This document shows positions 1 to 64,000 of a stretch of DNA of 64,000 bases, piece after piece (positions within the stretch are counted from its first letter, which is position 1; every line of letters begins with the position of its first letter). Made by a program: the position numbers and the translations under genes. The notes beneath the pieces are model-generated. The model was not told the DNA's origin. It made no database searches and saw nothing but the letters and a program-made list of their open reading frames with translations. Source of the stretch: Escherichia coli. Its GTDB lineage: Bacteria; Pseudomonadota; Gammaproteobacteria; Enterobacterales; Enterobacteriaceae. The stretch lies in the NCBI RefSeq assembly GCF_003334405.1, contig NZ_QOWM01000014.1; one strand, 5' to 3'.

Positions 1-62
1 AGTGGTGGCGCATTATAGGGAGTTATTCCGGCCTGACAAGAGGAAATTTAAAATAATTTTCT
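1..62 (-). promoter_or_regulatory. rRNA operon P1 promoter (rrnA-type) with A/T-rich UP element; transcription exits the window start
   Basis: Minus strand reads cctcttgtcaggccggaataactccctataatgcgccaccact: -35 ttgtca, -10 tataat, GC-rich discriminator, start near position 3; A/T-rich block 41-62. Matches canonical rrn P1 from memory. Confidence 0.8.
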
Positions 63-88
63 GACCGCGCATTTTTTATTCTTTATGC

Positions 89-634
89 TTATTTCAGCGT
101 CGGTTTGTCGGTTAAATGGGCGATTTCTCGGGCGAAATTCGCCACCTGCTCCCAATCGGTATAGACAACTTCTTTGCGCGTATCCGTTTCACCGCCTGAC
201 ATCTTCATAATCAGCTTGATCATAAAACGGTCGTACCAGCGATAACGTGGGTAACGCAGCGCCCCGGCAATGACCGCGCAGCGATCGGGACGCCATTGCG
301 AGTTCATCAGAAACTTGCGCGCGTAGCTGTTGGTCTGTGGAGTACGCTTCTCCGGTTTGCGCGCCACCAGATTCACGGAGTAAAAGGCGCTCGGCATCGA
401 ATTCAGCCGCGTCGCATGTTTTTTGACAAATTCCTGGAACGCTGAATGGTAGTGACCATAGCGAATAGAAGCACCAATGACCACACGGTCATAGTTTTCC
501 CACTGTGGTTCTTCAATGCGGTGCACATTGGCGACATCCGCCTGGATCCCCAGTTCTTTCAGTTCCGAAGCCAGGTAGGAGGCAATCTCGCGCGTTTGTC
601 CGTCCCTTGTTGAGAAAAGAATTAATGTTTTCAC
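89..634 (-). CDS. hemG: Protoporphyrinogen IX dehydrogenase (flavodoxin-like, menaquinone-dependent)
   Basis: Track ORF 181 aa, [20 protein letters not shown]...; recognised as HemG. Confidence 0.95.
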
Positions 635-645
635 GTATTACTCCA

Positions 646-2097
646 TCATTCACGCCAGAAAGTCGGGGTAAAGAGCACCAGCAATGTAAAGACCTCGAGA
701 CGACCAAACAGCATGTTGGCAATCAGGATCCATTTAGCCACCGGGTTCATACTGGTAAAGTTATCAGCAACCACGCCAAGCCCTGGCCCCAGGTTATTCA
801 ATGTCGCAACAACCGACGCAAAGGCAGAAAAGTCATCCACGCCCGTGGCGATAATCGCCAGCATACTGACAATAAACACCAATGCATAGGCGGAGAAAAA
901 TCCCCAAACGGCTTCGAGGATACGTTCCGGCAGTGCGCGATTCCCCAGCTTAATGCTATAGACGGCGTTCGGATGCACCAGTCGTTTCAGCTCACGGTTC
1001 CCCTGCTTAAACAGCAGCAGGATGCGGATCACCTTCAGGCCACCGCCCGTTGACCCGGCGCAACCGCCGATAAAGGCTGAACATAAAAGCAGTACCGGCA
1101 AAAAGAGCGGCCAGCGGGCAATGCTGTCAGTTGTAAACCCGGCGGTTGTCGCCATCGACACCACCTGGAAAAACGCCTGGTTAATTGTCATCAGCGCCGA
1201 ACTGTAGACATTATGAAACCACAGTACGAGGGTACAAATAACCACCAGCGTAAACTGTACGCCGATAAACATGCGAAATTCCGGATCGCGCCAATAAACC
1301 TTCAGACTACGCCCACTTAACAGTGAAAAGTGCAGACCGTAGTTACAGCCGGAGATCAGCAGGAAGATAGCAATGATAGTGTTAATAGTCGGGCTATCGA
1401 AATAACCGATACTGGCATCATGTGTCGAGAAGCCGCCAATAGCGATAGTCGCAAAGCTATGGCCGATGGCATCAAAGGCATCCATTCCGGCAAACCACAA
1501 CGCCAGCGCACAGGCGACGGTCAGCAAGACATAAATCAACCACAGGGTTTTCGCCGTTTCCGCAATTCGCGGGCGCATTTTGTTATCTTTCAGCGGGCCG
1601 GGCATTTCTGCGCGATAGAGCTGCATCCCACCCACGCCGAGGATAGGCAGTATCGCAACCGCCAACACGATGATCCCCATCCCGCCAAACCATTGCAGCA
1701 TCTGGCGATAAAAGAGGATGGCGTGAGGGAGCGAATCCAGCCCCACCAGCGTAGTGGCTCCCGTAGTGGTCAGGCCAGAGAAAGATTCAAAAAACGCATC
1801 GGTAATCGTGAGGTTCGGGCTTTCCGAGAAGATAAAAGGGAGCGCACCGACGCTACCCAGCACGGTCCAGAACAGCACCACTATCAGAAACCCCTCACGG
1901 GATTTAAGTTCGCCTTTCTCTTTGCGGTTCGGCCACCACAGCATAGAGCCAATGGCGAGGGCGACAAAAAAGGTCTGGGTAAAAGCGCGGCCCGCTCCAT
2001 CCCGGTAGATGAGTGCTACCAGCCCAGGGATAATCATGGTCCCTGAAAATAAGATGACCAGTAGTCCAACGATTCGGGTAATGGCGCGAAAATGCAT
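646..2097 (-). CDS. trkH: Trk system potassium uptake protein
   Basis: Track ORF 483 aa, polytopic membrane protein; recognised as TrkH. Confidence 0.95.
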   Translation of the reverse strand: MHFRAITRIVGLLVILFSGTMIIPGLVALIYRDGAGRAFTQTFFVALAIGSMLWWPNRKEKGELKSREGFLIVVLFWTVLGSVGALPFIFSESPNLTITDAFFESFSGLTTTGATTLVGLDSLPHAILFYRQMLQWFGGMGIIVLAVAILPILGVGGMQLYRAEMPGPLKDNKMRPRIAETAKTLWLIYVLLTVACALALWFAGMDAFDAIGHSFATIAIGGFSTHDASIGYFDSPTINTIIAIFLLISGCNYGLHFSLLSGRSLKVYWRDPEFRMFIGVQFTLVVICTLVLWFHNVYSSALMTINQAFFQVVSMATTAGFTTDSIARWPLFLPVLLLCSAFIGGCAGSTGGGLKVIRILLLFKQGNRELKRLVHPNAVYSIKLGNRALPERILEAVWGFFSAYALVFIVSMLAIIATGVDDFSAFASVVATLNNLGPGLGVVADNFTSMNPVAKWILIANMLFGRLEVFTLLVLFTPTFWRE

Positions 2098-2135
2098 CTC
2101 TGCCGCTTCCTTAGTTCTGCAAAACGAAGTGGGGA

Positions 2136-2750
2136 TTATTCTTCAATCGCTAACAATTGCAATGAACCACGGCTAAAATCCGCCAGCTTTGCGGAAAATT
2201 CAGCCACTTTCGCCGCCGGAAGCACCACCCGCAGCAGAACGAATGCCTGATAATCACTGTTGATAATTTTGCCGTCACACTGCCCCAGCAACGCTTCAAT
2301 GCCGGTTAACTGATGATATTCACATTGCAAAGTATATTCGGTTAATGGCGTCTTGCGTTGGGTCGTTAGCTGGCGCAGCGCCTGATTCACGCCGCCGCCA
2401 TACGCTTTCACTAACCCACCGGTGCCAAGCAATATGCCGCCGTAGTAGCGCACTACCACAGCGGTAATTTCCCCGACGCCGCTGCCCATTAGCTGGGCGA
2501 GCATCGGTTTACCTGCCGTTCCCGCCGGCTCCCCGTCGTCAGAGAAACCCAGCTGTTGAGAATCATCCGGCGCACCCGCGACCCACGCCACGCAATGGTG
2601 CCGGGCATCGGGGTGTTCTGCCCGCACCGATTCAACAAACGCTTTCGCCGCCTCAACGCCATCGGTATGCGCCAACATCGTTATGAAGCGGCTCTTTTTG
2701 ATCTCTTCAACGACCGTGACCGGTGCCGCAGGAATTAACCAGCTTTCCAT
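2136..2750 (-). CDS. yigZ: IMPACT-family protein YigZ
   Basis: Track ORF 205 aa begins at a GTG; trimmed one codon to the ATG ([10 protein letters not shown]...), 204 aa; ATG overlaps pepQ stop. Confidence 0.9.
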   Translation of the reverse strand: MESWLIPAAPVTVVEEIKKSRFITMLAHTDGVEAAKAFVESVRAEHPDARHHCVAWVAGAPDDSQQLGFSDDGEPAGTAGKPMLAQLMGSGVGEITAVVVRYYGGILLGTGGLVKAYGGGVNQALRQLTTQRKTPLTEYTLQCEYHQLTGIEALLGQCDGKIINSDYQAFVLLRVVLPAAKVAEFSAKLADFSRGSLQLLAIEE

Positions 2751-4081
2751 CACGCCAGTTTCAGATCCCGGGTCATGTTTTCCACGTTGTTTTCGTGGAT
2801 CACCACGTTGTCTTCGATACGAATGCCGCCGAACGGTTTCAGTGCTTCAATTTTCTGCCAGTTGAAGTGCTTGCTGAACTGCCCTTCACGCCACGGTGCC
2901 AGTAGCGATTCGATGAAGTAGATACCCGGTTCGATGGTTAACACCATGCCCGGCTGGAGAATACGGGTGCAGCGCAGGTACGGATATTTTGCCGGTGCCG
3001 CGAGGTGCGTACCGCTATCATCCTGCATAAAACCAGCGACGTCATGCACCTGCAGGCCCAGCGGATGGCCGATACCATGCGGCATAAACGGCCCGGTAAG
3101 ATCGTTTTCGACCATCGCTTCTTCACTCATATCGGTGATGATTTGATGTTTACGCAGCAGTTTGGCGATGCGCTGATGGAACTGGATGTGGTAATCCACA
3201 TAGCTGACGCCTGCTTTCATGGTGGCGATCAGCGCCAGTTGTTCATCATTAACGTCCTTCACCAGCTGCGCGTAGTCGTTGTCACTTTTTGCCGACCAGG
3301 TACGGGTCAGGTCAGCCGCATAGCCGTTATATTCTGCCCCGGCATCCAGCAGGAAGCTGCGCATCTCTTCCGGTGCCTGATGGTCCAGTTTGGTGTAATG
3401 CAGTACCGCAGCGTGTTCGTTAAGCGCCACAATGTTGCTGTAAGGTACGTCGGTATCACGATGACCGGTCGCGGTCAGATAGGCAATGTTGATATCGAAC
3501 TCGCTCATGCCAGAACGGAACGCTTCTTCTGCCGCGCGGTGACCGTTGACCGCCATTTTCTGCGCTTCACGCATACAGGCCAGTTCGTACTCAGTTTTGA
3601 AGGAGCGATAGTAATGCAGGTAGTCGATAACCCCTTTCGGGTTGATGTTGCTGGCCTCAATACCCAGTTGCAGCGCACGTTCCGGCACCGGACCGATATA
3701 ACCGATATTGCCGCGCGCAGCAGGCAGCAGGCTACCAATGCCATCGGCTTTCGGCAGCGCGATCACTTCCACATCTTCAGTCCAGAAAGAGGTCGGCAGC
3801 GGTTCGACGTTGTGCCAGTAATCAACCGGCAGATAGAACCACAGTTTCGGCTTGTTCACGCCATCCACCAGCAACCAGCAGTTTGGCACCTGAGTTACCG
3901 GCACCCACGCTTTGAATTGCGGGTTCACTTTAAACGGATAGGGATGATCGTCGAGAAAAACATTGAACAGCTCGCCGGAGTGAATAAGTAACGCATCCAG
4001 CTTGAAGCGCGCCAGCGCATCGCGAGTCCGTTCTTGTAAGGTAGCTATATGATTTTTATAGAGCGAGGCCAGTGATTCCAT
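2750..4081 (-). CDS. pepQ: Xaa-Pro dipeptidase (prolidase)
   Basis: Track ORF 443 aa, [16 protein letters not shown]...; M24 peptidase, recognised as PepQ. Confidence 0.95.
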
Positions 4082-4228
4082 TTTTTACCCTTCTGTTTTT
4101 TTGACCTTAAGTCTCCGCATCTTAGCACATCGTTCATCCAGAGCGTGATTTCTGCCGAGCGTGATCAGATCGGCATTTCTTTAATCTTTTGTTTGCATAT
4201 TTTTAACACAAAATACACACTTCGACTC

Positions 4229-4245
4229 ATCTGGTACGACCAGAT
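4229..4245. promoter_or_regulatory. FadR operator in fadBA promoter
   Basis: Palindrome atctggtacgaccagat about 30 bp upstream of the fadB ATG; matches the FadR site known for fadB. Confidence 0.8.
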
Positions 4246-4270
4246 CACCTTGCGGATTCAGGAGACTGAC

Positions 4271-6460
4271 ATGCTTTACAAAGGCGACACCCTGTACCTT
4301 GACTGGCTGGAAGATGGCATTGCCGAACTGGTATTTGATGCCCCAGGTTCAGTTAATAAACTCGACACTGCGACCGTCGCCAGCCTCGGCGAGGCCATCG
4401 GCGTGCTGGAACAGCAATCAGATCTAAAAGGGCTGCTGCTGCGTTCGAACAAAGCAGCCTTTATCGTCGGTGCTGATATCACCGAATTTTTGTCCCTGTT
4501 CCTCGTTCCTGAAGAACAGTTAAGTCAGTGGCTGCACTTTGCCAATAGCGTGTTTAATCGCCTGGAAGATCTGCCGGTGCCGACCATTGCTGCCGTCAAT
4601 GGCTATGCGCTGGGCGGTGGCTGCGAATGCGTGCTGGCGACCGATTATCGTCTGGCGACGCCGGATCTGCGCATCGGTCTGCCGGAAACCAAACTGGGCA
4701 TCATGCCTGGCTTTGGCGGTTCTGTACGTATGCCACGTATGCTGGGCGCTGACAGTGCGCTGGAAATCATTGCCGCCGGTAAAGATGTCGGCGCGGATCA
4801 GGCGCTGAAAATCGGTCTGGTGGATGGCGTAGTCAAAGCAGAAAAACTGGTTGAAGGCGCAAAGGCGGTTTTACGCCAGGCCATTAACGGCGACCTCGAC
4901 TGGAAAGCAAAACGTCAGCCGAAGCTGGAACCACTAAAACTGAGCAAGATTGAAGCCACCATGAGCTTCACCATCGCTAAAGGGATGGTCGCACAAACAG
5001 CGGGGAAACATTATCCGGCCCCCATCACCGCAGTAAAAACCATTGAAGCTGCGGCCCGTTTTGGTCGTGAAGAAGCCTTAAACCTGGAAAACAAAAGTTT
5101 TGTCCCGCTGGCGCATACCAACGAAGCCCGCGCACTGGTCGGCATTTTCCTTAACGATCAATATGTAAAAGGCAAAGCGAAGAAACTCACCAAAGACGTT
5201 GAAACCCCGAAACAGGCCGCGGTGCTGGGTGCAGGCATTATGGGCGGCGGCATCGCTTACCAGTCTGCGTGGAAAGGCGTGCCGGTTGTCATGAAAGATA
5301 TCAACGACAAGTCGTTAACCCTCGGCATGACCGAAGCCGCGAAACTGCTGAACAAGCAGCTTGAGCGCGGCAAGATCGATGGTCTGAAACTGGCTGGCGT
5401 GATCTCCACAATCCACCCAACGCTCGACTACGCCGGATTTGACCGCGTGGATATTGTGGTAGAAGCGGTTGTTGAAAACCCGAAAGTGAAAAAAGCCGTA
5501 CTGGCAGAAACCGAACAAAAAGTACGCCAGGATACCGTGCTGGCGTCTAACACTTCAACCATTCCTATCAGCGAACTGGCCAACGCGCTGGAACGCCCGG
5601 AAAACTTCTGCGGGATGCACTTCTTTAACCCGGTCCACCGAATGCCGTTGGTAGAAATTATTCGCGGCGAGAAAAGCTCCGACGAAACCATCGCGAAAGT
5701 TGTCGCCTGGGCGAGCAAGATGGGCAAGACGCCGATTGTGGTTAACGACTGCCCCGGCTTCTTTGTTAACCGCGTGCTGTTCCCGTATTTCGCCGGTTTC
5801 AGCCAGCTGCTGCGCGACGGCGCGGATTTCCGCAAGATCGACAAAGTGATGGAAAAACAGTTTGGCTGGCCGATGGGCCCGGCATATCTGCTGGACGTTG
5901 TGGGCATTGATACCGCGCATCACGCTCAGGCTGTCATGGCAGCAGGCTTCCCGCAGCGGATGCAGAAAGATTACCGCGATGCCATCGACGCGCTGTTTGA
6001 TGCCAACCGCTTTGGTCAGAAGAACGGCCTCGGTTTCTGGCGTTATAAAGAAGACAGCAAAGGTAAGCCGAAGAAAGAAGAAGACGCCGCCGTTGAAGAC
6101 CTGCTGGCAGAAGTGAGCCAGCCGAAGCGCGATTTCAGCGAAGAAGAGATTATCGCCCGCATGATGATCCCGATGGTCAACGAAGTGGTGCGCTGTCTGG
6201 AGGAAGGCATTATCGCCACTCCGGCGGAAGCGGATATGGCGCTGGTCTACGGCCTGGGCTTCCCTCCGTTCCACGGCGGCGCGTTCCGCTGGCTGGACAC
6301 CCTCGGTAGCGCAAAATACCTCGATATGGCACAGCAATATCAGCACCTCGGCCCGCTGTATGAAGTGCCGGAAGGTCTGCGTAATAAAGCGCGTCATAAC
6401 GAACCGTACTATCCTCCGGTTGAGCCAGCCCGTCCGGTTGGCGACCTGAAAACGGCTTAA
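4271..6460 (+). CDS. fadB: Fatty acid oxidation complex alpha subunit (enoyl-CoA hydratase / 3-hydroxyacyl-CoA dehydrogenase)
   Basis: Track ORF 771 aa trimmed in frame to [16 protein letters not shown]... (729 aa). Confidence 0.95.
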
Positions 6461-7633
<1,173 letters not shown>

Positions 7634-7639
7634 CCACTT

Positions 7640-7822
<183 letters not shown>

Positions 7823-7884
7823 ATGGTTTGCCAGATACGTCATAGATCTAAATGCCACTGAATAACAGTTTAGTTGCCGTTCTT

Positions 7885-7911
7885 CCCGCCTGTCAGGGGC
7901 GGGTTTTTTTA
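7885..7911 (+). terminator. Rho-independent terminator downstream of fadBA
   Basis: Hairpin cccgcctgtcaggggcggg followed by ttttttt. Confidence 0.7.
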
Positions 7912-7915
7912 TATC

Positions 7916-8617
7916 TCAGATAAATGCAAACGCATCGCCAAACAGGCGATCTTCCCGCGCATTACGCTCACTGCAAAACAGATCGCGGGCAATTTTCGCC
8001 ATCTCAAAACGTCCGGCAATATAGATATCATGCTCTGCCAGCGTACCGTGATCCTGCAATACCGCCGTTAACACGGTGCCAGTACGCCCACGCCAGCCCG
8101 CTTCCGGTTGTTCAACCACCGGCACCACTTGCAGACCAGGATGCTTCAACGAAAGCGCCTCAAGCTCGCAGAGATCATACAGATGCTGCTCTTCACGCCC
8201 GCCCCAGTAAATGGTGATATCACGGTTTGGGTTACGCGCCAACGCTGTCAGCAAAATCGAGCGGGCATAAGAGAACCCGGTGCCGCCCGCAATCAAAATC
8301 ATCGGACGCTCTTCATCATCGCGCAGCCACGCTTCTCCGTGGGGAATGTCGACCACGATTTGATGATCTTTGAGGATGCGGTCCATGACTGCTTTCGCGT
8401 AAAGGTTGATTTCAGAAGCGCCAATATGCAGCTCGATAAACCCTTTTTCATCCGGCGTCGAAGCCATTGAGAACGGACGTTTGTCGCGCTCATCCATCAC
8501 TACCATCAAATACTGACCAGCACGAAAAGAAAAGGCCGCGTCTGGCACGATGCGGACACGATATACGGTATCCGTGATAGCTTCTACCGAGGTCACTTTA
8601 CAGCTTAAGGTTGTCAT
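7916..8617 (-). CDS. fre: NAD(P)H-flavin reductase
   Basis: Track ORF 244 aa trimmed in frame to [20 protein letters not shown]... (233 aa). Confidence 0.93.
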
Positions 8618-8662
8618 GCGCTTTCTCTGTCGGATCGATAAATAGGGCAAAACAAACGCGCA

Positions 8663-10156
8663 TCAGGCGCTTTTACCGTTGTTAAAAATAGCCAGTTCAT
8701 CCCAGATGGCGTCAATATGCGCGACAACATCTGGATCTTTTTTGATGGGACGTCCCCATTCACGCTGGGTTTCCCCCGGCCATTTATTCGTGGCATCCAG
8801 CCCCATTTTTGAACCCAGCCCGGAGACAGGCGAGGCAAAATCCAGATAATCAATAGGCGTATTTTCTACCAGAACAGTATCCCGCGCCGGGTCCATACGG
8901 GTGGTAATCGCCCAAATCACATCGTTCCAGTCGCGTGCGTTAACGTCATCATCGCAAACGATCACAAATTTAGTGTACATAAACTGGCGTAAGAACGACC
9001 AGACGCCCATCATGACGCGCTTCGCGTGTCCGGCGTACTGTTTTTTGATTGTCACTACCGCCAGGCGATAAGAGCAGCCTTCCGGCGGCAGGTAAAAATC
9101 GACAATTTCCGGGAACTGTTTTTGCAGAATCGGCACAAACACTTCGTTCAGTGCGACACCCAGCACCGCGGGCTCATCTGGCGGACGCCCGGTATAGGTG
9201 GAATGGTAAATCGCATCTTCACGCTGGGTAATATGCGTCACGGTAAATACCGGGAAACTATCGACTTCATTATAGTAACCGGTGTGGTCGCCATACGGCC
9301 CTTCCGGCGCAGTTTCGCCTTGTTCGATATACCCTTCCAGCACAATCTCCGCACTGGCGGGCACTTCAAGATCATTGGAGATACACTTCACCACTTCGGT
9401 CTTGGTGCCACGTAGCAATCCGGCAAACGCATACTCTGAAAGCGTATCCGGAACGGGAGTGACTGCACCGAGAATCGTGGCGGGATCGGCACCCAGCGCC
9501 ACAGAAACCGGGAAACGTTCGCCCGGATGCGCCGCACACCACTCCTGATAATCCAGCGCGCCGCCGCGATGCGACAGCCAGCGCATAATCAGTTTGTTTT
9601 TACCAATCAGCTGCTGGCGATAAATGCCCAGATTCTGCCGCTCTTTATGTGGGCCGCGCGTCACTGTCAGCCCCCAGGTAATCAGCGGCGCGGCATCTTC
9701 CGGCCAGCAGGTCATAATGGGAATGCGATTGAGATCGACGTCATCGCCAGAGACGATTTTTTGTTGGCAGGGCGCACCACGCAGCCGCTTTGTCGGCATG
9801 TTCAATACTTGCTTAAACTGCGGCAGTTTATCAAACAGGTCGCGGAAACCTTTTGGCGGCTCCGGCTCTTTCAGAAACGCCAATAATTTACCAACTTCAC
9901 GCAGCGCCGAAACATCTTCCTGCCCCATGCCCATCGCCACGCGCTTTGGCGTACCGAACAGGTTGCACAGCACCGGCATTGAGTAGCCTTTAGGGTTTTC
10001 GAACAACAGCGCAGGCCCACCGGCACGCAAAGTGCGGTCAGCAATTTCAGTGATTTCCAGATGCGGATCCACCGGGAGCGTGATACGTTTTAGCTCACCC
10101 TGCTGTTCAAGCAGCGTCAAGAAGTCGCGTAAATCGTTATATTTCATGGCGTCCAT
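8663..10156 (-). CDS. ubiD: 3-octaprenyl-4-hydroxybenzoate decarboxylase
   Basis: Track ORF 497 aa, [24 protein letters not shown]...; recognised as UbiD. Confidence 0.95.
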
Positions 10157-10277
10157 TGTAGCCTCTTAATCTGCGCCCATTATACGGCGTTCATCTTTGC
10201 GATGCTGTAAATTTGTTAAATTAGCGTGAACTCTGACGGTATAACGCAAACCGGGGAATATAATTAACTTAGCGTAA

Positions 10278-11590
<1,313 letters not shown>

Positions 11591-11631
11591 CCTGTACTCC
11601 ATATGACAACCGCCCTGACGGGCGGTTGAAT

Positions 11632-12408
11632 TTATTCTTCAGTTTTTTCGCTTTCTGCTTCAGCGTCGTTTTCCTCTTCCCGATTTCGCCCTTTACCAAC
11701 GTAAAAGCGTGAGAAGAAGACACCGATTTCAAACAGACAGTACATCGGGATCGCCAACAGCGTTTGCGAGAAGACATCCGGCGGCGTCAGCAACATCCCG
11801 ACAACGAATGCACCAACCAGCACATACGGGCGTTTTTTGCGTAAGTCTTCTGGCGAGGTAATCCCCATCCAGCACAGCAGCACAATTGCTACCGGCACCT
11901 CAAAGGAGACACCAAACGCCATAAACAGCGCCATAACGAAGCTTAAATAGCTGGCGATGTCGGTGGATACCTGCACCCCTTCCGGCGCGGTATTGGCAAG
12001 GAAGCCAAATGCCAGCGGAAAGACCACAAAGTAGGCGAATGCCATGCCGATATAAAACAGCAGAGAGCTGGAAACCAGCAGCGGCACCACCAGGCGACGT
12101 TCATGCTTATACAGCGCTGGGGCGATAAATGCCCACACCTGATAGAGAATCACCGGCGCTGACAGAATCAGCGACACCATAAAGGTCAGCTTGATCGGCG
12201 TAAAGAACGGCGAGGCCACGTCGGTGGCGATCATCGTTGAACCTTGCGGCAACTGCTTGATCAATGGCGCGGATACCAGGTGATAGATGTCATTGGCGAA
12301 ATAGACCAGACACAGGAATATCACGATCACCGCGATAATGCAGTTCAGCAGACGCTTACGCAGCTCAATCAGATGCGTGATAAGCGGTTGAGTATCTTCT
12401 ACAGACAT
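11632..12408 (-). CDS. tatC: Twin-arginine translocase subunit TatC
   Basis: Track ORF 258 aa, [21 protein letters not shown]...; recognised as TatC. Confidence 0.95.
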
Positions 12409-12410
12409 GT

Positions 12411-12926
12411 TTACGGTTTATCACTCGACGAAGGGGAAGGTGCAGCGGTTTTCGGTTCAGCGTCCGCAGCAGGTTTTACCACCGGCTCTGGCGTGGTTTC
12501 TGGCTTCTGTTCCGGCGAACTGGCCTGCGTTTGTGCAGCGGCAGGCGTTACGCCCTCATGCGCAGCTTCATTATCTTTCACCACCGGGTTATGGATGGTG
12601 TGCGCTTCATCGCTCGCCTTTTCAGGATCGTTTGCAACGTAGGAACGCTTCATCGACTCCGCGGCCTGGCGTAGTTCATCCATCGACGCTTTCAGTTCGG
12701 GCGTCAGGTTAGTGAGGCTCGCCTTTTCAACCTTTTTCAGACTGTCCTGAAACTCCTGGAGTTTTAACTCCTGGGTCAGTTCGTTCTGCACCGTTGTCGC
12801 CAGTGAACGCAACGCGCGAATCCAGCCCGCTACCGTTTTTACCGCCACAGGCAGTCGTTGCGGCCCCAGAACGACGAGGCCGATGATGAACACCAATAGC
12901 AGTTCGCTAAAACCGATATCAAACAC
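12411..12926 (-). CDS. tatB: Twin-arginine translocase subunit TatB
   Basis: Track ORF 171 aa, [26 protein letters not shown]...; recognised as TatB. Confidence 0.95.
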
Positions 12927-12929
12927 GGA

Positions 12930-13199
12930 TTACACCTGCTCTTTATCGTGGCGCTTCGCGTCTTCTGTTTTAGCCTGTTCCTGATTCGTATCCGCCTGCT
13001 TATCGGCGATAGTTTTCGCAGTAAAATCAGCATCCTGACTGGTTTTATCCTGCTTTGGTTCATCATCGCTCATTGCTTTTTTAAAGCCTTTGATCGACGC
13101 ACCAAGATCGGAACCGATGGAGCCGAGCTTTTTGGTGCCAAAAAGCAGTACAACGATGACGGCAATAATCAATAACTGCCAAATACTGATACCACCCAT
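12930..13199 (-). CDS. tatA: Twin-arginine translocase subunit TatA
   Basis: Track ORF 103 aa trimmed to [27 protein letters not shown]... (89 aa). Confidence 0.93.
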
Positions 13200-13277
13200 A
13201 CATGTTCCTCTGTGGTAGATGATGATTAAACAAAGCCGCATTATACGTTACACGGCCCGCCTTGAGCGATGAAAAAA

Positions 13278-15520
<2,243 letters not shown>

Positions 15521-15533
15521 TTCCGGTCTCCTG

Positions 15534-16289
15534 TCAGAACTTATAACCACGATGCAGCGCCACAACCCCTGCCGTCAGATTGTAGTAGTCGACACTTTCG
15601 AATCCGGCATCCTGCATCATGGCTTTCAGGGTATCCTGATCGGGATGCATACGGATGGATTCTGCCAGATAACGGTAGCTGTCGGCGTCGTTCGCGACCA
15701 GTGAGCCAATACGCGGCAGCACATGGAAGGAGTATGCATCATAGGCTTTGCTCAGCGGCTCGATAATTGGCTTCGAGAACTCAAGCACCAGCAGGCGGCC
15801 GCCGGGTTTCAGCACGCGATACATTGAACGCAGTGCTTTATCTTTGTCGGTGACGTTACGCAGACCAAACGAAATGGTGATGCAATCAAAGGTGTTATCC
15901 GGGAACGGCAGCGCCTCAGCGTTCGCCTGAACATACTCAACGTTGCCAATCACACCGATATTACGCAGCTTCTCGCGGCCCATTTTGAGCATGGATTCAT
16001 TGATATCAGCAAGGACCACTTTGCCAGTTTCTCCGACCAGGCGGGAGAATTTCGCTGTCAGGTCGCCGGTGCCACCAGCCAGATCCAGCACGGTCTGCCC
16101 ACGGCGTACGCCGCTGCAATCAATCGTGAATCGCTTCCACAAACGATGAATACCAAATGACATCAAATCATTCATGACATCGTATTTTGATGCCACGGAA
16201 TGGAAAACGTGGGCGACCATATCCGCTTTTTGTTCCTTCGCGACGGTCTGAAAACCAAAGTGCGTCGTTTCTTGTAACTTATCCACCAT
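15534..16289 (-). CDS. ubiE: Ubiquinone/menaquinone C-methyltransferase
   Basis: Track ORF 251 aa, [25 protein letters not shown]...; SAM methyltransferase, recognised as UbiE. Confidence 0.95.
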
Positions 16290-16383
16290 CTCAATGCCTG
16301 CTCATCAAAAAATTGTTCCAGAAGTGTAACAGATTGGGCGTCGATGCCCTAGATTTCTACCCGGCTTAACTACTCCCAATGGG

Positions 16384-17811
16384 CTAGCGCGACTGCTGAT
16401 TATATTCATCATCGCGTTGATAAGCTTCATCATTCGGCTGCTCCGGAACCGACCGAAGTCGATACTCTTCATCCTGGCTCACCGCCTGTTCAGCCAAATC
16501 CGGATTAATCTCGCGTTTAATTTCTACTCCTAAACCGCGAAACGCTTCTGCCTGCGCCAGCACATTTCCGCGCCCTGAAGAGAGTTTTTTCATTGCCTGC
16601 CGATAATTATCCTGCGCTTTGTCGAGACTTTGACCAATCGCGGACATGTCATCGATGAACAAACGCATCTTGTCGTACAGCTTGCTGGCACGATCGGCGA
16701 TTTGCTGGGCGTTGCGGCTTTGATGCTCATAACGCCACAGGTTGGCGATAGTGCGCAGCGCCACCAGCAGCGTAGTCGGGCTAACCAGCATGATGTTGTT
16801 TTTCAACGCTTCGGTGATCAGCTCCGGCTGGCGGTCAAGCGCCAGTAAAAAAGCGGGTTCAACGGGAATAAACATCAGCACGTAATCCAGAGTTCGCAGC
16901 CCCGGCAGCTGTTGATAATCTTTGCGTCCCAGCAAACGGATATGGTTACGCACCGACGCGATATGTTCCTGTAGCGCGCTTTCGCGGGTGTAGTCGTCTT
17001 CGGCGTTAAAATAGCGTTCATAGGCGACCAGCGTCATTTTGGCGTCGATCACCACATCTTTTCCCTGCGGCAGGCGCACGATGACATCCGGCTGCATCCG
17101 CGAGCGGGCGTCATTTTCGATGCTGACCTGGGTTTCATATTCATACCCTTCACGCAGACCGGAAGCCTCCAGCACCCGCGTCAATACTACCTCGCCCCAG
17201 TTGCCCTGGGTTTTATTGTCGCCTTTCAGCGCGCGCGTCAGGTTGATCGCTTCCTGGGCCATTTGCGCGTTGAGTTGCTGGAGATTGCGAATTTCGTGGG
17301 TCAGGGTATGGCGTTCTTGTGCTTCTTTACCGAAGCTGTCCTGAACCTGACGGCGGAAACCGTCCAGTTGTTCACGTAGCGGCGACAACAGGCTGTTCAG
17401 ACTCTGACGGTTTTGCTCATCAACCCGGCGATTGCTGTGCTCAAAAATACGGTTGGCGAGGTTTTCAAACTGCTCACTGAGGCGCTGCTCGCTGTTAATC
17501 ATCTGGCGAATTTTATCGTCAGCATGTTGCTGTGCGGCTTCCATCCGCGTGGTTACTTCACGCAGATCGGCCTCCAGAGAGGTGTTAATACTTTGCAGGC
17601 TGCGCACTTCGTTATTGAGTAACTCGCACTCTGCACGCCAGTGCTCGCTTTGGGTAATTTGTTGTTTTGCCGCGCTTAACTCCGCGACCATCTCTTCACG
17701 TTCAGCTAATTGCTCGGCTTTTTGCTGCGCATGTTGATAACTGGCAAACAGCCAGCCAATTGCCACACCCACCAACGCAATAACTGCGTAAACCATGATT
17801 GAGAAATCCAC
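16384..17811 (-). CDS. rmuC: DNA recombination protein RmuC
   Basis: Track ORF 475 aa, N-terminal TM segment then long coiled-coil; recognised as RmuC (YigN). Confidence 0.92.
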   Translation of the reverse strand: MDFSIMVYAVIALVGVAIGWLFASYQHAQQKAEQLAEREEMVAELSAAKQQITQSEHWRAECELLNNEVRSLQSINTSLEADLREVTTRMEAAQQHADDKIRQMINSEQRLSEQFENLANRIFEHSNRRVDEQNRQSLNSLLSPLREQLDGFRRQVQDSFGKEAQERHTLTHEIRNLQQLNAQMAQEAINLTRALKGDNKTQGNWGEVVLTRVLEASGLREGYEYETQVSIENDARSRMQPDVIVRLPQGKDVVIDAKMTLVAYERYFNAEDDYTRESALQEHIASVRNHIRLLGRKDYQQLPGLRTLDYVLMFIPVEPAFLLALDRQPELITEALKNNIMLVSPTTLLVALRTIANLWRYEHQSRNAQQIADRASKLYDKMRLFIDDMSAIGQSLDKAQDNYRQAMKKLSSGRGNVLAQAEAFRGLGVEIKREINPDLAEQAVSQDEEYRLRSVPEQPNDEAYQRDDEYNQQSR

Positions 17812-17902
17812 AACGCCTCCTGACGCAACAACTTACCCGCACAAAATAGAATTGTGCTGTACAAACGTCCAGTTGGAAAGGCATTTCCTGCGAGGCGCTA
17901 CG

Positions 17903-17932
17903 CAAAAATACAAAAGGCCGAACGCGTCGGCC
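17903..17932 (-). terminator. Rho-independent terminator of udp
   Basis: Minus strand: hairpin ggccgacgcgttcggcc followed by ttttgtattttt. Confidence 0.7.
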
Positions 17933-17951
17933 TTCAGACAGGAGAAGAGAA

Positions 17952-18713
17952 TTACAGCAGACGACGCGCCGCTTCCACCACGATTTTCACCGCATGGCTT
18001 TCGGTTTGTTTCATCGTCTCAGCATTCGGGATCTCTTGCTGGGTGCGGTTAACGATAACACCCGCTACCATACCGGCACGCAGGCCCTGACTTGCACACA
18101 TGGTCAGCAGGGTTGCAGATTCCATTTCATAGTTCATTACGCCCATCGCCTGCCACTCTTCCATAGAACCTTTAAAGTGACGAACTACGCGACCAGAGTA
18201 AGTATCGTAACGTTCCTGACCTGGGTAGAAGGTATCAGAAGAAGCTGTCACGCCAACGTGAGTTGTCGCGCCAATGGATTTCGCAGCTTCAACCAGCGCA
18301 GTCGTACATTCGAAATCAGCGACAGCCGGGAATTCCAGCGGTGCGAAGTGCAGGCTCGCGCCATCCAGACGGACAGACGCCGTGGTAACCAGGACATCAC
18401 CCACATTAATATGCGGCTGAATAGCGCCCGTTGTACCGATACGCAGGAAGGTGCGAATGCCCAGCTGTGCCAGCTCTTCAACAGCAATAGAGGTAGACGG
18501 GCCGCCGATACCGGTAGAGCAGACGATAACAGGTTTACCATCCAGCTCTGCACGCCAGGTAGTGAATTCGCGGTGAGATGCCAGCTTAACCGGCTTATCC
18601 ATCAGCGCGGCGATCTTTTCCACACGATCCGGGTCGCCAGGGACGATGGCAAGCGTAGCCCCTTGTAAATCGTTTTTAGTGAGGCCGAGATGAAAAACAT
18701 CAGACTTGGACAT
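17952..18713 (-). CDS. udp: Uridine phosphorylase
   Basis: Track ORF 255 aa trimmed to [28 protein letters not shown]... (253 aa). Confidence 0.95.
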
Positions 18714-18838
18714 ATACAACTCCTCTGTGAATCGGTTTAGTCAGAAGAAGCAAAAAGACACTTTACCGAAGGGTTTAACATTTTTTCGTGATACTCATCA
18801 CCATGACGCAAATGCGTTGCATAAATTTACCCACCAAA

Positions 18839-18854
18839 AGTGATGCAAATCACA
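18839..18854. promoter_or_regulatory. CRP-like site in udp promoter region (CytR/CRP-regulated)
   Basis: agtgatgcaaatcaca fits TGTGA-N6-TCACA in the udp upstream region; udp regulation by CRP/CytR is established. Confidence 0.45.
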
Positions 18855-18974
18855 TAAATCACCCTTCATTCTGCAGGACTGCATAAAAGATGAGCCGATT
18901 CAGGCAATGTGATTTGTTGCATGCTGACTATAGTTAACATTGCGCAACATTTTTATAAGGGTACGGAGAATACC

Positions 18975-19790
18975 ATGGCAACAACACAACAATCTGGATT
19001 TGCACCTGCTGCATCGCCTCTCGCTTCGACCATCGTTCAGACCCCGGACGACGCGATTGTGGCGGGCTTCACCTCTATCCCTTCACAAGGGGATAACATG
19101 CCTGCTTACCATGCCAGACCAAAGCAAAGCGATGGCCCACTGCCAGTGGTCATTGTAGTGCAGGAAATTTTTGGCGTGCATGAACATATCCGCGACATTT
19201 GTCGCCGTCTGGCGCTGGAGGGGTATCTGGCTATCGCACCTGAACTTTACTTCCGCGAAGGCGATCCGAATGATTTTGCCGATATCCCCACGTTGCTTAG
19301 CGGTCTGGTAGCAAAAGTGCCTGACTCGCAGGTGCTGGCCGATCTCGATCATGTCGCCAGTTGGGCTTCCCGCAACGGCGGCGATGTTCATCGTTTAATG
19401 ATCACCGGATTCTGCTGGGGTGGACGTATCACCTGGCTGTATGCCGCGCATAATCCACAGCTAAAAGCCGCAGTGGCGTGGTACGGCAAACTGACGGGCG
19501 ACAAGTCGCTGAATTCACCGAAACAACCTGTTGATATCGCAACCGATCTTAACGCGCCGATTCTCGGCTTATATGGTGGTCAGGATAACAGCATTCCGCA
19601 GGAGAGCGTTGAAACCATGCGCCAGGCGCTGCGGGCTGCTAATGCGAAAGCAGAGATTATCGTGTACCCGGACGCCGGGCATGCATTCAACGCTGATTAT
19701 CGCCCGAGCTATCATGCCGCATCTGCAGAAGATGGCTGGCAGCGTATGCTGGAATGGTTTAAGCAGTATGGTGGGAAGAAGTCGCTGTAA
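18975..19790 (+). CDS. ysgA: Dienelactone hydrolase-family protein (putative carboxymethylenebutenolidase)
   Basis: Track ORF 293 aa trimmed to [19 protein letters not shown]... (271 aa); ggag SD upstream of this ATG. Confidence 0.88.
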
Positions 19791-19800
19791 TGAGAAAAGA

Positions 19801-19830
19801 CCGGGTGGTATTACCACCCGGTTTGGATTT
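19801..19830. terminator. Bidirectional terminator hairpin between convergent ysgA and metE
   Basis: ccgggtggtattaccacccgg stem-loop flanked by A-run upstream and T-run downstream. Confidence 0.65.
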
Positions 19831-22091
19831 TACCCCCGACGCAAGTTCTGCGCCGCCTGCACCATGTTCGCCAGTGCCGCGCGGGTTTCTGGCCAGCCGC
19901 GCGTTTTCAGGCCACAGTCCGGGTTGACCCACAGGCGCTCTGCCGGAATGCGTTTTGCCGCTTTCTTCAGCAAGGCTTCAATCCATTCCACGCTCGGTAC
20001 GTTTGGCGAGTGAATGTCATAGACGCCAGGACCGATTTCATTTGGATAATCAAACTCTTCAAACGACTCCAGCAACTCCATGTCGGAACGCGAGGTTTCG
20101 ATGGTGATGACGTCTGCGTCCAGCGCCGCAATCGAATCCATGATGTCGTTGAACTCGCAATAACACATGTGAGTGTGGATTTGTGTGTCATCTTTCGCCA
20201 CGGCGGCGTTGATACGGAAGGCCTCTACGCCCCACTGGAGATACGCATCCCAGTCGCTACGACGCAGCGGTAAACCTTCGCGCAGCGCCGGTTCGTCAAT
20301 CTGGATGATGCCAATTCCAGCGGCTTCCAGATCGGCCACTTCATCACGCAGCGCCAGCGCAATCTGTTTGGCGATGGTTTCACGGCTGACATCTTCACGC
20401 GGGAACGACCAGCAGAGTATGGTCACCGGCCCCGTCAGCATCCCTTTCACCGGTTTGTCGGTCAGCGATTGCGCATACTTCGCCCACTCCACGGTAATCG
20501 GTGCCGGGCGGCTAATGTCACCAATGACAATCGGTGGCTTCACGCAGCGGGAACCGTAGCTCTGTACCCAACCGTTTTGCGTAAAGACAAATCCGTCGAG
20601 GTGCTCGCCAAAGTATTCCACCATGTCATTACGCTCGGCCTCGCCATGTACCAGCACATCCAGTCCCAAACGTTCCTGCTCAACAATGGCCTGCTTGATA
20701 TGTTCCGCAATGCCCGTGCGGTAGTTGTTGGCGTCGAGATTGCCCTTTTTGAAATCCAGACGCAGGGTACGAATTTCCGTGGTTTGCGGGAAGGAACCAA
20801 TCGTGGTGGTCGGCCACGCTGGCAGTTTAAAACGCGCACGCTGGGCTTCAGCACGCACTTCATAGACATTCGCACGCTGGCTGTCCTGGGCGGTGATCGC
20901 CGCCAGACGCTTTTCTACCGCCGGATTATGTACGCGGGTAGAGTGACGACGTGCCTGAATCGGGGCGCTCCACTCTGCCAGAGCTGCCGTGTCACCACTG
21001 TTCAGCGCATCGCGCAGCAGTGCCAGTTCATGGCATTTTTGTAGGGCGAAGGCAAACCAGCTTTTCACTTCTGCATCAAGACGCGTTTCCACGCTCAGGT
21101 CGATGGGGCTGTGCAGCAACGAGCAGGAAGATGCCACCCACAAATCACGTTTGCCGACAATGTCCTTAATTTGCGCATATTTCTCGGTAAGATCGGCGCG
21201 CCAGACGTTACGACCATTGATCAGACCCGCAGACAGCAACCAGTCAGAAGGCAGGCGCTTGTGCAGTTCAGCAACGTCATCTTTACCATGTACGAGGTCA
21301 ACATGCAGACCCTGAACAGGCAGCGCAGTAATCGTGTCGAGATTTGGCGTTACGCCTTCAAAATAGGTGGTCAGCAGCAGTTTCACCTGTCCCTGGAGCG
21401 CGTCGTAAGCGGGTTTGTATGCGTCCAGCCACGCCTGTGGTAGTTCCAGTACCAGCGCGGGTTCATCAATCTGTACCCACTCGATGCCGCGTTTCGCCAG
21501 TTCTGCCAGCACTTGCTGATAAACCGGCAGAATGTCGTTCAGCAGGCTCAGGCGGTCAAATTGTTCACCTTTCACTTTCCCCAGCCACAGCCAGGTAACC
21601 GGCCCCAGCAGCACAGGTTTCACCTTGTGGCCCAGCGCCAGCGCCTCGTCCACTTCGTCCAGCAGCTGCGTCCAGGTCAGTTTGAACTGTTGGCCTTTAA
21701 CGAACTCCGGCACCATGTAGTGATAGTTGGTGTTAAACCATTTGGTCATTTCCGCTGCCGCCGCAGGTTCGCCAGTCGGCGCACGTCCACGACCAATACG
21801 GAACAGGGTGTCGATATCTACCGAACCATCTTTGTTCTGATGACGCGCCGGAACGTTACCCAGCAGCAGACTGGTGGTCAGTACATGATCGTACCAGGCA
21901 AAATCGCCCACCGGCAGCAGGTCGATACCCGCTTGCTTTTGTTGATCCCAGTGACGAGCACGCAATTCACGCCCTACCGCCAGCAGTTCTTCACGCGTGG
22001 AGTTCCCCGCCCAATAACTTTCTTGCGCTTTTTTCAGCTCGCGACGCAGGCCAACGCGAGGGAAACCGAGGGTGTGATTCAATATTGTCAT
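19830..22091 (-). CDS. metE: Cobalamin-independent methionine synthase
   Basis: Track ORF 753 aa, [29 protein letters not shown]...; recognised as MetE. Confidence 0.96.
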
Positions 22092-22240
22092 TTTTTCTTC
22101 CTCTAATTATATGTAAATCCTATGGATTTTGAATTTAGGGAAGGCGGCAAGTTTATTCATCCCCGGGAGCTTACTGAAGTAAGTGACCGGGGTGGAGAAA
22201 CGCAGCCAACGCACCATAAATTTAAAAGACGAAGGATTTT

Positions 22241-22264
22241 AGCCGTCCAGATGTTTACACATCC
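22241..22264. promoter_or_regulatory. Tandem MetJ-box-like repeats in the metE/metR divergent control region
   Basis: agccgtcc-agatgttt-acacatcc: three 8-bp units resembling the AGACGTCT metbox consensus. Confidence 0.5.
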
Positions 22265-22327
22265 ATAATTGGCGGTTACTGTATATTCCTCAAGCGCAAA
22301 TTATTCATGCCGAAGTGAAGGACTTTC

Positions 22328-23281
22328 ATGATCGAAGTAAAACACCTGAAAACGCTACAAGCGTTGCGGAACTGCGGCTCGCTCGCAGCCGCTGCGGCGA
22401 CGTTGCATCAGACGCAATCCGCCCTGTCTCACCAGTTTAGCGATCTGGAACAACGCCTTGGCTTCCGGCTATTTGTGCGTAAGAGCCAGCCGCTACGCTT
22501 TACACCGCAGGGAGAAATCCTGTTGCAACTGGCAAACCAGGTACTGCCGCAAATTAGCCAGGCCCTGCAAGCCTGCAATGAACCGCAGCAGACGCGTCTG
22601 CGCATTGCCATTGAGTGCCATAGCTGTATTCAGTGGCTGACACCCGCGTTAGAAAATTTCCATAAGAACTGGCCGCAGGTAGAGATGGATTTTAAATCGG
22701 GCGTGACATTTGACCCGCAGCCCGCCTTGCAACAGGGAGAGCTGGATCTGGTAATGACGTCCGATATTCTGCCGCGCAGTGGCCTGCATTATTCGCCGAT
22801 GTTCGACTATGAAGTGCGTCTGGTGTTAGCACCTGACCATCCACTGGCGGCGAAAACGCGAATTACACCGGAAGATCTCGCCAGCGAGACGCTATTAATT
22901 TATCCGGTGCAGCGTAGTCGACTGGATGTCTGGCGGCATTTTCTTCAGCCGGCAGGCGTCAGCCCGTCACTGAAAAGCGTCGATAACACCTTATTGTTGA
23001 TTCAGATGGTTGCCGCGCGGATGGGTATTGCCGCGCTACCGCATTGGGTAGTAGAGAGTTTTGAGCGCCAGGGTCTGGTGGTGACCAAAACCCTGGGCGA
23101 AGGCTTGTGGAGCCGACTGTACGCCGCCGTGCGCGATGGCGAGCAGCGTCAGCCAGTTACGGAAGCGTTTATTCGCTCAGCGCGCAATCACGCCTGCGAT
23201 CATCTGCCGTTTGTGAAGAGCGCGGAGCGACCCACTTACGATGCACCCACAGTGAGGCCAGGATCACCAGCGCGCCTGTAA
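22328..23281 (+). CDS. metR: LysR-family transcriptional activator MetR
   Basis: Track ORF 317 aa, [37 protein letters not shown]... (HTH); recognised as MetR. Confidence 0.95.
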
Positions 23282-24068
23282 TAAACGTTGGCCAGTGCGG
23301 CTGTTGGTGCCAGATAGCCAGGTTTACCAGCAGCCCTGCCGGAACGTGCATATTATTCATAATGCCCAGCGTTCCGGCGTCCACCTGCGTCGCGCCGTAG
23401 TTCCACATAAAGTAGCCAATCCCGGAAGCCACCACGCCAAGAAACACCAGAATGCCCCATTGCAGCGTGGTTTGCGGCATTTTCTGCGCATTTCCCAGCA
23501 AGAACCATGCAATCACTGCCACCAGAAACGCGCCAAGATAGAACCACGCAAAGGCGTTATGCTGTGGCATCGGGCGAGTTTCCATCAGGCGTTTGTAACC
23601 CACCATGCCAATGGCAAAAGTGATATTGGAGAGTTGCACCAGCAGCAAGCCAGTCCAGAAATGGTCGGTGACCTGATCATAGCGAATAATCCCGGCACCA
23701 ATCACCGCCAGCAAGGCGCTAAAGGCATAGCCCCAGCGCAGACGGCGCTTACTCATGATGTCATAAATCAGCGTGATGTAGAGCGGCGTCAGCACGGTGA
23801 ACAGCAGCAGCTCGGAAACCGTCAGGTAGAGATAAGCGCGGAAACTCAGCATATACATCACGCCAAGCTGCATCGCGCCCACCAGCATATACAGGCCGAC
23901 CGTTTTCAGGCTATTGCCACGGGTACGCAGAAACGGCAGAAAAACGAGTGCCGCCAGGCCAACGCGCACCAGCACCGCAAAATAGCTATCGACGTGCCCC
24001 GCAAGGTACTCGCCATAAAAGCTAAAGGAGAAGGCCCACAGAATCGTGGTGATGATAAGTAGCGCCAC
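23169..24068 (-). CDS. yigM: DMT/EamA-family inner membrane transporter YigM (biotin transporter BioP)
   Basis: Track ORF 299 aa, polytopic; 3' end overlaps metR 3' end convergently. Confidence 0.9.
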
Positions 24069-24143
24069 AATGGAAAACTCTTTGATTAACGGGTATCCAT
24101 TGTAGCGAAGTATCAGGTTGACAACTGACCAAATAAAGAACGA

Positions 24144-24944
24144 TTACGATAAATAGAGTTTACGCAGATAATGCGGCACCGCGTCGTCGGCATTAGTACC
24201 AATCACTTCCAGCTCGGGATGAAGGTCTTTCAGACGCTGGTGCGCACTGCCCATAATGCAGCCTTTCCCCGCCATCGACAGCATTTCGGCGTCGTTCATC
24301 CCGTCACCAAACGCAATACAATCCTTCAGGCTGTAGCCCAGTTTCTTCGCCACCGCTTCCAGCGCATGGCCTTTTGAAACGCCGCCCGCCATCACTTCCA
24401 GACAGGTTAAGGTAGAGAAACTGACGTTGACGCGATCGCCCCAACGAGCGTTAATCGCCTGCTCCAGCGGCAGCAGTTGTTCATGGGAATCGCAGGTGAA
24501 GAACACTTTGCTGACGCCTTCCGGCTCCAGTAATCCAGGCTCATACAGCGCATATTGGAACACCGCTTCTTTAAAAAAGCGCATCTCTTCCGGGCGATGG
24601 CGATTCATAAACCATTCGTCGTCGCGATAAACGTTAGTAATGATGTCCGGATTGTCGTTGACTACGCCAAACAGATCGCTGGCAATGTCGCGATCCAGGT
24701 TATGAGCAAAAATCAGATTACCATCCAGATCGTGAACGCGCGCACCATTGGAGGTAATCATGTAAGACTTAATCTCCAGATTATCGCGAATTTGCCCCAC
24801 ATCAACGTGGTGACGACCGGTCGCAAACACAAAGTTGATGCCGCGCGCGGTGAGCAGCTTCAGAGTTTCTTTGGCGTAAGGGGATAACGTATGGTCGGGA
24901 GAAAGTAACGTGCCATCTAAATCAGACGCAACAACCTGGTACAT
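24144..24944 (-). CDS. yigL: HAD-family Cof-like sugar/pyridoxal phosphatase
   Basis: Track ORF 308 aa trimmed to MYQVVASDLDGTLLSPDH... (266 aa); DxDGT HAD motif. Confidence 0.9.
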   Translation of the reverse strand: MYQVVASDLDGTLLSPDHTLSPYAKETLKLLTARGINFVFATGRHHVDVGQIRDNLEIKSYMITSNGARVHDLDGNLIFAHNLDRDIASDLFGVVNDNPDIITNVYRDDEWFMNRHRPEEMRFFKEAVFQYALYEPGLLEPEGVSKVFFTCDSHEQLLPLEQAINARWGDRVNVSFSTLTCLEVMAGGVSKGHALEAVAKKLGYSLKDCIAFGDGMNDAEMLSMAGKGCIMGSAHQRLKDLHPELEVIGTNADDAVPHYLRKLYLS

Positions 24945-24951
24945 AAGAAAT

Positions 24952-25974
24952 TTAAACCTCTGTAGAGCGGTTTCCGCTGGGTGAGTTATGCCTGTTGAAA
25001 AAATCAACGATGGCGTGGAGCGCGACTGAGCGCATTGCGTCCTTTTCAAAAAGGATCTCATGGTAAGCACCTTTAATTACCAACGGCCGTCCTCCTTCGA
25101 CAGGATGGCCCGCGGCGGTGCGGAGTTCACAAAAACGGTCATGCATGCGGTTATCCACCACGCGTTCCTCTTCAGCCTGCAAGAGAAGCGTTGGCGTGGC
25201 GTCATCACCCGCACCGGCTAACACCTGTTCGCCAGCCAGAATACTTTCGCGTACCCAATGGTAGGTCGGCCCACCGACGCGAATCGTTGGGTCATCAGCA
25301 TAGAAGCGTAAGTTACGTCGATATCGCTGTCTGCTGTGGGTCAGTACGTTGATAGCAAACGGCAACGCGCGCCAGCGCCCGGTGCCTATTGCATAGCCAT
25401 CACGGAAACGTGGATGCGCTTCGGCCCAGTTGAGGATCTGCCGTGCCATAAATGACGGCATACGAATCACGATCCCAAACATTGGCGCAGTTAGCGCAAT
25501 GGCGTCACATACACCTGGATGGCGTTGCAGAAATAATGTGGAGATCGCACCGCCCATCGAATGTGCCAGTATATAGCGTTTACGCCACGGACCGGGCTGA
25601 ACCTCCTGCTGCCAGAATGCCGCCAGATCATCAACATAATCATTAAAGCGATTAACATGCCCGAGATGCGGATCGGCTAACAGGCGACCGGAACGTCCCT
25701 GCCCGCGATGGTCGATGATTAAGACATCAAACCCCAAATGGAACAGGTCATAGGCCAGTTCCGCATATTTTACGTAGCTCTCAATACGCCCCGGGCAGAT
25801 GACTACCACCCGGTCATGGTGCTGTGCGCGAAAACGGACAAAGCGCACCGGAATGTCATCCACACCAGTAAACTCTGCTTCATCACGCTGACGCCAGAAA
25901 TCAGTCAGCGGTCCCATGGTAAAAGCAGCAAACGCGTTTTCTCTTGTTTCCCAGTCTTTTTGCTGCTGAAACAT
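24952..25974 (-). CDS. pldB: Lysophospholipase L2
   Basis: Track ORF 340 aa, alpha/beta hydrolase with HSMGG; recognised as PldB. Confidence 0.93.
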   Translation of the reverse strand: MFQQQKDWETRENAFAAFTMGPLTDFWRQRDEAEFTGVDDIPVRFVRFRAQHHDRVVVICPGRIESYVKYAELAYDLFHLGFDVLIIDHRGQGRSGRLLADPHLGHVNRFNDYVDDLAAFWQQEVQPGPWRKRYILAHSMGGAISTLFLQRHPGVCDAIALTAPMFGIVIRMPSFMARQILNWAEAHPRFRDGYAIGTGRWRALPFAINVLTHSRQRYRRNLRFYADDPTIRVGGPTYHWVRESILAGEQVLAGAGDDATPTLLLQAEEERVVDNRMHDRFCELRTAAGHPVEGGRPLVIKGAYHEILFEKDAMRSVALHAIVDFFNRHNSPSGNRSTEV

Positions 25975-26084
25975 CGGGTAATCTGCCTCTTAAACCACGT
26001 AAAATCGTTTTTTTTAGCGTGCCTGACACAACGCTGCGACAGTAGCGTATTGTGGCACAAAAATAGACACACCGGGAGTTCATC

Positions 26085-26705
26085 ATGACCTTAGAATGGT
26101 GGTTTGCCTACCTGCTGACATCGATCATTTTAAGCCTGTCGCCAGGCTCTGGTGCAATCAACACTATGACCACCTCGCTCAACCACGGTTATCGCGGCGC
26201 GGTGGCGTCTATTGCTGGGCTTCAGACCGGACTGGCGATTCATATTGTGCTGGTTGGCGTGGGGTTGGGGACGCTATTTTCCCGCTCAGTGATTGCGTTT
26301 GAAGTGTTGAAGTGGGCAGGCGCGGCTTACTTGATTTGGCTGGGAATCCAGCAGTGGCGCGCCGCTGGTGCAATTGACCTTAAATCGCTGGCCTCTACTC
26401 AATCGCGTCGACATTTGTTCCAGCGCGCAGTTTTTGTGAATCTCACCAATCCCAAAAGTATTGTGTTTCTGGCGGCGCTATTTCCGCAATTCATCATGCC
26501 GCAACAGCCGCAACTGATGCAGTATATCGTGCTCGGCGTCACCACTATTGTGGTCGATATTATTGTGATGATCGGTTACGCCACCCTTGCTCAACGGATT
26601 GCTCTATGGATTAAAGGACCAAAGCAGATGAAGGCGCTGAATAAGATTTTCGGCTCGTTGTTTATGCTGGTGGGAGCGCTGTTAGCATCGGCGAGGCATG
26701 CGTGA
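26085..26705 (+). CDS. rhtB: Homoserine/homoserine lactone efflux protein (LysE family)
   Basis: Track ORF 206 aa, [27 protein letters not shown]...; recognised as RhtB. Confidence 0.93.
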
Positions 26706-26713
26706 AAAATAAT

Positions 26714-26750
26714 GTCGGATGCGGCGTAAACGCCTTATCCGACTTACTCT
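26714..26750. repeat. REP palindromic element
   Basis: gtcggatgcggcgtaaacgccttatccgac between convergent rhtB and rhtC. Confidence 0.8.
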
Positions 26751-26766
26751 GAAGACGCGTCTGGCA

Positions 26767-27387
26767 TCACCGCGAAATAATCAAATGAATGCCAAATCCG
26801 GCAAATAACGCCCCGGCAAAACCATCAATCCACTTCGCCAGACGTTGATAACCACGGCGCATTTGCGGCAGGGCAAACAGGCTGGCAACGACGGTAAACC
26901 ACGCCAGCGTTTCGACAATGATCAGCGCAAAAATGCCCCAGCGCGCGGTAGTGCCAACGTTATCACCGACAAACAATGAGAACACCGAGCCAAAGTAGAT
27001 AATCGCTTTCGGATTAGCGAGATTGGTCAGTAAACCTTTCAGGAAACTGCGCCCACTTTTCGCCAGCTCGACCTGTGGCGCAGGTGCAGAAACCGCCTCT
27101 TTTTTCAGTGCACCACGTAGCATCTGGTAACCCATCCAGCAGAGATACAGGCCACCGCCCACCATAATCAGCGTATGCAGCCAGGCCATTTTTTCGATAA
27201 TCAAATGCAGGCCAAGCAGCGCAATCCCAGCCCAAACCATTACGCCGCAGGTAATGCCCAGCACGCCCATCATCGCTTCTTTACGGGAACGACTGACAGC
27301 GGTCTGAGAGACAAAAAAGAAATCGGGACCGGGGCTCATAAGCGCCACAATGTGCACCATGGCGACGGTGAGAAATAACATCAACAT
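26767..27387 (-). CDS. rhtC: Threonine efflux protein (LysE family)
   Basis: Track ORF 206 aa, MLMLFLTVAMVHIVALMSPGPDFFFV...; paralog of rhtB. Confidence 0.93.
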   Translation of the reverse strand: MLMLFLTVAMVHIVALMSPGPDFFFVSQTAVSRSRKEAMMGVLGITCGVMVWAGIALLGLHLIIEKMAWLHTLIMVGGGLYLCWMGYQMLRGALKKEAVSAPAPQVELAKSGRSFLKGLLTNLANPKAIIYFGSVFSLFVGDNVGTTARWGIFALIIVETLAWFTVVASLFALPQMRRGYQRLAKWIDGFAGALFAGFGIHLIISR

Positions 27388-27450
27388 ACATTTGACTCGC
27401 GGGGGAAACGTTTACGGAGTCTTCATACTGGCACTTTTTTATGCTGCTGA

Positions 27451-37961: not shown

Positions 37962-38857
37962 TATTTCCCCCGTTTGGCGCGTGGATGCGCCGCATCGTAC
38001 ACCGAGGCAAGGTGTTGAAAATCAAGATGAGTATAGATTTGCGTGGTGGAGAGGTTGGCATGACCCAGCAGCTCCTGCACACCACGAAGATCGCCGCTCG
38101 ACTCCAGCATATGCGTGGCGAACGAGTGACGTAATTTATGCGGATGAACGTGATTATTCAGCCCTTGTTTTATGCCCCATTCGGCAAAGCGTTTCTGCAC
38201 ATTACGCGCGGAGATACGCTTGCCCAGTTTCGACAGAAAAAGCGCGTCGTCTTCGCTACCAAACAGGTCGCGCAAATCAAGCCAGTGCTCAATCCACGCC
38301 ACAGCGTTGCGACCAATCGGCAGGCGGCGCTCTTTGCTGCCTTTCCCCATAACCCACACTTCACCAGACTCCAGGTCGAGGTGTTTAATATCCAGCCCCA
38401 CCAGCTCAGAAAGACGCAGACCCGCGCCGTACATCACTTCCAGCATTGCACGGTCGCGTACAGCGAGGGGATCATTGATATCAATATCCAGCAGCCGATT
38501 CATATCGTCGACGTCGATGTTTTTCGGCAGATGACGCGGCGCTTTCGGTGCCGAAACACCTTTCGCCGGGTTAGCTTTGAGTTCGTTCTGGCTGACCAGC
38601 CAGTCAAAAAAGCTACGTAGCGCAGAAAGCCGTAACGCCAGACTTGCTGCTCCCAGCCCTTTACGGCGACTGCGTACAGCAAAATTGCGCACCATCGTCA
38701 CATCACATTGCTGCCAGCTTTGCAGGCCGTTTTCGCTGGCAAAATTGATGATCGCCTCAAGCTGACGCTGGTAGTTAAGCAGGGTTATCGGGCTAAGCTG
38801 GCGCTCCACGCTCAGATAACGTAGGTAGCGTTCTACATCGGTGTGTAAATCGGTCAT
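37961..38857 (-). CDS. xerC: Site-specific tyrosine recombinase XerC
   Basis: Track ORF 298 aa, [22 protein letters not shown]...; chromosome-dimer resolvase in the dapF operon, not a mobile-element integrase. Confidence 0.95.
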
Positions 38858-39561
38858 ACGCGTTCAATCCAACGCTCCAGAAGCTCCGGCAACATCAGCG
38901 CAATTTCATGAAGTAACTGCGTTCCTTGCCCTTGTTGATAGTGACTGGCATCGCGACTGGTAAACAGCACGACACCCAAATCAGCATCGCTTCCCAGCAT
39001 CGACATCGCCACCGATCCCACCGCTTTCGCTTCCGGTAGCACCACCAGCAGCTCTGGTCCGTTAAGCGGCCCAAGATAGTGCTGTTCCTGCCCCAAACGC
39101 TGAATACGCAGCGGTTCGAAAGACTGACGGCTTAATGCCAGATGAGTGTGGTTCGACGGCGCACCTAAGCGCCAGCGATCCGGAAACAGGCGCAGACTCG
39201 CACCTGCCAGGCCGAGATCGCGCGCCCAGCGGTGAAAGCGCATCAGCATATCGTCGAGACTGCTGGCGGCGGTGAGACTGCGCTGCAGGTAGAGTAGGCG
39301 ATAAAACAGGCCTTCGTTGGCGATAGCCTGTTCCATCAACAGCGCCATGTTCTCTTCCAGAACATGAATATGATTACGTGCGCGGGCCATGTGCCACTCG
39401 ACCAACGAAACGGTGCCGCGTACCGGATGCGGCACACGTATCGCTTCTACTGCGCGCGCATTACGGATAAAAAACTCAGGATTTTTAATCAGATAATCGA
39501 CAACCGCCCGGTCATCAAGCTCCGTGAGTGTTTCCTGCAGTTCTTCCCCTGGTTGCTTCAT
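38854..39561 (-). CDS. yigA: DUF484-family protein
   Basis: Track ORF 235 aa; start overlaps dapF stop, stop overlaps xerC start. Confidence 0.9.
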
Positions 39562-40382
39562 AGATGAATAAATCCGTCGTAGACATGTACCGCCGGGCCA
39601 GTCATATATAACGGGTGACCCGGACCTTTCCAGGCGATATCAAGACGACCGCCGGGGAGTTCCACGCGTACTTCTTCGGCCAGCAAACCTTGCTGAATCC
39701 CTACTGCAACCGCCGCACACGCGCCGCTGCCGCAGGCCTGGGTTTCTCCTGCCCCACGCTCATAAACGCGTAAACGAATATGCTCGCGCTTAACCACTTG
39801 CATAAAACCGATATTGGCGCGCTCCGGAAAACGCTCGTGGCTTTCCAGAACAGGACCAAGCGTTTCTACCGCCGCGGTATCGACATCATCGACCTGAATC
39901 ACGCAATGCGGATTTCCCATCGACACCACGCCGCATAAGATTGTCTGCTCGGCGGCGCGCATAATATAGGTCTTTTCCGCTTTGTTAGCGCGAAACGGCA
40001 CGGCGGAAGGTTCGAAGTTGGGTTCGCCCATATTTACGCGGACCAGATCATCATCGGTGACGGTCAGAACCATCCGCCCGTTGGCGGTGCTGACGCGGAT
40101 ATCACGCTTATTGGTCAGTCCTTTCAGACGCACAAAACGGGCAAAGCAGCGCGCACCGTTGCCGCACTGCGCCACTTCACTGCCATCAGCATTGAAAATG
40201 CGATAGTGAAAATCCAGTTCAGGATCATACGGCGGCTCAACCACCAGCAGTTGGTCAAACCCTACCCCCAGGTGCCGATCAGCCAGGCGACGAATCAGCT
40301 CCGGTGAAAAAAAGACATTCTGCGTTACCGCGTCGACGACCATAAAATCGTTGCCAAGGCCATGCATTTTCGAGAACTGCAT
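39558..40382 (-). CDS. dapF: Diaminopimelate epimerase
   Basis: Track ORF 275 aa trimmed one codon to [19 protein letters not shown]... (274 aa). Confidence 0.95.
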
Positions 40383-40418
40383 CATTTACTCCAATCACGC
40401 GGGTACAGAAACTGACTT

Positions 40419-40622
40419 TTAGTAATTCACCTGGGATGGACCATCGCCAGTGGCGCGATCGTTTTTATCCGGCACCGTGGATTGCGTTTGCGTCTCTACC
40501 GGTTTGGTCGGCGGCGGTGCGTTTTTATCTGCAGGCGGGAAATAGAGCGGACCTTTCAGACCGCAGCCCGTCAGGCTGAAGAGAGTAAGTAATACAGTGA
40601 GTGCCTTAAACACGTTTTTCAT
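40419..40622 (-). CDS. yifL: Small lipoprotein YifL (LptM)
   Basis: Track ORF 67 aa with lipobox LTGC, MKNVFKALTVLLTLFSLTGCGLKGPLY.... Confidence 0.9.
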   Translation of the reverse strand: MKNVFKALTVLLTLFSLTGCGLKGPLYFPPADKNAPPPTKPVETQTQSTVPDKNDRATGDGPSQVNY

Positions 40623-41084
40623 TATGGATTGCCTGTAAAGTTCATCGCTTTCTGCTTTCTATCATCGCAGGAGAAGACGTAAAAGCAAGCGTTTAGCGAC
40701 TCTTTATGAAGTCTGAAAAGTGAGGAAATGCTGCGAGTATAACGCTTACTCGTGGGGATTTATGTTTTGCTGGTAGTTTCGTGATCGGCACCTCGCGCCA
40801 GGATGGCTTTATGCACTATCGCAATGTGGTTTGTTTGTTGTCTTTTTTAGTTCCGTCAGCGTGAGGATGCTCGCTCGGTAAACCTGATCATAATGTTTAC
40901 CAGAAACAGGGAAAGACGTGGTGTAACTGCGCCCTAATGAAGAGACAAATCTTTCGCTACACAGAGACATCATTATTCCGGTGACGGATGAATCGTGCCG
41001 GAACGCAGCCGCAGAGGTGCAAACTTTGAAGCCCTGACCCCATGCCGCTATACTGCCGCCATCACTTAAAAACAGGATACAACA

Positions 41085-41405
41085 ATGAACGACAGTGAAT
41101 TTCATCGCCTGGCTGATCAACTCTGGCTGACCATTGAAGAACGCCTGGACGACTGGGATGGCGACAGCGATATCGACTGCGAAATCAACGGCGGCGTACT
41201 GACCATTACCTTTGAGAATGGCAGCAAAATCATTATCAACCGCCAGGAGCCGCTGCACCAGGTATGGCTGGCAACCAAACAGGGCGGCTACCATTTTGAC
41301 CTGAAAGGCGATGAGTGGATTTGTGATCGCAGCGGCGAAACCTTCTGGGATTTGCTGGAACAGGCGGCGACGCAGCAGGCGGGTGAAACAGTCAGTTTCC
41401 GCTAA
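41085..41405 (+). CDS. cyaY: Frataxin homolog, iron-sulfur cluster assembly protein CyaY
   Basis: Track ORF 106 aa, [33 protein letters not shown]...; recognised as CyaY. Confidence 0.95.
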
Positions 41406-41413
41406 GATTGCAT

Positions 41414-41437
41414 GCCGGATAAGCCTCGCTTTCCGGC
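41414..41437. terminator. Stem-loop between convergent cyaY and cyaA (possible bidirectional terminator)
   Basis: gccgga...tccggc inverted repeat immediately after the cyaY stop; no clean U-tract. Confidence 0.4.
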
Positions 41438-41444
41438 ACGTTCA

Positions 41445-43991
41445 TCACGAAAAATATTGCTGTAATAGCGGCGTATCGTGATCCTGATTGGCAGGCGGCA
41501 TGTTACCGATAGATTTTGTGCGGAACGGAATCACCTGTTCACGACCATCAACCTTCACAATCTGATAGAACTGCGGCAGGTTGAAGTTGATGAAGCTTGA
41601 GCCGTAGGTAAAACGGTCATGCGATGACGAGTAGAAGCGACTGACGTCACGTACCAGCTCCTCTTTGCTGCCTTCGCAGTGGTGATATACCTCAACCCGG
41701 TTGCTTTCGTCGAGAATGTAGATATTAAAGCCATTCTCGTCTTGCGTTTCTTCGAAAAAGAACTGGATGATCCCTTCGCTGGCAAAGCCGTCCACCACCG
41801 CCGGTAATTTGACGTGATTGGTTTCAACCTGCACTGACAGGCCGTGCAGTTTGTTATGCGAAATCGCGCCATAAAACTCGATGGCGTTTTCCAGTTTCTG
41901 TACCGATACATTCAGGCGTTCGAAGAACAACCCCCAGGTTTGACCAGAAACGCGCAGCGCCTTGAAACGCCCGGTTTCCTGGCGGGTGCTGGAAAGACGC
42001 AATTCAATACACTCAGAAACCAGTTGCTGCACGCGAGTACGAATTAAGCCGCGCAGATGCTGGCTATAACAGAAGACTTCCACGCTATCTGGCGGTGCGG
42101 CGTCCTGATGCATTTTGCCGAGAATAGTTTTCAGGGCTTCGATCATCGATTGCTCGCCGTTGAAGTGCAGCGTACGCACTTCGTTCCACGAGTTGCGGTA
42201 CAGCAGGTCAACGCTACCTACCAGGCAATTTTGATTCTCGCCAAAGCTGAAGACATCCAGCTTACGGAAATCGAAATGCACCACCTGATTGCGGAACGCC
42301 GCTGTCGGGTCATATTCCAGGTTAACGATAATCGCCAGATGGCGGATCTCACACGGGCTGTAGAGCGCCTTCGGTGTCGGTGCAGGTAAGCGCAGCGGGA
42401 AATGGTGCGACACGTCGGCGACCATCTCCTGCAACTTAGGCAAATCGACAATGCCGTTACCTTTAATATACAAACGGGTGCGCGAGGTCAGCAGGCCGTT
42501 AAACCATGCCCACGCCACCAGTTTATTCAGGTAACGGTTATATTCCAGCGGCTGATGGCTGATGATCGACTCAATATTTGGCGCGCGGTTATACAGATAC
42601 CAACCTGAACGGTTAGCCCGGCCCGGCGGCACATAAATAAAGGTCAGATTCGGTTCCGAGAGATCGGGTGAAATCTGCGGGTTTACCAGCGTCACTTTAC
42701 CTGGTAATGCTTCAAACGCGGCATACAGCTTACGCGTCAGCACGCCGATATCCTGCGGACTGGCGGAGACGCTAAGGTTATTGCGACGCGCAAAGCGGAT
42801 CAGATTACGGTAGCTCTGCATCATCGCGTCGAGCAACTCGTTGTGCGCCTCACGCACCTGATCAATCTTCCAGTTAGCGCGGTTATCGAGCATTGCCAGA
42901 CGAGCTTCGTCCCAACCCCACTCGCTCACTAACTGGCTCAACACTGCGCGACGCCAGCCTACGCAGGCGCGTTCACGGCTGAGCTTTTCGCACACTTTTA
43001 AATAGAAGCAGCGACGTACTAAATCCAGACGGGTAAAATCTTCAATCGCCGTCAGGTATTCAGTAACACGCTCCAGCATCATGCAGTATGGATCGAGACC
43101 AAACGATACAATCTCGCCGTCGTGCAAACGCTGTTTGATATCTTTCGCCAGCAGACGTGGGTTCGGGTATTCCCAGGAATAGGCTTCCAGCAGCAGTGTT
43201 TTCAGTACCGCTTTGTATGGGGAATCGATACTCTTGTAGAGCTGCCAAAGGCTGGCACCAAAGTACTCTTCAGCAGAAAGCGAGCTTAAGCCACCGAGAT
43301 CCAGCCATTCATTTGGCGTCAGCACGCCCTGCGCGTAAAGCGTCATCACATAGTCGTCGTAATGCTCTTCTTCGTCGCACGGCACCATATTCCACAGAAT
43401 ACGCTTACCGGCGAGACGCACGGCGGTACGATAAAATTCGTCAAGCAGCAGTATATGCTGGGTGGAGCCACAATCTTCGCCCCCCAGGCTGCCGCTTTCA
43501 TTATGACGGAAGCGGTTTTCATCAATCAGGAAGAAGCTGACTTCCACACCCAGCGAGGCGGCCCAGTTTTCCAGCAGGCTACATTTACGTTGTAGCAATT
43601 GGCGCTCTTCGCTATCGAGCCAGGATTGATGACAGACCCAGATATCCAGGTCAGAGGAACAACTTTGCCCTACGGACGAGGTGCTGCCCATGGTGTATAC
43701 ACCAGTAATTGGAAGCTCACCTTTCGGCGGATCCTGTACTGACATTCCACGATACAGTTCAAGCTCGTTCAGGTAGTGGCGTTGAGTTTCATCAGGCGTG
43801 TAAAGGCAAATGCCTTTGGGAACGTTACCATCAAGGTAACCCGGCATTAGCGGATGGTGATAGTGCAACAATGTCGGCAGTAGACTGTAGACCTGTTGGA
43901 ATGCAGGCCCCATAGCAGCAAGCGCGCGATCCACACGCAATTGATTTATGGCATCCAGTCTCTGTTTCAGAGTCTCAATATAGAGGTACAA
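41445..43991 (-). CDS. cyaA: Adenylate cyclase (class I)
   Basis: Track ORF 848 aa, (M)[23 protein letters not shown]...; first codon is TTG, consistent with the known UUG start of cyaA. Confidence 0.95.
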
Positions 43992-44143
43992 GACGTATCG
44001 CCTGATTTGCTACCCGTCATGACTGTGATTCCGCCAACATCAACGGTAACACGCGGCATTCGGGATATTTCGTATGTCAAAGGTAACCGTTACCACTTTT
44101 CGCGCCTGGTTTTTTTAGTTTCACGACGAAAAAATGGTCTAAA

Positions 44144-44165
44144 ACGTGATCAATTTAACACCTTG
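44144..44165. promoter_or_regulatory. Putative CRP-type site in the cyaA/hemC divergent promoter region
   Basis: aaacgtgatcaatttaacacc resembles a sequence I recall from the cyaA promoter; assignment from memory only. Confidence 0.3.
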
Positions 44166-44377
44166 CTGATTGACCGTAAAGAAAGATGCGCTACATACAA
44201 GTGTAGCACCGTTTATTCTCTGTAAATTCCTTATTACAACGGCGTGAAACGCCTGTCAGGATCCACTGCCAGACCTCATTTTACGGTTTGCGCAGGCGTC
44301 TACGTTTCACCACAACACTGACATCACTCTGGCAAGGATGTTAGGATGGACCACGGATGATAATGACGGTAACAAGC

Positions 44378-45319
44378 ATGTTAGACAATGTTTTAAGAAT
44401 TGCCACACGCCAAAGCCCACTTGCACTCTGGCAGGCACACTATGTCAAAGACAAGTTGATGGCGAGCCATCCGGGCCTGGTCGTTGAACTGGTACCGATG
44501 GTGACGCGCGGCGATGTGATTCTTGATACGCCGCTGGCGAAAGTAGGCGGAAAAGGCTTATTTGTAAAAGAGCTGGAAGTCGCGCTCCTCGAAAATCGCG
44601 CCGATATCGCCGTACACTCAATGAAAGATGTGCCGGTTGAATTCCCGCAAGGTCTGGGACTGGTCACTATTTGTGAGCGTGAAGATCCTCGCGATGCCTT
44701 TGTGTCCAATAACTATGACAGTCTGGATGCGTTACCGGCAGGCAGTATCGTCGGGACGTCCAGTTTACGTCGCCAGTGCCAACTGGCTGAACGCCGTCCG
44801 GATCTGATTATCCGCTCCCTGCGCGGCAACGTCGGCACTCGCCTGAGCAAACTGGATAACGGCGAATACGATGCCATCATTCTTGCCGTAGCCGGACTAA
44901 AACGTTTAGGTCTGGAGTCACGTATTCGCGCCGCGTTGCCACCCGAGATTTCTCTTCCGGCGGTAGGACAAGGTGCGGTGGGTATTGAATGCCGCCTTGA
45001 TGATTCACGCACTCGCGAGCTGCTTGCCGCGCTGAATCACCACGAAACTGCACTGCGCGTTACCGCAGAACGCGCCATGAATACCCGTCTCGAAGGCGGA
45101 TGTCAGGTGCCAATTGGTAGCTACGCCGAGCTTATTGATGGCGAAATCTGGCTGCGTGCGCTGGTCGGCGCGCCGGACGGTTCGCAGATTATTCGCGGTG
45201 AACGCCGCGGTGCGCCGCAAGATGCCGAACAAATGGGGATTTCGCTGGCAGAAGAGCTACTGAATAACGGCGCGCGCGAGATCCTCGCTGAAGTCTATAA
45301 CGGAGACGCCCCGGCATGA
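44378..45319 (+). CDS. hemC: Porphobilinogen deaminase (hydroxymethylbilane synthase)
   Basis: Track ORF 320 aa trimmed to [19 protein letters not shown]... (313 aa); an upstream in-frame ATG at 44357 cannot be excluded. Confidence 0.9.
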
Positions 45320-46056
45320 GTATCCTTGTCACCCGCCCGTCTCCCGCTGGAGAAGAGTTAGTGAGCCGTCTGCGCACACTGGGGCAGGTGGCCTGGCATT
45401 TTCCGCTGATTGAGTTTTCTCCGGGTCAACAATTACCGCAACTTGCTGATCAACTGGCAGCGCTGGGGGAGAGCGATCTGTTGTTTGCCCTCTCGCAACA
45501 CGCGGTTGCTTTTGCCCAATCACAGCTGCATCAGCAAGATCGTAAATGGCCCCGACTACCTGATTATTTCGCCATTGGACGCACCACCGCACTGGCACTA
45601 CATACCGTAAGCGGACAGAAGATTCTCTACCCGCAGGATCGGGAAATCAGCGAAGTCTTGCTACAATTACCTGAATTACAAAATATTGCGGGCAAACGTG
45701 CGCTGATATTACGTGGCAATGGTGGTCGTGAGCTAATTGGGGATACCCTGACGGCGCGCGGTGCTGAGGTCACTTTTTGTGAATGTTATCAACGATGCGC
45801 AATCCATTACGATGGTGCAGAAGAAGCGATGCGCTGGCAAGCCCGCGAGGTGACGATGGTCGTTGTTACCAGCGGTGAAATGTTGCAGCAACTCTGGTCG
45901 CTGATCCCACAATGGTATCGTGAGCACTGGTTACTACACTGTCGACTATTGGTCGTCAGTGAGCGTTTGGCGAAACTCGCCCGGGAACTGGGCTGGCAAG
46001 ACATTAAGGTCGCCGATAACGCTGACAACGATGCGCTTTTACGGGCATTACAATAA
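45316..46056 (+). CDS. hemD: Uroporphyrinogen-III synthase
   Basis: Track ORF 246 aa; start overlaps hemC stop. Confidence 0.93.
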
Positions 46057-46077
46057 CTCTCATAACAGGAAGCCATA

Positions 46078-47283
46078 ATGACGGAACAAGAAAAAACCTC
46101 CGCCGTGGTTGAAGAGACCAGGGAGGCCGTGGACACCACGTCACAACCTGTCGCAACAGAAAAAAAGAGTAAGAACAATACCGCATTGATTCTCAGCGCG
46201 GTGGCTATCGCTATTGCTCTGGCGGCGGGCATCGGTTTGTATGGCTGGGGTAAACAACAGGCCGTCAATCAGACCGCCACCAGCGATGCCCTGGCTAACC
46301 AACTGACGGCATTGCAAAAAGCCCAGGAGAGCCAAAAAGCCGAGCTGGAAGGCATTATTAAGCAACAAGCTGCACAACTTAAGCAGGCGAATCGTCAGCA
46401 AGAAACGCTGGCAAAACAGTTGGATGAAGTCCAACAAAAGGTCGCCACCATTTCCGGCAGCGATGCTAAAACCTGGCTGCTGGCTCAGGCCGATTTTCTG
46501 GTGAAACTCGCCGGACGGAAGCTGTGGAGCGATCAGGACGTCACGACCGCTGCAGCGTTGCTGAAAAGTGCAGACGCCAGCCTGGCGGATATGAATGACC
46601 CGAGTCTGATTACCGTTCGTCGGGCAATTACCGATGATATCGCCAGCCTTTCTGCAGTATCGCAGGTGGATTATGACGGCATCATCCTTAAGCTTAATCA
46701 GCTTTCAAATCAGGTAGATAACCTGCGTCTGGCCGATAATGACAGCGATGGTTCGCCGATGGATTCAGACGGTGAAGAGCTTTCCAGTTCCATCAGCGAA
46801 TGGCGTATCAATCTGCAAAAAAGCTGGCAGAACTTTATGGACAACTTCATTACGATTCGCCGTCGTGATGACACCGCCGTACCGCTGTTAGCGCCAAATC
46901 AGGATATCTATCTGCGCGAAAATATTCGCTCTCGCCTGCTGGTCGCAGCACAAGCTGTACCGCGTCACCAGGAAGAGACTTATCGCCAGGCGCTGGAGAA
47001 CGTCTCCACCTGGGTACGTGCTTACTACGATACTGATGATGCCACCACCAAAGCGTTCCTCGACGAGGTGGACCAGTTAAGCCAGCAAAATATCTCGATG
47101 GATCTTCCGGAAACCCTGCAAAGCCAGGCGATGCTGGAAAAACTGATGCAGACTCGCGTGCGTAACCTGCTGGCACAACCGGCAGCGGGGACAACGGAAG
47201 CTAAACCTGCACCTGCACCTGCACCTGCACCTGCACCTGCACCGCAAGCTGATACTCCGGCAGCCGCGCCGCAAGGAGAATAA
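46078..47283 (+). CDS. hemX: HemX (membrane-anchored coiled-coil protein of the hemCDXY operon)
   Basis: Track ORF 401 aa with TM segment, coiled-coil and a C-terminal (PA)6 tract. Confidence 0.9.
47206..47241 (+). repeat. Hexanucleotide tandem repeat (cctgca)x6 inside hemX
   Basis: Six perfect cctgca units, in frame, translated as [12 protein letters not shown]. Confidence 0.9.
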
Positions 47284-47285
47284 CC

Positions 47286-48482
47286 ATGCTAAAAGTGTTA
47301 TTGCTCTTTGTGTTGCTGATTGCGGGGATCGTGGTTGGCCCGATGATTGCCGGCCATCAGGGTTATGTGCTGATCCAGACCGACAACTACAATATCGAAA
47401 CCAGCGTCACGGGCCTGGCGATCATATTGATTCTGGCGATGGTAGTGCTGTTTGCCATTGAGTGGCTACTGCGGCGGATCTTCCGCACTGGCGCGCACAC
47501 CCGTGGGTGGTTTGTCGGACGTAAGCGTCGCCGTGCACGTAAGCAGACCGAACAGGCGCTGCTGAAACTGGCGGAAGGCGATTATCAGCAAGTTGAAAAG
47601 CTGATGGCGAAAAATGCCGATCACGCGGAACAACCGGTGGTGAACTATCTACTGGCTGCCGAAGCCGCGCAACAACGTGGTGATGAAGCACGCGCCAACC
47701 AACATCTGGAACGCGCAGCGGAGCTGGCCGGCAACGACACCATTCCGGTAGAAATCACCCGCGTACGTCTGCAACTGGCCCGTAATGAAAACCATGCTGC
47801 ACGCCACGGCGTGGATAAGCTGCTGGAAGTTACGCCACGCCATCCGGAAGTATTACGTCTGGCGGAACAGGCGTATATCCGCACAGGTGCATGGAGTTCG
47901 CTGCTGGATATTATCCCATCAATGGCGAAAGCCCATGTTGGTGATGAAGAACATCGTGCAATGCTGGAACAACAGGCATGGATTGGCCTGATGGATCAGG
48001 CGCGTGCCGATAACGGTAGCGAAGGTTTGCGTAACTGGTGGAAAAACCAAAGCCGGAAAACGCGTCATCAGGTAGCGTTGCAGGTGGCAATGGCGGAACA
48101 TCTTATTGAATGTGACGATCATGATACTGCCCAGCAAATTATCATCGATGGCCTGAAACGCCAGTACGACGATCGCCTACTGCTGCCGATTCCTCGACTG
48201 AAAACAAACAATCCGGAACAGCTGGAAAAAGTGCTGCGCCAGCAAATCAAAAACGTCGGCGATCGCCCGCTGTTGTGGAGCACACTGGGCCAGTCACTGA
48301 TGAAGCACGGAGAATGGCAGGAAGCATCGCTCGCCTTCCGCGCAGCGCTGAAACAACGTCCGGACGCCTACGATTACGCATGGCTTGCCGACGCGCTGGA
48401 CAGACTGCACAAGCCGGAAGAAGCTGCAGCGATGCGTCGCGACGGTTTGATGTTAACGTTGCAGAATAACCCGCCACAGTAG
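47286..48482 (+). CDS. hemY: HemY (TPR-containing inner membrane protein)
   Basis: Track ORF 398 aa, MLKVLLLFVLLIAGIVVGPMIAGHQGYVLIQ...; recognised as HemY. Confidence 0.93.
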   Translation: MLKVLLLFVLLIAGIVVGPMIAGHQGYVLIQTDNYNIETSVTGLAIILILAMVVLFAIEWLLRRIFRTGAHTRGWFVGRKRRRARKQTEQALLKLAEGDYQQVEKLMAKNADHAEQPVVNYLLAAEAAQQRGDEARANQHLERAAELAGNDTIPVEITRVRLQLARNENHAARHGVDKLLEVTPRHPEVLRLAEQAYIRTGAWSSLLDIIPSMAKAHVGDEEHRAMLEQQAWIGLMDQARADNGSEGLRNWWKNQSRKTRHQVALQVAMAEHLIECDDHDTAQQIIIDGLKRQYDDRLLLPIPRLKTNNPEQLEKVLRQQIKNVGDRPLLWSTLGQSLMKHGEWQEASLAFRAALKQRPDAYDYAWLADALDRLHKPEEAAAMRRDGLMLTLQNNPPQ

Positions 48483-48492
48483 TTCCTTCTCA

Positions 48493-48515
48493 CCCGGAGG
48501 CAAGCACCTCCGGGG
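48493..48515 (+). terminator. Stem-loop after the hemY stop
   Basis: cccggagg caagca cctccggg hairpin about 10 nt past the hemY stop; no clear U-tract. Confidence 0.4.
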
Positions 48516-48529
48516 CCTTCCTGATACAT

Positions 48530-48736
48530 AAAAAAACGCCTGCTCTTATTACGGAGCAGGCGTTAAAACAGGTCTGTATGACAACAAGTGGGTGCTTCAC
48601 TCAACGTTGTGTCCATGGTGTCTGATGAGGCATAAGCGACATCTGTCAGTGGACGATAAGCACCGTAAACGGCTCTGCGTCATTCCGGAGTTTATGAGGC
48701 ACTAAGGCGAACATAAGAGATGGAATGAGCATCTAC
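48530..48736 (-). ncRNA. glmZ: Small regulatory RNA GlmZ
   Basis: Minus strand reads gtagatgctcattccatctcttatg...ending gcaggcgttttttt with a terminator hairpin; matches the GlmZ sequence I recall (about 207 nt), convergent with hemY. Confidence 0.88.
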
Positions 48737-49160
48737 TCGTTTATTATGCCACAGAGAATCGGGAAATAACATCCCTTAACACTTGTTATGAGATAATTCT
48801 GTAATCCTCTTTGCTTCCTGAGTAATAACTTCCTGAGTGAATATTTAACCTGAGCTTGATCCTACACATACTTATTATGAATGATAAAATTCATTCAATT
48901 AATAACACATATATTAATTGCCGTTAAAACTAAAAACAGCATCAATAATCAACGCGATATAATAAACCTGCCTTACATATCAACTGCGCCAGAGGTAGGA
49001 TTGAAAACGCTCTCCTGATTTTCCAATTCATTTTCTGGATAAATAAATAATTTATTTTTGTCACTATTATTTATGTAATCATCCTGTCAGGGAGAGGGAT
49101 CTCAATTATCAATGCTTAATTACGTCATCATTTTGATGACATGAAACCGGAGCATTTTGC

Positions 49161-50816
49161 ATGGAATTTTCGTTTTCACCCAAACGTCTTGTTGTTGCTG
49201 TCGCCGCCGCTCTTCCTCTCATGGCCAGCGCAGCAGATACCCCGTCAACTGCCACCGCACGCAAAGGCTTTGCCGGATACGATCACCCAAACCAGTATCT
49301 GGTTAAACCGGCGACCACTATTGCCGACAATATGATGCCAGTAATGCAGCATCCGGCGCAGGATAAAGAAACCCAGCAGAAGCTGGCAGAACTTGAGAAA
49401 AAAACCGGTAAGAAACCGAATGTGGTTGTTTTCTTGCTGGACGATGTGGGCTGGATGGACGTCGGTTTTAACGGTGGCGGCGTGGCGGTGGGTAACCCTA
49501 CACCAGATATCGACGCCGTTGCCAGCCAGGGGCTGATTTTAACTTCGGCGTATTCTCAACCAAGCTCTTCCCCAACCCGCGCCACCATTCTCACCGGACA
49601 ATACTCCATCCACCACGGCATTCTGATGCCGCCAATGTACGGGCAACCGGGCGGGCTGCAAGGGTTAACCACGCTGCCGCAGTTGCTGCACGATCAGGGC
49701 TACGTCACTCAGGCCATCGGAAAATGGCATATGGGGGAAAACAAAGAGTCGCAGCCGCAGAACGTTGGCTTTGATGATTTCCGTGGCTTTAACTCGGTGT
49801 CTGATATGTACACCGAATGGCGCGACGTTCACGTCAATCCGGAAGTGGCCCTGAGTCCGGACCGTTCTGAATACATCAAGCAATTACCGTTCAGCAAAGA
49901 TGACGTTCATGCGGTGCGCGGCGGCGAACAACAGGCCATTGCCGACATTACGCCGAAATATATGGAAGATCTGGATCAACGCTGGATGGACTATGGCGTT
50001 AAGTTCCTCGACAAGATGGCGAAGAGCGATAAACCATTCTTCCTCTACTACGGCACTCGTGGCTGCCACTTCGATAACTACCCAAATGCGAAATATGCGG
50101 GTAGCTCTCCGGCACGCACCTCGTATGGCGACTGCATGGTGGAGATGAACGATGTGTTCGCTAATCTGTATAAAACACTGGAGAAAAACGGTCAGCTTGA
50201 TAACACGCTGATCGTCTTTACCTCCGATAACGGACCGGAAGCCGAAGTACCGCCGCACGGACGCACCCCGTTCCGTGGTGCGAAAGGTTCGACCTGGGAA
50301 GGCGGCGTTCGCGTACCGACTTTCGTTTACTGGAAAGGGATGATCCAACCGCGTAAATCTGACGGTATTGTCGATCTGGCAGATCTCTTCCCTACCGCGC
50401 TGGATCTGGCAGGGCATCCTGGAGCGAAAGTGGCGAATTTAGTGCCGAAAACCACCTTTATCGATGGTGTGGACCAGACATCCTTCTTCCTGGGAACAAA
50501 TGGTCAGTCTAACCGTAAGGCCGAGCACTACTTCCTCAACGGTAAACTCGCTGCTGTGCGTATGGATGAGTTCAAGTATCACGTCCTGATTCAGCAACCT
50601 TACGCTTATACCCAGAGCGGATATCAGGGTGGATTCACCGGCACAGTAATGCAAACGGCGGGATCGTCGGTGTTTAACCTCTACACCGATCCGCAGGAAA
50701 GCGACTCCATCGGCGTGCGCCATATTCCGATGGGTGTACCGCTACAGACCGAAATGCACGCGTATATGGAGATCCTGAAAAAATATCCACCACGCGCGCA
50801 GATTAAATCTGACTAA
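49161..50816 (+). CDS. aslA: Arylsulfatase-like protein (putative sulfatase)
   Basis: Track ORF 551 aa with signal peptide and sulfatase signature region [15 protein letters not shown]. Confidence 0.92.
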
Positions 50817-50844
50817 GCCGGCGCTATCGCTGAGATCTGCCTTT

Positions 50845-50949
<105 letters not shown>

Positions 50950-50974
50950 ATCAACCGCAGGCGGCCGCCGATTT

Positions 50975-52210
50975 CTACTTACTCACCACCAGCAAATGCG
51001 CATGCATAATGTCGCTGGCCGGGCGACCGTGCGCCAGCAAATCAGCCATTGCTTTAAGATATGGCGGTAGATGGCGGAAATAACGCTGATACCCGGCACA
51101 CAAATAATTCAGTCCCGGTTTGCCGCTGGCATCGAGCATGAAGCGGTGTTTCGGGCAGCCTCCCCAGCACGCTTTTAACACGTTACAACTGCGACACTGC
51201 GCCGGTAACTGCTTAAATTTATCTTCACCAAACGCCTGCTGTTGCGGGGAATCGATCATTTCTGCAATTGTTTGCTGGTGCATATTCCCCAGCCGATATT
51301 GCGGATAAACATAGTGATCACAGGCGTAAACGTCGCCGTTGTGCTCAACAATCACCGAGCGCCCACAGGTTGGCTGATGATGGCAAACCGCACCCGGCGC
51401 ACCGACAAAATTGGCAAACGCCCATTCGATATTCATCACGAAAATCTTGCCGACGTCGCGTTTGATCCAGTGGTCGAATATCGCCACCAGAAACTCACCG
51501 AACTCCTCGGGGCGCACCGACCATTCCGTTAGCTCACCCTGAATATCACCAGGCGCATGTAACTTAAGTCCATCGCGGGCAGTTGTTTCATCAGCCAGGC
51601 GCTCGACCACCGGAATAAACTGGATGAATTCGACTCCCGCATCGCACAAAAAATCATATACCTGCAACGGTTGCTGCGCGCTGGTGCGATTAACGCAGAC
51701 CAGCACGTTATAGTCGACATGATGTTTTTGCAGGAGCGTCAGGGCACGCATCACCAGCTTATGCGTGGGTCTGCCACCTTTAGTCACGCGATATTGATTG
51801 TGGATCTCAGGCGGGCCATCCAGCGATAAACCAACAAGAAAATGATGCTCCGCGAGAAACGCGCACCATTCGTCATCCAGCAGCACGCCGTTAGTCTGGA
51901 AGCTGTTACTTATCTTCCTGCCAGCACCATATTTCGCCTGTAGCGCTACGGCACGGCGGTAAAACGCCAGCCCGAGTAGCGTTGGTTCGCCGCCCTGCCA
52001 GGTAAAAGCCACTTCGTTTTGCGGTTCGCTGGCAGCGATATAGTGACGGACATACGCTTCCAGCGTGTCATCGTCCATATGCGTGACTGGCTTTTCGCGG
52101 TAAAGGGATTGTTTTTCGAGATAAAAACAGTAGTCACAGTTCAGATTACAATCGGAACCGCTCGGTTTCGCCATCACATGAAAAGCACGCGTTGGAACCT
52201 GTTGCAGCAT
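50975..52210 (-). CDS. aslB: Anaerobic sulfatase-maturating enzyme homolog (radical SAM)
   Basis: Track ORF 421 aa trimmed to MLQQVPTRAFHVMAKPSGSDCNLNCDYCFY... (411 aa); CxxxCxxC radical SAM motif. Confidence 0.92.
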   Translation of the reverse strand: MLQQVPTRAFHVMAKPSGSDCNLNCDYCFYLEKQSLYREKPVTHMDDDTLEAYVRHYIAASEPQNEVAFTWQGGEPTLLGLAFYRRAVALQAKYGAGRKISNSFQTNGVLLDDEWCAFLAEHHFLVGLSLDGPPEIHNQYRVTKGGRPTHKLVMRALTLLQKHHVDYNVLVCVNRTSAQQPLQVYDFLCDAGVEFIQFIPVVERLADETTARDGLKLHAPGDIQGELTEWSVRPEEFGEFLVAIFDHWIKRDVGKIFVMNIEWAFANFVGAPGAVCHHQPTCGRSVIVEHNGDVYACDHYVYPQYRLGNMHQQTIAEMIDSPQQQAFGEDKFKQLPAQCRSCNVLKACWGGCPKHRFMLDASGKPGLNYLCAGYQRYFRHLPPYLKAMADLLAHGRPASDIMHAHLLVVSK

Positions 52211-52321
52211 GGTCGCTCCTTGCCTGAAGTCATCCTTCAATACGTTAAGGGCGAAATCATACCGTGGGGCAATGAGTTATTACGGGCGTTTATTGCGAAG
52301 GGAGGGTGACGAAATGCACAG

Positions 52322-52348
52322 AAAACAAAAAACCCCGCCGAAGCGGGG
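52322..52348 (-). terminator. Rho-independent terminator of the tRNA operon
   Basis: Minus strand: hairpin ccccgcttcggcgggg followed by ttttttgttttc, just 3' of proM. Confidence 0.8.
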
Positions 52349-52356
52349 TTCAAAAT

Positions 52357-52433
52357 TGGTCGGCGAGAGAGGATTCGAACCTCCGACCCACTGGTCCCAA
52401 ACCAGTTGCGCTACCAAGCTGCGCTACTCGCCG
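52357..52433 (-). tRNA. proM: tRNA-Pro (UGG)
   Basis: 77 nt; minus strand cggcgagtagcgcagcttggtagcgcaactggtttgggaccagtgggtcggaggttcgaatcctctctcgccgacca. Confidence 0.93.
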
Positions 52434-52475
52434 AAATACTGCTTTTTGAATTTTTAGTTCAATTCTTTAAAGTCG

Positions 52476-52562
52476 TGGTGCGAGGGGGGGGACTTGAACC
52501 CCCACGTCCGTAAGGACACTAACACCTGAAGCTAGCGCGTCTACCAATTCCGCCACCTTCGC
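52476..52562 (-). tRNA. leuT: tRNA-Leu (CAG)
   Basis: 87 nt with long variable arm; minus strand gcgaaggtggcggaattggtagacgcgctagcttcaggtgttagtgtccttacggacgtgggggttcaagtcccccccctcgcacca. Confidence 0.93.
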
Positions 52563-52582
52563 ATTGTCACAACTTCTAATAA

Positions 52583-52659
52583 TGGGGTGGCTAATGGGAT
52601 TCGAACCCACGACAACTGGAATCACAATCCAGGGCTCTACCAACTGAGCTATAGCCACC
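52583..52659 (-). tRNA. hisR: tRNA-His (GUG)
   Basis: 77 nt including the extra 5' G; minus strand ggtggctatagctcagttggtagagccctggattgtgattccagttgtcgtgggttcgaatcccattagccacccca. Confidence 0.93.
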
Positions 52660-52716
52660 ACTACAAATCTTGTTACGCGGTATTACTACCACCGCAGCTC
52701 AAGCGCCGGGACTAAA

Positions 52717-52793
<77 letters not shown>

Positions 52794-52895
52794 TTAGCGC
52801 CGTTTCGGGGGTGGATAATACGGACTTCCCACCCCTCTGTCTAGTCCCTTTTTAAATAAATTGCGCGTTTGGTTACGGTTTGTGCGTTTTGCTGC

Positions 52896-54281
52896 TTATT
52901 CCTCCAGTTTATGCGCTTTCCCGTGGCGATTAAGGCCAAAAACTTTATAAATCGCCGTCACCGCCAGCATAAAGATGATGCCAACAAACAGCGACATACG
53001 CGTATCTTCATTAAAGTACATGCCGATCAAAACGCAAATCAGGAATGCCATTGTTACGTAATTGGCCCACGGGAACAGGATTGAGCGGAACGGATGGCTG
53101 GCAATCGCCGCTTTATGTGCACGCCGAAAACGCAGCTGGCTTATCAATATCACAAACCATGGCACCATCCCCGGAAGCACGCTGGCACTGTAGACGTAGA
53201 CAAACACACGCTGCGGATTGGGAATGATGTAGTTCAGGCATGAGCCAATTAGCAGAATAGCAATAGATACTGCCACACCCGCAACCGGTACGCCGTGACG
53301 GGAAACTTTCGCCATTGCCGCCGGTAACTGACGGTTTTTCGCCAGTGCGTAGAGCATACGTCCGCAACTGTACATGCCGCTGTTACAGCCAGAGAGCGCA
53401 GCCGTCAGCACCACAAAGTTGATAATGCCCGCCGCTGCGGTAATACCGATTTTGGCAAAAGTCAGTACGAACGGGCTGCCGTTGCTGCCTATTTCATTCC
53501 ACGGGAAGATGGTGACGATAACGAAAATCGCGCCTACGTAGAAAATCAGGATCCGCCACAGCACCTTGCCTACGGCACTGCGCAGCGTCACCTGCGGATT
53601 CTTCGCTTCACCGGCAGTAATGCCAATCAGCTCCACGCCCTGGTAGGACGCCACCACAATACACAGAGCGGTCAGGAACCCTTTCCAGCCACCCGCAAAG
53701 AAACCGCCATGCTCTGTGAGATTGCTAAAACCAATCGACTGCCCGCCATTGCCAAAGCCAAAGAAAATCACGCCCAGGCCAATGACAATCATCACGATAA
53801 TCGTGGTGACTTTGATCATCGCGAACCAGAACTCGATTTCGCCGTACAACCGCACCGCCGCCAGATTCGCCAACGCCACCAGCGCCACTGCGATCAATGC
53901 GGGTATCCACTGCGCCATCTCCGGGAACCAGAACTGGACATAAACGCCAATGGCGGTGATTTCAGAGATCCCCACCGCCATCCACATAAACCAGTAAGAC
54001 CAGGCGGTGAGATAGCCAAAGAACGGGCTCATATAACGATGCGCATAAACGGCGAACGAACCGGTAACCGGTTCGAGGAACAACATTTCGCCCATTGAAC
54101 GCATGATGAAAAAGACGAACAGCCCGGCGATGATATAGGCCAACAATACGGATGGCCCGGCCCATTTCAGGGTACTGGCGGCCCCCATAAACAGGCCGAC
54201 GCCAATGGTGCCCCCCAGGGCGATGAGTTCGATATGTCGAGCTTCCAGCCCACGCTGTAGCTCTGGTTTGTTATCTGCCAT
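52896..54281 (-). CDS. yifK: APC-family amino acid permease YifK
   Basis: Track ORF 461 aa, 12-TM permease, [31 protein letters not shown].... Confidence 0.93.
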
Positions 54282-54412
54282 AAATCCTCGTGTTGTGTTT
54301 GCATGCTTTCCGGTGTTACCGGTTATCGTTATGGGTACATCGAGTGTTGCAAATGTTTTCGTAATTCAGGAGAAATGGCAAATAAAGCATTAAAAATTTG
54401 AATGCTTTGTGT

Positions 54413-54451
54413 AATAAAAAAGCAGACAGGCGACGGAGTGACCACTCCGTC
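54413..54451 (-). terminator. Stem-loop downstream of wecG (candidate terminator of the ECA operon)
   Basis: Minus strand: hairpin gacggagtggtcactccgtc followed 10 nt later by ttttttatt; the U-tract is not adjacent to the stem. Confidence 0.45.
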
Positions 54452-54471
54452 GCTTTACAAAGAGAGGAAAA

Positions 54472-55212
54472 TCATAGGTTGCCGGTGTAGTGCCAGCGTA
54501 AATAACGCAGCAAACGAAGCTGACGCTTAATGCGGCTCGGCTGCGAAAGCAGGCGGTAGAGCCACTCCAGCCCCAGCGTTTGCCAGATTTTCGGTGCGCG
54601 TTTTACGTGACCGGTGAAAACATCGTAAGTCCCGCCAACGCCCATATACAGCGCATCTGGATGTACCAGACGGCAGTCGCGCATGATGATCTCCTGCTTT
54701 GGCGATCCCATCGCAACGGTGACGATTTGCGCACCGCTGGCATGAATGCGTTCAAACAGCGCCTGACGCTGCTCGGGTTTAAAATAACCATCCTGACTGC
54801 CAACGATATTCACATTCCACTGGTTGCGCAGTTTAGCTTCAGTTTGCGCCAGCACTTCAGGTTTACCGCCCACAAGAAATACCGGCGTCCCTTCTTTGCC
54901 TGCGCGCGCCATCAGCTCTTCCCAGAGATCGGCACCGGCAACGCGGGAAACCTGCGCCTGCGGGTACTTTTTACGTACTGAACGTACAACGCTGATGCCA
55001 TCCGCATATTTAAATTCGGCAGCGTTAATTAACTCCCTGACCTCGGCGTTATCTTCAATAGTCAGCATTTTTTCAGCATTAATGGCAACCAGCGTTCCCT
55101 GCTTAAGCTGCCCGTCAGCAAACAGATAATCGAGGGCGTGCTGCATATCACGCCAACCAATCAACTGTAAGCCACGCAGCGTATAGGTTGGTGCCGTGGT
55201 GTTGTTATTCAT
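54472..55212 (-). CDS. wecG: UDP-N-acetyl-D-mannosaminuronic acid transferase (ECA biosynthesis)
   Basis: Track ORF 246 aa; recognised as WecG (RffM). Confidence 0.93.
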
Positions 55213-55214
55213 TG

Positions 55215-56567
55215 TTATCCTTCAACCTGCGTCCGGAGCGATGATTTTGTACGTTTATGAATGAGTCCGGCGCTTTCAAAAAGCCAGTACAACAGTTTTG
55301 CGATCATCAGACATGCGCCGAAGACCACGATAAAAAAGACCACGCGTGAGACAAACGAATCCAGCCCTTCACGCGCCAGCACGATCATATTGAAGATCGC
55401 CCCAAAGCAGAAACTGTGCAATATCGCAGCTTTATAGCGATTAGGCTCGCGGTTGCCCAGCTCATACAGCCAGTCGAACCATTTGATGATCAGACCAACC
55501 ACGATCGCCCCGAGCGGGATGAACAACGCGCCGCCCATCACCACCAGTGAGCCTATAAGCGTAGGCGAGATCGCCAGTCCGGAGTGGTTATTCAGCACTT
55601 CCCAGGTAAAGTAGTTGGCTGAGTTCAGCACCATACTCGGGCGACCCGGCCACAGCCAGGAAGGGATAAAGACATAGAAATCGCGGACAATTGGAGCCAG
55701 GCCCTGGAAGTCGATGTTGTCGTAGTTCTGCAACAGCAACGCCAGATTCTCCCACGGCGAGAAGGTGTCGCGAGTGAGATAGAGAAACGTATAGAACGCT
55801 TCATCGCCGCTCACATTCATTCCATAGCGTTTTAGTGCCAGCCAGAACATGCCAACAATCCCCAGCACGCCCGCCGCCGCCAGCATCCACAACGAAATCC
55901 AGCCGCGAATAATGCCAATAAACAGGAAGATAGCGAATGCGATGATGATATTGGCGCGAGTGCCGCCGACAATCATATAAGTCAGCAAGCCAAAGGCGAC
56001 CGTGCTGACGAGGAAAAACAGCCACGCTTTGCTGTCCTGGCGCAGAAAGTAGACCACCAGCATCGCCGGGATGAAAAAGTAAAAGAAGCGTTTTAACGCC
56101 ACGCCGGAGACTTCACTGGAAAAGATCTGACTGTAGGAGTTAAGCCGGAACAGCAAAAAGCCGTTGTGCATGAAGAAGATGCCGACGCTTACCAGCGCGA
56201 TACCCATCAGGATCACCCACGTAAGATTGGTCTCCACGCGGTTCATGGTAAACAGCGGACGGCGCGGTACATCAGCAACGCGTTTGCGTAGGCGGGTTTT
56301 GTAGGTGACATAGTAAACCGCGTAGAAGCAGCCCGCAGAAAGCAACGCCTGCAACAAGATTTCTGGCGGCGCGACACCAACATCAAAGCGAAATACCAGC
56401 ACGCTGGTCAGCGGGAAGCCGAAGAAAAAGGTGAGCAAAAACAGCAATGAAAAGAAGACATTGAAGTTAAAGCGCACACGGCGAAACTCAAACCAGGTCA
56501 GCGTGGCAATAAACAGCGTGCAGAGCAGCCAGACAACAAACAGGCCACTGAATTGCAGCAGACTCAT
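55215..56567 (-). CDS. wzyE: ECA polymerase
   Basis: Track ORF 450 aa, polytopic membrane protein; recognised as WzyE. Confidence 0.92.
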
Positions 56568-57643
56568 GCGACCTCCCCGGCGGCAATCGCCAACGCCCGC
56601 TGCCAGCCTTGTAGATAGTTAGGGCTAAAGAAGGCAATGGTGTTTTTATCCACCGACGCCAACTGGCGCTGCGCTTCACGCACAATATCCTCGTTGAGAT
56701 CGTCGGTAGTAAACAGCACCGGCAAATGTTGTTCCGTCATATCCTGCCAGAACGGATTTTCCCGGTTAAGCACACAAGGAATGCCCGCCTGAATCAGTAA
56801 GCACAGCGTACCAATGCCCTGCTGGCGGGCAAAAATAAAGTAACCAAGATCGCACTGACGAAGTAGCGCCAGATAGGCGTCAAATTCCAGTTTTTCGCTC
56901 AGAATTTGTAGATTTTCTTCGCTGAATAACTCCAGCCCCGCCTGACGAACTTCCTCAATGTACGCTTCGTTATTAGGCGGATATCCCATCGGCACCACCA
57001 CTTTTACCGTATCGCCAAATTGCTGATGAACGGCGCGCAAGGCAGCAATATGCTCATTGCTGCGGTCGCCGGAGTTCCCCACCAGAATGGTCATTTTCCC
57101 TTCACGTTGCCGATCGTTCGCCATCGTATTGAGCGAAGGGTCCATCCGCGTCGGGAAGAACAGCAGTTCGCCCCGCACCTTTGGGTGCGTTTTGGCAAAA
57201 AAGCTCAAATCGCCGCGGGTGGCAAATACACAGCCGACTCGCTTTTGCGCCAGGCGACGTAGTGGGTAAAAAAGCTTATATCTCAAGCCACTGGAAAGCT
57301 CATACAGGTCTGCCCCCCAGATATGCCAGAAAAACTGGCTGGGCTTAATGCCACCACTCAGCAGAGCCAGCCACAGTGTGGGATTGAACTGACCGTGGAA
57401 GAAAAAACGCTGCTGACGGTTAGCTTTTGCTTTCGCGATGACCGCTTCCGCCAGCGATTTTTTCCCAGGGAAAAATTGCACAGAAAGCGCCGGACAGCTA
57501 TCACTTAAGCCGTCGTCCTTGCCAACAACCATAAACTCGCGCGCGTGCTCGCTCGTCGCGGCCAGCGCGTCATTGAAAAACCGCAAAACGGTTCGGTTAT
57601 GGTGAGGGATATCCGATCCCAGTACGTGAATCAGTACAGTCAT
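56564..57643 (-). CDS. wecF: TDP-N-acetylfucosamine:lipid II N-acetylfucosaminyltransferase
   Basis: Track ORF 359 aa; recognised as WecF (RffT); 4-bp overlaps on both sides. Confidence 0.92.
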
Positions 57644-58890
57644 GCCCGCCTACGCCAGAGTAAAAACACGCCACAACAAAGAGAAAAATAGACGATATAA
57701 GTTGCCATATATGCCTGCGCCGCGCCCAGTGCACCATGCGCAGGGATTAGCCAGTGGGCAAATACCATCAATAAAGTGAACTGGCTGACTTCCGCCAGAA
57801 TATAAAACCGCAGTGACGCTTTGGCGATCACCAGATAACCAAAGACATAAGCGCCCACTTTTAACACATCACCCACTAACTGCCAGGCAAAGAGATCGCG
57901 CATAGCGGTAAATTTATTCGACAACAGCAGCCAGATAGCAAAATCACGCAGCAGCCAGACGGTAAAACTCGCCGCCGCCACTGCCGGTAAGACGAATTTC
58001 AGCGATTTAACCACTTCCCGGGTGATATCGCGCTTTTCCGTTAGCCGCGACAACGTGGGCAGCAAATATACGCTGAACGATGCCGTAATAAATTGCAGGT
58101 AGGCATCGGAAATACTGCTCACCCCTTGCCAGATCCCCACCTCATCCCAGCTATACTGCGCCGCCAGCAGTTTACGCATCATGATGTAAGCAACAGGCAA
58201 GGTCACCGACGTAATCAACGCCATGAGCGTAAATTTGCTCAACTGCCCTGCCAGACCGTTATCCCAGCTGGGTTTCAGATAGCTTAACGGGATGACACCA
58301 CGTTTGATCAACATGATGGCGGCAGGAATTACCACCAGCGCGGGAATCAGCGCCAGACCCAGCAACGCCCCTTCATAACCGCCCAAACGGTAACTGACGT
58401 AGTACGCGAGAACGCCAATCAAGCTGCCGACAATCAGCGATAACGCATTACCTGCGGCATCGCGAAAGCCTTTCATCAGCGCCAGTAACAGGTTGCCCCA
58501 GGCGATCCCCATTTGCACCAGCGCCACTAAACGCACCAGCCCCTGATAGTCGGTATTACCAAACAATCCCTGGCTGATTGGCGCAGCTGCCAGCACAAAA
58601 ACCAGCGCCATCAGCGTAGAGAAACCAAGTACCATCGCTGATGAAGTGCCGACCACGCGGCGCAGCTGTTGCGGATTATCATGGTACTGGGCAACGTATT
58701 TGGTTACACCGTTAAAGATGCCAGCCCCGGCAAGCACGCCGAGCACGGTAATCAACTGGCGGAAATTTGCCGCCAGCCCAAGCCCCGCCGGACCAAATGA
58801 CACCGCCAGCAACTTACCGACCAGTAACCCGGCACCAATCTTGACCAGTGTACTGGCCGCCGTCCACAAGGACGCTTTTGCCAACGACAT
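57640..58890 (-). CDS. wzxE: ECA lipid III flippase
   Basis: Track ORF 416 aa, polytopic; recognised as WzxE. Confidence 0.92.
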
Positions 58891-58891
58891 A

Positions 58892-60022
58892 TCAGGAAAA
58901 GTAGTTCAACAAAGTCGCAATTACCGTACGCTGATTGACGGGCGACAGGTTGTAGAACAGCGGCAGGCGCAGCAGGCGCTCGCTCTCTTTGGTGGTGTAG
59001 CGATCTTCACCGTGGAACTCACCAAAGTGTTCCCCCGCAGGGCAACCGTGCAGCGGAATGTAATGAAACACCGCCATGATTTCCGCTTCTTTCAGAAAGT
59101 TAATCAACGCGCTCCGGTCATCAATATCCCGCAGTTTAATGTAGAACATATGCGCGTTCTGCACGCAGCCATCGGGAATCGACGGCAGCTCGATACGCCC
59201 GGCTTTCGCCAGAGGCGCTAACGCATCGTAGTAGTTTTGCCACAGCGCCAGACGTTGCTGGTTGATACGATCCGCTGCTTCCAGTTGCGCCCACAGGTAT
59301 GCAGCTTGCAGATCGGACATCAAATAGCTGGAGCCAATATCGCGCCAGGTATATTTATCGACCTGACCACGGAAGAACTGGCTGCGGTTAGTGCCCTTTT
59401 CACGGATGATCTCGGCTCGTTCGATTAACGCTTTATCGTTAATCAGCGTCGCGCCGCCTTCACCGCCCGCCGTGTAGTTTTTGGTTTCATGGAAGCTAAA
59501 GCAGCCAATATGACCAATGGTTCCCAGTGCACGCCCTTTGTAAGTGGACATCACGCCCTGAGCGGCATCTTCTACCACAAACAAATTATGCTTTTTCGCC
59601 AACGCCATAATGGTGTCCATTTCGCAGGCCACACCCGCGTAATGGACCGGCACGATAACGCGCGTTTTGTCGGTGATCGCCGCTTCAATCAGCGTTTCGT
59701 CGATGTTCATGGTGTCCGGGCGAACATCCACAAAAACGATTTTTGCGCCACGCAGCACAAAGGCATTGGCGGTGGAGACAAAGGTGTAGCTCGGCATGAT
59801 CACTTCATCGCCAGGCTGGATATCGAGCAGCAGCGCCGCCATCTCCAGCGAAGCGGTGCAGGACGGCGTCAGTAACACTTTGGCGCTGCCAAAACGTTGC
59901 TCCAGCCACTGCTGGCAGCGACGGGTAAAACCGCCATCGCCACACAGTTTGCCGCTACCCATTGCCGACTGCATATAGTCGAGTTCGGTTCCCACCACCG
60001 GCGGTGCGTTAAATGGAATCAT
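58892..60022 (-). CDS. wecE: dTDP-4-amino-4,6-dideoxygalactose transaminase
   Basis: Track ORF 376 aa, DegT/aminotransferase family; recognised as WecE (RffA). Confidence 0.93.
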   Translation of the reverse strand: MIPFNAPPVVGTELDYMQSAMGSGKLCGDGGFTRRCQQWLEQRFGSAKVLLTPSCTASLEMAALLLDIQPGDEVIMPSYTFVSTANAFVLRGAKIVFVDVRPDTMNIDETLIEAAITDKTRVIVPVHYAGVACEMDTIMALAKKHNLFVVEDAAQGVMSTYKGRALGTIGHIGCFSFHETKNYTAGGEGGATLINDKALIERAEIIREKGTNRSQFFRGQVDKYTWRDIGSSYLMSDLQAAYLWAQLEAADRINQQRLALWQNYYDALAPLAKAGRIELPSIPDGCVQNAHMFYIKLRDIDDRSALINFLKEAEIMAVFHYIPLHGCPAGEHFGEFHGEDRYTTKESERLLRLPLFYNLSPVNQRTVIATLLNYFS

Positions 60023-60026
60023 GTGA

Positions 60027-60701
60027 TCACCTGTATAACCAGTACGCGGTGCTTTCTACATTCGCACCACTTTGTATGTATCGTTTAAGCGCGGCGGTGT
60101 TGCCCATTTGGGTCGCCACCCGCAAAGTTGTTTTACCGCGAGCATACGCCCAGTTTAGCGCCGTTTGCATCAGCTCAGCACCTGCACCGCGTCCAGCCAG
60201 CAGGCCAATTCGCGCATCTGTCGCATTGAGTTCCCGTAAAGAGACATAGCCGCGAATATCGCCGGACGCCGCACGTAAAATCAGACATTGATGATCAAAG
60301 GTGCCGCGCACGGCATTTTCAATCCACTGTGCATAAAAGCGACTGCTGGCGTCAGGCGCATACCACGGCGCACGAAAACGGCTTTGCGCAAATGCGGCGC
60401 TGGCTAACTGACGTAATGCGGGAATATCGGTCTCTTGTGCCACTACAGCACCGCTATCACTGGCATTGTTCACGGGTAGCGCCAAATCAACTTCACCTTC
60501 TACCAGGGAGAATCCCAGCTGTTGCAGGGCATCCAGTTCACCCGTATTTGATGCCGCAATTTTGGCCTGCACCCGTGACCACGGCGCTAACGCGTCTGGC
60601 GTCAGGAGCGGTGCTTCAGACGTAATGCGCACGATGGCGCTGTTAACACCAAAGAAGGCGTTTTCCCAGGTTAGTGGCTCAATACTGGCGCGGACGGGCA
60701 C
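60027..60701 (-). CDS. wecD: dTDP-fucosamine acetyltransferase
   Basis: Track ORF 224 aa with GNAT-like C-terminal half; start is non-ATG in the track and therefore uncertain; overlaps rffH start region. Confidence 0.82.
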
Positions 60702-61560
60702 GAAGTAACTCCAGCAGATATTGGCCGTAGCCAGTTTTCGCTAATGAACTGGCAGCACGCTTCACACCCTCGTCATCGAGCCAGCCGTTACGCCAGGCAA
60801 TCTCTTCCAGGCAGGCAATCTTAAAGCCCTGGCGTTTTTCCACCGTCTGTACAAAGGTGCTGGCTTCAATCAGGCTGTCGTGAGTGCCGGTATCCAGCCA
60901 GGCAAATCCGCGCCCGAGCAGTTCAACGGTCAGGTTGCCCGCCTCGAGGTACATCTGGTTGATGGAGGTAATCTCCAGTTCACCACGCTCCGACGGCTTC
61001 ACCTGCTTTGCGTACTCCACGACTTTACTGTCGTAGAAATAAAGCCCGGTCACCGCCCAGTTTGACTTCGGCTGTTTTGGCTTTTCTTCCAGCGAGATAG
61101 CGCGGAAATTGTCGTCAAACTCCACCACGCCAAAGCGTTCCGGGTCCATCACCTGATAGCCAAAAACCGTCGCCCCTTCGGTGCGCGCCGCAACATGACG
61201 CAGCTTCGGACTGAAGCCCTGACCGAAGAAGATGTTATCGCCCAGCACCAGACAAGAAGGTTCACCATTAAGGAAGGTTTCACCGATGATAAAGGCCTGC
61301 GCCAGACCGTCCGGGCTGGGCTGTTCGGCATATTCCAGCTGGATACCGAACTCACTACCATCGCCCAGCAGGCGCTGGAAATAACCTTTATCTTCCGGCG
61401 TAGTGATGATGAGAATTTCGCGGATACCGGCCAGCATCAGCACCGACAGCGGATAGTAAATCATTGGCTTATCGTAAATCGGCAACAGTTGCTTCGATAC
61501 GCCGCGCGTAATCGGATGCAATCGGGTGCCGGAACCGCCCGCCAGGATAATACCTTTCAT
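60679..61560 (-). CDS. rffH: Glucose-1-phosphate thymidylyltransferase 2
   Basis: Track ORF 293 aa, [38 protein letters not shown]...; RmlA family. Confidence 0.94.
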
Positions 61561-61578
61561 GTTTGCCTCCGCTGAAAA

Positions 61579-64000: not shown

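Follow-up and report, generated by a model that had tools for sequence, protein, structure and literature searches.

The first 62 nucleotides of the analysed DNA (a stretch of 64 kb, here called the window), read on the minus strand, were identified as the P1 promoter of the rrnA rRNA operon of Escherichia coli, with a probability of about 0.97. The promoter is directed leftward and out of the window, which opens at position +3, two bases downstream of the start site. No promoters of E. coli are stronger than the P1 promoters of rrn operons, on which UP elements, activation by Fis and growth-rate control have classically been studied. The presence of rrnA P1 at the window edge is a correct annotation rather than a discovery; the promoter with its UP element and its activation by Fis is already known textbook biology. 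The analysis further pointed, with a confidence only slightly above even odds, to a double use of DNA upstream of the promoter: the last ~10 codons of hemG and its stop codon may also serve as two Fis sites of the rrnA activator region. According to this reading, the spacing to P1 is frozen without indel in at least 80 species of Enterobacteriaceae, regulatory demands fix a rare TTA codon and two wobble bases, and the C-terminus of HemG drifts between 176 and 183 amino acids. Since no terminator intervenes, transcription of hemG would enter the Fis-bound array and P1.

Architecture and operon context of rrnA P1

The reverse complement of window positions 1-62 reads AGAAAATTATTTTAAATTTCCT-C-TTGTCA-GGCCGGAATAACTCCC-TATAAT-GCGCCACC-ACT. 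A promoter scan of the minus strand detected TTGTCA-16-TATAAT at 39 to 12, with 11 of 12 positions matching, placing the -10 hexamer TATAAT at 12-17 and the -35 hexamer TTGTCA at 34-39. The scan and the identity with rrnB P1 defined the 16-bp spacer GGCCGGAATAACTCCC at 18-33. The G+C-rich discriminator GCGCCACC (4-11) was assigned from its sequence and from identity with rrnB P1, and the latter also placed the first three transcribed bases, +3 to +1, at 1-3. The start site is presumably the A complementary to window position 3, nine bases past the -10 hexamer, if the convention for rrnB P1 is followed. The UP element (-38 to -59; 41-62) is identical to that of rrnB P1. All these features lie on the minus strand. 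The original prediction had seen a canonical rrn P1 core followed by an A/T-rich UP element at the window start, and both are borne out by the promoter scan and by identity with P1 of rrnB and rrnC. The 43 nt that it took as the core are real, but they extend from +3 to -40 and the UP element begins at window position 41.

As far as the sequence can tell, the elements that characterize an rrn P1 promoter were thus present: hexamers with a 16-bp spacer, a discriminator of the form GCGCC(A/T)CC, an A/T-rich UP element at about -40 to -60 and, in silico, a Fis site I centred at -71 with more predicted Fis sites upstream. They are accompanied downstream by a P2 promoter some 120 bp on, a leader with boxA and a 16S-tRNA-23S-5S operon. 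The 40-nt core occurred exactly once in the 64-kb window and was absent from 100 dinucleotide-preserving shuffles, even with up to three mismatches allowed; the feature thus stands at the coordinates originally given and far exceeds chance expectation. UP elements have been mapped experimentally at all seven rrn P1 promoters (bioRxiv 10.1101/2020.02.05.936344; PMC4696680).

On this architecture, sigma-70 RNA polymerase would recognise TTGTCA-16 bp-TATAAT, and two alpha C-terminal domains (alpha-CTD) would bind the A/T-rich UP element between -38 and -59. The G+C-rich discriminator and the short spacer would yield a short-lived open complex, through which ppGpp/DksA and the level of the initiating NTP should be able to affect the promoter. 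Such growth-rate and stringent control of rrnA P1 is to be expected from its sequence identity with rrnB P1. Upstream Fis dimers, the proximal one centred at -71, would contact alpha-CTD and raise transcription during fast growth. This scheme corresponds to published summaries of rrn P1 promoters, in which alpha-CTD binds the UP element, Fis activates via alpha-CTD in fast growth and H-NS represses; the discriminator confers sensitivity to ppGpp/DksA and the initiating NTP, and P1 dominates in exponential growth while P2 provides a basal level (PMC4696680; PMC5179076).

The genomic context was assessed with a 2.5-kb query from the window start. It was matched in 5426 of 5426 complete E. coli genomes, and 5425 of them carry the region as a single stretch that spans at least 80% of the query. 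The match includes trkH, hemG and yigZ and is nearly identical to K-12. In the K-12 record (L001), the DNA beyond the left window edge continues from hemG through a spacer of 377 bp to 16S rRNA, tRNA-Ile, tRNA-Ala, 23S rRNA, 5S rRNA and mobB-mobA; the genes that come after hemG in the genome are rrsA-ileT-alaT-rrlA-rrfA, with mobB next, and the hemG side of rrnA is preceded by trkH, yigZ and pepQ. P2 lies ~120 bp downstream of P1 (TTGACT-16-TATTAT; L001 9581-9608), boxA TGCTCTTTAACAA is located in the leader at about L001 9647, and the 5' end of 16S rRNA is at +293 (L001 9790). Rfam models detected 16S, 23S and 5S rRNA and the two tRNAs in the K-12 record. Between tRNA-Ala and 23S rRNA, the rrnA spacer also contains a StyR-44 match (124.9 bits; L001 11662-11770), which is part of the pre-23S leader. 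In NC_000913.3, hemG occupies 4034608-4035153 and rrsA starts at 4035531; from these coordinates the P1 start is 4,035,239. Published RNA-seq data place an RNase III processing site within the hemG-rrsA spacer at 4035410 (PMC5371410). The original prediction of an rRNA operon transcribed leftward just beyond the window thus agrees with complete E. coli genomes, which contain P2, the boxA leader, 16S rRNA, the tRNAs and both 23S and 5S rRNA there. Leftward extension, which it had suggested as a check, retrieved both P2 and the 16S leader, so the case in which leader and 16S gene are lacking did not arise.

The 62 nucleotides alone cannot name the operon, since rrnA, rrnB and rrnC are base-identical from -68 to +12. 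An assignment to P1 of rrnB or rrnC is nevertheless refuted by the gene context and has a negligible probability: the flanking gene is hemG, after trkH, yigZ and pepQ, whereas murI precedes rrnB, and yieP and rrnC are divergent. A promoter copy that is orphaned or decayed and lacks a functional rRNA operon, for which only the end of the window at +3 would speak, can be dismissed in view of the complete operon downstream in 5425 of 5426 genomes and of a transcribed leader that RNase III cleaves (PMC5371410).

The source strain of the window is, to judge from the DNA, very near K-12. Exact identity with MG1655 was ruled out by differences from NC_000913.3. The first 2223 bases are nevertheless identical, and the non-identity therefore changes nothing for rrnA P1. 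The first difference, a single-nucleotide polymorphism at window position 2224, converts residue 177 of YigZ from Ala to Val. The fadA-fre intergenic region with REP/naRNA4 (CssrE; window ~7633-7824) is shorter than in NC_000913.3 by ~99 bp, one repeat unit. The remainder differs by 16 mismatches and 4 gaps over 56 kb, and several phylogroup-A-like isolates matched the stretch at 100%. Elsewhere in the window, Rfam models detected naRNA4 (7692-7769), EsrE within ubiJ (14915-15166), GlmZ (48530-48736) and the tRNA cluster argX-hisR-leuT-proM (52360-52793), all on the minus strand and all annotated in K-12.

Fis-type sites and the 3' end of hemG

The gene hemG (89-634, minus strand; open reading frame and annotation) has a GTG start and encodes a menaquinone-dependent protoporphyrinogen IX dehydrogenase of 181 amino acids. 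It is the upstream neighbour of rrnA and co-directional with it. Its stop codon at 89-91 corresponds to -88 to -86 relative to P1, and 26 nt separate it from position 62, the distal limit of the UP element, close to the 30 bp originally estimated. With a co-directional hemG ending at -86, only Fis site I fits into this gap.

Fis sites were searched by scoring 15-mers against the degenerate consensus GNNYRWWWWWYRNNC with 11 specified positions. The underlying site model has G at -7, C at +7, an A/T-rich centre and the flanks Y-4 R-3 / Y+3 R+4. As a positive control, the scan recovered Fis sites I-III of rrnB at -71, -102 and -143, each matching at 10-11 of 11 positions. Six of the seven MG1655 rrn operons gave a match centred at -71; in rrnE, this simple scan gave no consensus match centred there.

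In the window, Fis site I GAATAAAAAATGCGC (67-81, minus strand; 11/11 consensus) is centred at -71 in the intergenic region, 7 nt from the hemG stop. Two more predicted sites overlap the gene. Site II GACGCTGAAATAAGC (87-101, minus strand), centred at -91, would cover hemG codons 178-181 and the stop codon; it was proposed from conservation and matches 8 of 11 consensus positions. This value is below the reporting threshold of the scan and was counted by hand from the sequence, with both G/C anchors present. Site III GCCCATTTAACCGAC (107-121, minus strand), centred at -111, would cover codons 172-176 and matches 10 of 11 positions. The G/C anchors, the A/T-rich centre and the flanks expected of a putative Fis site were found at 67-81, 87-101 and 107-121. 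The Fis-type sites at -91 and -111 would thus be written into the stop codon and the last ~10 codons of hemG. They fall in the C-terminal tail of the protein, beyond the Pfam domain Flavodoxin_5, which spans HemG residues 4-152. Two other consensus matches within hemG of K-12, at -123 (9/11) and -134 (10/11), were dropped as Fis sites because they had no conserved G/C anchor pair across species. Given these K-12-specific matches, the sites occupied in E. coli may differ from the conserved set.

The conclusion that the activator region must overlap the hemG 3' end was supported, with a qualification: the predicted sites at -91 and -111 overlap the gene, but Fis site I is intergenic. A check for Fis sites overlapping the 3' end, which had been proposed along with it, yielded the candidates at -91 and -111 by consensus scan and phylogenetic footprinting. 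Fis would be expected to occupy both and to contribute through them to rrnA activity. For each rrn P1, three to five Fis sites have been proposed, and in a gel shift with a 500-bp rrnA promoter fragment the number of Fis sites agreed with the original report (PMC4696680).

No intrinsic terminator was found between the hemG stop and P1 (window 62-91; L001 9412-9460), in contrast to clpB before rrnG, which is followed by a clear hairpin terminator. Transcripts of hemG would presumably run into or through the upstream region of P1. Termination by Rho, a roadblock formed by Fis and read-through into the rrn leader are candidate routes by which these transcripts end.

Conservation across Enterobacteriaceae

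A collection of species-representative genomes was scanned with HemG, and the best 80 of 181 relatives were analysed with one locus per species. All of them were Enterobacteriaceae (Escherichia, Salmonella, Citrobacter, Enterobacter, Lelliottia, Raoultella, Klebsiella, Kosakonia, Cedecea, Buttiauxella, Trabulsiella, Franconibacter and others); the species are related, so that the counts given here for these best 80 of 181 relatives do not represent independent events. Of the 80 loci, 68 ended before +330, as is usual where a repeated rRNA operon interrupts draft assemblies. In all 12 loci that were long enough, the 5' end of 16S rRNA was found at +267 to +313.

Among the best 80 of 181 relatives, the distance from the hemG ATG to P1 was free of indels in all 80 species. 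In every locus that reached the promoter, the -35 hexamer (TTGTCA in 71 of 74) stood at the same ungapped distance from the ATG, and the -10 hexamer had an identical ungapped position in 64 of 64 (TATAAT in 55, TATACT in 9). The nine loci with TATACT belonged to Buttiauxella, Cedecea, Dryocola, one Enterobacter sp. and one uncultured Buttiauxella. A discriminator GCGCC[T/A]CC was observed in 62 of the 64 loci reaching it; its form in most genera was GCGCCTCC, compared with GCGCCACC in E. coli rrnA. The A/T-rich columns of the UP element from -56 to -41 were conserved across 77 species. HemG itself varied between 176 and 183 amino acids within the best 80 of 181, solely through relocation of the stop codon in DNA without indels; three times the number of HemG residues plus the distance from the stop to the -10 hexamer amounted to 614 in every case.

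Within the variable stretch from -120 to -60, G/C columns were judged conserved when they were shared by at least 95% of the species. Six columns qualified, again in the best 80 of 181 relatives: G-118 (80/80 species), C-104 (78/80, although the amino acid varies), G-98 (77/80), C-84 (80/80), G-78 (80/80) and C-64 (77/78). An Ala codon, of which it is the first base, dictates G-118; the other five cannot be explained by coding. Together with G-118 they make up three pairs of the type G-N13-C at intervals of 20 bp, with centres at -111, -91 and -71, all with A/T-rich cores (0.89-0.92; 0.89 for the -91 site) and with Y-4 R-3 / Y+3 R+4 flanks. Across the 575 nt of hemG, a conserved G/C pair coincided with an A/T core above 0.6 at just one further centre, -491. 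In HemG forms of 177 amino acids the stop codon is TAG, and its G is the conserved G-98.

The columns in the hemG tail and spacer might instead reflect HemG coding, codon usage, an RNA hairpin or hemG terminator, or binding of H-NS or Lrp, an explanation that we consider improbable overall. Coding does account for G-118, and NNC codons are common in enteric bacteria. C-104 and G-98, however, are third positions of codons 176 and 178, at which the majority residue is present in only 35% and 45% of the species, respectively; hemG has 40 codons at which the amino acid varies, and in no others of these was the third position conserved at 95% or more. C-84, G-78 and C-64 are non-coding in most species. 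Codon choice was also unusual for Leu174 at the centre of the -111 site, for which 66 of 70 species among the best 80 of 181 relatives used the rare codon TTA. In the rest of hemG, TTA accounts for 9.7% of the Leu codons, and none of the other conserved Leu positions showed such fixation.

A small palindrome surrounds the stop codon in some Kosakonia sequences and would be compatible with an RNA element. RNAalifold with 25 species, however, predicted no consensus base pair between -130 and -40, and no terminator-like site was detected, so that an explanation by RNA structure is unsupported. A conserved terminator as the cause of the conserved columns was rejected for the same reasons. H-NS and Lrp bind or act at the upstream regions of rrn P1 promoters and could add to the constraint (PMC4696680). 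The columns are, on the other hand, paired exactly 14 nt apart around A/T cores with the flanks of the Fis model, and the proximal pair coincides with the canonical position of Fis site I in six of seven E. coli rrn operons. These features argue for Fis-type sites in the hemG tail. In that case, sites of an rRNA promoter within the 3' end of hemG would constrain synonymous positions and the placement of the stop codon across Enterobacteriaceae, a small example of overlapping codes.

Comparison with other stable-RNA promoters

For all seven rrn operons of MG1655, the sequences upstream were aligned on the -10 hexamer. P1 of rrnB and of rrnC is identical to rrnA P1 from -68 to at least +12, and the three operons share this block through the core promoter but diverge completely further upstream. 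A co-directional gene ending very near P1 was found in three operons, rrnA, rrnB and rrnH; rrnC, rrnD and rrnE have divergent neighbours. Upstream of rrnG, clpB is co-directional as well and a Fis consensus match is centred at -71. This gene ends already at -152, however, with a hairpin terminator before the activator region, and the core promoter and UP sequences are unlike those of rrnA. The same two sequences also distinguish rrnH from rrnA. The co-directional gmhB upstream of rrnH ends at -77, nearer to P1 than hemG, and a Fis consensus match is likewise present at -71.

A similar arrangement of Fis sites is known from the tyrT promoter, whose upstream activating sequence contains three sites at -71, -91 and -122. 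Like rrnA P1, it is a stable-RNA promoter with a G+C-rich discriminator and a close Fis array that starts at -71 and continues 20 bp upstream. It differs in the gene it serves and in the position of the third site, and to our knowledge its array does not overlap an upstream coding sequence.

The closest counterpart of rrnA P1 is rrnB P1, which has the same UP element, hexamers, 16-bp spacer and discriminator and a Fis site I at -71. It also has a co-directional upstream gene, murI, which ends at -82 compared with -86 for hemG, and its distal Fis sites are located in coding sequence. The two regions are unrelated upstream of -68, and the distal sites of rrnB at -102 and -143 contrast with those predicted for rrnA at -91 and -111, in steps of 20 bp. 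The operons differ further in their spacer tRNAs, which are those for Ile and Ala in rrnA and for Glu in rrnB. The two upstream Fis sites of rrnB P1 inside murI have been reported (bioRxiv 10.1101/2024.03.27.586983), so that for rrnB and murI a coding overlap of distal Fis sites is already on record. The indel-free spacing and the imprint of Fis anchors on the wobble and stop region of hemG are a neat but incremental, comparative addition.

What the first reader, a model, noticed from the sequence alone, without database searches (positions are those of the whole stretch)
23169..23281. Convergent 3'-3' overlap of the metR and yigM coding regions (113 nt)
The metR ORF (+) ends at 23281 and the yigM ORF (-) ends at 23169, so the last ~37 codons of each are encoded on opposite strands of the same DNA. 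Both stop positions come directly from the ORF track. The two mRNAs must be mutually antisense at their 3' ends, which could couple expression of the methionine regulator and the transporter.
Basis: seen in the sequence. Interest (0 to 1): 0.3.

Follow-up and report, generated by a model that had tools for sequence, protein, structure and literature searches.

The report
Known, ancient metR–bioP tail-to-tail gene overlap
The ends of the E. coli methionine regulator gene metR and the biotin transporter gene yigM/bioP really do share 113 bases on opposite strands, but this is already annotated and published, and the shared stretch looks mostly like each protein's dispensable tail riding on the other's conserved end, not a demonstrated regulatory device.

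Summary
metR (22328-23281, +) and yigM/bioP (23169-24068, -) overlap by 113 nt. RefSeq annotates the same overlap, including in K-12 MG1655, and Côté et al. 2016 mention it explicitly.

The geometry is old. Among 80 Enterobacteriaceae sequences there are no indels; the overlap is 113 nt in 71, 116 in 6, 98 in 2 and 68 in 1. Yersinia, Rahnella, Dickeya and Sodalis place the yigM stop at the same position. Serratia liquefaciens, Pantoea, Erwinia and Buchnera have no overlap.

Codon-position variation splits the overlap into three parts:
- 23169-23221: metR is constrained, and the YigM tail (284-299) is mostly a passenger.
- 23222-23233: constrained in both frames.
- 23234-23281: yigM is constrained, and the MetR tail (303-317) varies freely and is predicted disordered.

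Stops are sparse in these antisense frames, so run-on tails of this length are expected by chance. No intrinsic terminator is present. Published data place a Rho-dependent termination region on the yigM strand nearby.

The idea that this couples expression has no support so far. Verdict: real, conserved, already known, low interest.

The parts
22328..23281 (+). metR coding sequence (317 aa, LysR-type regulator of metE/metH)
   Evidence: ORF. NCBIfam NF011950 MetR equivalog scores 741 bits against a cutoff of 382. RefSeq annotation. PDB 5FO5 is the E. coli MetR N-terminal domain.
23169..24068 (-). yigM/bioP coding sequence (299 aa, DMT/EamA biotin transporter)
   Evidence: ORF. TIGR00950 scores 309.9 bits against a cutoff of 230.2 and covers residues 11-273 only. 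RefSeq calls it 'biotin transporter'. Function is shown in PMC5120140.
23169..23281 (.). 113-nt convergent (3'-3') coding overlap. metR position 1 lies opposite yigM position 1, metR position 2 opposite yigM position 3, and metR position 3 opposite yigM position 2.
   Evidence: Coordinates. The frame relation follows from those coordinates and is borne out by the variation pattern.
23169..23221 (.). Segment A: conserved end of MetR (residues 281-298, last helix and strand of the regulatory domain) opposite the YigM stop and hydrophilic tail (residues 284-299). Variation sits at the metR wobble position.
   Evidence: Per-site entropies. The YigM tail has amino-acid entropy 0.91 against 0.34 for the rest of YigM. 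metR wobble entropy is mildly reduced, 0.68 against an amino-acid-matched 0.97, P=0.003. The MetR AF2 model has helix 276-292 and strand 296-298 at high pLDDT. PDB 4AB5 aligns to residues 87-296.
23222..23233 (.). Segment B: 12 nt constrained in both frames (MetR A299-E300-R301-P302 opposite YigM R283-P282-A281-V280). It is almost invariant at all three codon positions in 80 sequences.
   Evidence: metR wobble entropy is 0.07 against an expected 1.11, and yigM wobble entropy is 0.11 against an expected 1.25. No resample out of 20000 was as low. Per-site table.
23234..23281 (.). Segment C: end of the last YigM transmembrane helix (residues 263-279, [17 protein letters not shown]) opposite the MetR tail (residues 303-317) and the metR stop. 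Variation sits at the yigM wobble position.
   Evidence: The MetR tail has amino-acid entropy 1.27 against 0.23 for the rest. yigM wobble entropy is 1.14 against an expected 1.11, so it is not reduced. MetR pLDDT is below 50 at 302-314. Distant MetR homologues end 10-20 residues earlier.
22980..23168 (-). C-rich, G-poor untranslated stretch of the yigM-sense RNA just past its stop. It is a candidate Rho loading region (inferred).
   Evidence: The + strand GC skew is +0.10 to +0.28 here, the highest in the 1.8-kb region. A Rho termination region on this strand was reported by Adams et al. 2021 with its peak at MG1655 4,011,704, which is window position about 23440.
23340..23540 (+). C-rich, G-poor untranslated stretch of the metR-sense RNA 60-260 nt past its stop. 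It is a candidate Rho loading region (inferred only).
   Evidence: The + strand GC skew is -0.14 to -0.35 here, the lowest in the region. No terminator-like hairpin was found. No experimental 3'-end data were found.

Best explanation
This is a genuine and evolutionarily old tail-to-tail overlap of two real genes, and it is best read as a frozen structural arrangement. The conserved ends of the two proteins lie back to back with no spacer and share only about 12 nt (MetR to about residue 302, YigM to about residue 282). Each reading frame then runs on into the antisense of the other gene until it meets a stop. In this stop-poor antisense frame that takes about 15-17 more codons. The MetR tail (303-317) is therefore an unconstrained, probably disordered by-product of the codons for the last YigM transmembrane helix. 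The YigM tail (284-299) is largely dictated by the codons for the last helix of MetR and shows at most weak selection of its own. Because every base serves one or both proteins, indels are excluded and both stop positions are held in place. Because there is no room for an intrinsic terminator, each transcript must read into the other gene as untranslated, C-rich antisense RNA, and is most likely ended by Rho. Shown here: the geometry, its conservation, the split of constraint between frames, and the lack of an intrinsic terminator. Taken from the literature: Rho dependence on the yigM strand, and disruption of yigM by a metR deletion. Inferred: Rho termination of metR, the origin by loss of a spacer, and the absence of a regulatory role.
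For: Geometry and annotation. The overlap is noted in the literature, and the Keio metR deletion phenocopies yigM loss (PMC5120140).

Conservation: there are no indels across the whole 1741-nt metR+yigM span in 80 Enterobacteriaceae sequences. The overlap is 113 nt in 71, 116 in 6, 98 in 2 and 68 in 1. The yigM stop lies 841 nt after the metR start in Yersinia, Rahnella, Dickeya and Sodalis, as in E. coli.

Split of constraint: the sharp switch in variation from metR wobble to yigM wobble is shown.

Family cores end before the tails: 4AB5 aligns to MetR 87-296, TIGR00950 covers YigM 11-273, distant MetR homologues end at about 296-305, and MetR pLDDT is below 50 at 302-314.

Non-overlapping orthologues: their YigM proteins end shortly after the HRRW motif, 10-12 residues before the E. 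coli end in Serratia liquefaciens (287 aa) and Pantoea (289 aa), with unrelated sequence. The long '..QTADDR..' tail occurs only where the gene overlaps metR.

Chance expectation for run-on tails: P = 0.25-0.62.

Dispensability hints: natural YigM truncations at codons 279, 285 and 286 exist in E. coli, a Kluyvera-like genome and Salmonella.

Termination: there is no terminator-like site in 22000-24300 and no unusually stable fold. A Rho termination region lies on the yigM strand (score 5.07, p=1.3e-12). In Serratia liquefaciens, where the genes are separated, the 32-nt spacer carries a canonical terminator hairpin.
Against: metR wobble variation opposite the YigM tail is somewhat reduced (0.68 against 0.97, P=0.003; 0.80 against 1.00, P=0.045 without F281 and I282). 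YigM E299 and the TAA stop are invariant in 80 of 80 sequences. Part of the YigM tail may therefore be selected in its own right, or an RNA-level signal may sit there.

Identical geometry retained across at least three families could also reflect selection for the overlap itself.

The entropy statistics are not corrected for phylogeny, and the segments are short (3-13 codons each).

The Rho peak comes from 800-nt windows and lies 271 nt upstream of the yigM stop, so it does not fix the 3' end.

No transcript data were found for the metR strand.
Confidence: 0.75

Rival explanations
1. The overlap is a cis-regulatory device of the excludon or antisense type. Convergent transcription through the shared 113 nt and beyond causes polymerase collision or RNase III cleavage of the mRNA duplex. 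Expression of the methionine regulator and the biotin importer would then be inversely coupled. Such a link is conceivable because biotin synthesis consumes S-adenosylmethionine; that is background knowledge, not tested here.
For: Full-length mRNAs are necessarily complementary over at least 113 nt. There is no intrinsic terminator. Read-through on the yigM strand is normally limited by Rho and rises about five-fold with bicyclomycin. The geometry is conserved across Enterobacteriaceae, Yersinia, Rahnella, Dickeya and Sodalis.
Against: No expression data show coupling. Neither gene occurs in the supplementary files held as text for the p19 RNase III dsRNA capture study, and no Term-seq 3' ends are listed for either gene. 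Serratia liquefaciens, Pantoea and Erwinia keep both genes without any overlap, and Serratia has a terminator between them, so the overlap is dispensable. Conservation is fully accounted for by protein-coding constraint in one frame or the other.
Confidence: 0.12
2. Both C-terminal tails are functional parts of their proteins, and the overlap is kept by true dual-coding selection along its whole length.
For: A 12-nt core (23222-23233) is clearly constrained in both frames. metR wobble variation opposite the YigM tail is reduced (P=0.003). YigM E299 and several tail residues (R291, R293, A296) are highly conserved.
Against: The MetR tail 303-317 has amino-acid entropy 1.27 and imposes no reduction on yigM wobble variation (1.14 against 1.11). 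It varies in length (311-318 aa) and is predicted disordered. Two of every three positions in the YigM tail are fixed by MetR residues, so much of its apparent conservation is inherited. Non-overlapping orthologues lack the tail. Truncated YigM forms persist in nature.
Confidence: 0.15
3. The overlap is an annotation or sequence artefact, caused by a wrong stop, a frameshift or a spurious ORF.
For: Pallejà et al. [quoted passage not shown]
Against: Both limits are stop codons read directly from the sequence. The region is present in all 5426 complete E. coli genomes, and the annotated geometry is the same in the strains examined. It is kept without indels in 80 Enterobacteriaceae sequences. 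Both genes have experimentally supported functions.
Confidence: 0.01

Closest known systems
Conserved long convergent (tail-to-tail) gene overlaps in prokaryotes (Rogozin et al. 2002, as cited in Pallejà et al. 2008; Pallejà et al. 2008, PMC2478687)
   Same: Two real genes on opposite strands share their 3' ends. The overlap arises from 3' extensions of the reading frames. Only the convergent orientation tolerates overlaps longer than 60 bp.
   Different: At 113 nt and conserved across at least three families of Enterobacterales, it lies at the long and old end of the range. Pallejà et al. found most plausible long convergent overlaps conserved only in very close species.
The metR/yigM (bioP) overlap itself, as annotated in E. 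coli K-12 and noted by Côté et al. 2016 (PMC5120140)
   Same: It is the identical feature. [quoted passage not shown]
   Different: That paper used the overlap only to explain a genetic interaction. The split of constraint between frames, the taxonomic depth and the termination context reported here were not part of it.
Excludons / overlapping 3' UTRs of convergent genes (reviewed in PMC7154746; ExcludonFinder PMC12288877)
   Same: Convergent neighbours whose transcripts must overlap, with no terminator between them.
   Different: In an excludon the overlap lies in untranslated regions, and mutual exclusion of expression has been shown. Here the overlap is coding in both directions, and no expression effect is known.
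Bidirectional intrinsic terminators between convergent genes
   Same: Both are ways of ending two convergent transcription units. Serratia liquefaciens has a terminator-like hairpin, detected on the metR strand, in the 32-nt spacer between its metR and yigM.
   Different: The window has no such hairpin and no spacer. Termination is probably Rho-dependent and lies inside the partner gene.

Membership tests
Convergent overlapping gene pair (real, not misannotated) | Each gene's stop codon lies inside the other gene's reading frame on the opposite strand | tested here: met
   The metR stop is at 23279-23281 and the yigM stop at 23169-23171.
Convergent overlapping gene pair (real, not misannotated) | Both ORFs are genuine protein-coding genes | tested here: met
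   NF011950 MetR scores 741 bits against a cutoff of 382, and TIGR00950 scores 309.9 against 230.2. Purifying selection is seen in both frames. Function is documented in the literature and by PDB 5FO5.
Convergent overlapping gene pair (real, not misannotated) | Gene lengths agree with orthologues, and the overlap is conserved in other species | tested here: met
   YigM is 299 aa in 79 of 80 sequences and MetR is 317 aa in 72 of 80. The same geometry is found in Yersinia, Rahnella, Dickeya and Sodalis.
Dual-coding sequence under selection in both frames | Synonymous variation of each gene is suppressed where it overlaps the other | tested here: inconclusive
   This is met strongly for only 12 nt (23222-23233). 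It is weak for metR 281-298 (0.68 against 0.97, P=0.003). It is not met for yigM 263-279 (1.14 against 1.11).
Excludon / regulatory antisense overlap | Overlapping transcripts from both strands detected in vivo | not testable with these tools
   Only indirect evidence exists: the logical need for each transcript to reach its stop, and a Rho termination region on the yigM strand. Neither gene appears in the p19 dsRNA supplements held as text.
Excludon / regulatory antisense overlap | Expression of one gene lowers expression of the other in cis | not testable with these tools
   No data were found.
Convergent genes sharing a bidirectional intrinsic terminator | GC-rich hairpin flanked by A- and T-tracts between or at the two stops | tested here: not met
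   There are 0 terminator-like sites in 22000-24300, and fold z-scores are -0.8 and -1.4. Serratia liquefaciens has one in its spacer.

The most novel reading that the evidence does not exclude
The overlap, kept with identical geometry since before Enterobacteriaceae, Yersiniaceae and Pectobacteriaceae diverged, may be selected as such. Terminator-less convergent transcription, limited by Rho, would make metR and bioP expression mutually antagonistic. That would link methionine/SAM status to biotin uptake. The invariant YigM E299-TAA end and the lowered metR synonymous variation opposite the YigM tail would then reflect an RNA-level or tail-level function.
Probability: 0.1. Interest if true: 0.5.

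Novelty: already known. Interest (0 to 1): 0.15.

Why it matters
The practical consequence is the main one. Any deletion or insertion in the 3' part of metR also damages bioP, and the reverse holds too. The Keio metR mutant behaves as a bioP mutant (PMC5120140). Phenotypes assigned to either gene in deletion collections, Tn-seq or CRISPRi screens therefore need checking.

A change that is silent in one gene can be severe in the other. In a natural E. coli lineage, the synonymous metR change P302 CCC>CCT is a W279 stop in bioP.

As evolutionary biology, it is a clean and unusually old example of how a convergent overlap is partitioned. Each protein's disposable tail is written on the other's conserved end, and only about four codons are truly shared. 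It does not open a new question unless the untested regulatory coupling turns out to be real.

Tried and rejected
1. Intrinsic or bidirectional terminator in or near the overlap. None was found, and folds of either strand are not unusually stable.

2. Known RNA families. There were only two sub-threshold Rfam hits, and both lie in the metE-metR intergenic region, not in the overlap.

3. Transcript 3'-end and dsRNA data.
- The Dar & Sorek 2018 supplements are not held as text.
- The SMRT-Cappable-seq supplements do not mention either gene.
- The p19 RNase III capture supplements do not mention either gene.
- The ExcludonFinder supplements are not held as text.
- Only Adams et al. 2021 gave one entry, a Rho region listed as 'internal yigM'.

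4. Idea that Serratia resolved an ancestral overlap by duplicating the shared segment. The Serratia MetR tail resembles the Dickeya and Yersinia tails at peptide level. At DNA level, however, the Serratia metR tail aligns with its own yigM 3' end no better than shuffled sequence does (score 15 against a shuffle mean of 15.9). Its alignments to the E. coli and Yersinia overlaps also scored low (18 and 16). The direction of change is left open.

5. An 8-nt inverted repeat (CGTTTATT / AATAAACG) that embeds the two stop codons looked like a possible long-range stem. It is present at full length in only 3 of 80 sequences, so it was rejected as a conserved element.

6. AlphaFold model of YigM. Mean pLDDT was 53.9 from a shallow alignment, which is too poor to use beyond the position of the last helix.

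7. Buchnera as an outgroup. It lacks yigM altogether, and genome reduction makes it uninformative about the ancestral state.

8. Literature searches for yigM with 'antisense' returned nothing.

Full report
**1. The observation**

The ORF list shows metR at 22328..23281 (+, 317 aa) and yigM at 23169..24068 (-, 299 aa). The sequence shows the metR TAA at 23279-23281 and the reverse-complement TAA of yigM at 23169-23171. The shared stretch is 113 nt. Both limits are stop codons, so no start-codon choice is involved.

The window is E. coli. A 1.8-kb query matched all 5426 complete E. coli genomes at 95-100% identity. RefSeq annotates the same overlap in a strain 100% identical over that query and in K-12 MG1655, where bioP is 4011076-4011975 (+) and metR is 4011863-4012816 (-).

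The overlap is also stated in print. Côté et al. [quoted passage not shown] They show that the Keio metR deletion behaves like a yigM (biotin transporter) mutant. The finding is therefore correct and already known.

**2. Conservation**

A scan of one genome per species returned the 80 closest yigM loci, all Enterobacteriaceae. One locus, Leclercia NCTC13032, has a 1-nt insertion in metR and was dropped. The remaining 79 loci plus the window align across the whole metR+yigM span (1741 nt) without a single indel.

| Feature | Count among 80 sequences |
|---|---|
| yigM stop at codon 300 | 79 |
| metR stop at codon 318 | 72 |
| metR stop at codon 319 | 6 |
| metR stop at codon 313 | 2 |
| Overlap 113 nt | 71 |
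| Overlap 116 nt | 6 |
| Overlap 98 nt | 2 |
| Overlap 68 nt | 1 |

These counts come from one search, which corrects the cruder count.

To reach beyond the family I searched with the Buchnera MetR. It is about equally distant from all Enterobacterales, so it gave a taxonomically spread hit list. I then fetched loci for individual genera.

| Genus (locus) | Arrangement |
|---|---|
| Yersinia (L086) | overlap 113 nt |
| Dickeya (L088) | overlap 98 nt |
| Rahnella (L090) | overlap 95 nt |
| Sodalis (L093) | overlap 95 nt |
| Serratia liquefaciens (L087) | no overlap; 32-nt spacer; YigM 287 aa |
| Pantoea (L089), Erwinia (L092) | a DUF1456 gene lies between the two genes |
| Serratia rubidaea (L091) | a porin gene lies downstream of metR |
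| Buchnera (L083) | no yigM |

In all four overlapping outgroups the yigM stop lies exactly 841 nt after the metR start, as in E. coli. The arrangement therefore predates the split of Enterobacteriaceae, Yersiniaceae and Pectobacteriaceae, but it is not obligatory.

**3. Anatomy of the overlap**

The frames are offset so that:
- metR codon position 1 faces yigM position 1;
- metR position 2 faces yigM position 3;
- metR position 3 faces yigM position 2.

A synonymous wobble change in one gene therefore always changes position 2 in the other. This makes it possible to read which gene is under constraint at each site. Per-site entropies over the 80 sequences show a sharp switch.

- **Up to 23221.** Variation sits at the metR wobble. 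MetR residues up to 298 are conserved, and YigM residues 284-299 vary as a consequence.
- **23222-23233.** This stretch encodes MetR A299-E300-R301-P302 and YigM V280-A281-P282-R283. All three positions are almost invariant.
- **From 23234 on.** Variation sits at the yigM wobble. YigM residues 263-279 are conserved, and MetR residues 303-317 are highly variable.

| Quantity | Observed | Comparison | P |
|---|---|---|---|
| Amino-acid entropy, MetR tail 303-317 | 1.27 | 0.23 (rest of MetR) | - |
| Amino-acid entropy, YigM tail 284-299 | 0.91 | 0.34 (rest of YigM) | - |
| yigM wobble entropy opposite the MetR tail | 1.14 | 1.11 expected | 0.58 |
| metR wobble entropy opposite the YigM tail | 0.68 | 0.97 expected | 0.003 |
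| Same, without F281 and I282 | 0.80 | 1.00 expected | 0.045 |
| metR wobble entropy, central 4 codons | 0.07 | 1.11 expected | none of 20000 resamples as low |
| yigM wobble entropy, central 4 codons | 0.11 | 1.25 expected | none of 20000 resamples as low |

'Expected' values come from resampling codons for the same amino acid in the non-overlapping parts of both genes.

Three conclusions follow:
- the MetR tail is a free passenger;
- the YigM tail is mostly a passenger with a hint of selection of its own, strongest at its last residue E299 and the stop, both invariant in 80 of 80 sequences;
- only about 12 nt are truly dual-coding.

These statistics treat species and codons as independent and rest on short segments. 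They indicate direction and are not precise tests.

**4. Independent support that the tails lie outside the protein cores**

- The N. meningitidis MetR regulatory-domain structure 4AB5 aligns to E. coli residues 87-296.
- Distant MetR homologues are 296-312 aa long and align only to about residues 288-305.
- An AlphaFold model of MetR has mean pLDDT 88.9. Confidence is high to about residue 300 and below 50 at 302-314.
- The TIGR00950 family model covers YigM residues 11-273 only.
- Hydropathy places the last hydrophobic segment at about 260-275, followed by a charged tail.
- The YigM structure model is too poor to add more.
- Where yigM does not overlap metR, YigM ends shortly after the HRRW motif with unrelated sequence. 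This is 10-12 residues before the E. coli end in Serratia (287 aa) and Pantoea (289 aa). The long '...QTADDR...' tail is found only in overlapping species, where it is the antisense reading of the conserved MetR 'ACDHLPFV'.

**5. Is the length surprising?**

Stops are rare in these antisense frames. The density is 2.8% per codon for the yigM frame over antisense metR and 6.4% for the metR frame over antisense yigM. A run-on of 15-26 codons therefore has probability 0.25-0.62. Once the two cores abut, an overlap of about 100 nt is the expected outcome and needs no special selection.

Such overlaps are uncommon. Among the well-characterised gene overlaps in 338 genomes that Pallejà et al. 2008 analysed, 178 convergent overlaps exceeded 60 bp. 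Only 54 of them were judged possibly real, and most of those were conserved only in close relatives. This case is thus a long and unusually old example of a known kind.

**6. Transcription**

- No terminator-like hairpin exists in 22000-24300.
- Neither strand of the overlap folds unusually well, with z-scores of -0.8 and -1.4.
- The RNA just past each stop is C-rich and G-poor. These two stretches have the most extreme GC skews in the 1.8-kb region. That is typical of antisense RNA and favourable for Rho.
- Adams et al. 2021 (PMC7815308, supplementary file 2) list a Rho termination region on the yigM strand. Its peak is at 4,011,704, which is window position about 23440 and 271 nt before the yigM stop. 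Reads were 98 upstream and 21 downstream without bicyclomycin, and 300 and 326 with it. The Rho score is 5.07 and p = 1.3e-12.
- That study used 800-nt windows. The result supports Rho-dependent ending of yigM-sense transcription around its 3' end or within antisense metR, but it does not fix a site.
- No entry exists for the metR strand, and no Term-seq 3' end is listed for either gene.
- In Serratia liquefaciens, where the genes are separate, the 32-nt spacer holds a canonical terminator hairpin. This is what the overlapping species have no room for.

**7.

Mutual complementarity of full-length mRNAs follows from the geometry. Coupling of expression remains a hypothesis. I found no expression, dsRNA or RNase III evidence for this locus. 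Three lineages do without the overlap. All of the conservation can be explained by protein-coding constraint in one frame or the other. I give the regulatory reading about 0.1.

**8. Natural variants**

| Variant | Where |
|---|---|
| YigM stops at codon 285 (284 aa) | a Kluyvera-like genome, L027/P0075 |
| YigM 285 aa | Salmonella Gaminara, P0076 |
| YigM 278 aa | an E. coli lineage seen on many contigs, P0271 |

In the E. coli lineage the cause is C>T at the position equivalent to 23233. This change is synonymous in metR (P302 CCC>CCT) and turns yigM W279 TGG into TAG. MetR's C-terminal 29 residues, including P302, are unchanged, and the overlap shrinks to 50 nt. These variants suggest that the distal YigM tail is dispensable. 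They could equally mean that bioP function is being lost, which E. coli can tolerate because it makes its own biotin.

**9. Verdict**

The overlap is real, conserved across at least three families of Enterobacterales, already annotated and already noted in the literature. The best explanation is a frozen structural arrangement. Mostly passenger tails lie on the partner's conserved end, and termination is by Rho inside the partner gene. Its main importance is practical: mutations in one gene can hit the other. Novelty: already known. Interest: low.

Noticed in passing
window 23233 (equivalent position in L094/L095, locus about 2336): An E. coli lineage seen on many contigs carries C>T here. The change is synonymous in metR (P302 CCC>CCT) but turns yigM W279 into a TAG stop. 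This gives a 278-aa BioP and shrinks the overlap to 50 nt. The position is invariant among the 80 species representatives.
   Followed up: yes
L002 1529-3348 (E. coli strain Z135-6, NZ_CP159632.1): In this strain both metR and bioP are annotated as truncated pseudogenes. A 636-nt 'hypothetical protein' gene sits where their 3' halves and the overlap should be. A natural rearrangement has removed the overlap.
   Followed up: no
L027 (Enterobacteriaceae bacterium MGYG-HGUT-00110); proteins P0075, P0076: YigM is naturally truncated to 284 aa in a Kluyvera-like genome and to 285 aa in Salmonella serovar Gaminara. The premature stops lie in the tail that is antisense to MetR V296/K297.
   Followed up: partly
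L087 3452-3483 (Serratia liquefaciens-like metagenome contig): metR (316 aa) and yigM (287 aa) do not overlap here. The 32-nt spacer carries a GC-rich hairpin followed by a T-tract (GGGCAGCTCGCGCTTGGGCTGCCC GTTTATTT), which is a likely intrinsic terminator.
   Followed up: partly
L067 (Leclercia adecarboxylata NCTC13032), equivalent to window about 23149: A single-base insertion puts metR out of frame. This is either a real frameshift or an assembly error in this genome.
   Followed up: no
window 23166-23173 and 23280-23287: The two stop codons sit in an 8-nt inverted repeat (CGTTTATT / AATAAACG), so both genes end '..AATAAACG' in their own sense. The full 8 nt occur in only 3 of 80 sequences, so this is probably coincidence.
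   Followed up: yes
window 22113-22287 (+), metE-metR intergenic region: There are weak, sub-threshold Rfam matches to Ysr49 (27.7 bits against a gathering score of 95) and V_AS5 (26.7 against 96). They are most likely chance or reflect the metE/metR control region.
   Followed up: no
window 23295-24062 (+): A 255-aa ORF runs antisense to almost all of yigM in a third frame. It is one of several long stop-poor antisense frames here, and nothing suggests it is a gene.
   Followed up: no
window 24144-25070 (-); protein P0282: The mechanical ORF list extends yigL to 308 aa from an upstream GTG, whereas RefSeq annotates 266 aa. Some assemblies carry a 591-aa yigL-yigM fusion call.
   Followed up: no
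L083, L089, L092, L091: Synteny downstream of metR differs outside the overlapping lineages. Buchnera has metE-metR-yigL with no yigM. Pantoea and Erwinia have a DUF1456 gene between metR and the EamA gene. Serratia rubidaea has a porin gene.
   Followed up: partly

Follow-up and report, generated by a model that had tools for sequence, protein, structure and literature searches.

CVN014 is one of the loci in the generic MLVA scheme for E. coli by Lindstedt et al. 2007 (GECM-7/GECM-10). It has repeatedly been described as the locus with the greatest polymorphism in that scheme (PMC3519732, PMC3877011), and both its primers, F TCCCCGCAATCAGCAAMACAAAGA and R GCAGCRGGGACAACGGAAGC (PMC8143711 Table 1), and the formula by which its alleles are numbered, (product size - 111)/6 (PMC8143711), have been published. 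In one study of non-O157 STEC, nine CVN014 alleles spanning 4-15 gave a Nei index of 0.83 (PMC3519732), and the single clone ST131 contains alleles 2-11 (PMC3407997). A Swedish collection of ESBL E. coli has a range of 2-12, with frequencies of 13%, 2%, 5%, 13% and 20% for alleles 2, 3, 4, 5 and 6, and of 5%, 11%, 17%, 6% and 5% for alleles 7, 8, 9, 10 and 11, respectively (PMC5217547). For comparable 6-bp loci of E. coli O157, rates of 4e-5 to 1.8e-3 per generation have been reported, which are higher with longer arrays; the hemX locus was not among the loci of that study (PMC3777172). Full-text searches that combined hemX with tandem repeat, MLVA or VNTR turned up no open-access paper in which hemX is named as the host gene of CVN014 or the repeat is described under that gene's name.

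The array described here lies near the 3' end of hemX in a window of 64,000 nucleotides, by which the whole stretch of E. coli DNA that was analysed is meant. It is CVN014 itself, an already known and routine typing marker. The features of the locus are as follows.

46078-47283, plus strand: hemX coding sequence, 401 aa here (ORF list, Pfam, RefSeq annotation).
47182-47201, plus strand: CVN014-R primer site, GCAGCRGGGACAACGGAAGC (exact match; primer from PMC8143711 Table 1).
47206-47241, plus strand: CCTGCA microsatellite, which forms the part of MLVA locus CVN014 that varies (sequence, Tandem Repeats Finder, shuffles, copy-number variation).
47273-47278, plus strand: AAGGAG, SD-like for hemY, inside the final hemX codons (…PQGE) (read from the sequence; putative SD role).
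47286-48482, plus strand: hemY, the downstream gene, which contains the CVN014-F site (ORF list, RefSeq annotation).
47305-47328, minus strand: CVN014-F primer site, TCCCCGCAATCAGCAAMACAAAGA, within the hemY start (exact match; primer from PMC8143711 Table 1).

The sequence contains six perfect CCTGCA units at 47206-47241 with zero mismatches. Tandem Repeats Finder called the array at 47205-47243, with a period of 6, 6.5 copies, 100% matches and a score of 78, and each of the remaining tandem arrays of the 64-kb window has at most 2.3 copies. When a three-unit 18-mer of the array was searched with up to two mismatches, four matches were obtained, against 0.01 expected from shuffled sequence. 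As (47206-46078)/3 = 376, the array begins precisely at codon 377 of the hemX reading frame, and it codes for (Pro-Ala)6, which corresponds to HemX residues P377-A388 and ends 13 residues from the C-terminus. The initial annotation had placed six in-frame copies of this unit at the same coordinates, near the C-terminus of a 401-aa HemX, and each of these particulars is borne out by the sequence, Tandem Repeats Finder and the ORF. The hemX ORF is flanked by hemC and hemD on one side and by hemY on the other, and the RefSeq label of the matching gene is hemX in all E. coli genomes among the matches listed. In RefSeq the product is called 'uroporphyrinogen-III C-methyltransferase', presumably a historical misnomer.

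Several other features of the window were recorded alongside the hemX locus. The mechanical ORF of hemC, at 44357-45319 on the plus strand, starts seven codons upstream of an internal Met; this Met is taken here to be the usual HemC start, and the ORF list has therefore probably placed the beginning of the gene too far upstream. The GlmZ (SraJ) small RNA lies immediately downstream of hemY, at 48530-48736 on the minus strand, as a full-length Rfam match of 218 bits, an arrangement that is expected for E. coli. Further along, the minus strand carries a cluster of four tRNA genes at 52357-52793, Arg(ccg), His(gtg), Leu(cag) and Pro(tgg), which resembles the argX-hisR-leuT-proM operon. At 7633-7824, a 98-bp unit is repeated 1.9 times in REP/BIME-like palindromic sequence (GCCGGATGCGGCG...), overlapped by an Rfam naRNA4 match at 7692-7769 on the minus strand, and the 'Erse small RNA' (RF02757) gives a full-length Rfam match of 319 bits at 14915-15166, also on the minus strand.

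The hemX repeat can be equated with CVN014 because the published primers match. Both CVN014-R and CVN014-F have exact matches, one on either side of the array, with one site each in the window and none in shuffles. The predicted amplicon, 47182-47328, is 147 bp long, and (147-111)/6 = 6.0 gives allele 6, the number of units counted. The same size formula returned the counted units in 13 other alleles, and it held wherever both primer sites were intact. Two strains have altered primer sites: NCTC11023, which besides having lost the array carries a mismatch in the CVN014-R site, and MFDS1019527, in which a 9-nt deletion falls inside the CVN014-R site, together with 8 units. For these two alleles, the CVN014 PCR would be misleading or null.

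Copy number in E. coli was surveyed with a 241-nt query spanning the array against 5,426 complete genomes, and the hemX repeat locus was present in every one of them (5,426/5,426). Sixty rows, taken at even steps of the ranking, had match lengths of 217, 223, 229, 235, 241, 247, 253, 259, 265, 271, 283, 289 and 307 nt, and a second systematic sample, for which the K-12 allele served as the query, contributed the extra lengths of 277, 295 and 301 nt. Across the two samples, pooled to 120 rows, match lengths thus run from 217 to 307 nt, all in 6-nt steps, which is equivalent to 2 to 17 units; these unit numbers are inferred from match length and are sequence-verified for fetched alleles only. 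Two units were found in 21 of the 120 rows, three in 4, four in 9, five in 18, six in 19 (~16%), seven and eight in 10 each, nine and ten in 7 each, and eleven in 6. Arrays of 12, 13, 14, 15, 16 and 17 units occurred in one row each, and the other 3 rows, from two strains, were other in-frame deletion alleles. The Nei index computed from these pooled counts is ~0.89. Alleles are not evenly distributed, those of 2 and of 5-6 units being the most frequent, and this could reflect population structure together with an excess of laboratory K-12 strains in the sample, or else a degree of selection. The frequencies published for the Swedish ESBL collection are close to those of this genome-based sample (PMC5217547).

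The alleles that were fetched as sequence give a more direct view of the same variation. In all 13 sequenced alleles of whole-unit length, the count inferred from length equals the count in the sequence, and 12 of the 13 arrays are perfect; perfect (CCTGCA)n arrays are present in 12 of the 16 fetched E. coli alleles. The unit numbers read among the whole-unit alleles are 2, 4, 5, 7, 8, 9, 10, 11, 12, 13, 14, 16 and 17. Nissle has 8 units, O104:H4 C227-11 has 11, and Ec-FL1-1X has 17, with a HemX of 423 aa. O157:H7 genomes carry 3, 5, 7 or 12 units, of which 3 was obtained from match length only and 5, 7 and 12 were sequence-verified. In GPEC673 the third unit is interrupted (CCTACA). NCTC11023 has an in-frame 27-nt deletion by which the whole array and the next five codons are gone, and its HemX is 384 aa long; in MFDS1019527, a deletion of 9 nt lies immediately upstream of an array of 8 units. 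In all 16 fetched alleles, hemX stays open and the junction between the hemX stop and the hemY start is constant. In E. coli, HemX lengths from 384 to 423 aa represent natural alleles and should not be mistaken for annotation errors.

These results bear directly on the initial annotation, which had foreseen in-frame copy-number variation of the slippage type, had mentioned HemX annotations of about 393 aa, and had proposed that units be counted over many E. coli genomes, with six units in every allele as the finding that would speak for a fixed tract. Among the sampled E. coli genomes the locus does differ in length, by multiples of 6 bp and over a range of 2 to 17 units. The shorter length is that of K-12 DH10B, whose hemX CDS of 1182 nt encodes 393 aa and contains 2 units; the K-12 protein is eight residues shorter than the 401-aa form because it has four units fewer. 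When the units are counted, alleles vary, and a tract fixed at six units is clearly contradicted, since only ~16% of the sampled genomes have that number.

The reading favoured here, to which a probability of about 0.93 is assigned, is that CVN014 is a VNTR in the 3' end of hemX that changes by whole-unit slippage, keeps the frame, and sits in a tolerant tail where its variation is near-neutral. Perfect 6-bp units would gain or lose whole copies through slipped-strand mispairing at replication. With a unit of two codons, each change would remain in frame, and (Pro-Ala)n would merely become longer or shorter. Located in the low-complexity C-terminal tail, behind the conserved HemX domain, these changes in length would apparently be tolerated, and the variation would be neutral or nearly so, making the locus a fast molecular clock and no switch.

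Slippage is the mechanism we infer from the allele pattern and by analogy with the 6-bp VNTRs of E. coli O157. It is suggested because the units are perfect, because alleles differ by whole units on identical flanks, because variation occurs within clones, and because allele ranges are wide. The unit itself contains the palindrome TGCA, and a single strand of 6 units is predicted to fold into an imperfect hairpin of -5.9 kcal/mol (z = -3.3), as is one of 17 units, at -20.3 kcal/mol (z = -6.1). Such predicted hairpins could stabilise slipped intermediates.

Flanking SNP haplotypes do vary between alleles, with GCT or GGT and ACT or GCT directly after the array, and this variation would be in keeping with length differences that stem mainly from homologous recombination importing whole hemX alleles. 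That origin, or one in assembly errors, is nonetheless very unlikely. Among the fetched alleles, one identical flanking haplotype was found with 2, 4, 5, 6, 7, 9, 10, 12 and 17 units, and unit number varies within ST131 and within O157:H7. Furthermore, assembly artefacts are ruled out by the PCR fragment sizing of independent laboratories, which shows an equal allele range (PMC3519732, PMC5217547). Slippage, by comparison, would account for whole-unit differences on one haplotype.

The second part of the favoured reading, tolerance of length, concerns the position of the tract in the protein. The Pfam HemX domain (PF04375) covers residues 130-363 (E = 3.8e-108, model positions 2-235 of 236), and the (Pro-Ala)6 tract is outside it, in a Pro/Ala/Thr-rich tail formed by residues 364-401. 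An AlphaFold2 model, built from a 21-sequence alignment and of low confidence throughout (mean pLDDT 43.5, pTM 0.31), predicts helices at residues 31-57 and, coiled-coil-like, at 70-122, with the last helix ending at residue 364 and no secondary structure past it. On this model, the helix at 31-57 is a probable membrane anchor, and the tail may be disordered. No solved structures with detectable sequence similarity to HemX were found. From its single predicted N-terminal helix, HemX is assumed here to be an inner-membrane protein and not a surface antigen.

Relatives of HemX place the repeat in a wider context. An exact-pattern scan with the array end and its flank, in one genome per species, returned 77 loci, of which four were in hemX, all from Escherichia. 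The other loci, from Pseudomonas, Sphingomonas and others, were rejected as relatives, being unrelated Pro-Ala-coding sequences or chance matches. CCTGCA arrays occupy the same hemX site in E. albertii and E. whittamii (6 units each), in Escherichia sp. E1V33 (7 units) and in Escherichia sp. MOD1-EC7003 (2 units). Since the array is present at one hemX site in several Escherichia species, its origin goes back at least to that of the genus. The E. coli species representative was absent from the matches to this exact pattern in the one-genome-per-species scan; the final unit of its allele may be interrupted, or its flank may differ.

Beyond the genus, the HemX proteins of Citrobacter and Salmonella continue past the conserved ...RVRNLLAQP with Pro/Ala/Thr-rich tails that vary in both sequence and length, and every one of those compared ends in APQGE. 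The tail contains PAPAPAPAP in Citrobacter gillenii and C. freundii, and the Salmonella protein has no PA repeat. In Citrobacter sedlakii, HemX has 1, 2 or 3 extra PAA units, for lengths of 394, 397 and 400 aa, respectively, an indication that a 9-bp repeat at the corresponding place in Citrobacter is polymorphic independently of the Escherichia array.

That changes in length are tolerated is argued by the range of 2-17 units, by the in-frame loss of the tract in NCTC11023, by the repeat-free HemX of Salmonella, and by the position of the tract outside the domain. From these observations, the number of units appears to be near-neutral.

The same observations weigh against reading the Pro-Ala tract as a functional spacer that tunes HemX activity through its length, with the length variation maintained by lineage-specific or diversifying selection. 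Such a spacer could determine how far the periplasmic C-terminus extends, or its contacts with partners. Pro-Ala stretches are stiff linkers in other envelope proteins (the OmpA hinge, TonB and lipoyl-domain linkers), and the identical codons have been kept in E. albertii, E. whittamii, E1V33 and MOD1-EC7003. A conserved interaction of HemX with YhcB/ZapG has been reported from two-hybrid work (PMC8163987), and the protein has been discussed as a remote Mic60 relative without the mitofilin domain (bioRxiv 10.1101/2022.06.14.496148). However, with 2-17 units in E. coli there is no length favoured species-wide, and lengths differ inside single clones (ST131, PMC3407997). One strain, NCTC11023, has lost the entire tract in frame, Salmonella HemX is without it, and the tract lies beyond the conserved domain. 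A tuning role is thus unlikely. Should tail length tune some envelope function of HemX, CVN014 would be a rapidly evolving quantitative trait under lineage-specific selection and not a neutral marker.

Near-neutral slippage must also be set against a regulatory role for the repeat, given the gene that follows. The hemX stop codon occupies 47281-47283, and the hemY ATG is at 47286, 2 nt past it. The AAGGAG inside the last hemX codons (…CAAGGAGAATAA) is 8 nt ahead of this ATG, and it probably explains the conservation of the terminal codons of hemX: the PQGE end is common to Citrobacter and Salmonella although the rest of the tail varies. In predicted RNA folds, the hemY SD is fully paired (window 47273-47288), and this would be compatible with hemY translation being coupled to that of hemX. 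Tuning of hemY translation by unit number, through local structure, was considered and rejected, as RNA folding gave constant pairing probabilities for the SD and AUG from 0 to 17 units.

A hypermutable simple repeat that lies within a gene, with the ribosome-binding site of hemY 32 nt further downstream, invites comparison with the contingency loci of phase or antigenic variation, in which case it would switch hemX or the downstream hemY. This interpretation is exceedingly improbable. With a 6-bp unit the frame never shifts, and hemX is open in 16/16 fetched alleles; the predicted accessibility of the hemY SD and AUG is equal at 0-17 units; and HemX seems to be an inner-membrane protein rather than a surface antigen, to judge from the predicted anchor helix and the topology assumed above. 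Because the unit equals two codons and the hemY site is equally accessible throughout, a frameshift switch is excluded, and a switch in hemY translation is unsupported.

Whole-unit slippage in a length-tolerant tail is thus retained as the account of the hemX repeat, which is of little interest outside typing. Its new value is small, as CVN014 has been in use for almost twenty years and is the most discriminating generic E. coli MLVA marker. Three small points are added here: primer matches that tie CVN014 explicitly to the Pro-Ala tail at the HemX C-terminus, an allele distribution from complete genomes that agrees with PCR-based surveys, and evidence both that the array is found across the genus Escherichia and that it can be lost without disruption of hemX.

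Comparison with other repeat systems sets the locus in place. Like the contingency loci in surface genes of Haemophilus and Neisseria, hemX contains a hypermutable simple repeat within a gene that would change by slippage. It differs from those loci in that a unit length divisible by three precludes a frameshift switch, and in that HemX is presumably no surface structure. With the OmpA hinge, TonB and lipoyl-domain linkers, the HemX tail shares a low-complexity composition of alternating Pro and Ala; those linkers connect two folded parts, whereas the HemX tract is 13 residues from the C-terminus, has no domain after it, and is not conserved in length.

Other in-frame coding hexamers of enterobacteria, for example O157-19/TR7 in E. 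coli O157 and STTR5 in Salmonella, likewise change by whole units and are used in typing, but their genes and encoded peptides differ from those of the hemX repeat. Identity with O157-19/TR7 was considered and rejected: the PulseNet VNTR-19 forward primer, in the sequence assumed for it here, has no match in the window and maps to rcnA in 326 genomes. With CVN014, by contrast, the hemX array has in common its primer sites, the 6-bp unit, the 111-bp offset, alleles from 2 to ~17 and the top variability. No difference was found between them; they are the same locus, of which the window carries allele 6.

Follow-up and report, generated by a model that had tools for sequence, protein, structure and literature searches.

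The glmZ–aslA spacer of Escherichia coli: a known AT-rich divergent control region with a young, copy-number-variable tandem repeat

What does the DNA between the small RNA gene glmZ and its divergently transcribed neighbour aslA do, and does the direct repeat that it contains serve as the binding site of a regulator? In the 64-kb stretch of E. coli DNA that was analysed as a whole (here called the window), the glmZ gene is defined by a full-length match to Rfam family RF00083 (GlmZ_SraJ, 218.4 bits) at 48530-48736 on the minus strand, with +1 at 48736, and it is annotated at the same place in NC_000913.3. The aslA coding sequence, taken from the list of open reading frames, runs from 49161 to 50816 on the plus strand and is named in RefSeq as arylsulfatase AslA, of the arylsulfatase family. 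Because the Rfam match ends at 48736 and the aslA reading frame begins at 49161, the spacer is the 424 bp from 48737 to 49160, with divergent genes at both ends. Its RefSeq neighbours are hemY, aslA and aslB, and no feature is annotated within it. The spacer sequence is 100% identical to that of E. coli K-12 MG1655 (the coordinate in NC_000913.3 is 4035168 minus the window coordinate), and the spacer is found in 5424 of 5426 complete E. coli genomes. A sequence-only reading had described it as a strongly AT-rich control region shared by the two genes, in which nucleoid proteins might silence aslA and a 10-base direct repeat might bind some regulator, with GlrR (QseF) among the candidates. Our analysis shows that the spacer is a known and ordinary divergent control region, most of which had been explained before.

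The description of the spacer as strongly AT-rich is correct. Its GC content is 32.5%, compared with 52.8% for the window, and only two stretches of its length fall below 38% GC in the 64 kb, one being the spacer itself and the other yigF-yigG. These two small genes, which lie 3' of corA at 31731-32809, reach a minimum GC of 0.31 and are comparably AT-rich. The long A/T runs that had been noted in the spacer are real as mixed tracts of A and T, the longest of which has 21 nt (49039-49059), with several others of 8-11 nt. They are not homopolymers, of which the longest has only 5 nt, so the statement is true for mixed tracts only. In all 17 enterobacterial aslA upstream regions the GC content is between 0.28 and 0.40, so that the aslA control region is AT-rich throughout this set, a trait that has been conserved. 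The coding DNA of aslA has an ordinary GC content of 0.50-0.59, and the region should therefore be regarded as an AT-rich promoter region, not as an AT-rich foreign island.

On the glmZ side, the spacer had been expected to hold a promoter, and this promoter has been mapped experimentally. Gopel et al. (2011, PMC3045617) defined ATGTTA-N15-tggCATAAT by deletion and point mutation as a single, constitutive sigma-70 promoter. It maps to window 48743-48772 on the minus strand, with the -35 hexamer ATGTTA at 48767-48772, a spacing of 15 nt and the extended -10 element TGGCATAAT at 48743-48751, and it is kept in all Escherichia species compared. The -424 to +32 fragment used in that study comprises exactly the whole 424-bp spacer side. 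According to stepwise 5' deletions, which were made for glmZ only, on plasmids and in standard medium, the DNA beyond -40 is dispensable for the promoter (PMC3045617). Expression of glmZ'-lacZ was changed neither by deletion of glrR or rpoN nor by overproduction of GlrR. In gel shifts of the same study, purified GlrR, whether of E. coli or of Yersinia, retarded the Salmonella and Yersinia glmZ fragments but not the E. coli fragment from -424 to +32 (PMC3045617). A natural truncation is found in E. coli PSS-16, where an IS1A replaces the remaining spacer and the 5' part of aslA, so that about 50 bp are left upstream of glmZ; this is consistent with the idea that the promoter within -40 suffices.

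GlrR/QseF can also be discounted as a candidate for binding to the repeat, since not only are the gel shifts negative and the glrR and rpoN deletions without effect (PMC3045617), but the motif is missing as well. The GlrR site TGTCN10GACA does not occur in the spacer with up to one mismatch, no sigma-54 promoter (TGGCAC-N5-TTGCA, up to three mismatches, in the proper -24/-12 position) is present upstream of glmZ, and the IHF consensus WATCARNNNNTTR has zero matches in the spacer. These negatives are meaningful, because the same scan recovers every element at the E. coli glmY promoter, namely three perfect GlrR sites at -230, -197 and -134, a sigma-54 promoter at -27 (one mismatch) and two IHF sites. 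Consensus scans of the spacer for CRP, FNR and Fur gave no hits. AraC half-site matches in the spacer are no commoner than in shuffles, and the best ones lie outside the repeat. It had already been reported that the glmZ upstream DNA of Escherichia and Klebsiella cannot be aligned with that of the sigma-54 group (PMC3045617). Wherever glmZ lies beside aslA (in Escherichia, Kluyvera, Pseudocitrobacter, Superficieibacter and MGYG-HGUT-00110), we find an extended -10 sigma-70 promoter of the form TGn-(C/A)ATAAT in every genus, and GlrR, sigma-54 and IHF elements in none of these loci. This widens the “group III” of Gopel et al. from Escherichia and Klebsiella to Kluyvera, Pseudocitrobacter and Superficieibacter.

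The probable place of the aslA promoter emerges from comparison between genera. One genome per species was scanned for AslA, and the glmZ–aslA junctions were then aligned; they stem from five further Escherichia lineages, from Pseudocitrobacter, Kluyvera and Superficieibacter, and from one other enterobacterium. The blocks of the spacer that are invariant across 10 genera or lineages are the glmZ promoter, the aslA ribosome-binding site and, as the only other one, TTACA...TA..AT. The pattern TTACA-N15-19-TA..AT is found exactly once in 16 of the 17 enterobacterial aslA upstream regions, at -130 to -213 from the start codon, compared with 5.5% for shuffles, in a test that is not fully independent because some of the 17 loci had served to derive the pattern. 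Confirmation came from two loci (L011 and L059) and, for a variant of the pattern, from a third (L019), none of which had been used in the derivation. The block occurs also in Citrobacter sp. wls619 and, as the variant TTTACA-N16-TATAGT, upstream of aslA in Salmonella enterica subsp. arizonae. In neither case is glmZ adjacent, and the conserved block must therefore belong to aslA. In the window it reads CTTACA-N18-TAGGAT on the plus strand, with the -35 hexamer at 48972-48977 and the -10 hexamer at 48996-49001, and it is likely to be the sigma-70 promoter of aslA. Transcription experiments with naked DNA and an aslA probe, in which E-sigma70 was 2.5-fold better than E-sigmaS, have been reported (Maciag et al. 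2011). A generic promoter scan was set aside, since it missed both the mapped glmZ promoter and the conserved aslA block. The expectation that the spacer also contains the aslA promoter is thus almost certainly right, and cross-genus conservation points to 48972-49001 as its position. About 200 bp separate one promoter from the other, counted hexamer to hexamer, and the term “shared control region” is therefore appropriate in the loose sense that both lie in one spacer, and in that sense only.

The distribution of AslA itself is patchy in Enterobacteriaceae. The protein is found in Escherichia, Kluyvera, Pseudocitrobacter, Superficieibacter, S. enterica subsp. arizonae and one Citrobacter, and the best 80 matches include no Klebsiella, Enterobacter, typical Salmonella or typical Citrobacter. 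The next-nearest relatives among these 80 matches, at 55-76% identity, come from Chitiniphilus, Flavobacterium, Paraburkholderia, Desulfovibrio and others.

A promoter at 48972-49001 would place the aslA transcription start near 49008 (about 3986160 in K-12) and would give the mRNA a 5' leader of about 153 nt (49008-49160, plus strand). In text form, the Cappable-seq and SMRT-Cappable-seq supplements contain no rows at K-12 39860xx-39864xx. The putative leader includes the palindromic A/T-only tract at 49039-49059, a predicted hairpin GUCAUC/GAUGAC at 49124-49140 and the Shine-Dalgarno sequence GGAG at 49149-49152, and identity within Escherichia is 0.94-0.97 at 49087-49126. Its predicted minimum free energy is no better than that of shuffles (z = -1.08), a fold based on the alignment is uninformative because the helices are nearly invariant, and an Rfam search of the spacer, leader included, returned no family at E <= 1. 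Two details of the predicted folding may be mentioned, both without statistical support: a pairing of AAUGCUU (49111-49117) with GAGCAUU (49150-49156) would cover part of the GGAG, and the hairpin at 49124-49140 shows one compensatory change in E. albertii (49125/49139). Strain NCTC10537 has a 7-bp tandem duplication of TCAATTA near window position 49101, in the putative leader, which is another small indel of the slippage type.

The idea that nucleoid proteins act on the spacer is backed at the in-vitro level. In Genomic SELEX, the spacer was bound by H-NS and is listed as “aslA < HNS > glmZ”, and RNAP-sigma70 alone also binds it (Shimada et al. 2014, PMC3946193). The spacer has no more matches to the H-NS nucleation motif than its shuffles have, and a literature search found no report of aslA derepression upon removal of hns or stpA.

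We now turn to the repeat. The sequence CTTCCTGAGT is indeed present twice, at 48814-48823 and at 48829-48838, exactly as the sequence-only reading had it. The two copies are part of a 15-bp tandem repeat at 48814-48843, with units CTTCCTGAGTAATAA and CTTCCTGAGTGAATA (TRF: 1.9 copies, score 53), which lies at -78 to -102 from the glmZ +1 and at about -170 to -194 from the putative aslA start. When the spacer is shuffled with its dinucleotide composition kept, 21% of the shuffles contain an exact direct repeat of at least 10 nt at some place, and only 2.4% contain one within 30 bp, so that the closeness of the two copies is mildly unusual and mildly non-random. The motif is not enriched in the 64-kb window, with 5 matches at up to one mismatch versus 2.5 expected. 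Direct-repeat sites of the OmpR/PhoB type have periods of 10-11 bp, and those of AraC a period of 21 bp. The period seen here is 15 bp, not the 10-11 bp of OmpR/PhoB-type one-face operators. The helix turns by nearly half a revolution too much between the units for both to point the same way, which misfits a direct-repeat operator that is read from one face.

Comparison among species provides the main argument about the origin of the repeat. The perfect repeat was not found outside E. coli, neither in the five other Escherichia lineages (E. albertii and E. whittamii among them) nor in any of the other genera aligned. The ortholog of the distal unit (copy 2) reads TTTCCTGAGC in E. albertii and TTACCTGAGC in E. 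whittamii, and the position of the glmZ-proximal unit (copy 1) reads CTTCACACAC or TTCGTTCGC in other Escherichia lineages. Six consecutive central bases of copy 1 all differ from E. albertii and match the neighbouring unit exactly, and there is no 15-bp length difference between the spacers of E. coli and the other Escherichia lineages. The two E. coli units resemble each other more than either resembles its ortholog, which speaks against an old conserved site and for a templated event over a short stretch, in the lineage of E. coli. Sliding identity across seven Escherichia lineages is 0.62 at 48807-48826 and 0.46-0.60 at 48837-48876, compared with 0.88-0.97 in the promoter blocks, and the repeat thus adjoins the conservation minimum of the spacer.

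Within E. coli, 4956 of 5426 genomes contain an identical copy of the 41-mer that spans the two units, and a further 229 contain it with one mismatch, so that about 5185 genomes have two units. A synthetic query for the one-copy junction matched perfectly in 178 genomes, about 3% of the 5,426; strain CREC-544 is an example of this allele. Alignment of four of these genomes, from at least two backgrounds, shows that exactly one 15-bp unit is gone, with end-points at the unit boundaries. As E. albertii keeps sequence at that position, the one-copy state is a derived deletion, and slippage between direct repeats would be expected to remove a single unit in this way. Alleles with three copies were looked for among the E. 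coli genomes and not found. The repeat is, in other words, a young, E. coli-only tandem repeat of variable copy number, and its absence from other Escherichia together with the loss of one copy in about 3% of E. coli makes it very unlikely to be the regulator binding site that it had been proposed to be.

The spacer exists in two old E. coli haplotypes, with about 3065 genomes at least 99% identical to K-12 and about 1939 at 90-95%. They differ at 14 of 62 positions in a hypervariable segment (48847-48908, with K-12-like and CFSAN061770-like alleles), which overlaps the Escherichia identity minimum at 48837-48876 and is where the haplotypes diverge most, and at 6 of 21 positions in 48963-48983; elsewhere they are nearly identical. 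At several positions the non-K-12 haplotype agrees with other Escherichia species, and it is for this reason that the K-12 haplotype looks derived or imported. The divergent haplotype keeps the repeat, and its differences begin only 9 bp beyond it. A small open reading frame at 48881-49018 (45 aa) was rejected, as its ATG is ATA in the second haplotype (difference at 48883). On the other side of glmZ, between its 3' end and hemY, E. coli FDAARGOS_497 (L088 3158-3748), CFSAN061771 and WB61 carry an extra 591-bp coding sequence that ends at the glmZ terminator, where K-12 has only 47 bp (window positions of about 48483-48529). Its product, WP_001260227.1, is a hypothetical protein of 196 aa without an NCBIfam match.

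These observations suggest the following account, to which we assign a probability of roughly 75%: a known spacer with a constitutive glmZ promoter, a putative aslA promoter, H-NS-binding AT-rich DNA and a repeat that has no regulatory role. The 40 bp proximal to glmZ have been shown to contain a single constitutive sigma-70 promoter that is independent of GlrR and sigma-54 and does not need the remaining spacer. Transcription of aslA would start from the conserved sigma-70-type promoter at 48972-49001 and produce a leader of about 150 nt, and the AT-rich DNA would allow H-NS-type nucleoid proteins to keep this intrinsically active promoter quiet during ordinary growth. In the E. coli lineage, a template switch or micro-conversion may have overwritten six adjacent bases of the glmZ-proximal unit and so have turned it into a duplicate of the unit that lies 15 bp further on. 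The 15-bp tandem repeat created in this way could then have served as a substrate for slippage, so that some lineages lost one unit. The repeat would accordingly lie in poorly conserved, non-functional filler between the two promoters, as a mutational by-product without a regulatory role. As a counterpoint to the filler view, the repeat is nearly fixed in E. coli (4956 of 5426 genomes), even on the divergent haplotype, and this near-fixation could reflect constraint instead of a recombination boundary.

That counterpoint also speaks for an alternative in which the repeat is an E. coli-specific operator. Some transcription factor would bind the two CTTCCTGAGT units, about 170-195 bp upstream of the aslA start, and modulate aslA, or glmZ under other conditions. 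The proximity of the units, seen in only 2.4% of shuffles, would fit such an operator. So would an AraC-type motif that was predicted from protein-occupancy data within -100 to +10 of glmZ (window positions of about 48726-48836) in a 2025 NAR study, where deletion of araC had weak and inconsistent effects on a GlmZ reporter (PMC12266141). However, the repeat is not conserved in other Escherichia although both flanking genes and their promoters are, one unit is gone from about 3% of the E. coli genomes, and the 15-bp period places the units on nearly opposite helix faces. The region is, moreover, dispensable for glmZ and not bound by GlrR (PMC3045617), the best AraC half-sites lie elsewhere and are no commoner than expected by chance, and the motif does not recur in the window. 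We consider an operator unlikely; for a lineage-specific operator of aslA, variants acting at the RNA level included, a small residual chance is left.

A purely coincidental origin, with identical 10-mers arising by independent point substitutions in AT-rich DNA, has in our view a slim chance. Some exact 10-mer direct repeat is present in 21% of shuffles, and TTC...AATA was common to both positions in the ancestral sequence already. Coincidence accounts poorly for a repeat within 30 bp, though, which only 2.4% of shuffles contain, and for the fact that all six consecutive bases of the proximal unit changed relative to E. albertii and now match the neighbour; that the E. coli units are closer to each other than to their orthologs is the signature of a templated event, as the account preferred here assumes.

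Two further alternatives involve the block at -40 to -70 of glmZ (48776-48805), which contains the palindrome TAACA-CT-TGTTA and, on the plus strand, the hexamers TTAACA-N18-TGTAAT. Its mean pairwise identity across seven Escherichia lineages is 0.88-0.93. It is improbable that the CTTCCTGAGT units, perhaps together with this block, form a recent operator that couples aslA or GlmZ to some signal; if they did, the natural one-copy alleles would be regulatory variants. More doubtful still is a role of the repeat as RNA, which would require TTAACA-N18-TGTAAT to be a distal aslA promoter, or the promoter of a divergent transcript, with a start near 48812, so that the repeat would form about the first 30 nt of the transcript. 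These hexamers are indeed listed as the computed, best aslA-direction promoter in the RNAP-sigma70-bound spacer (Shimada et al. 2014, PMC3946193), and the block is conserved in Escherichia despite being dispensable for glmZ promoter activity (PMC3045617). Nevertheless, the hexamers are a computational best match only, and the companion prediction for glmZ (TTGAGA...GATGAT, about 49078-49105) does not coincide with the promoter that experiments have defined for this gene. In E. albertii the -10-like hexamer reads TGCAAC and lacks its essential final T, and in strain E69 it is TGTACC. Because the companion prediction differs from the mapped promoter and the hexamer is spoiled in E. albertii and E69, we rate a distal promoter low. 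Moreover, nowhere is the spacer less conserved than where the supposed RNA would begin, and neither an Rfam match nor a terminator-like site is present on the plus strand. Finally, it is next to impossible that the ancestral GlrR (QseF)/IHF sigma-54 enhancer of glmY and of Salmonella and Yersinia glmZ survives in the repeat in degenerate form: the position of the repeat upstream of glmZ resembles that of the GlrR sites at glmY (-134 to -230) and GlrR is the candidate that had been named earlier, but the GlrR, sigma-54 and IHF motifs are absent although the same scan finds all of them at glmY, GlrR does not bind the whole spacer in EMSA and the glrR and rpoN deletions have no effect (PMC3045617), the Escherichia/Klebsiella glmZ upstream DNA is not alignable with the sigma-54 group (PMC3045617), and the repeat is younger than the genus.

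How much does all this matter? GlmZ has an important part in regulating how cell-envelope precursors are made, and its E. coli promoter was already known to be simple and constitutive. GlrR binding assays and promoter-fusion deletions, which the sequence-only reading had suggested as checks on the repeat, had been carried out in 2011, with an outcome that speaks against the repeat as far as glmZ is concerned (PMC3045617). It lies in the DNA beyond -40 that this gene can do without, and half of what was to refute a regulatory role, namely unchanged glmZ expression after its deletion, was thus found at that time. New in the present analysis are the restriction of the repeat to E. coli and its polymorphism, the negative motif scans with glmY as control, and the position of the aslA promoter. 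Overall, the importance of the spacer finding is little, and the additions, the aslA promoter and the widened “group III”, are modest. The well-supported position of the aslA promoter and the leader of about 150 nt could be useful for understanding why an invasion-associated sulfatase gene is silent in the laboratory. The repeat, should it turn out to be an aslA operator after all, would be of modest interest.

Among known systems, the closest is the K-12 aslA–glmZ region of Gopel et al. (2011, PMC3045617), which is the same DNA without any sequence difference; that study is silent on the repeat, the aslA promoter and natural variation, all of which are added here. The GlrR (QseF)/IHF/sigma-54 regions of glmY and of Salmonella and Yersinia glmZ likewise lie upstream of sRNA genes of the GlmY/GlmZ family, but their elements are all missing from the E. 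coli glmZ spacer, and GlrR binding is negative. The repeat is like the tandem repeats that slippage and template switching generate in bacterial intergenic DNA, in that it is head-to-tail, 15 bp long, lineage-specific and accompanied by one-copy deletion alleles. Unlike such repeats in general, it occurs in one or two copies only, with no expansion series and no sign of phase variation. From foreign AT-rich islands the spacer differs in that only the promoter region is AT-rich, next to coding DNA of aslA with a GC content of 0.50-0.59. As a class, it resembles the “type-A spacers” with an HNS mark (PMC3946193), among which the glmZ–aslA spacer is listed by name, and with which it shares low GC and the binding of RNAP-sigma70 without activators.
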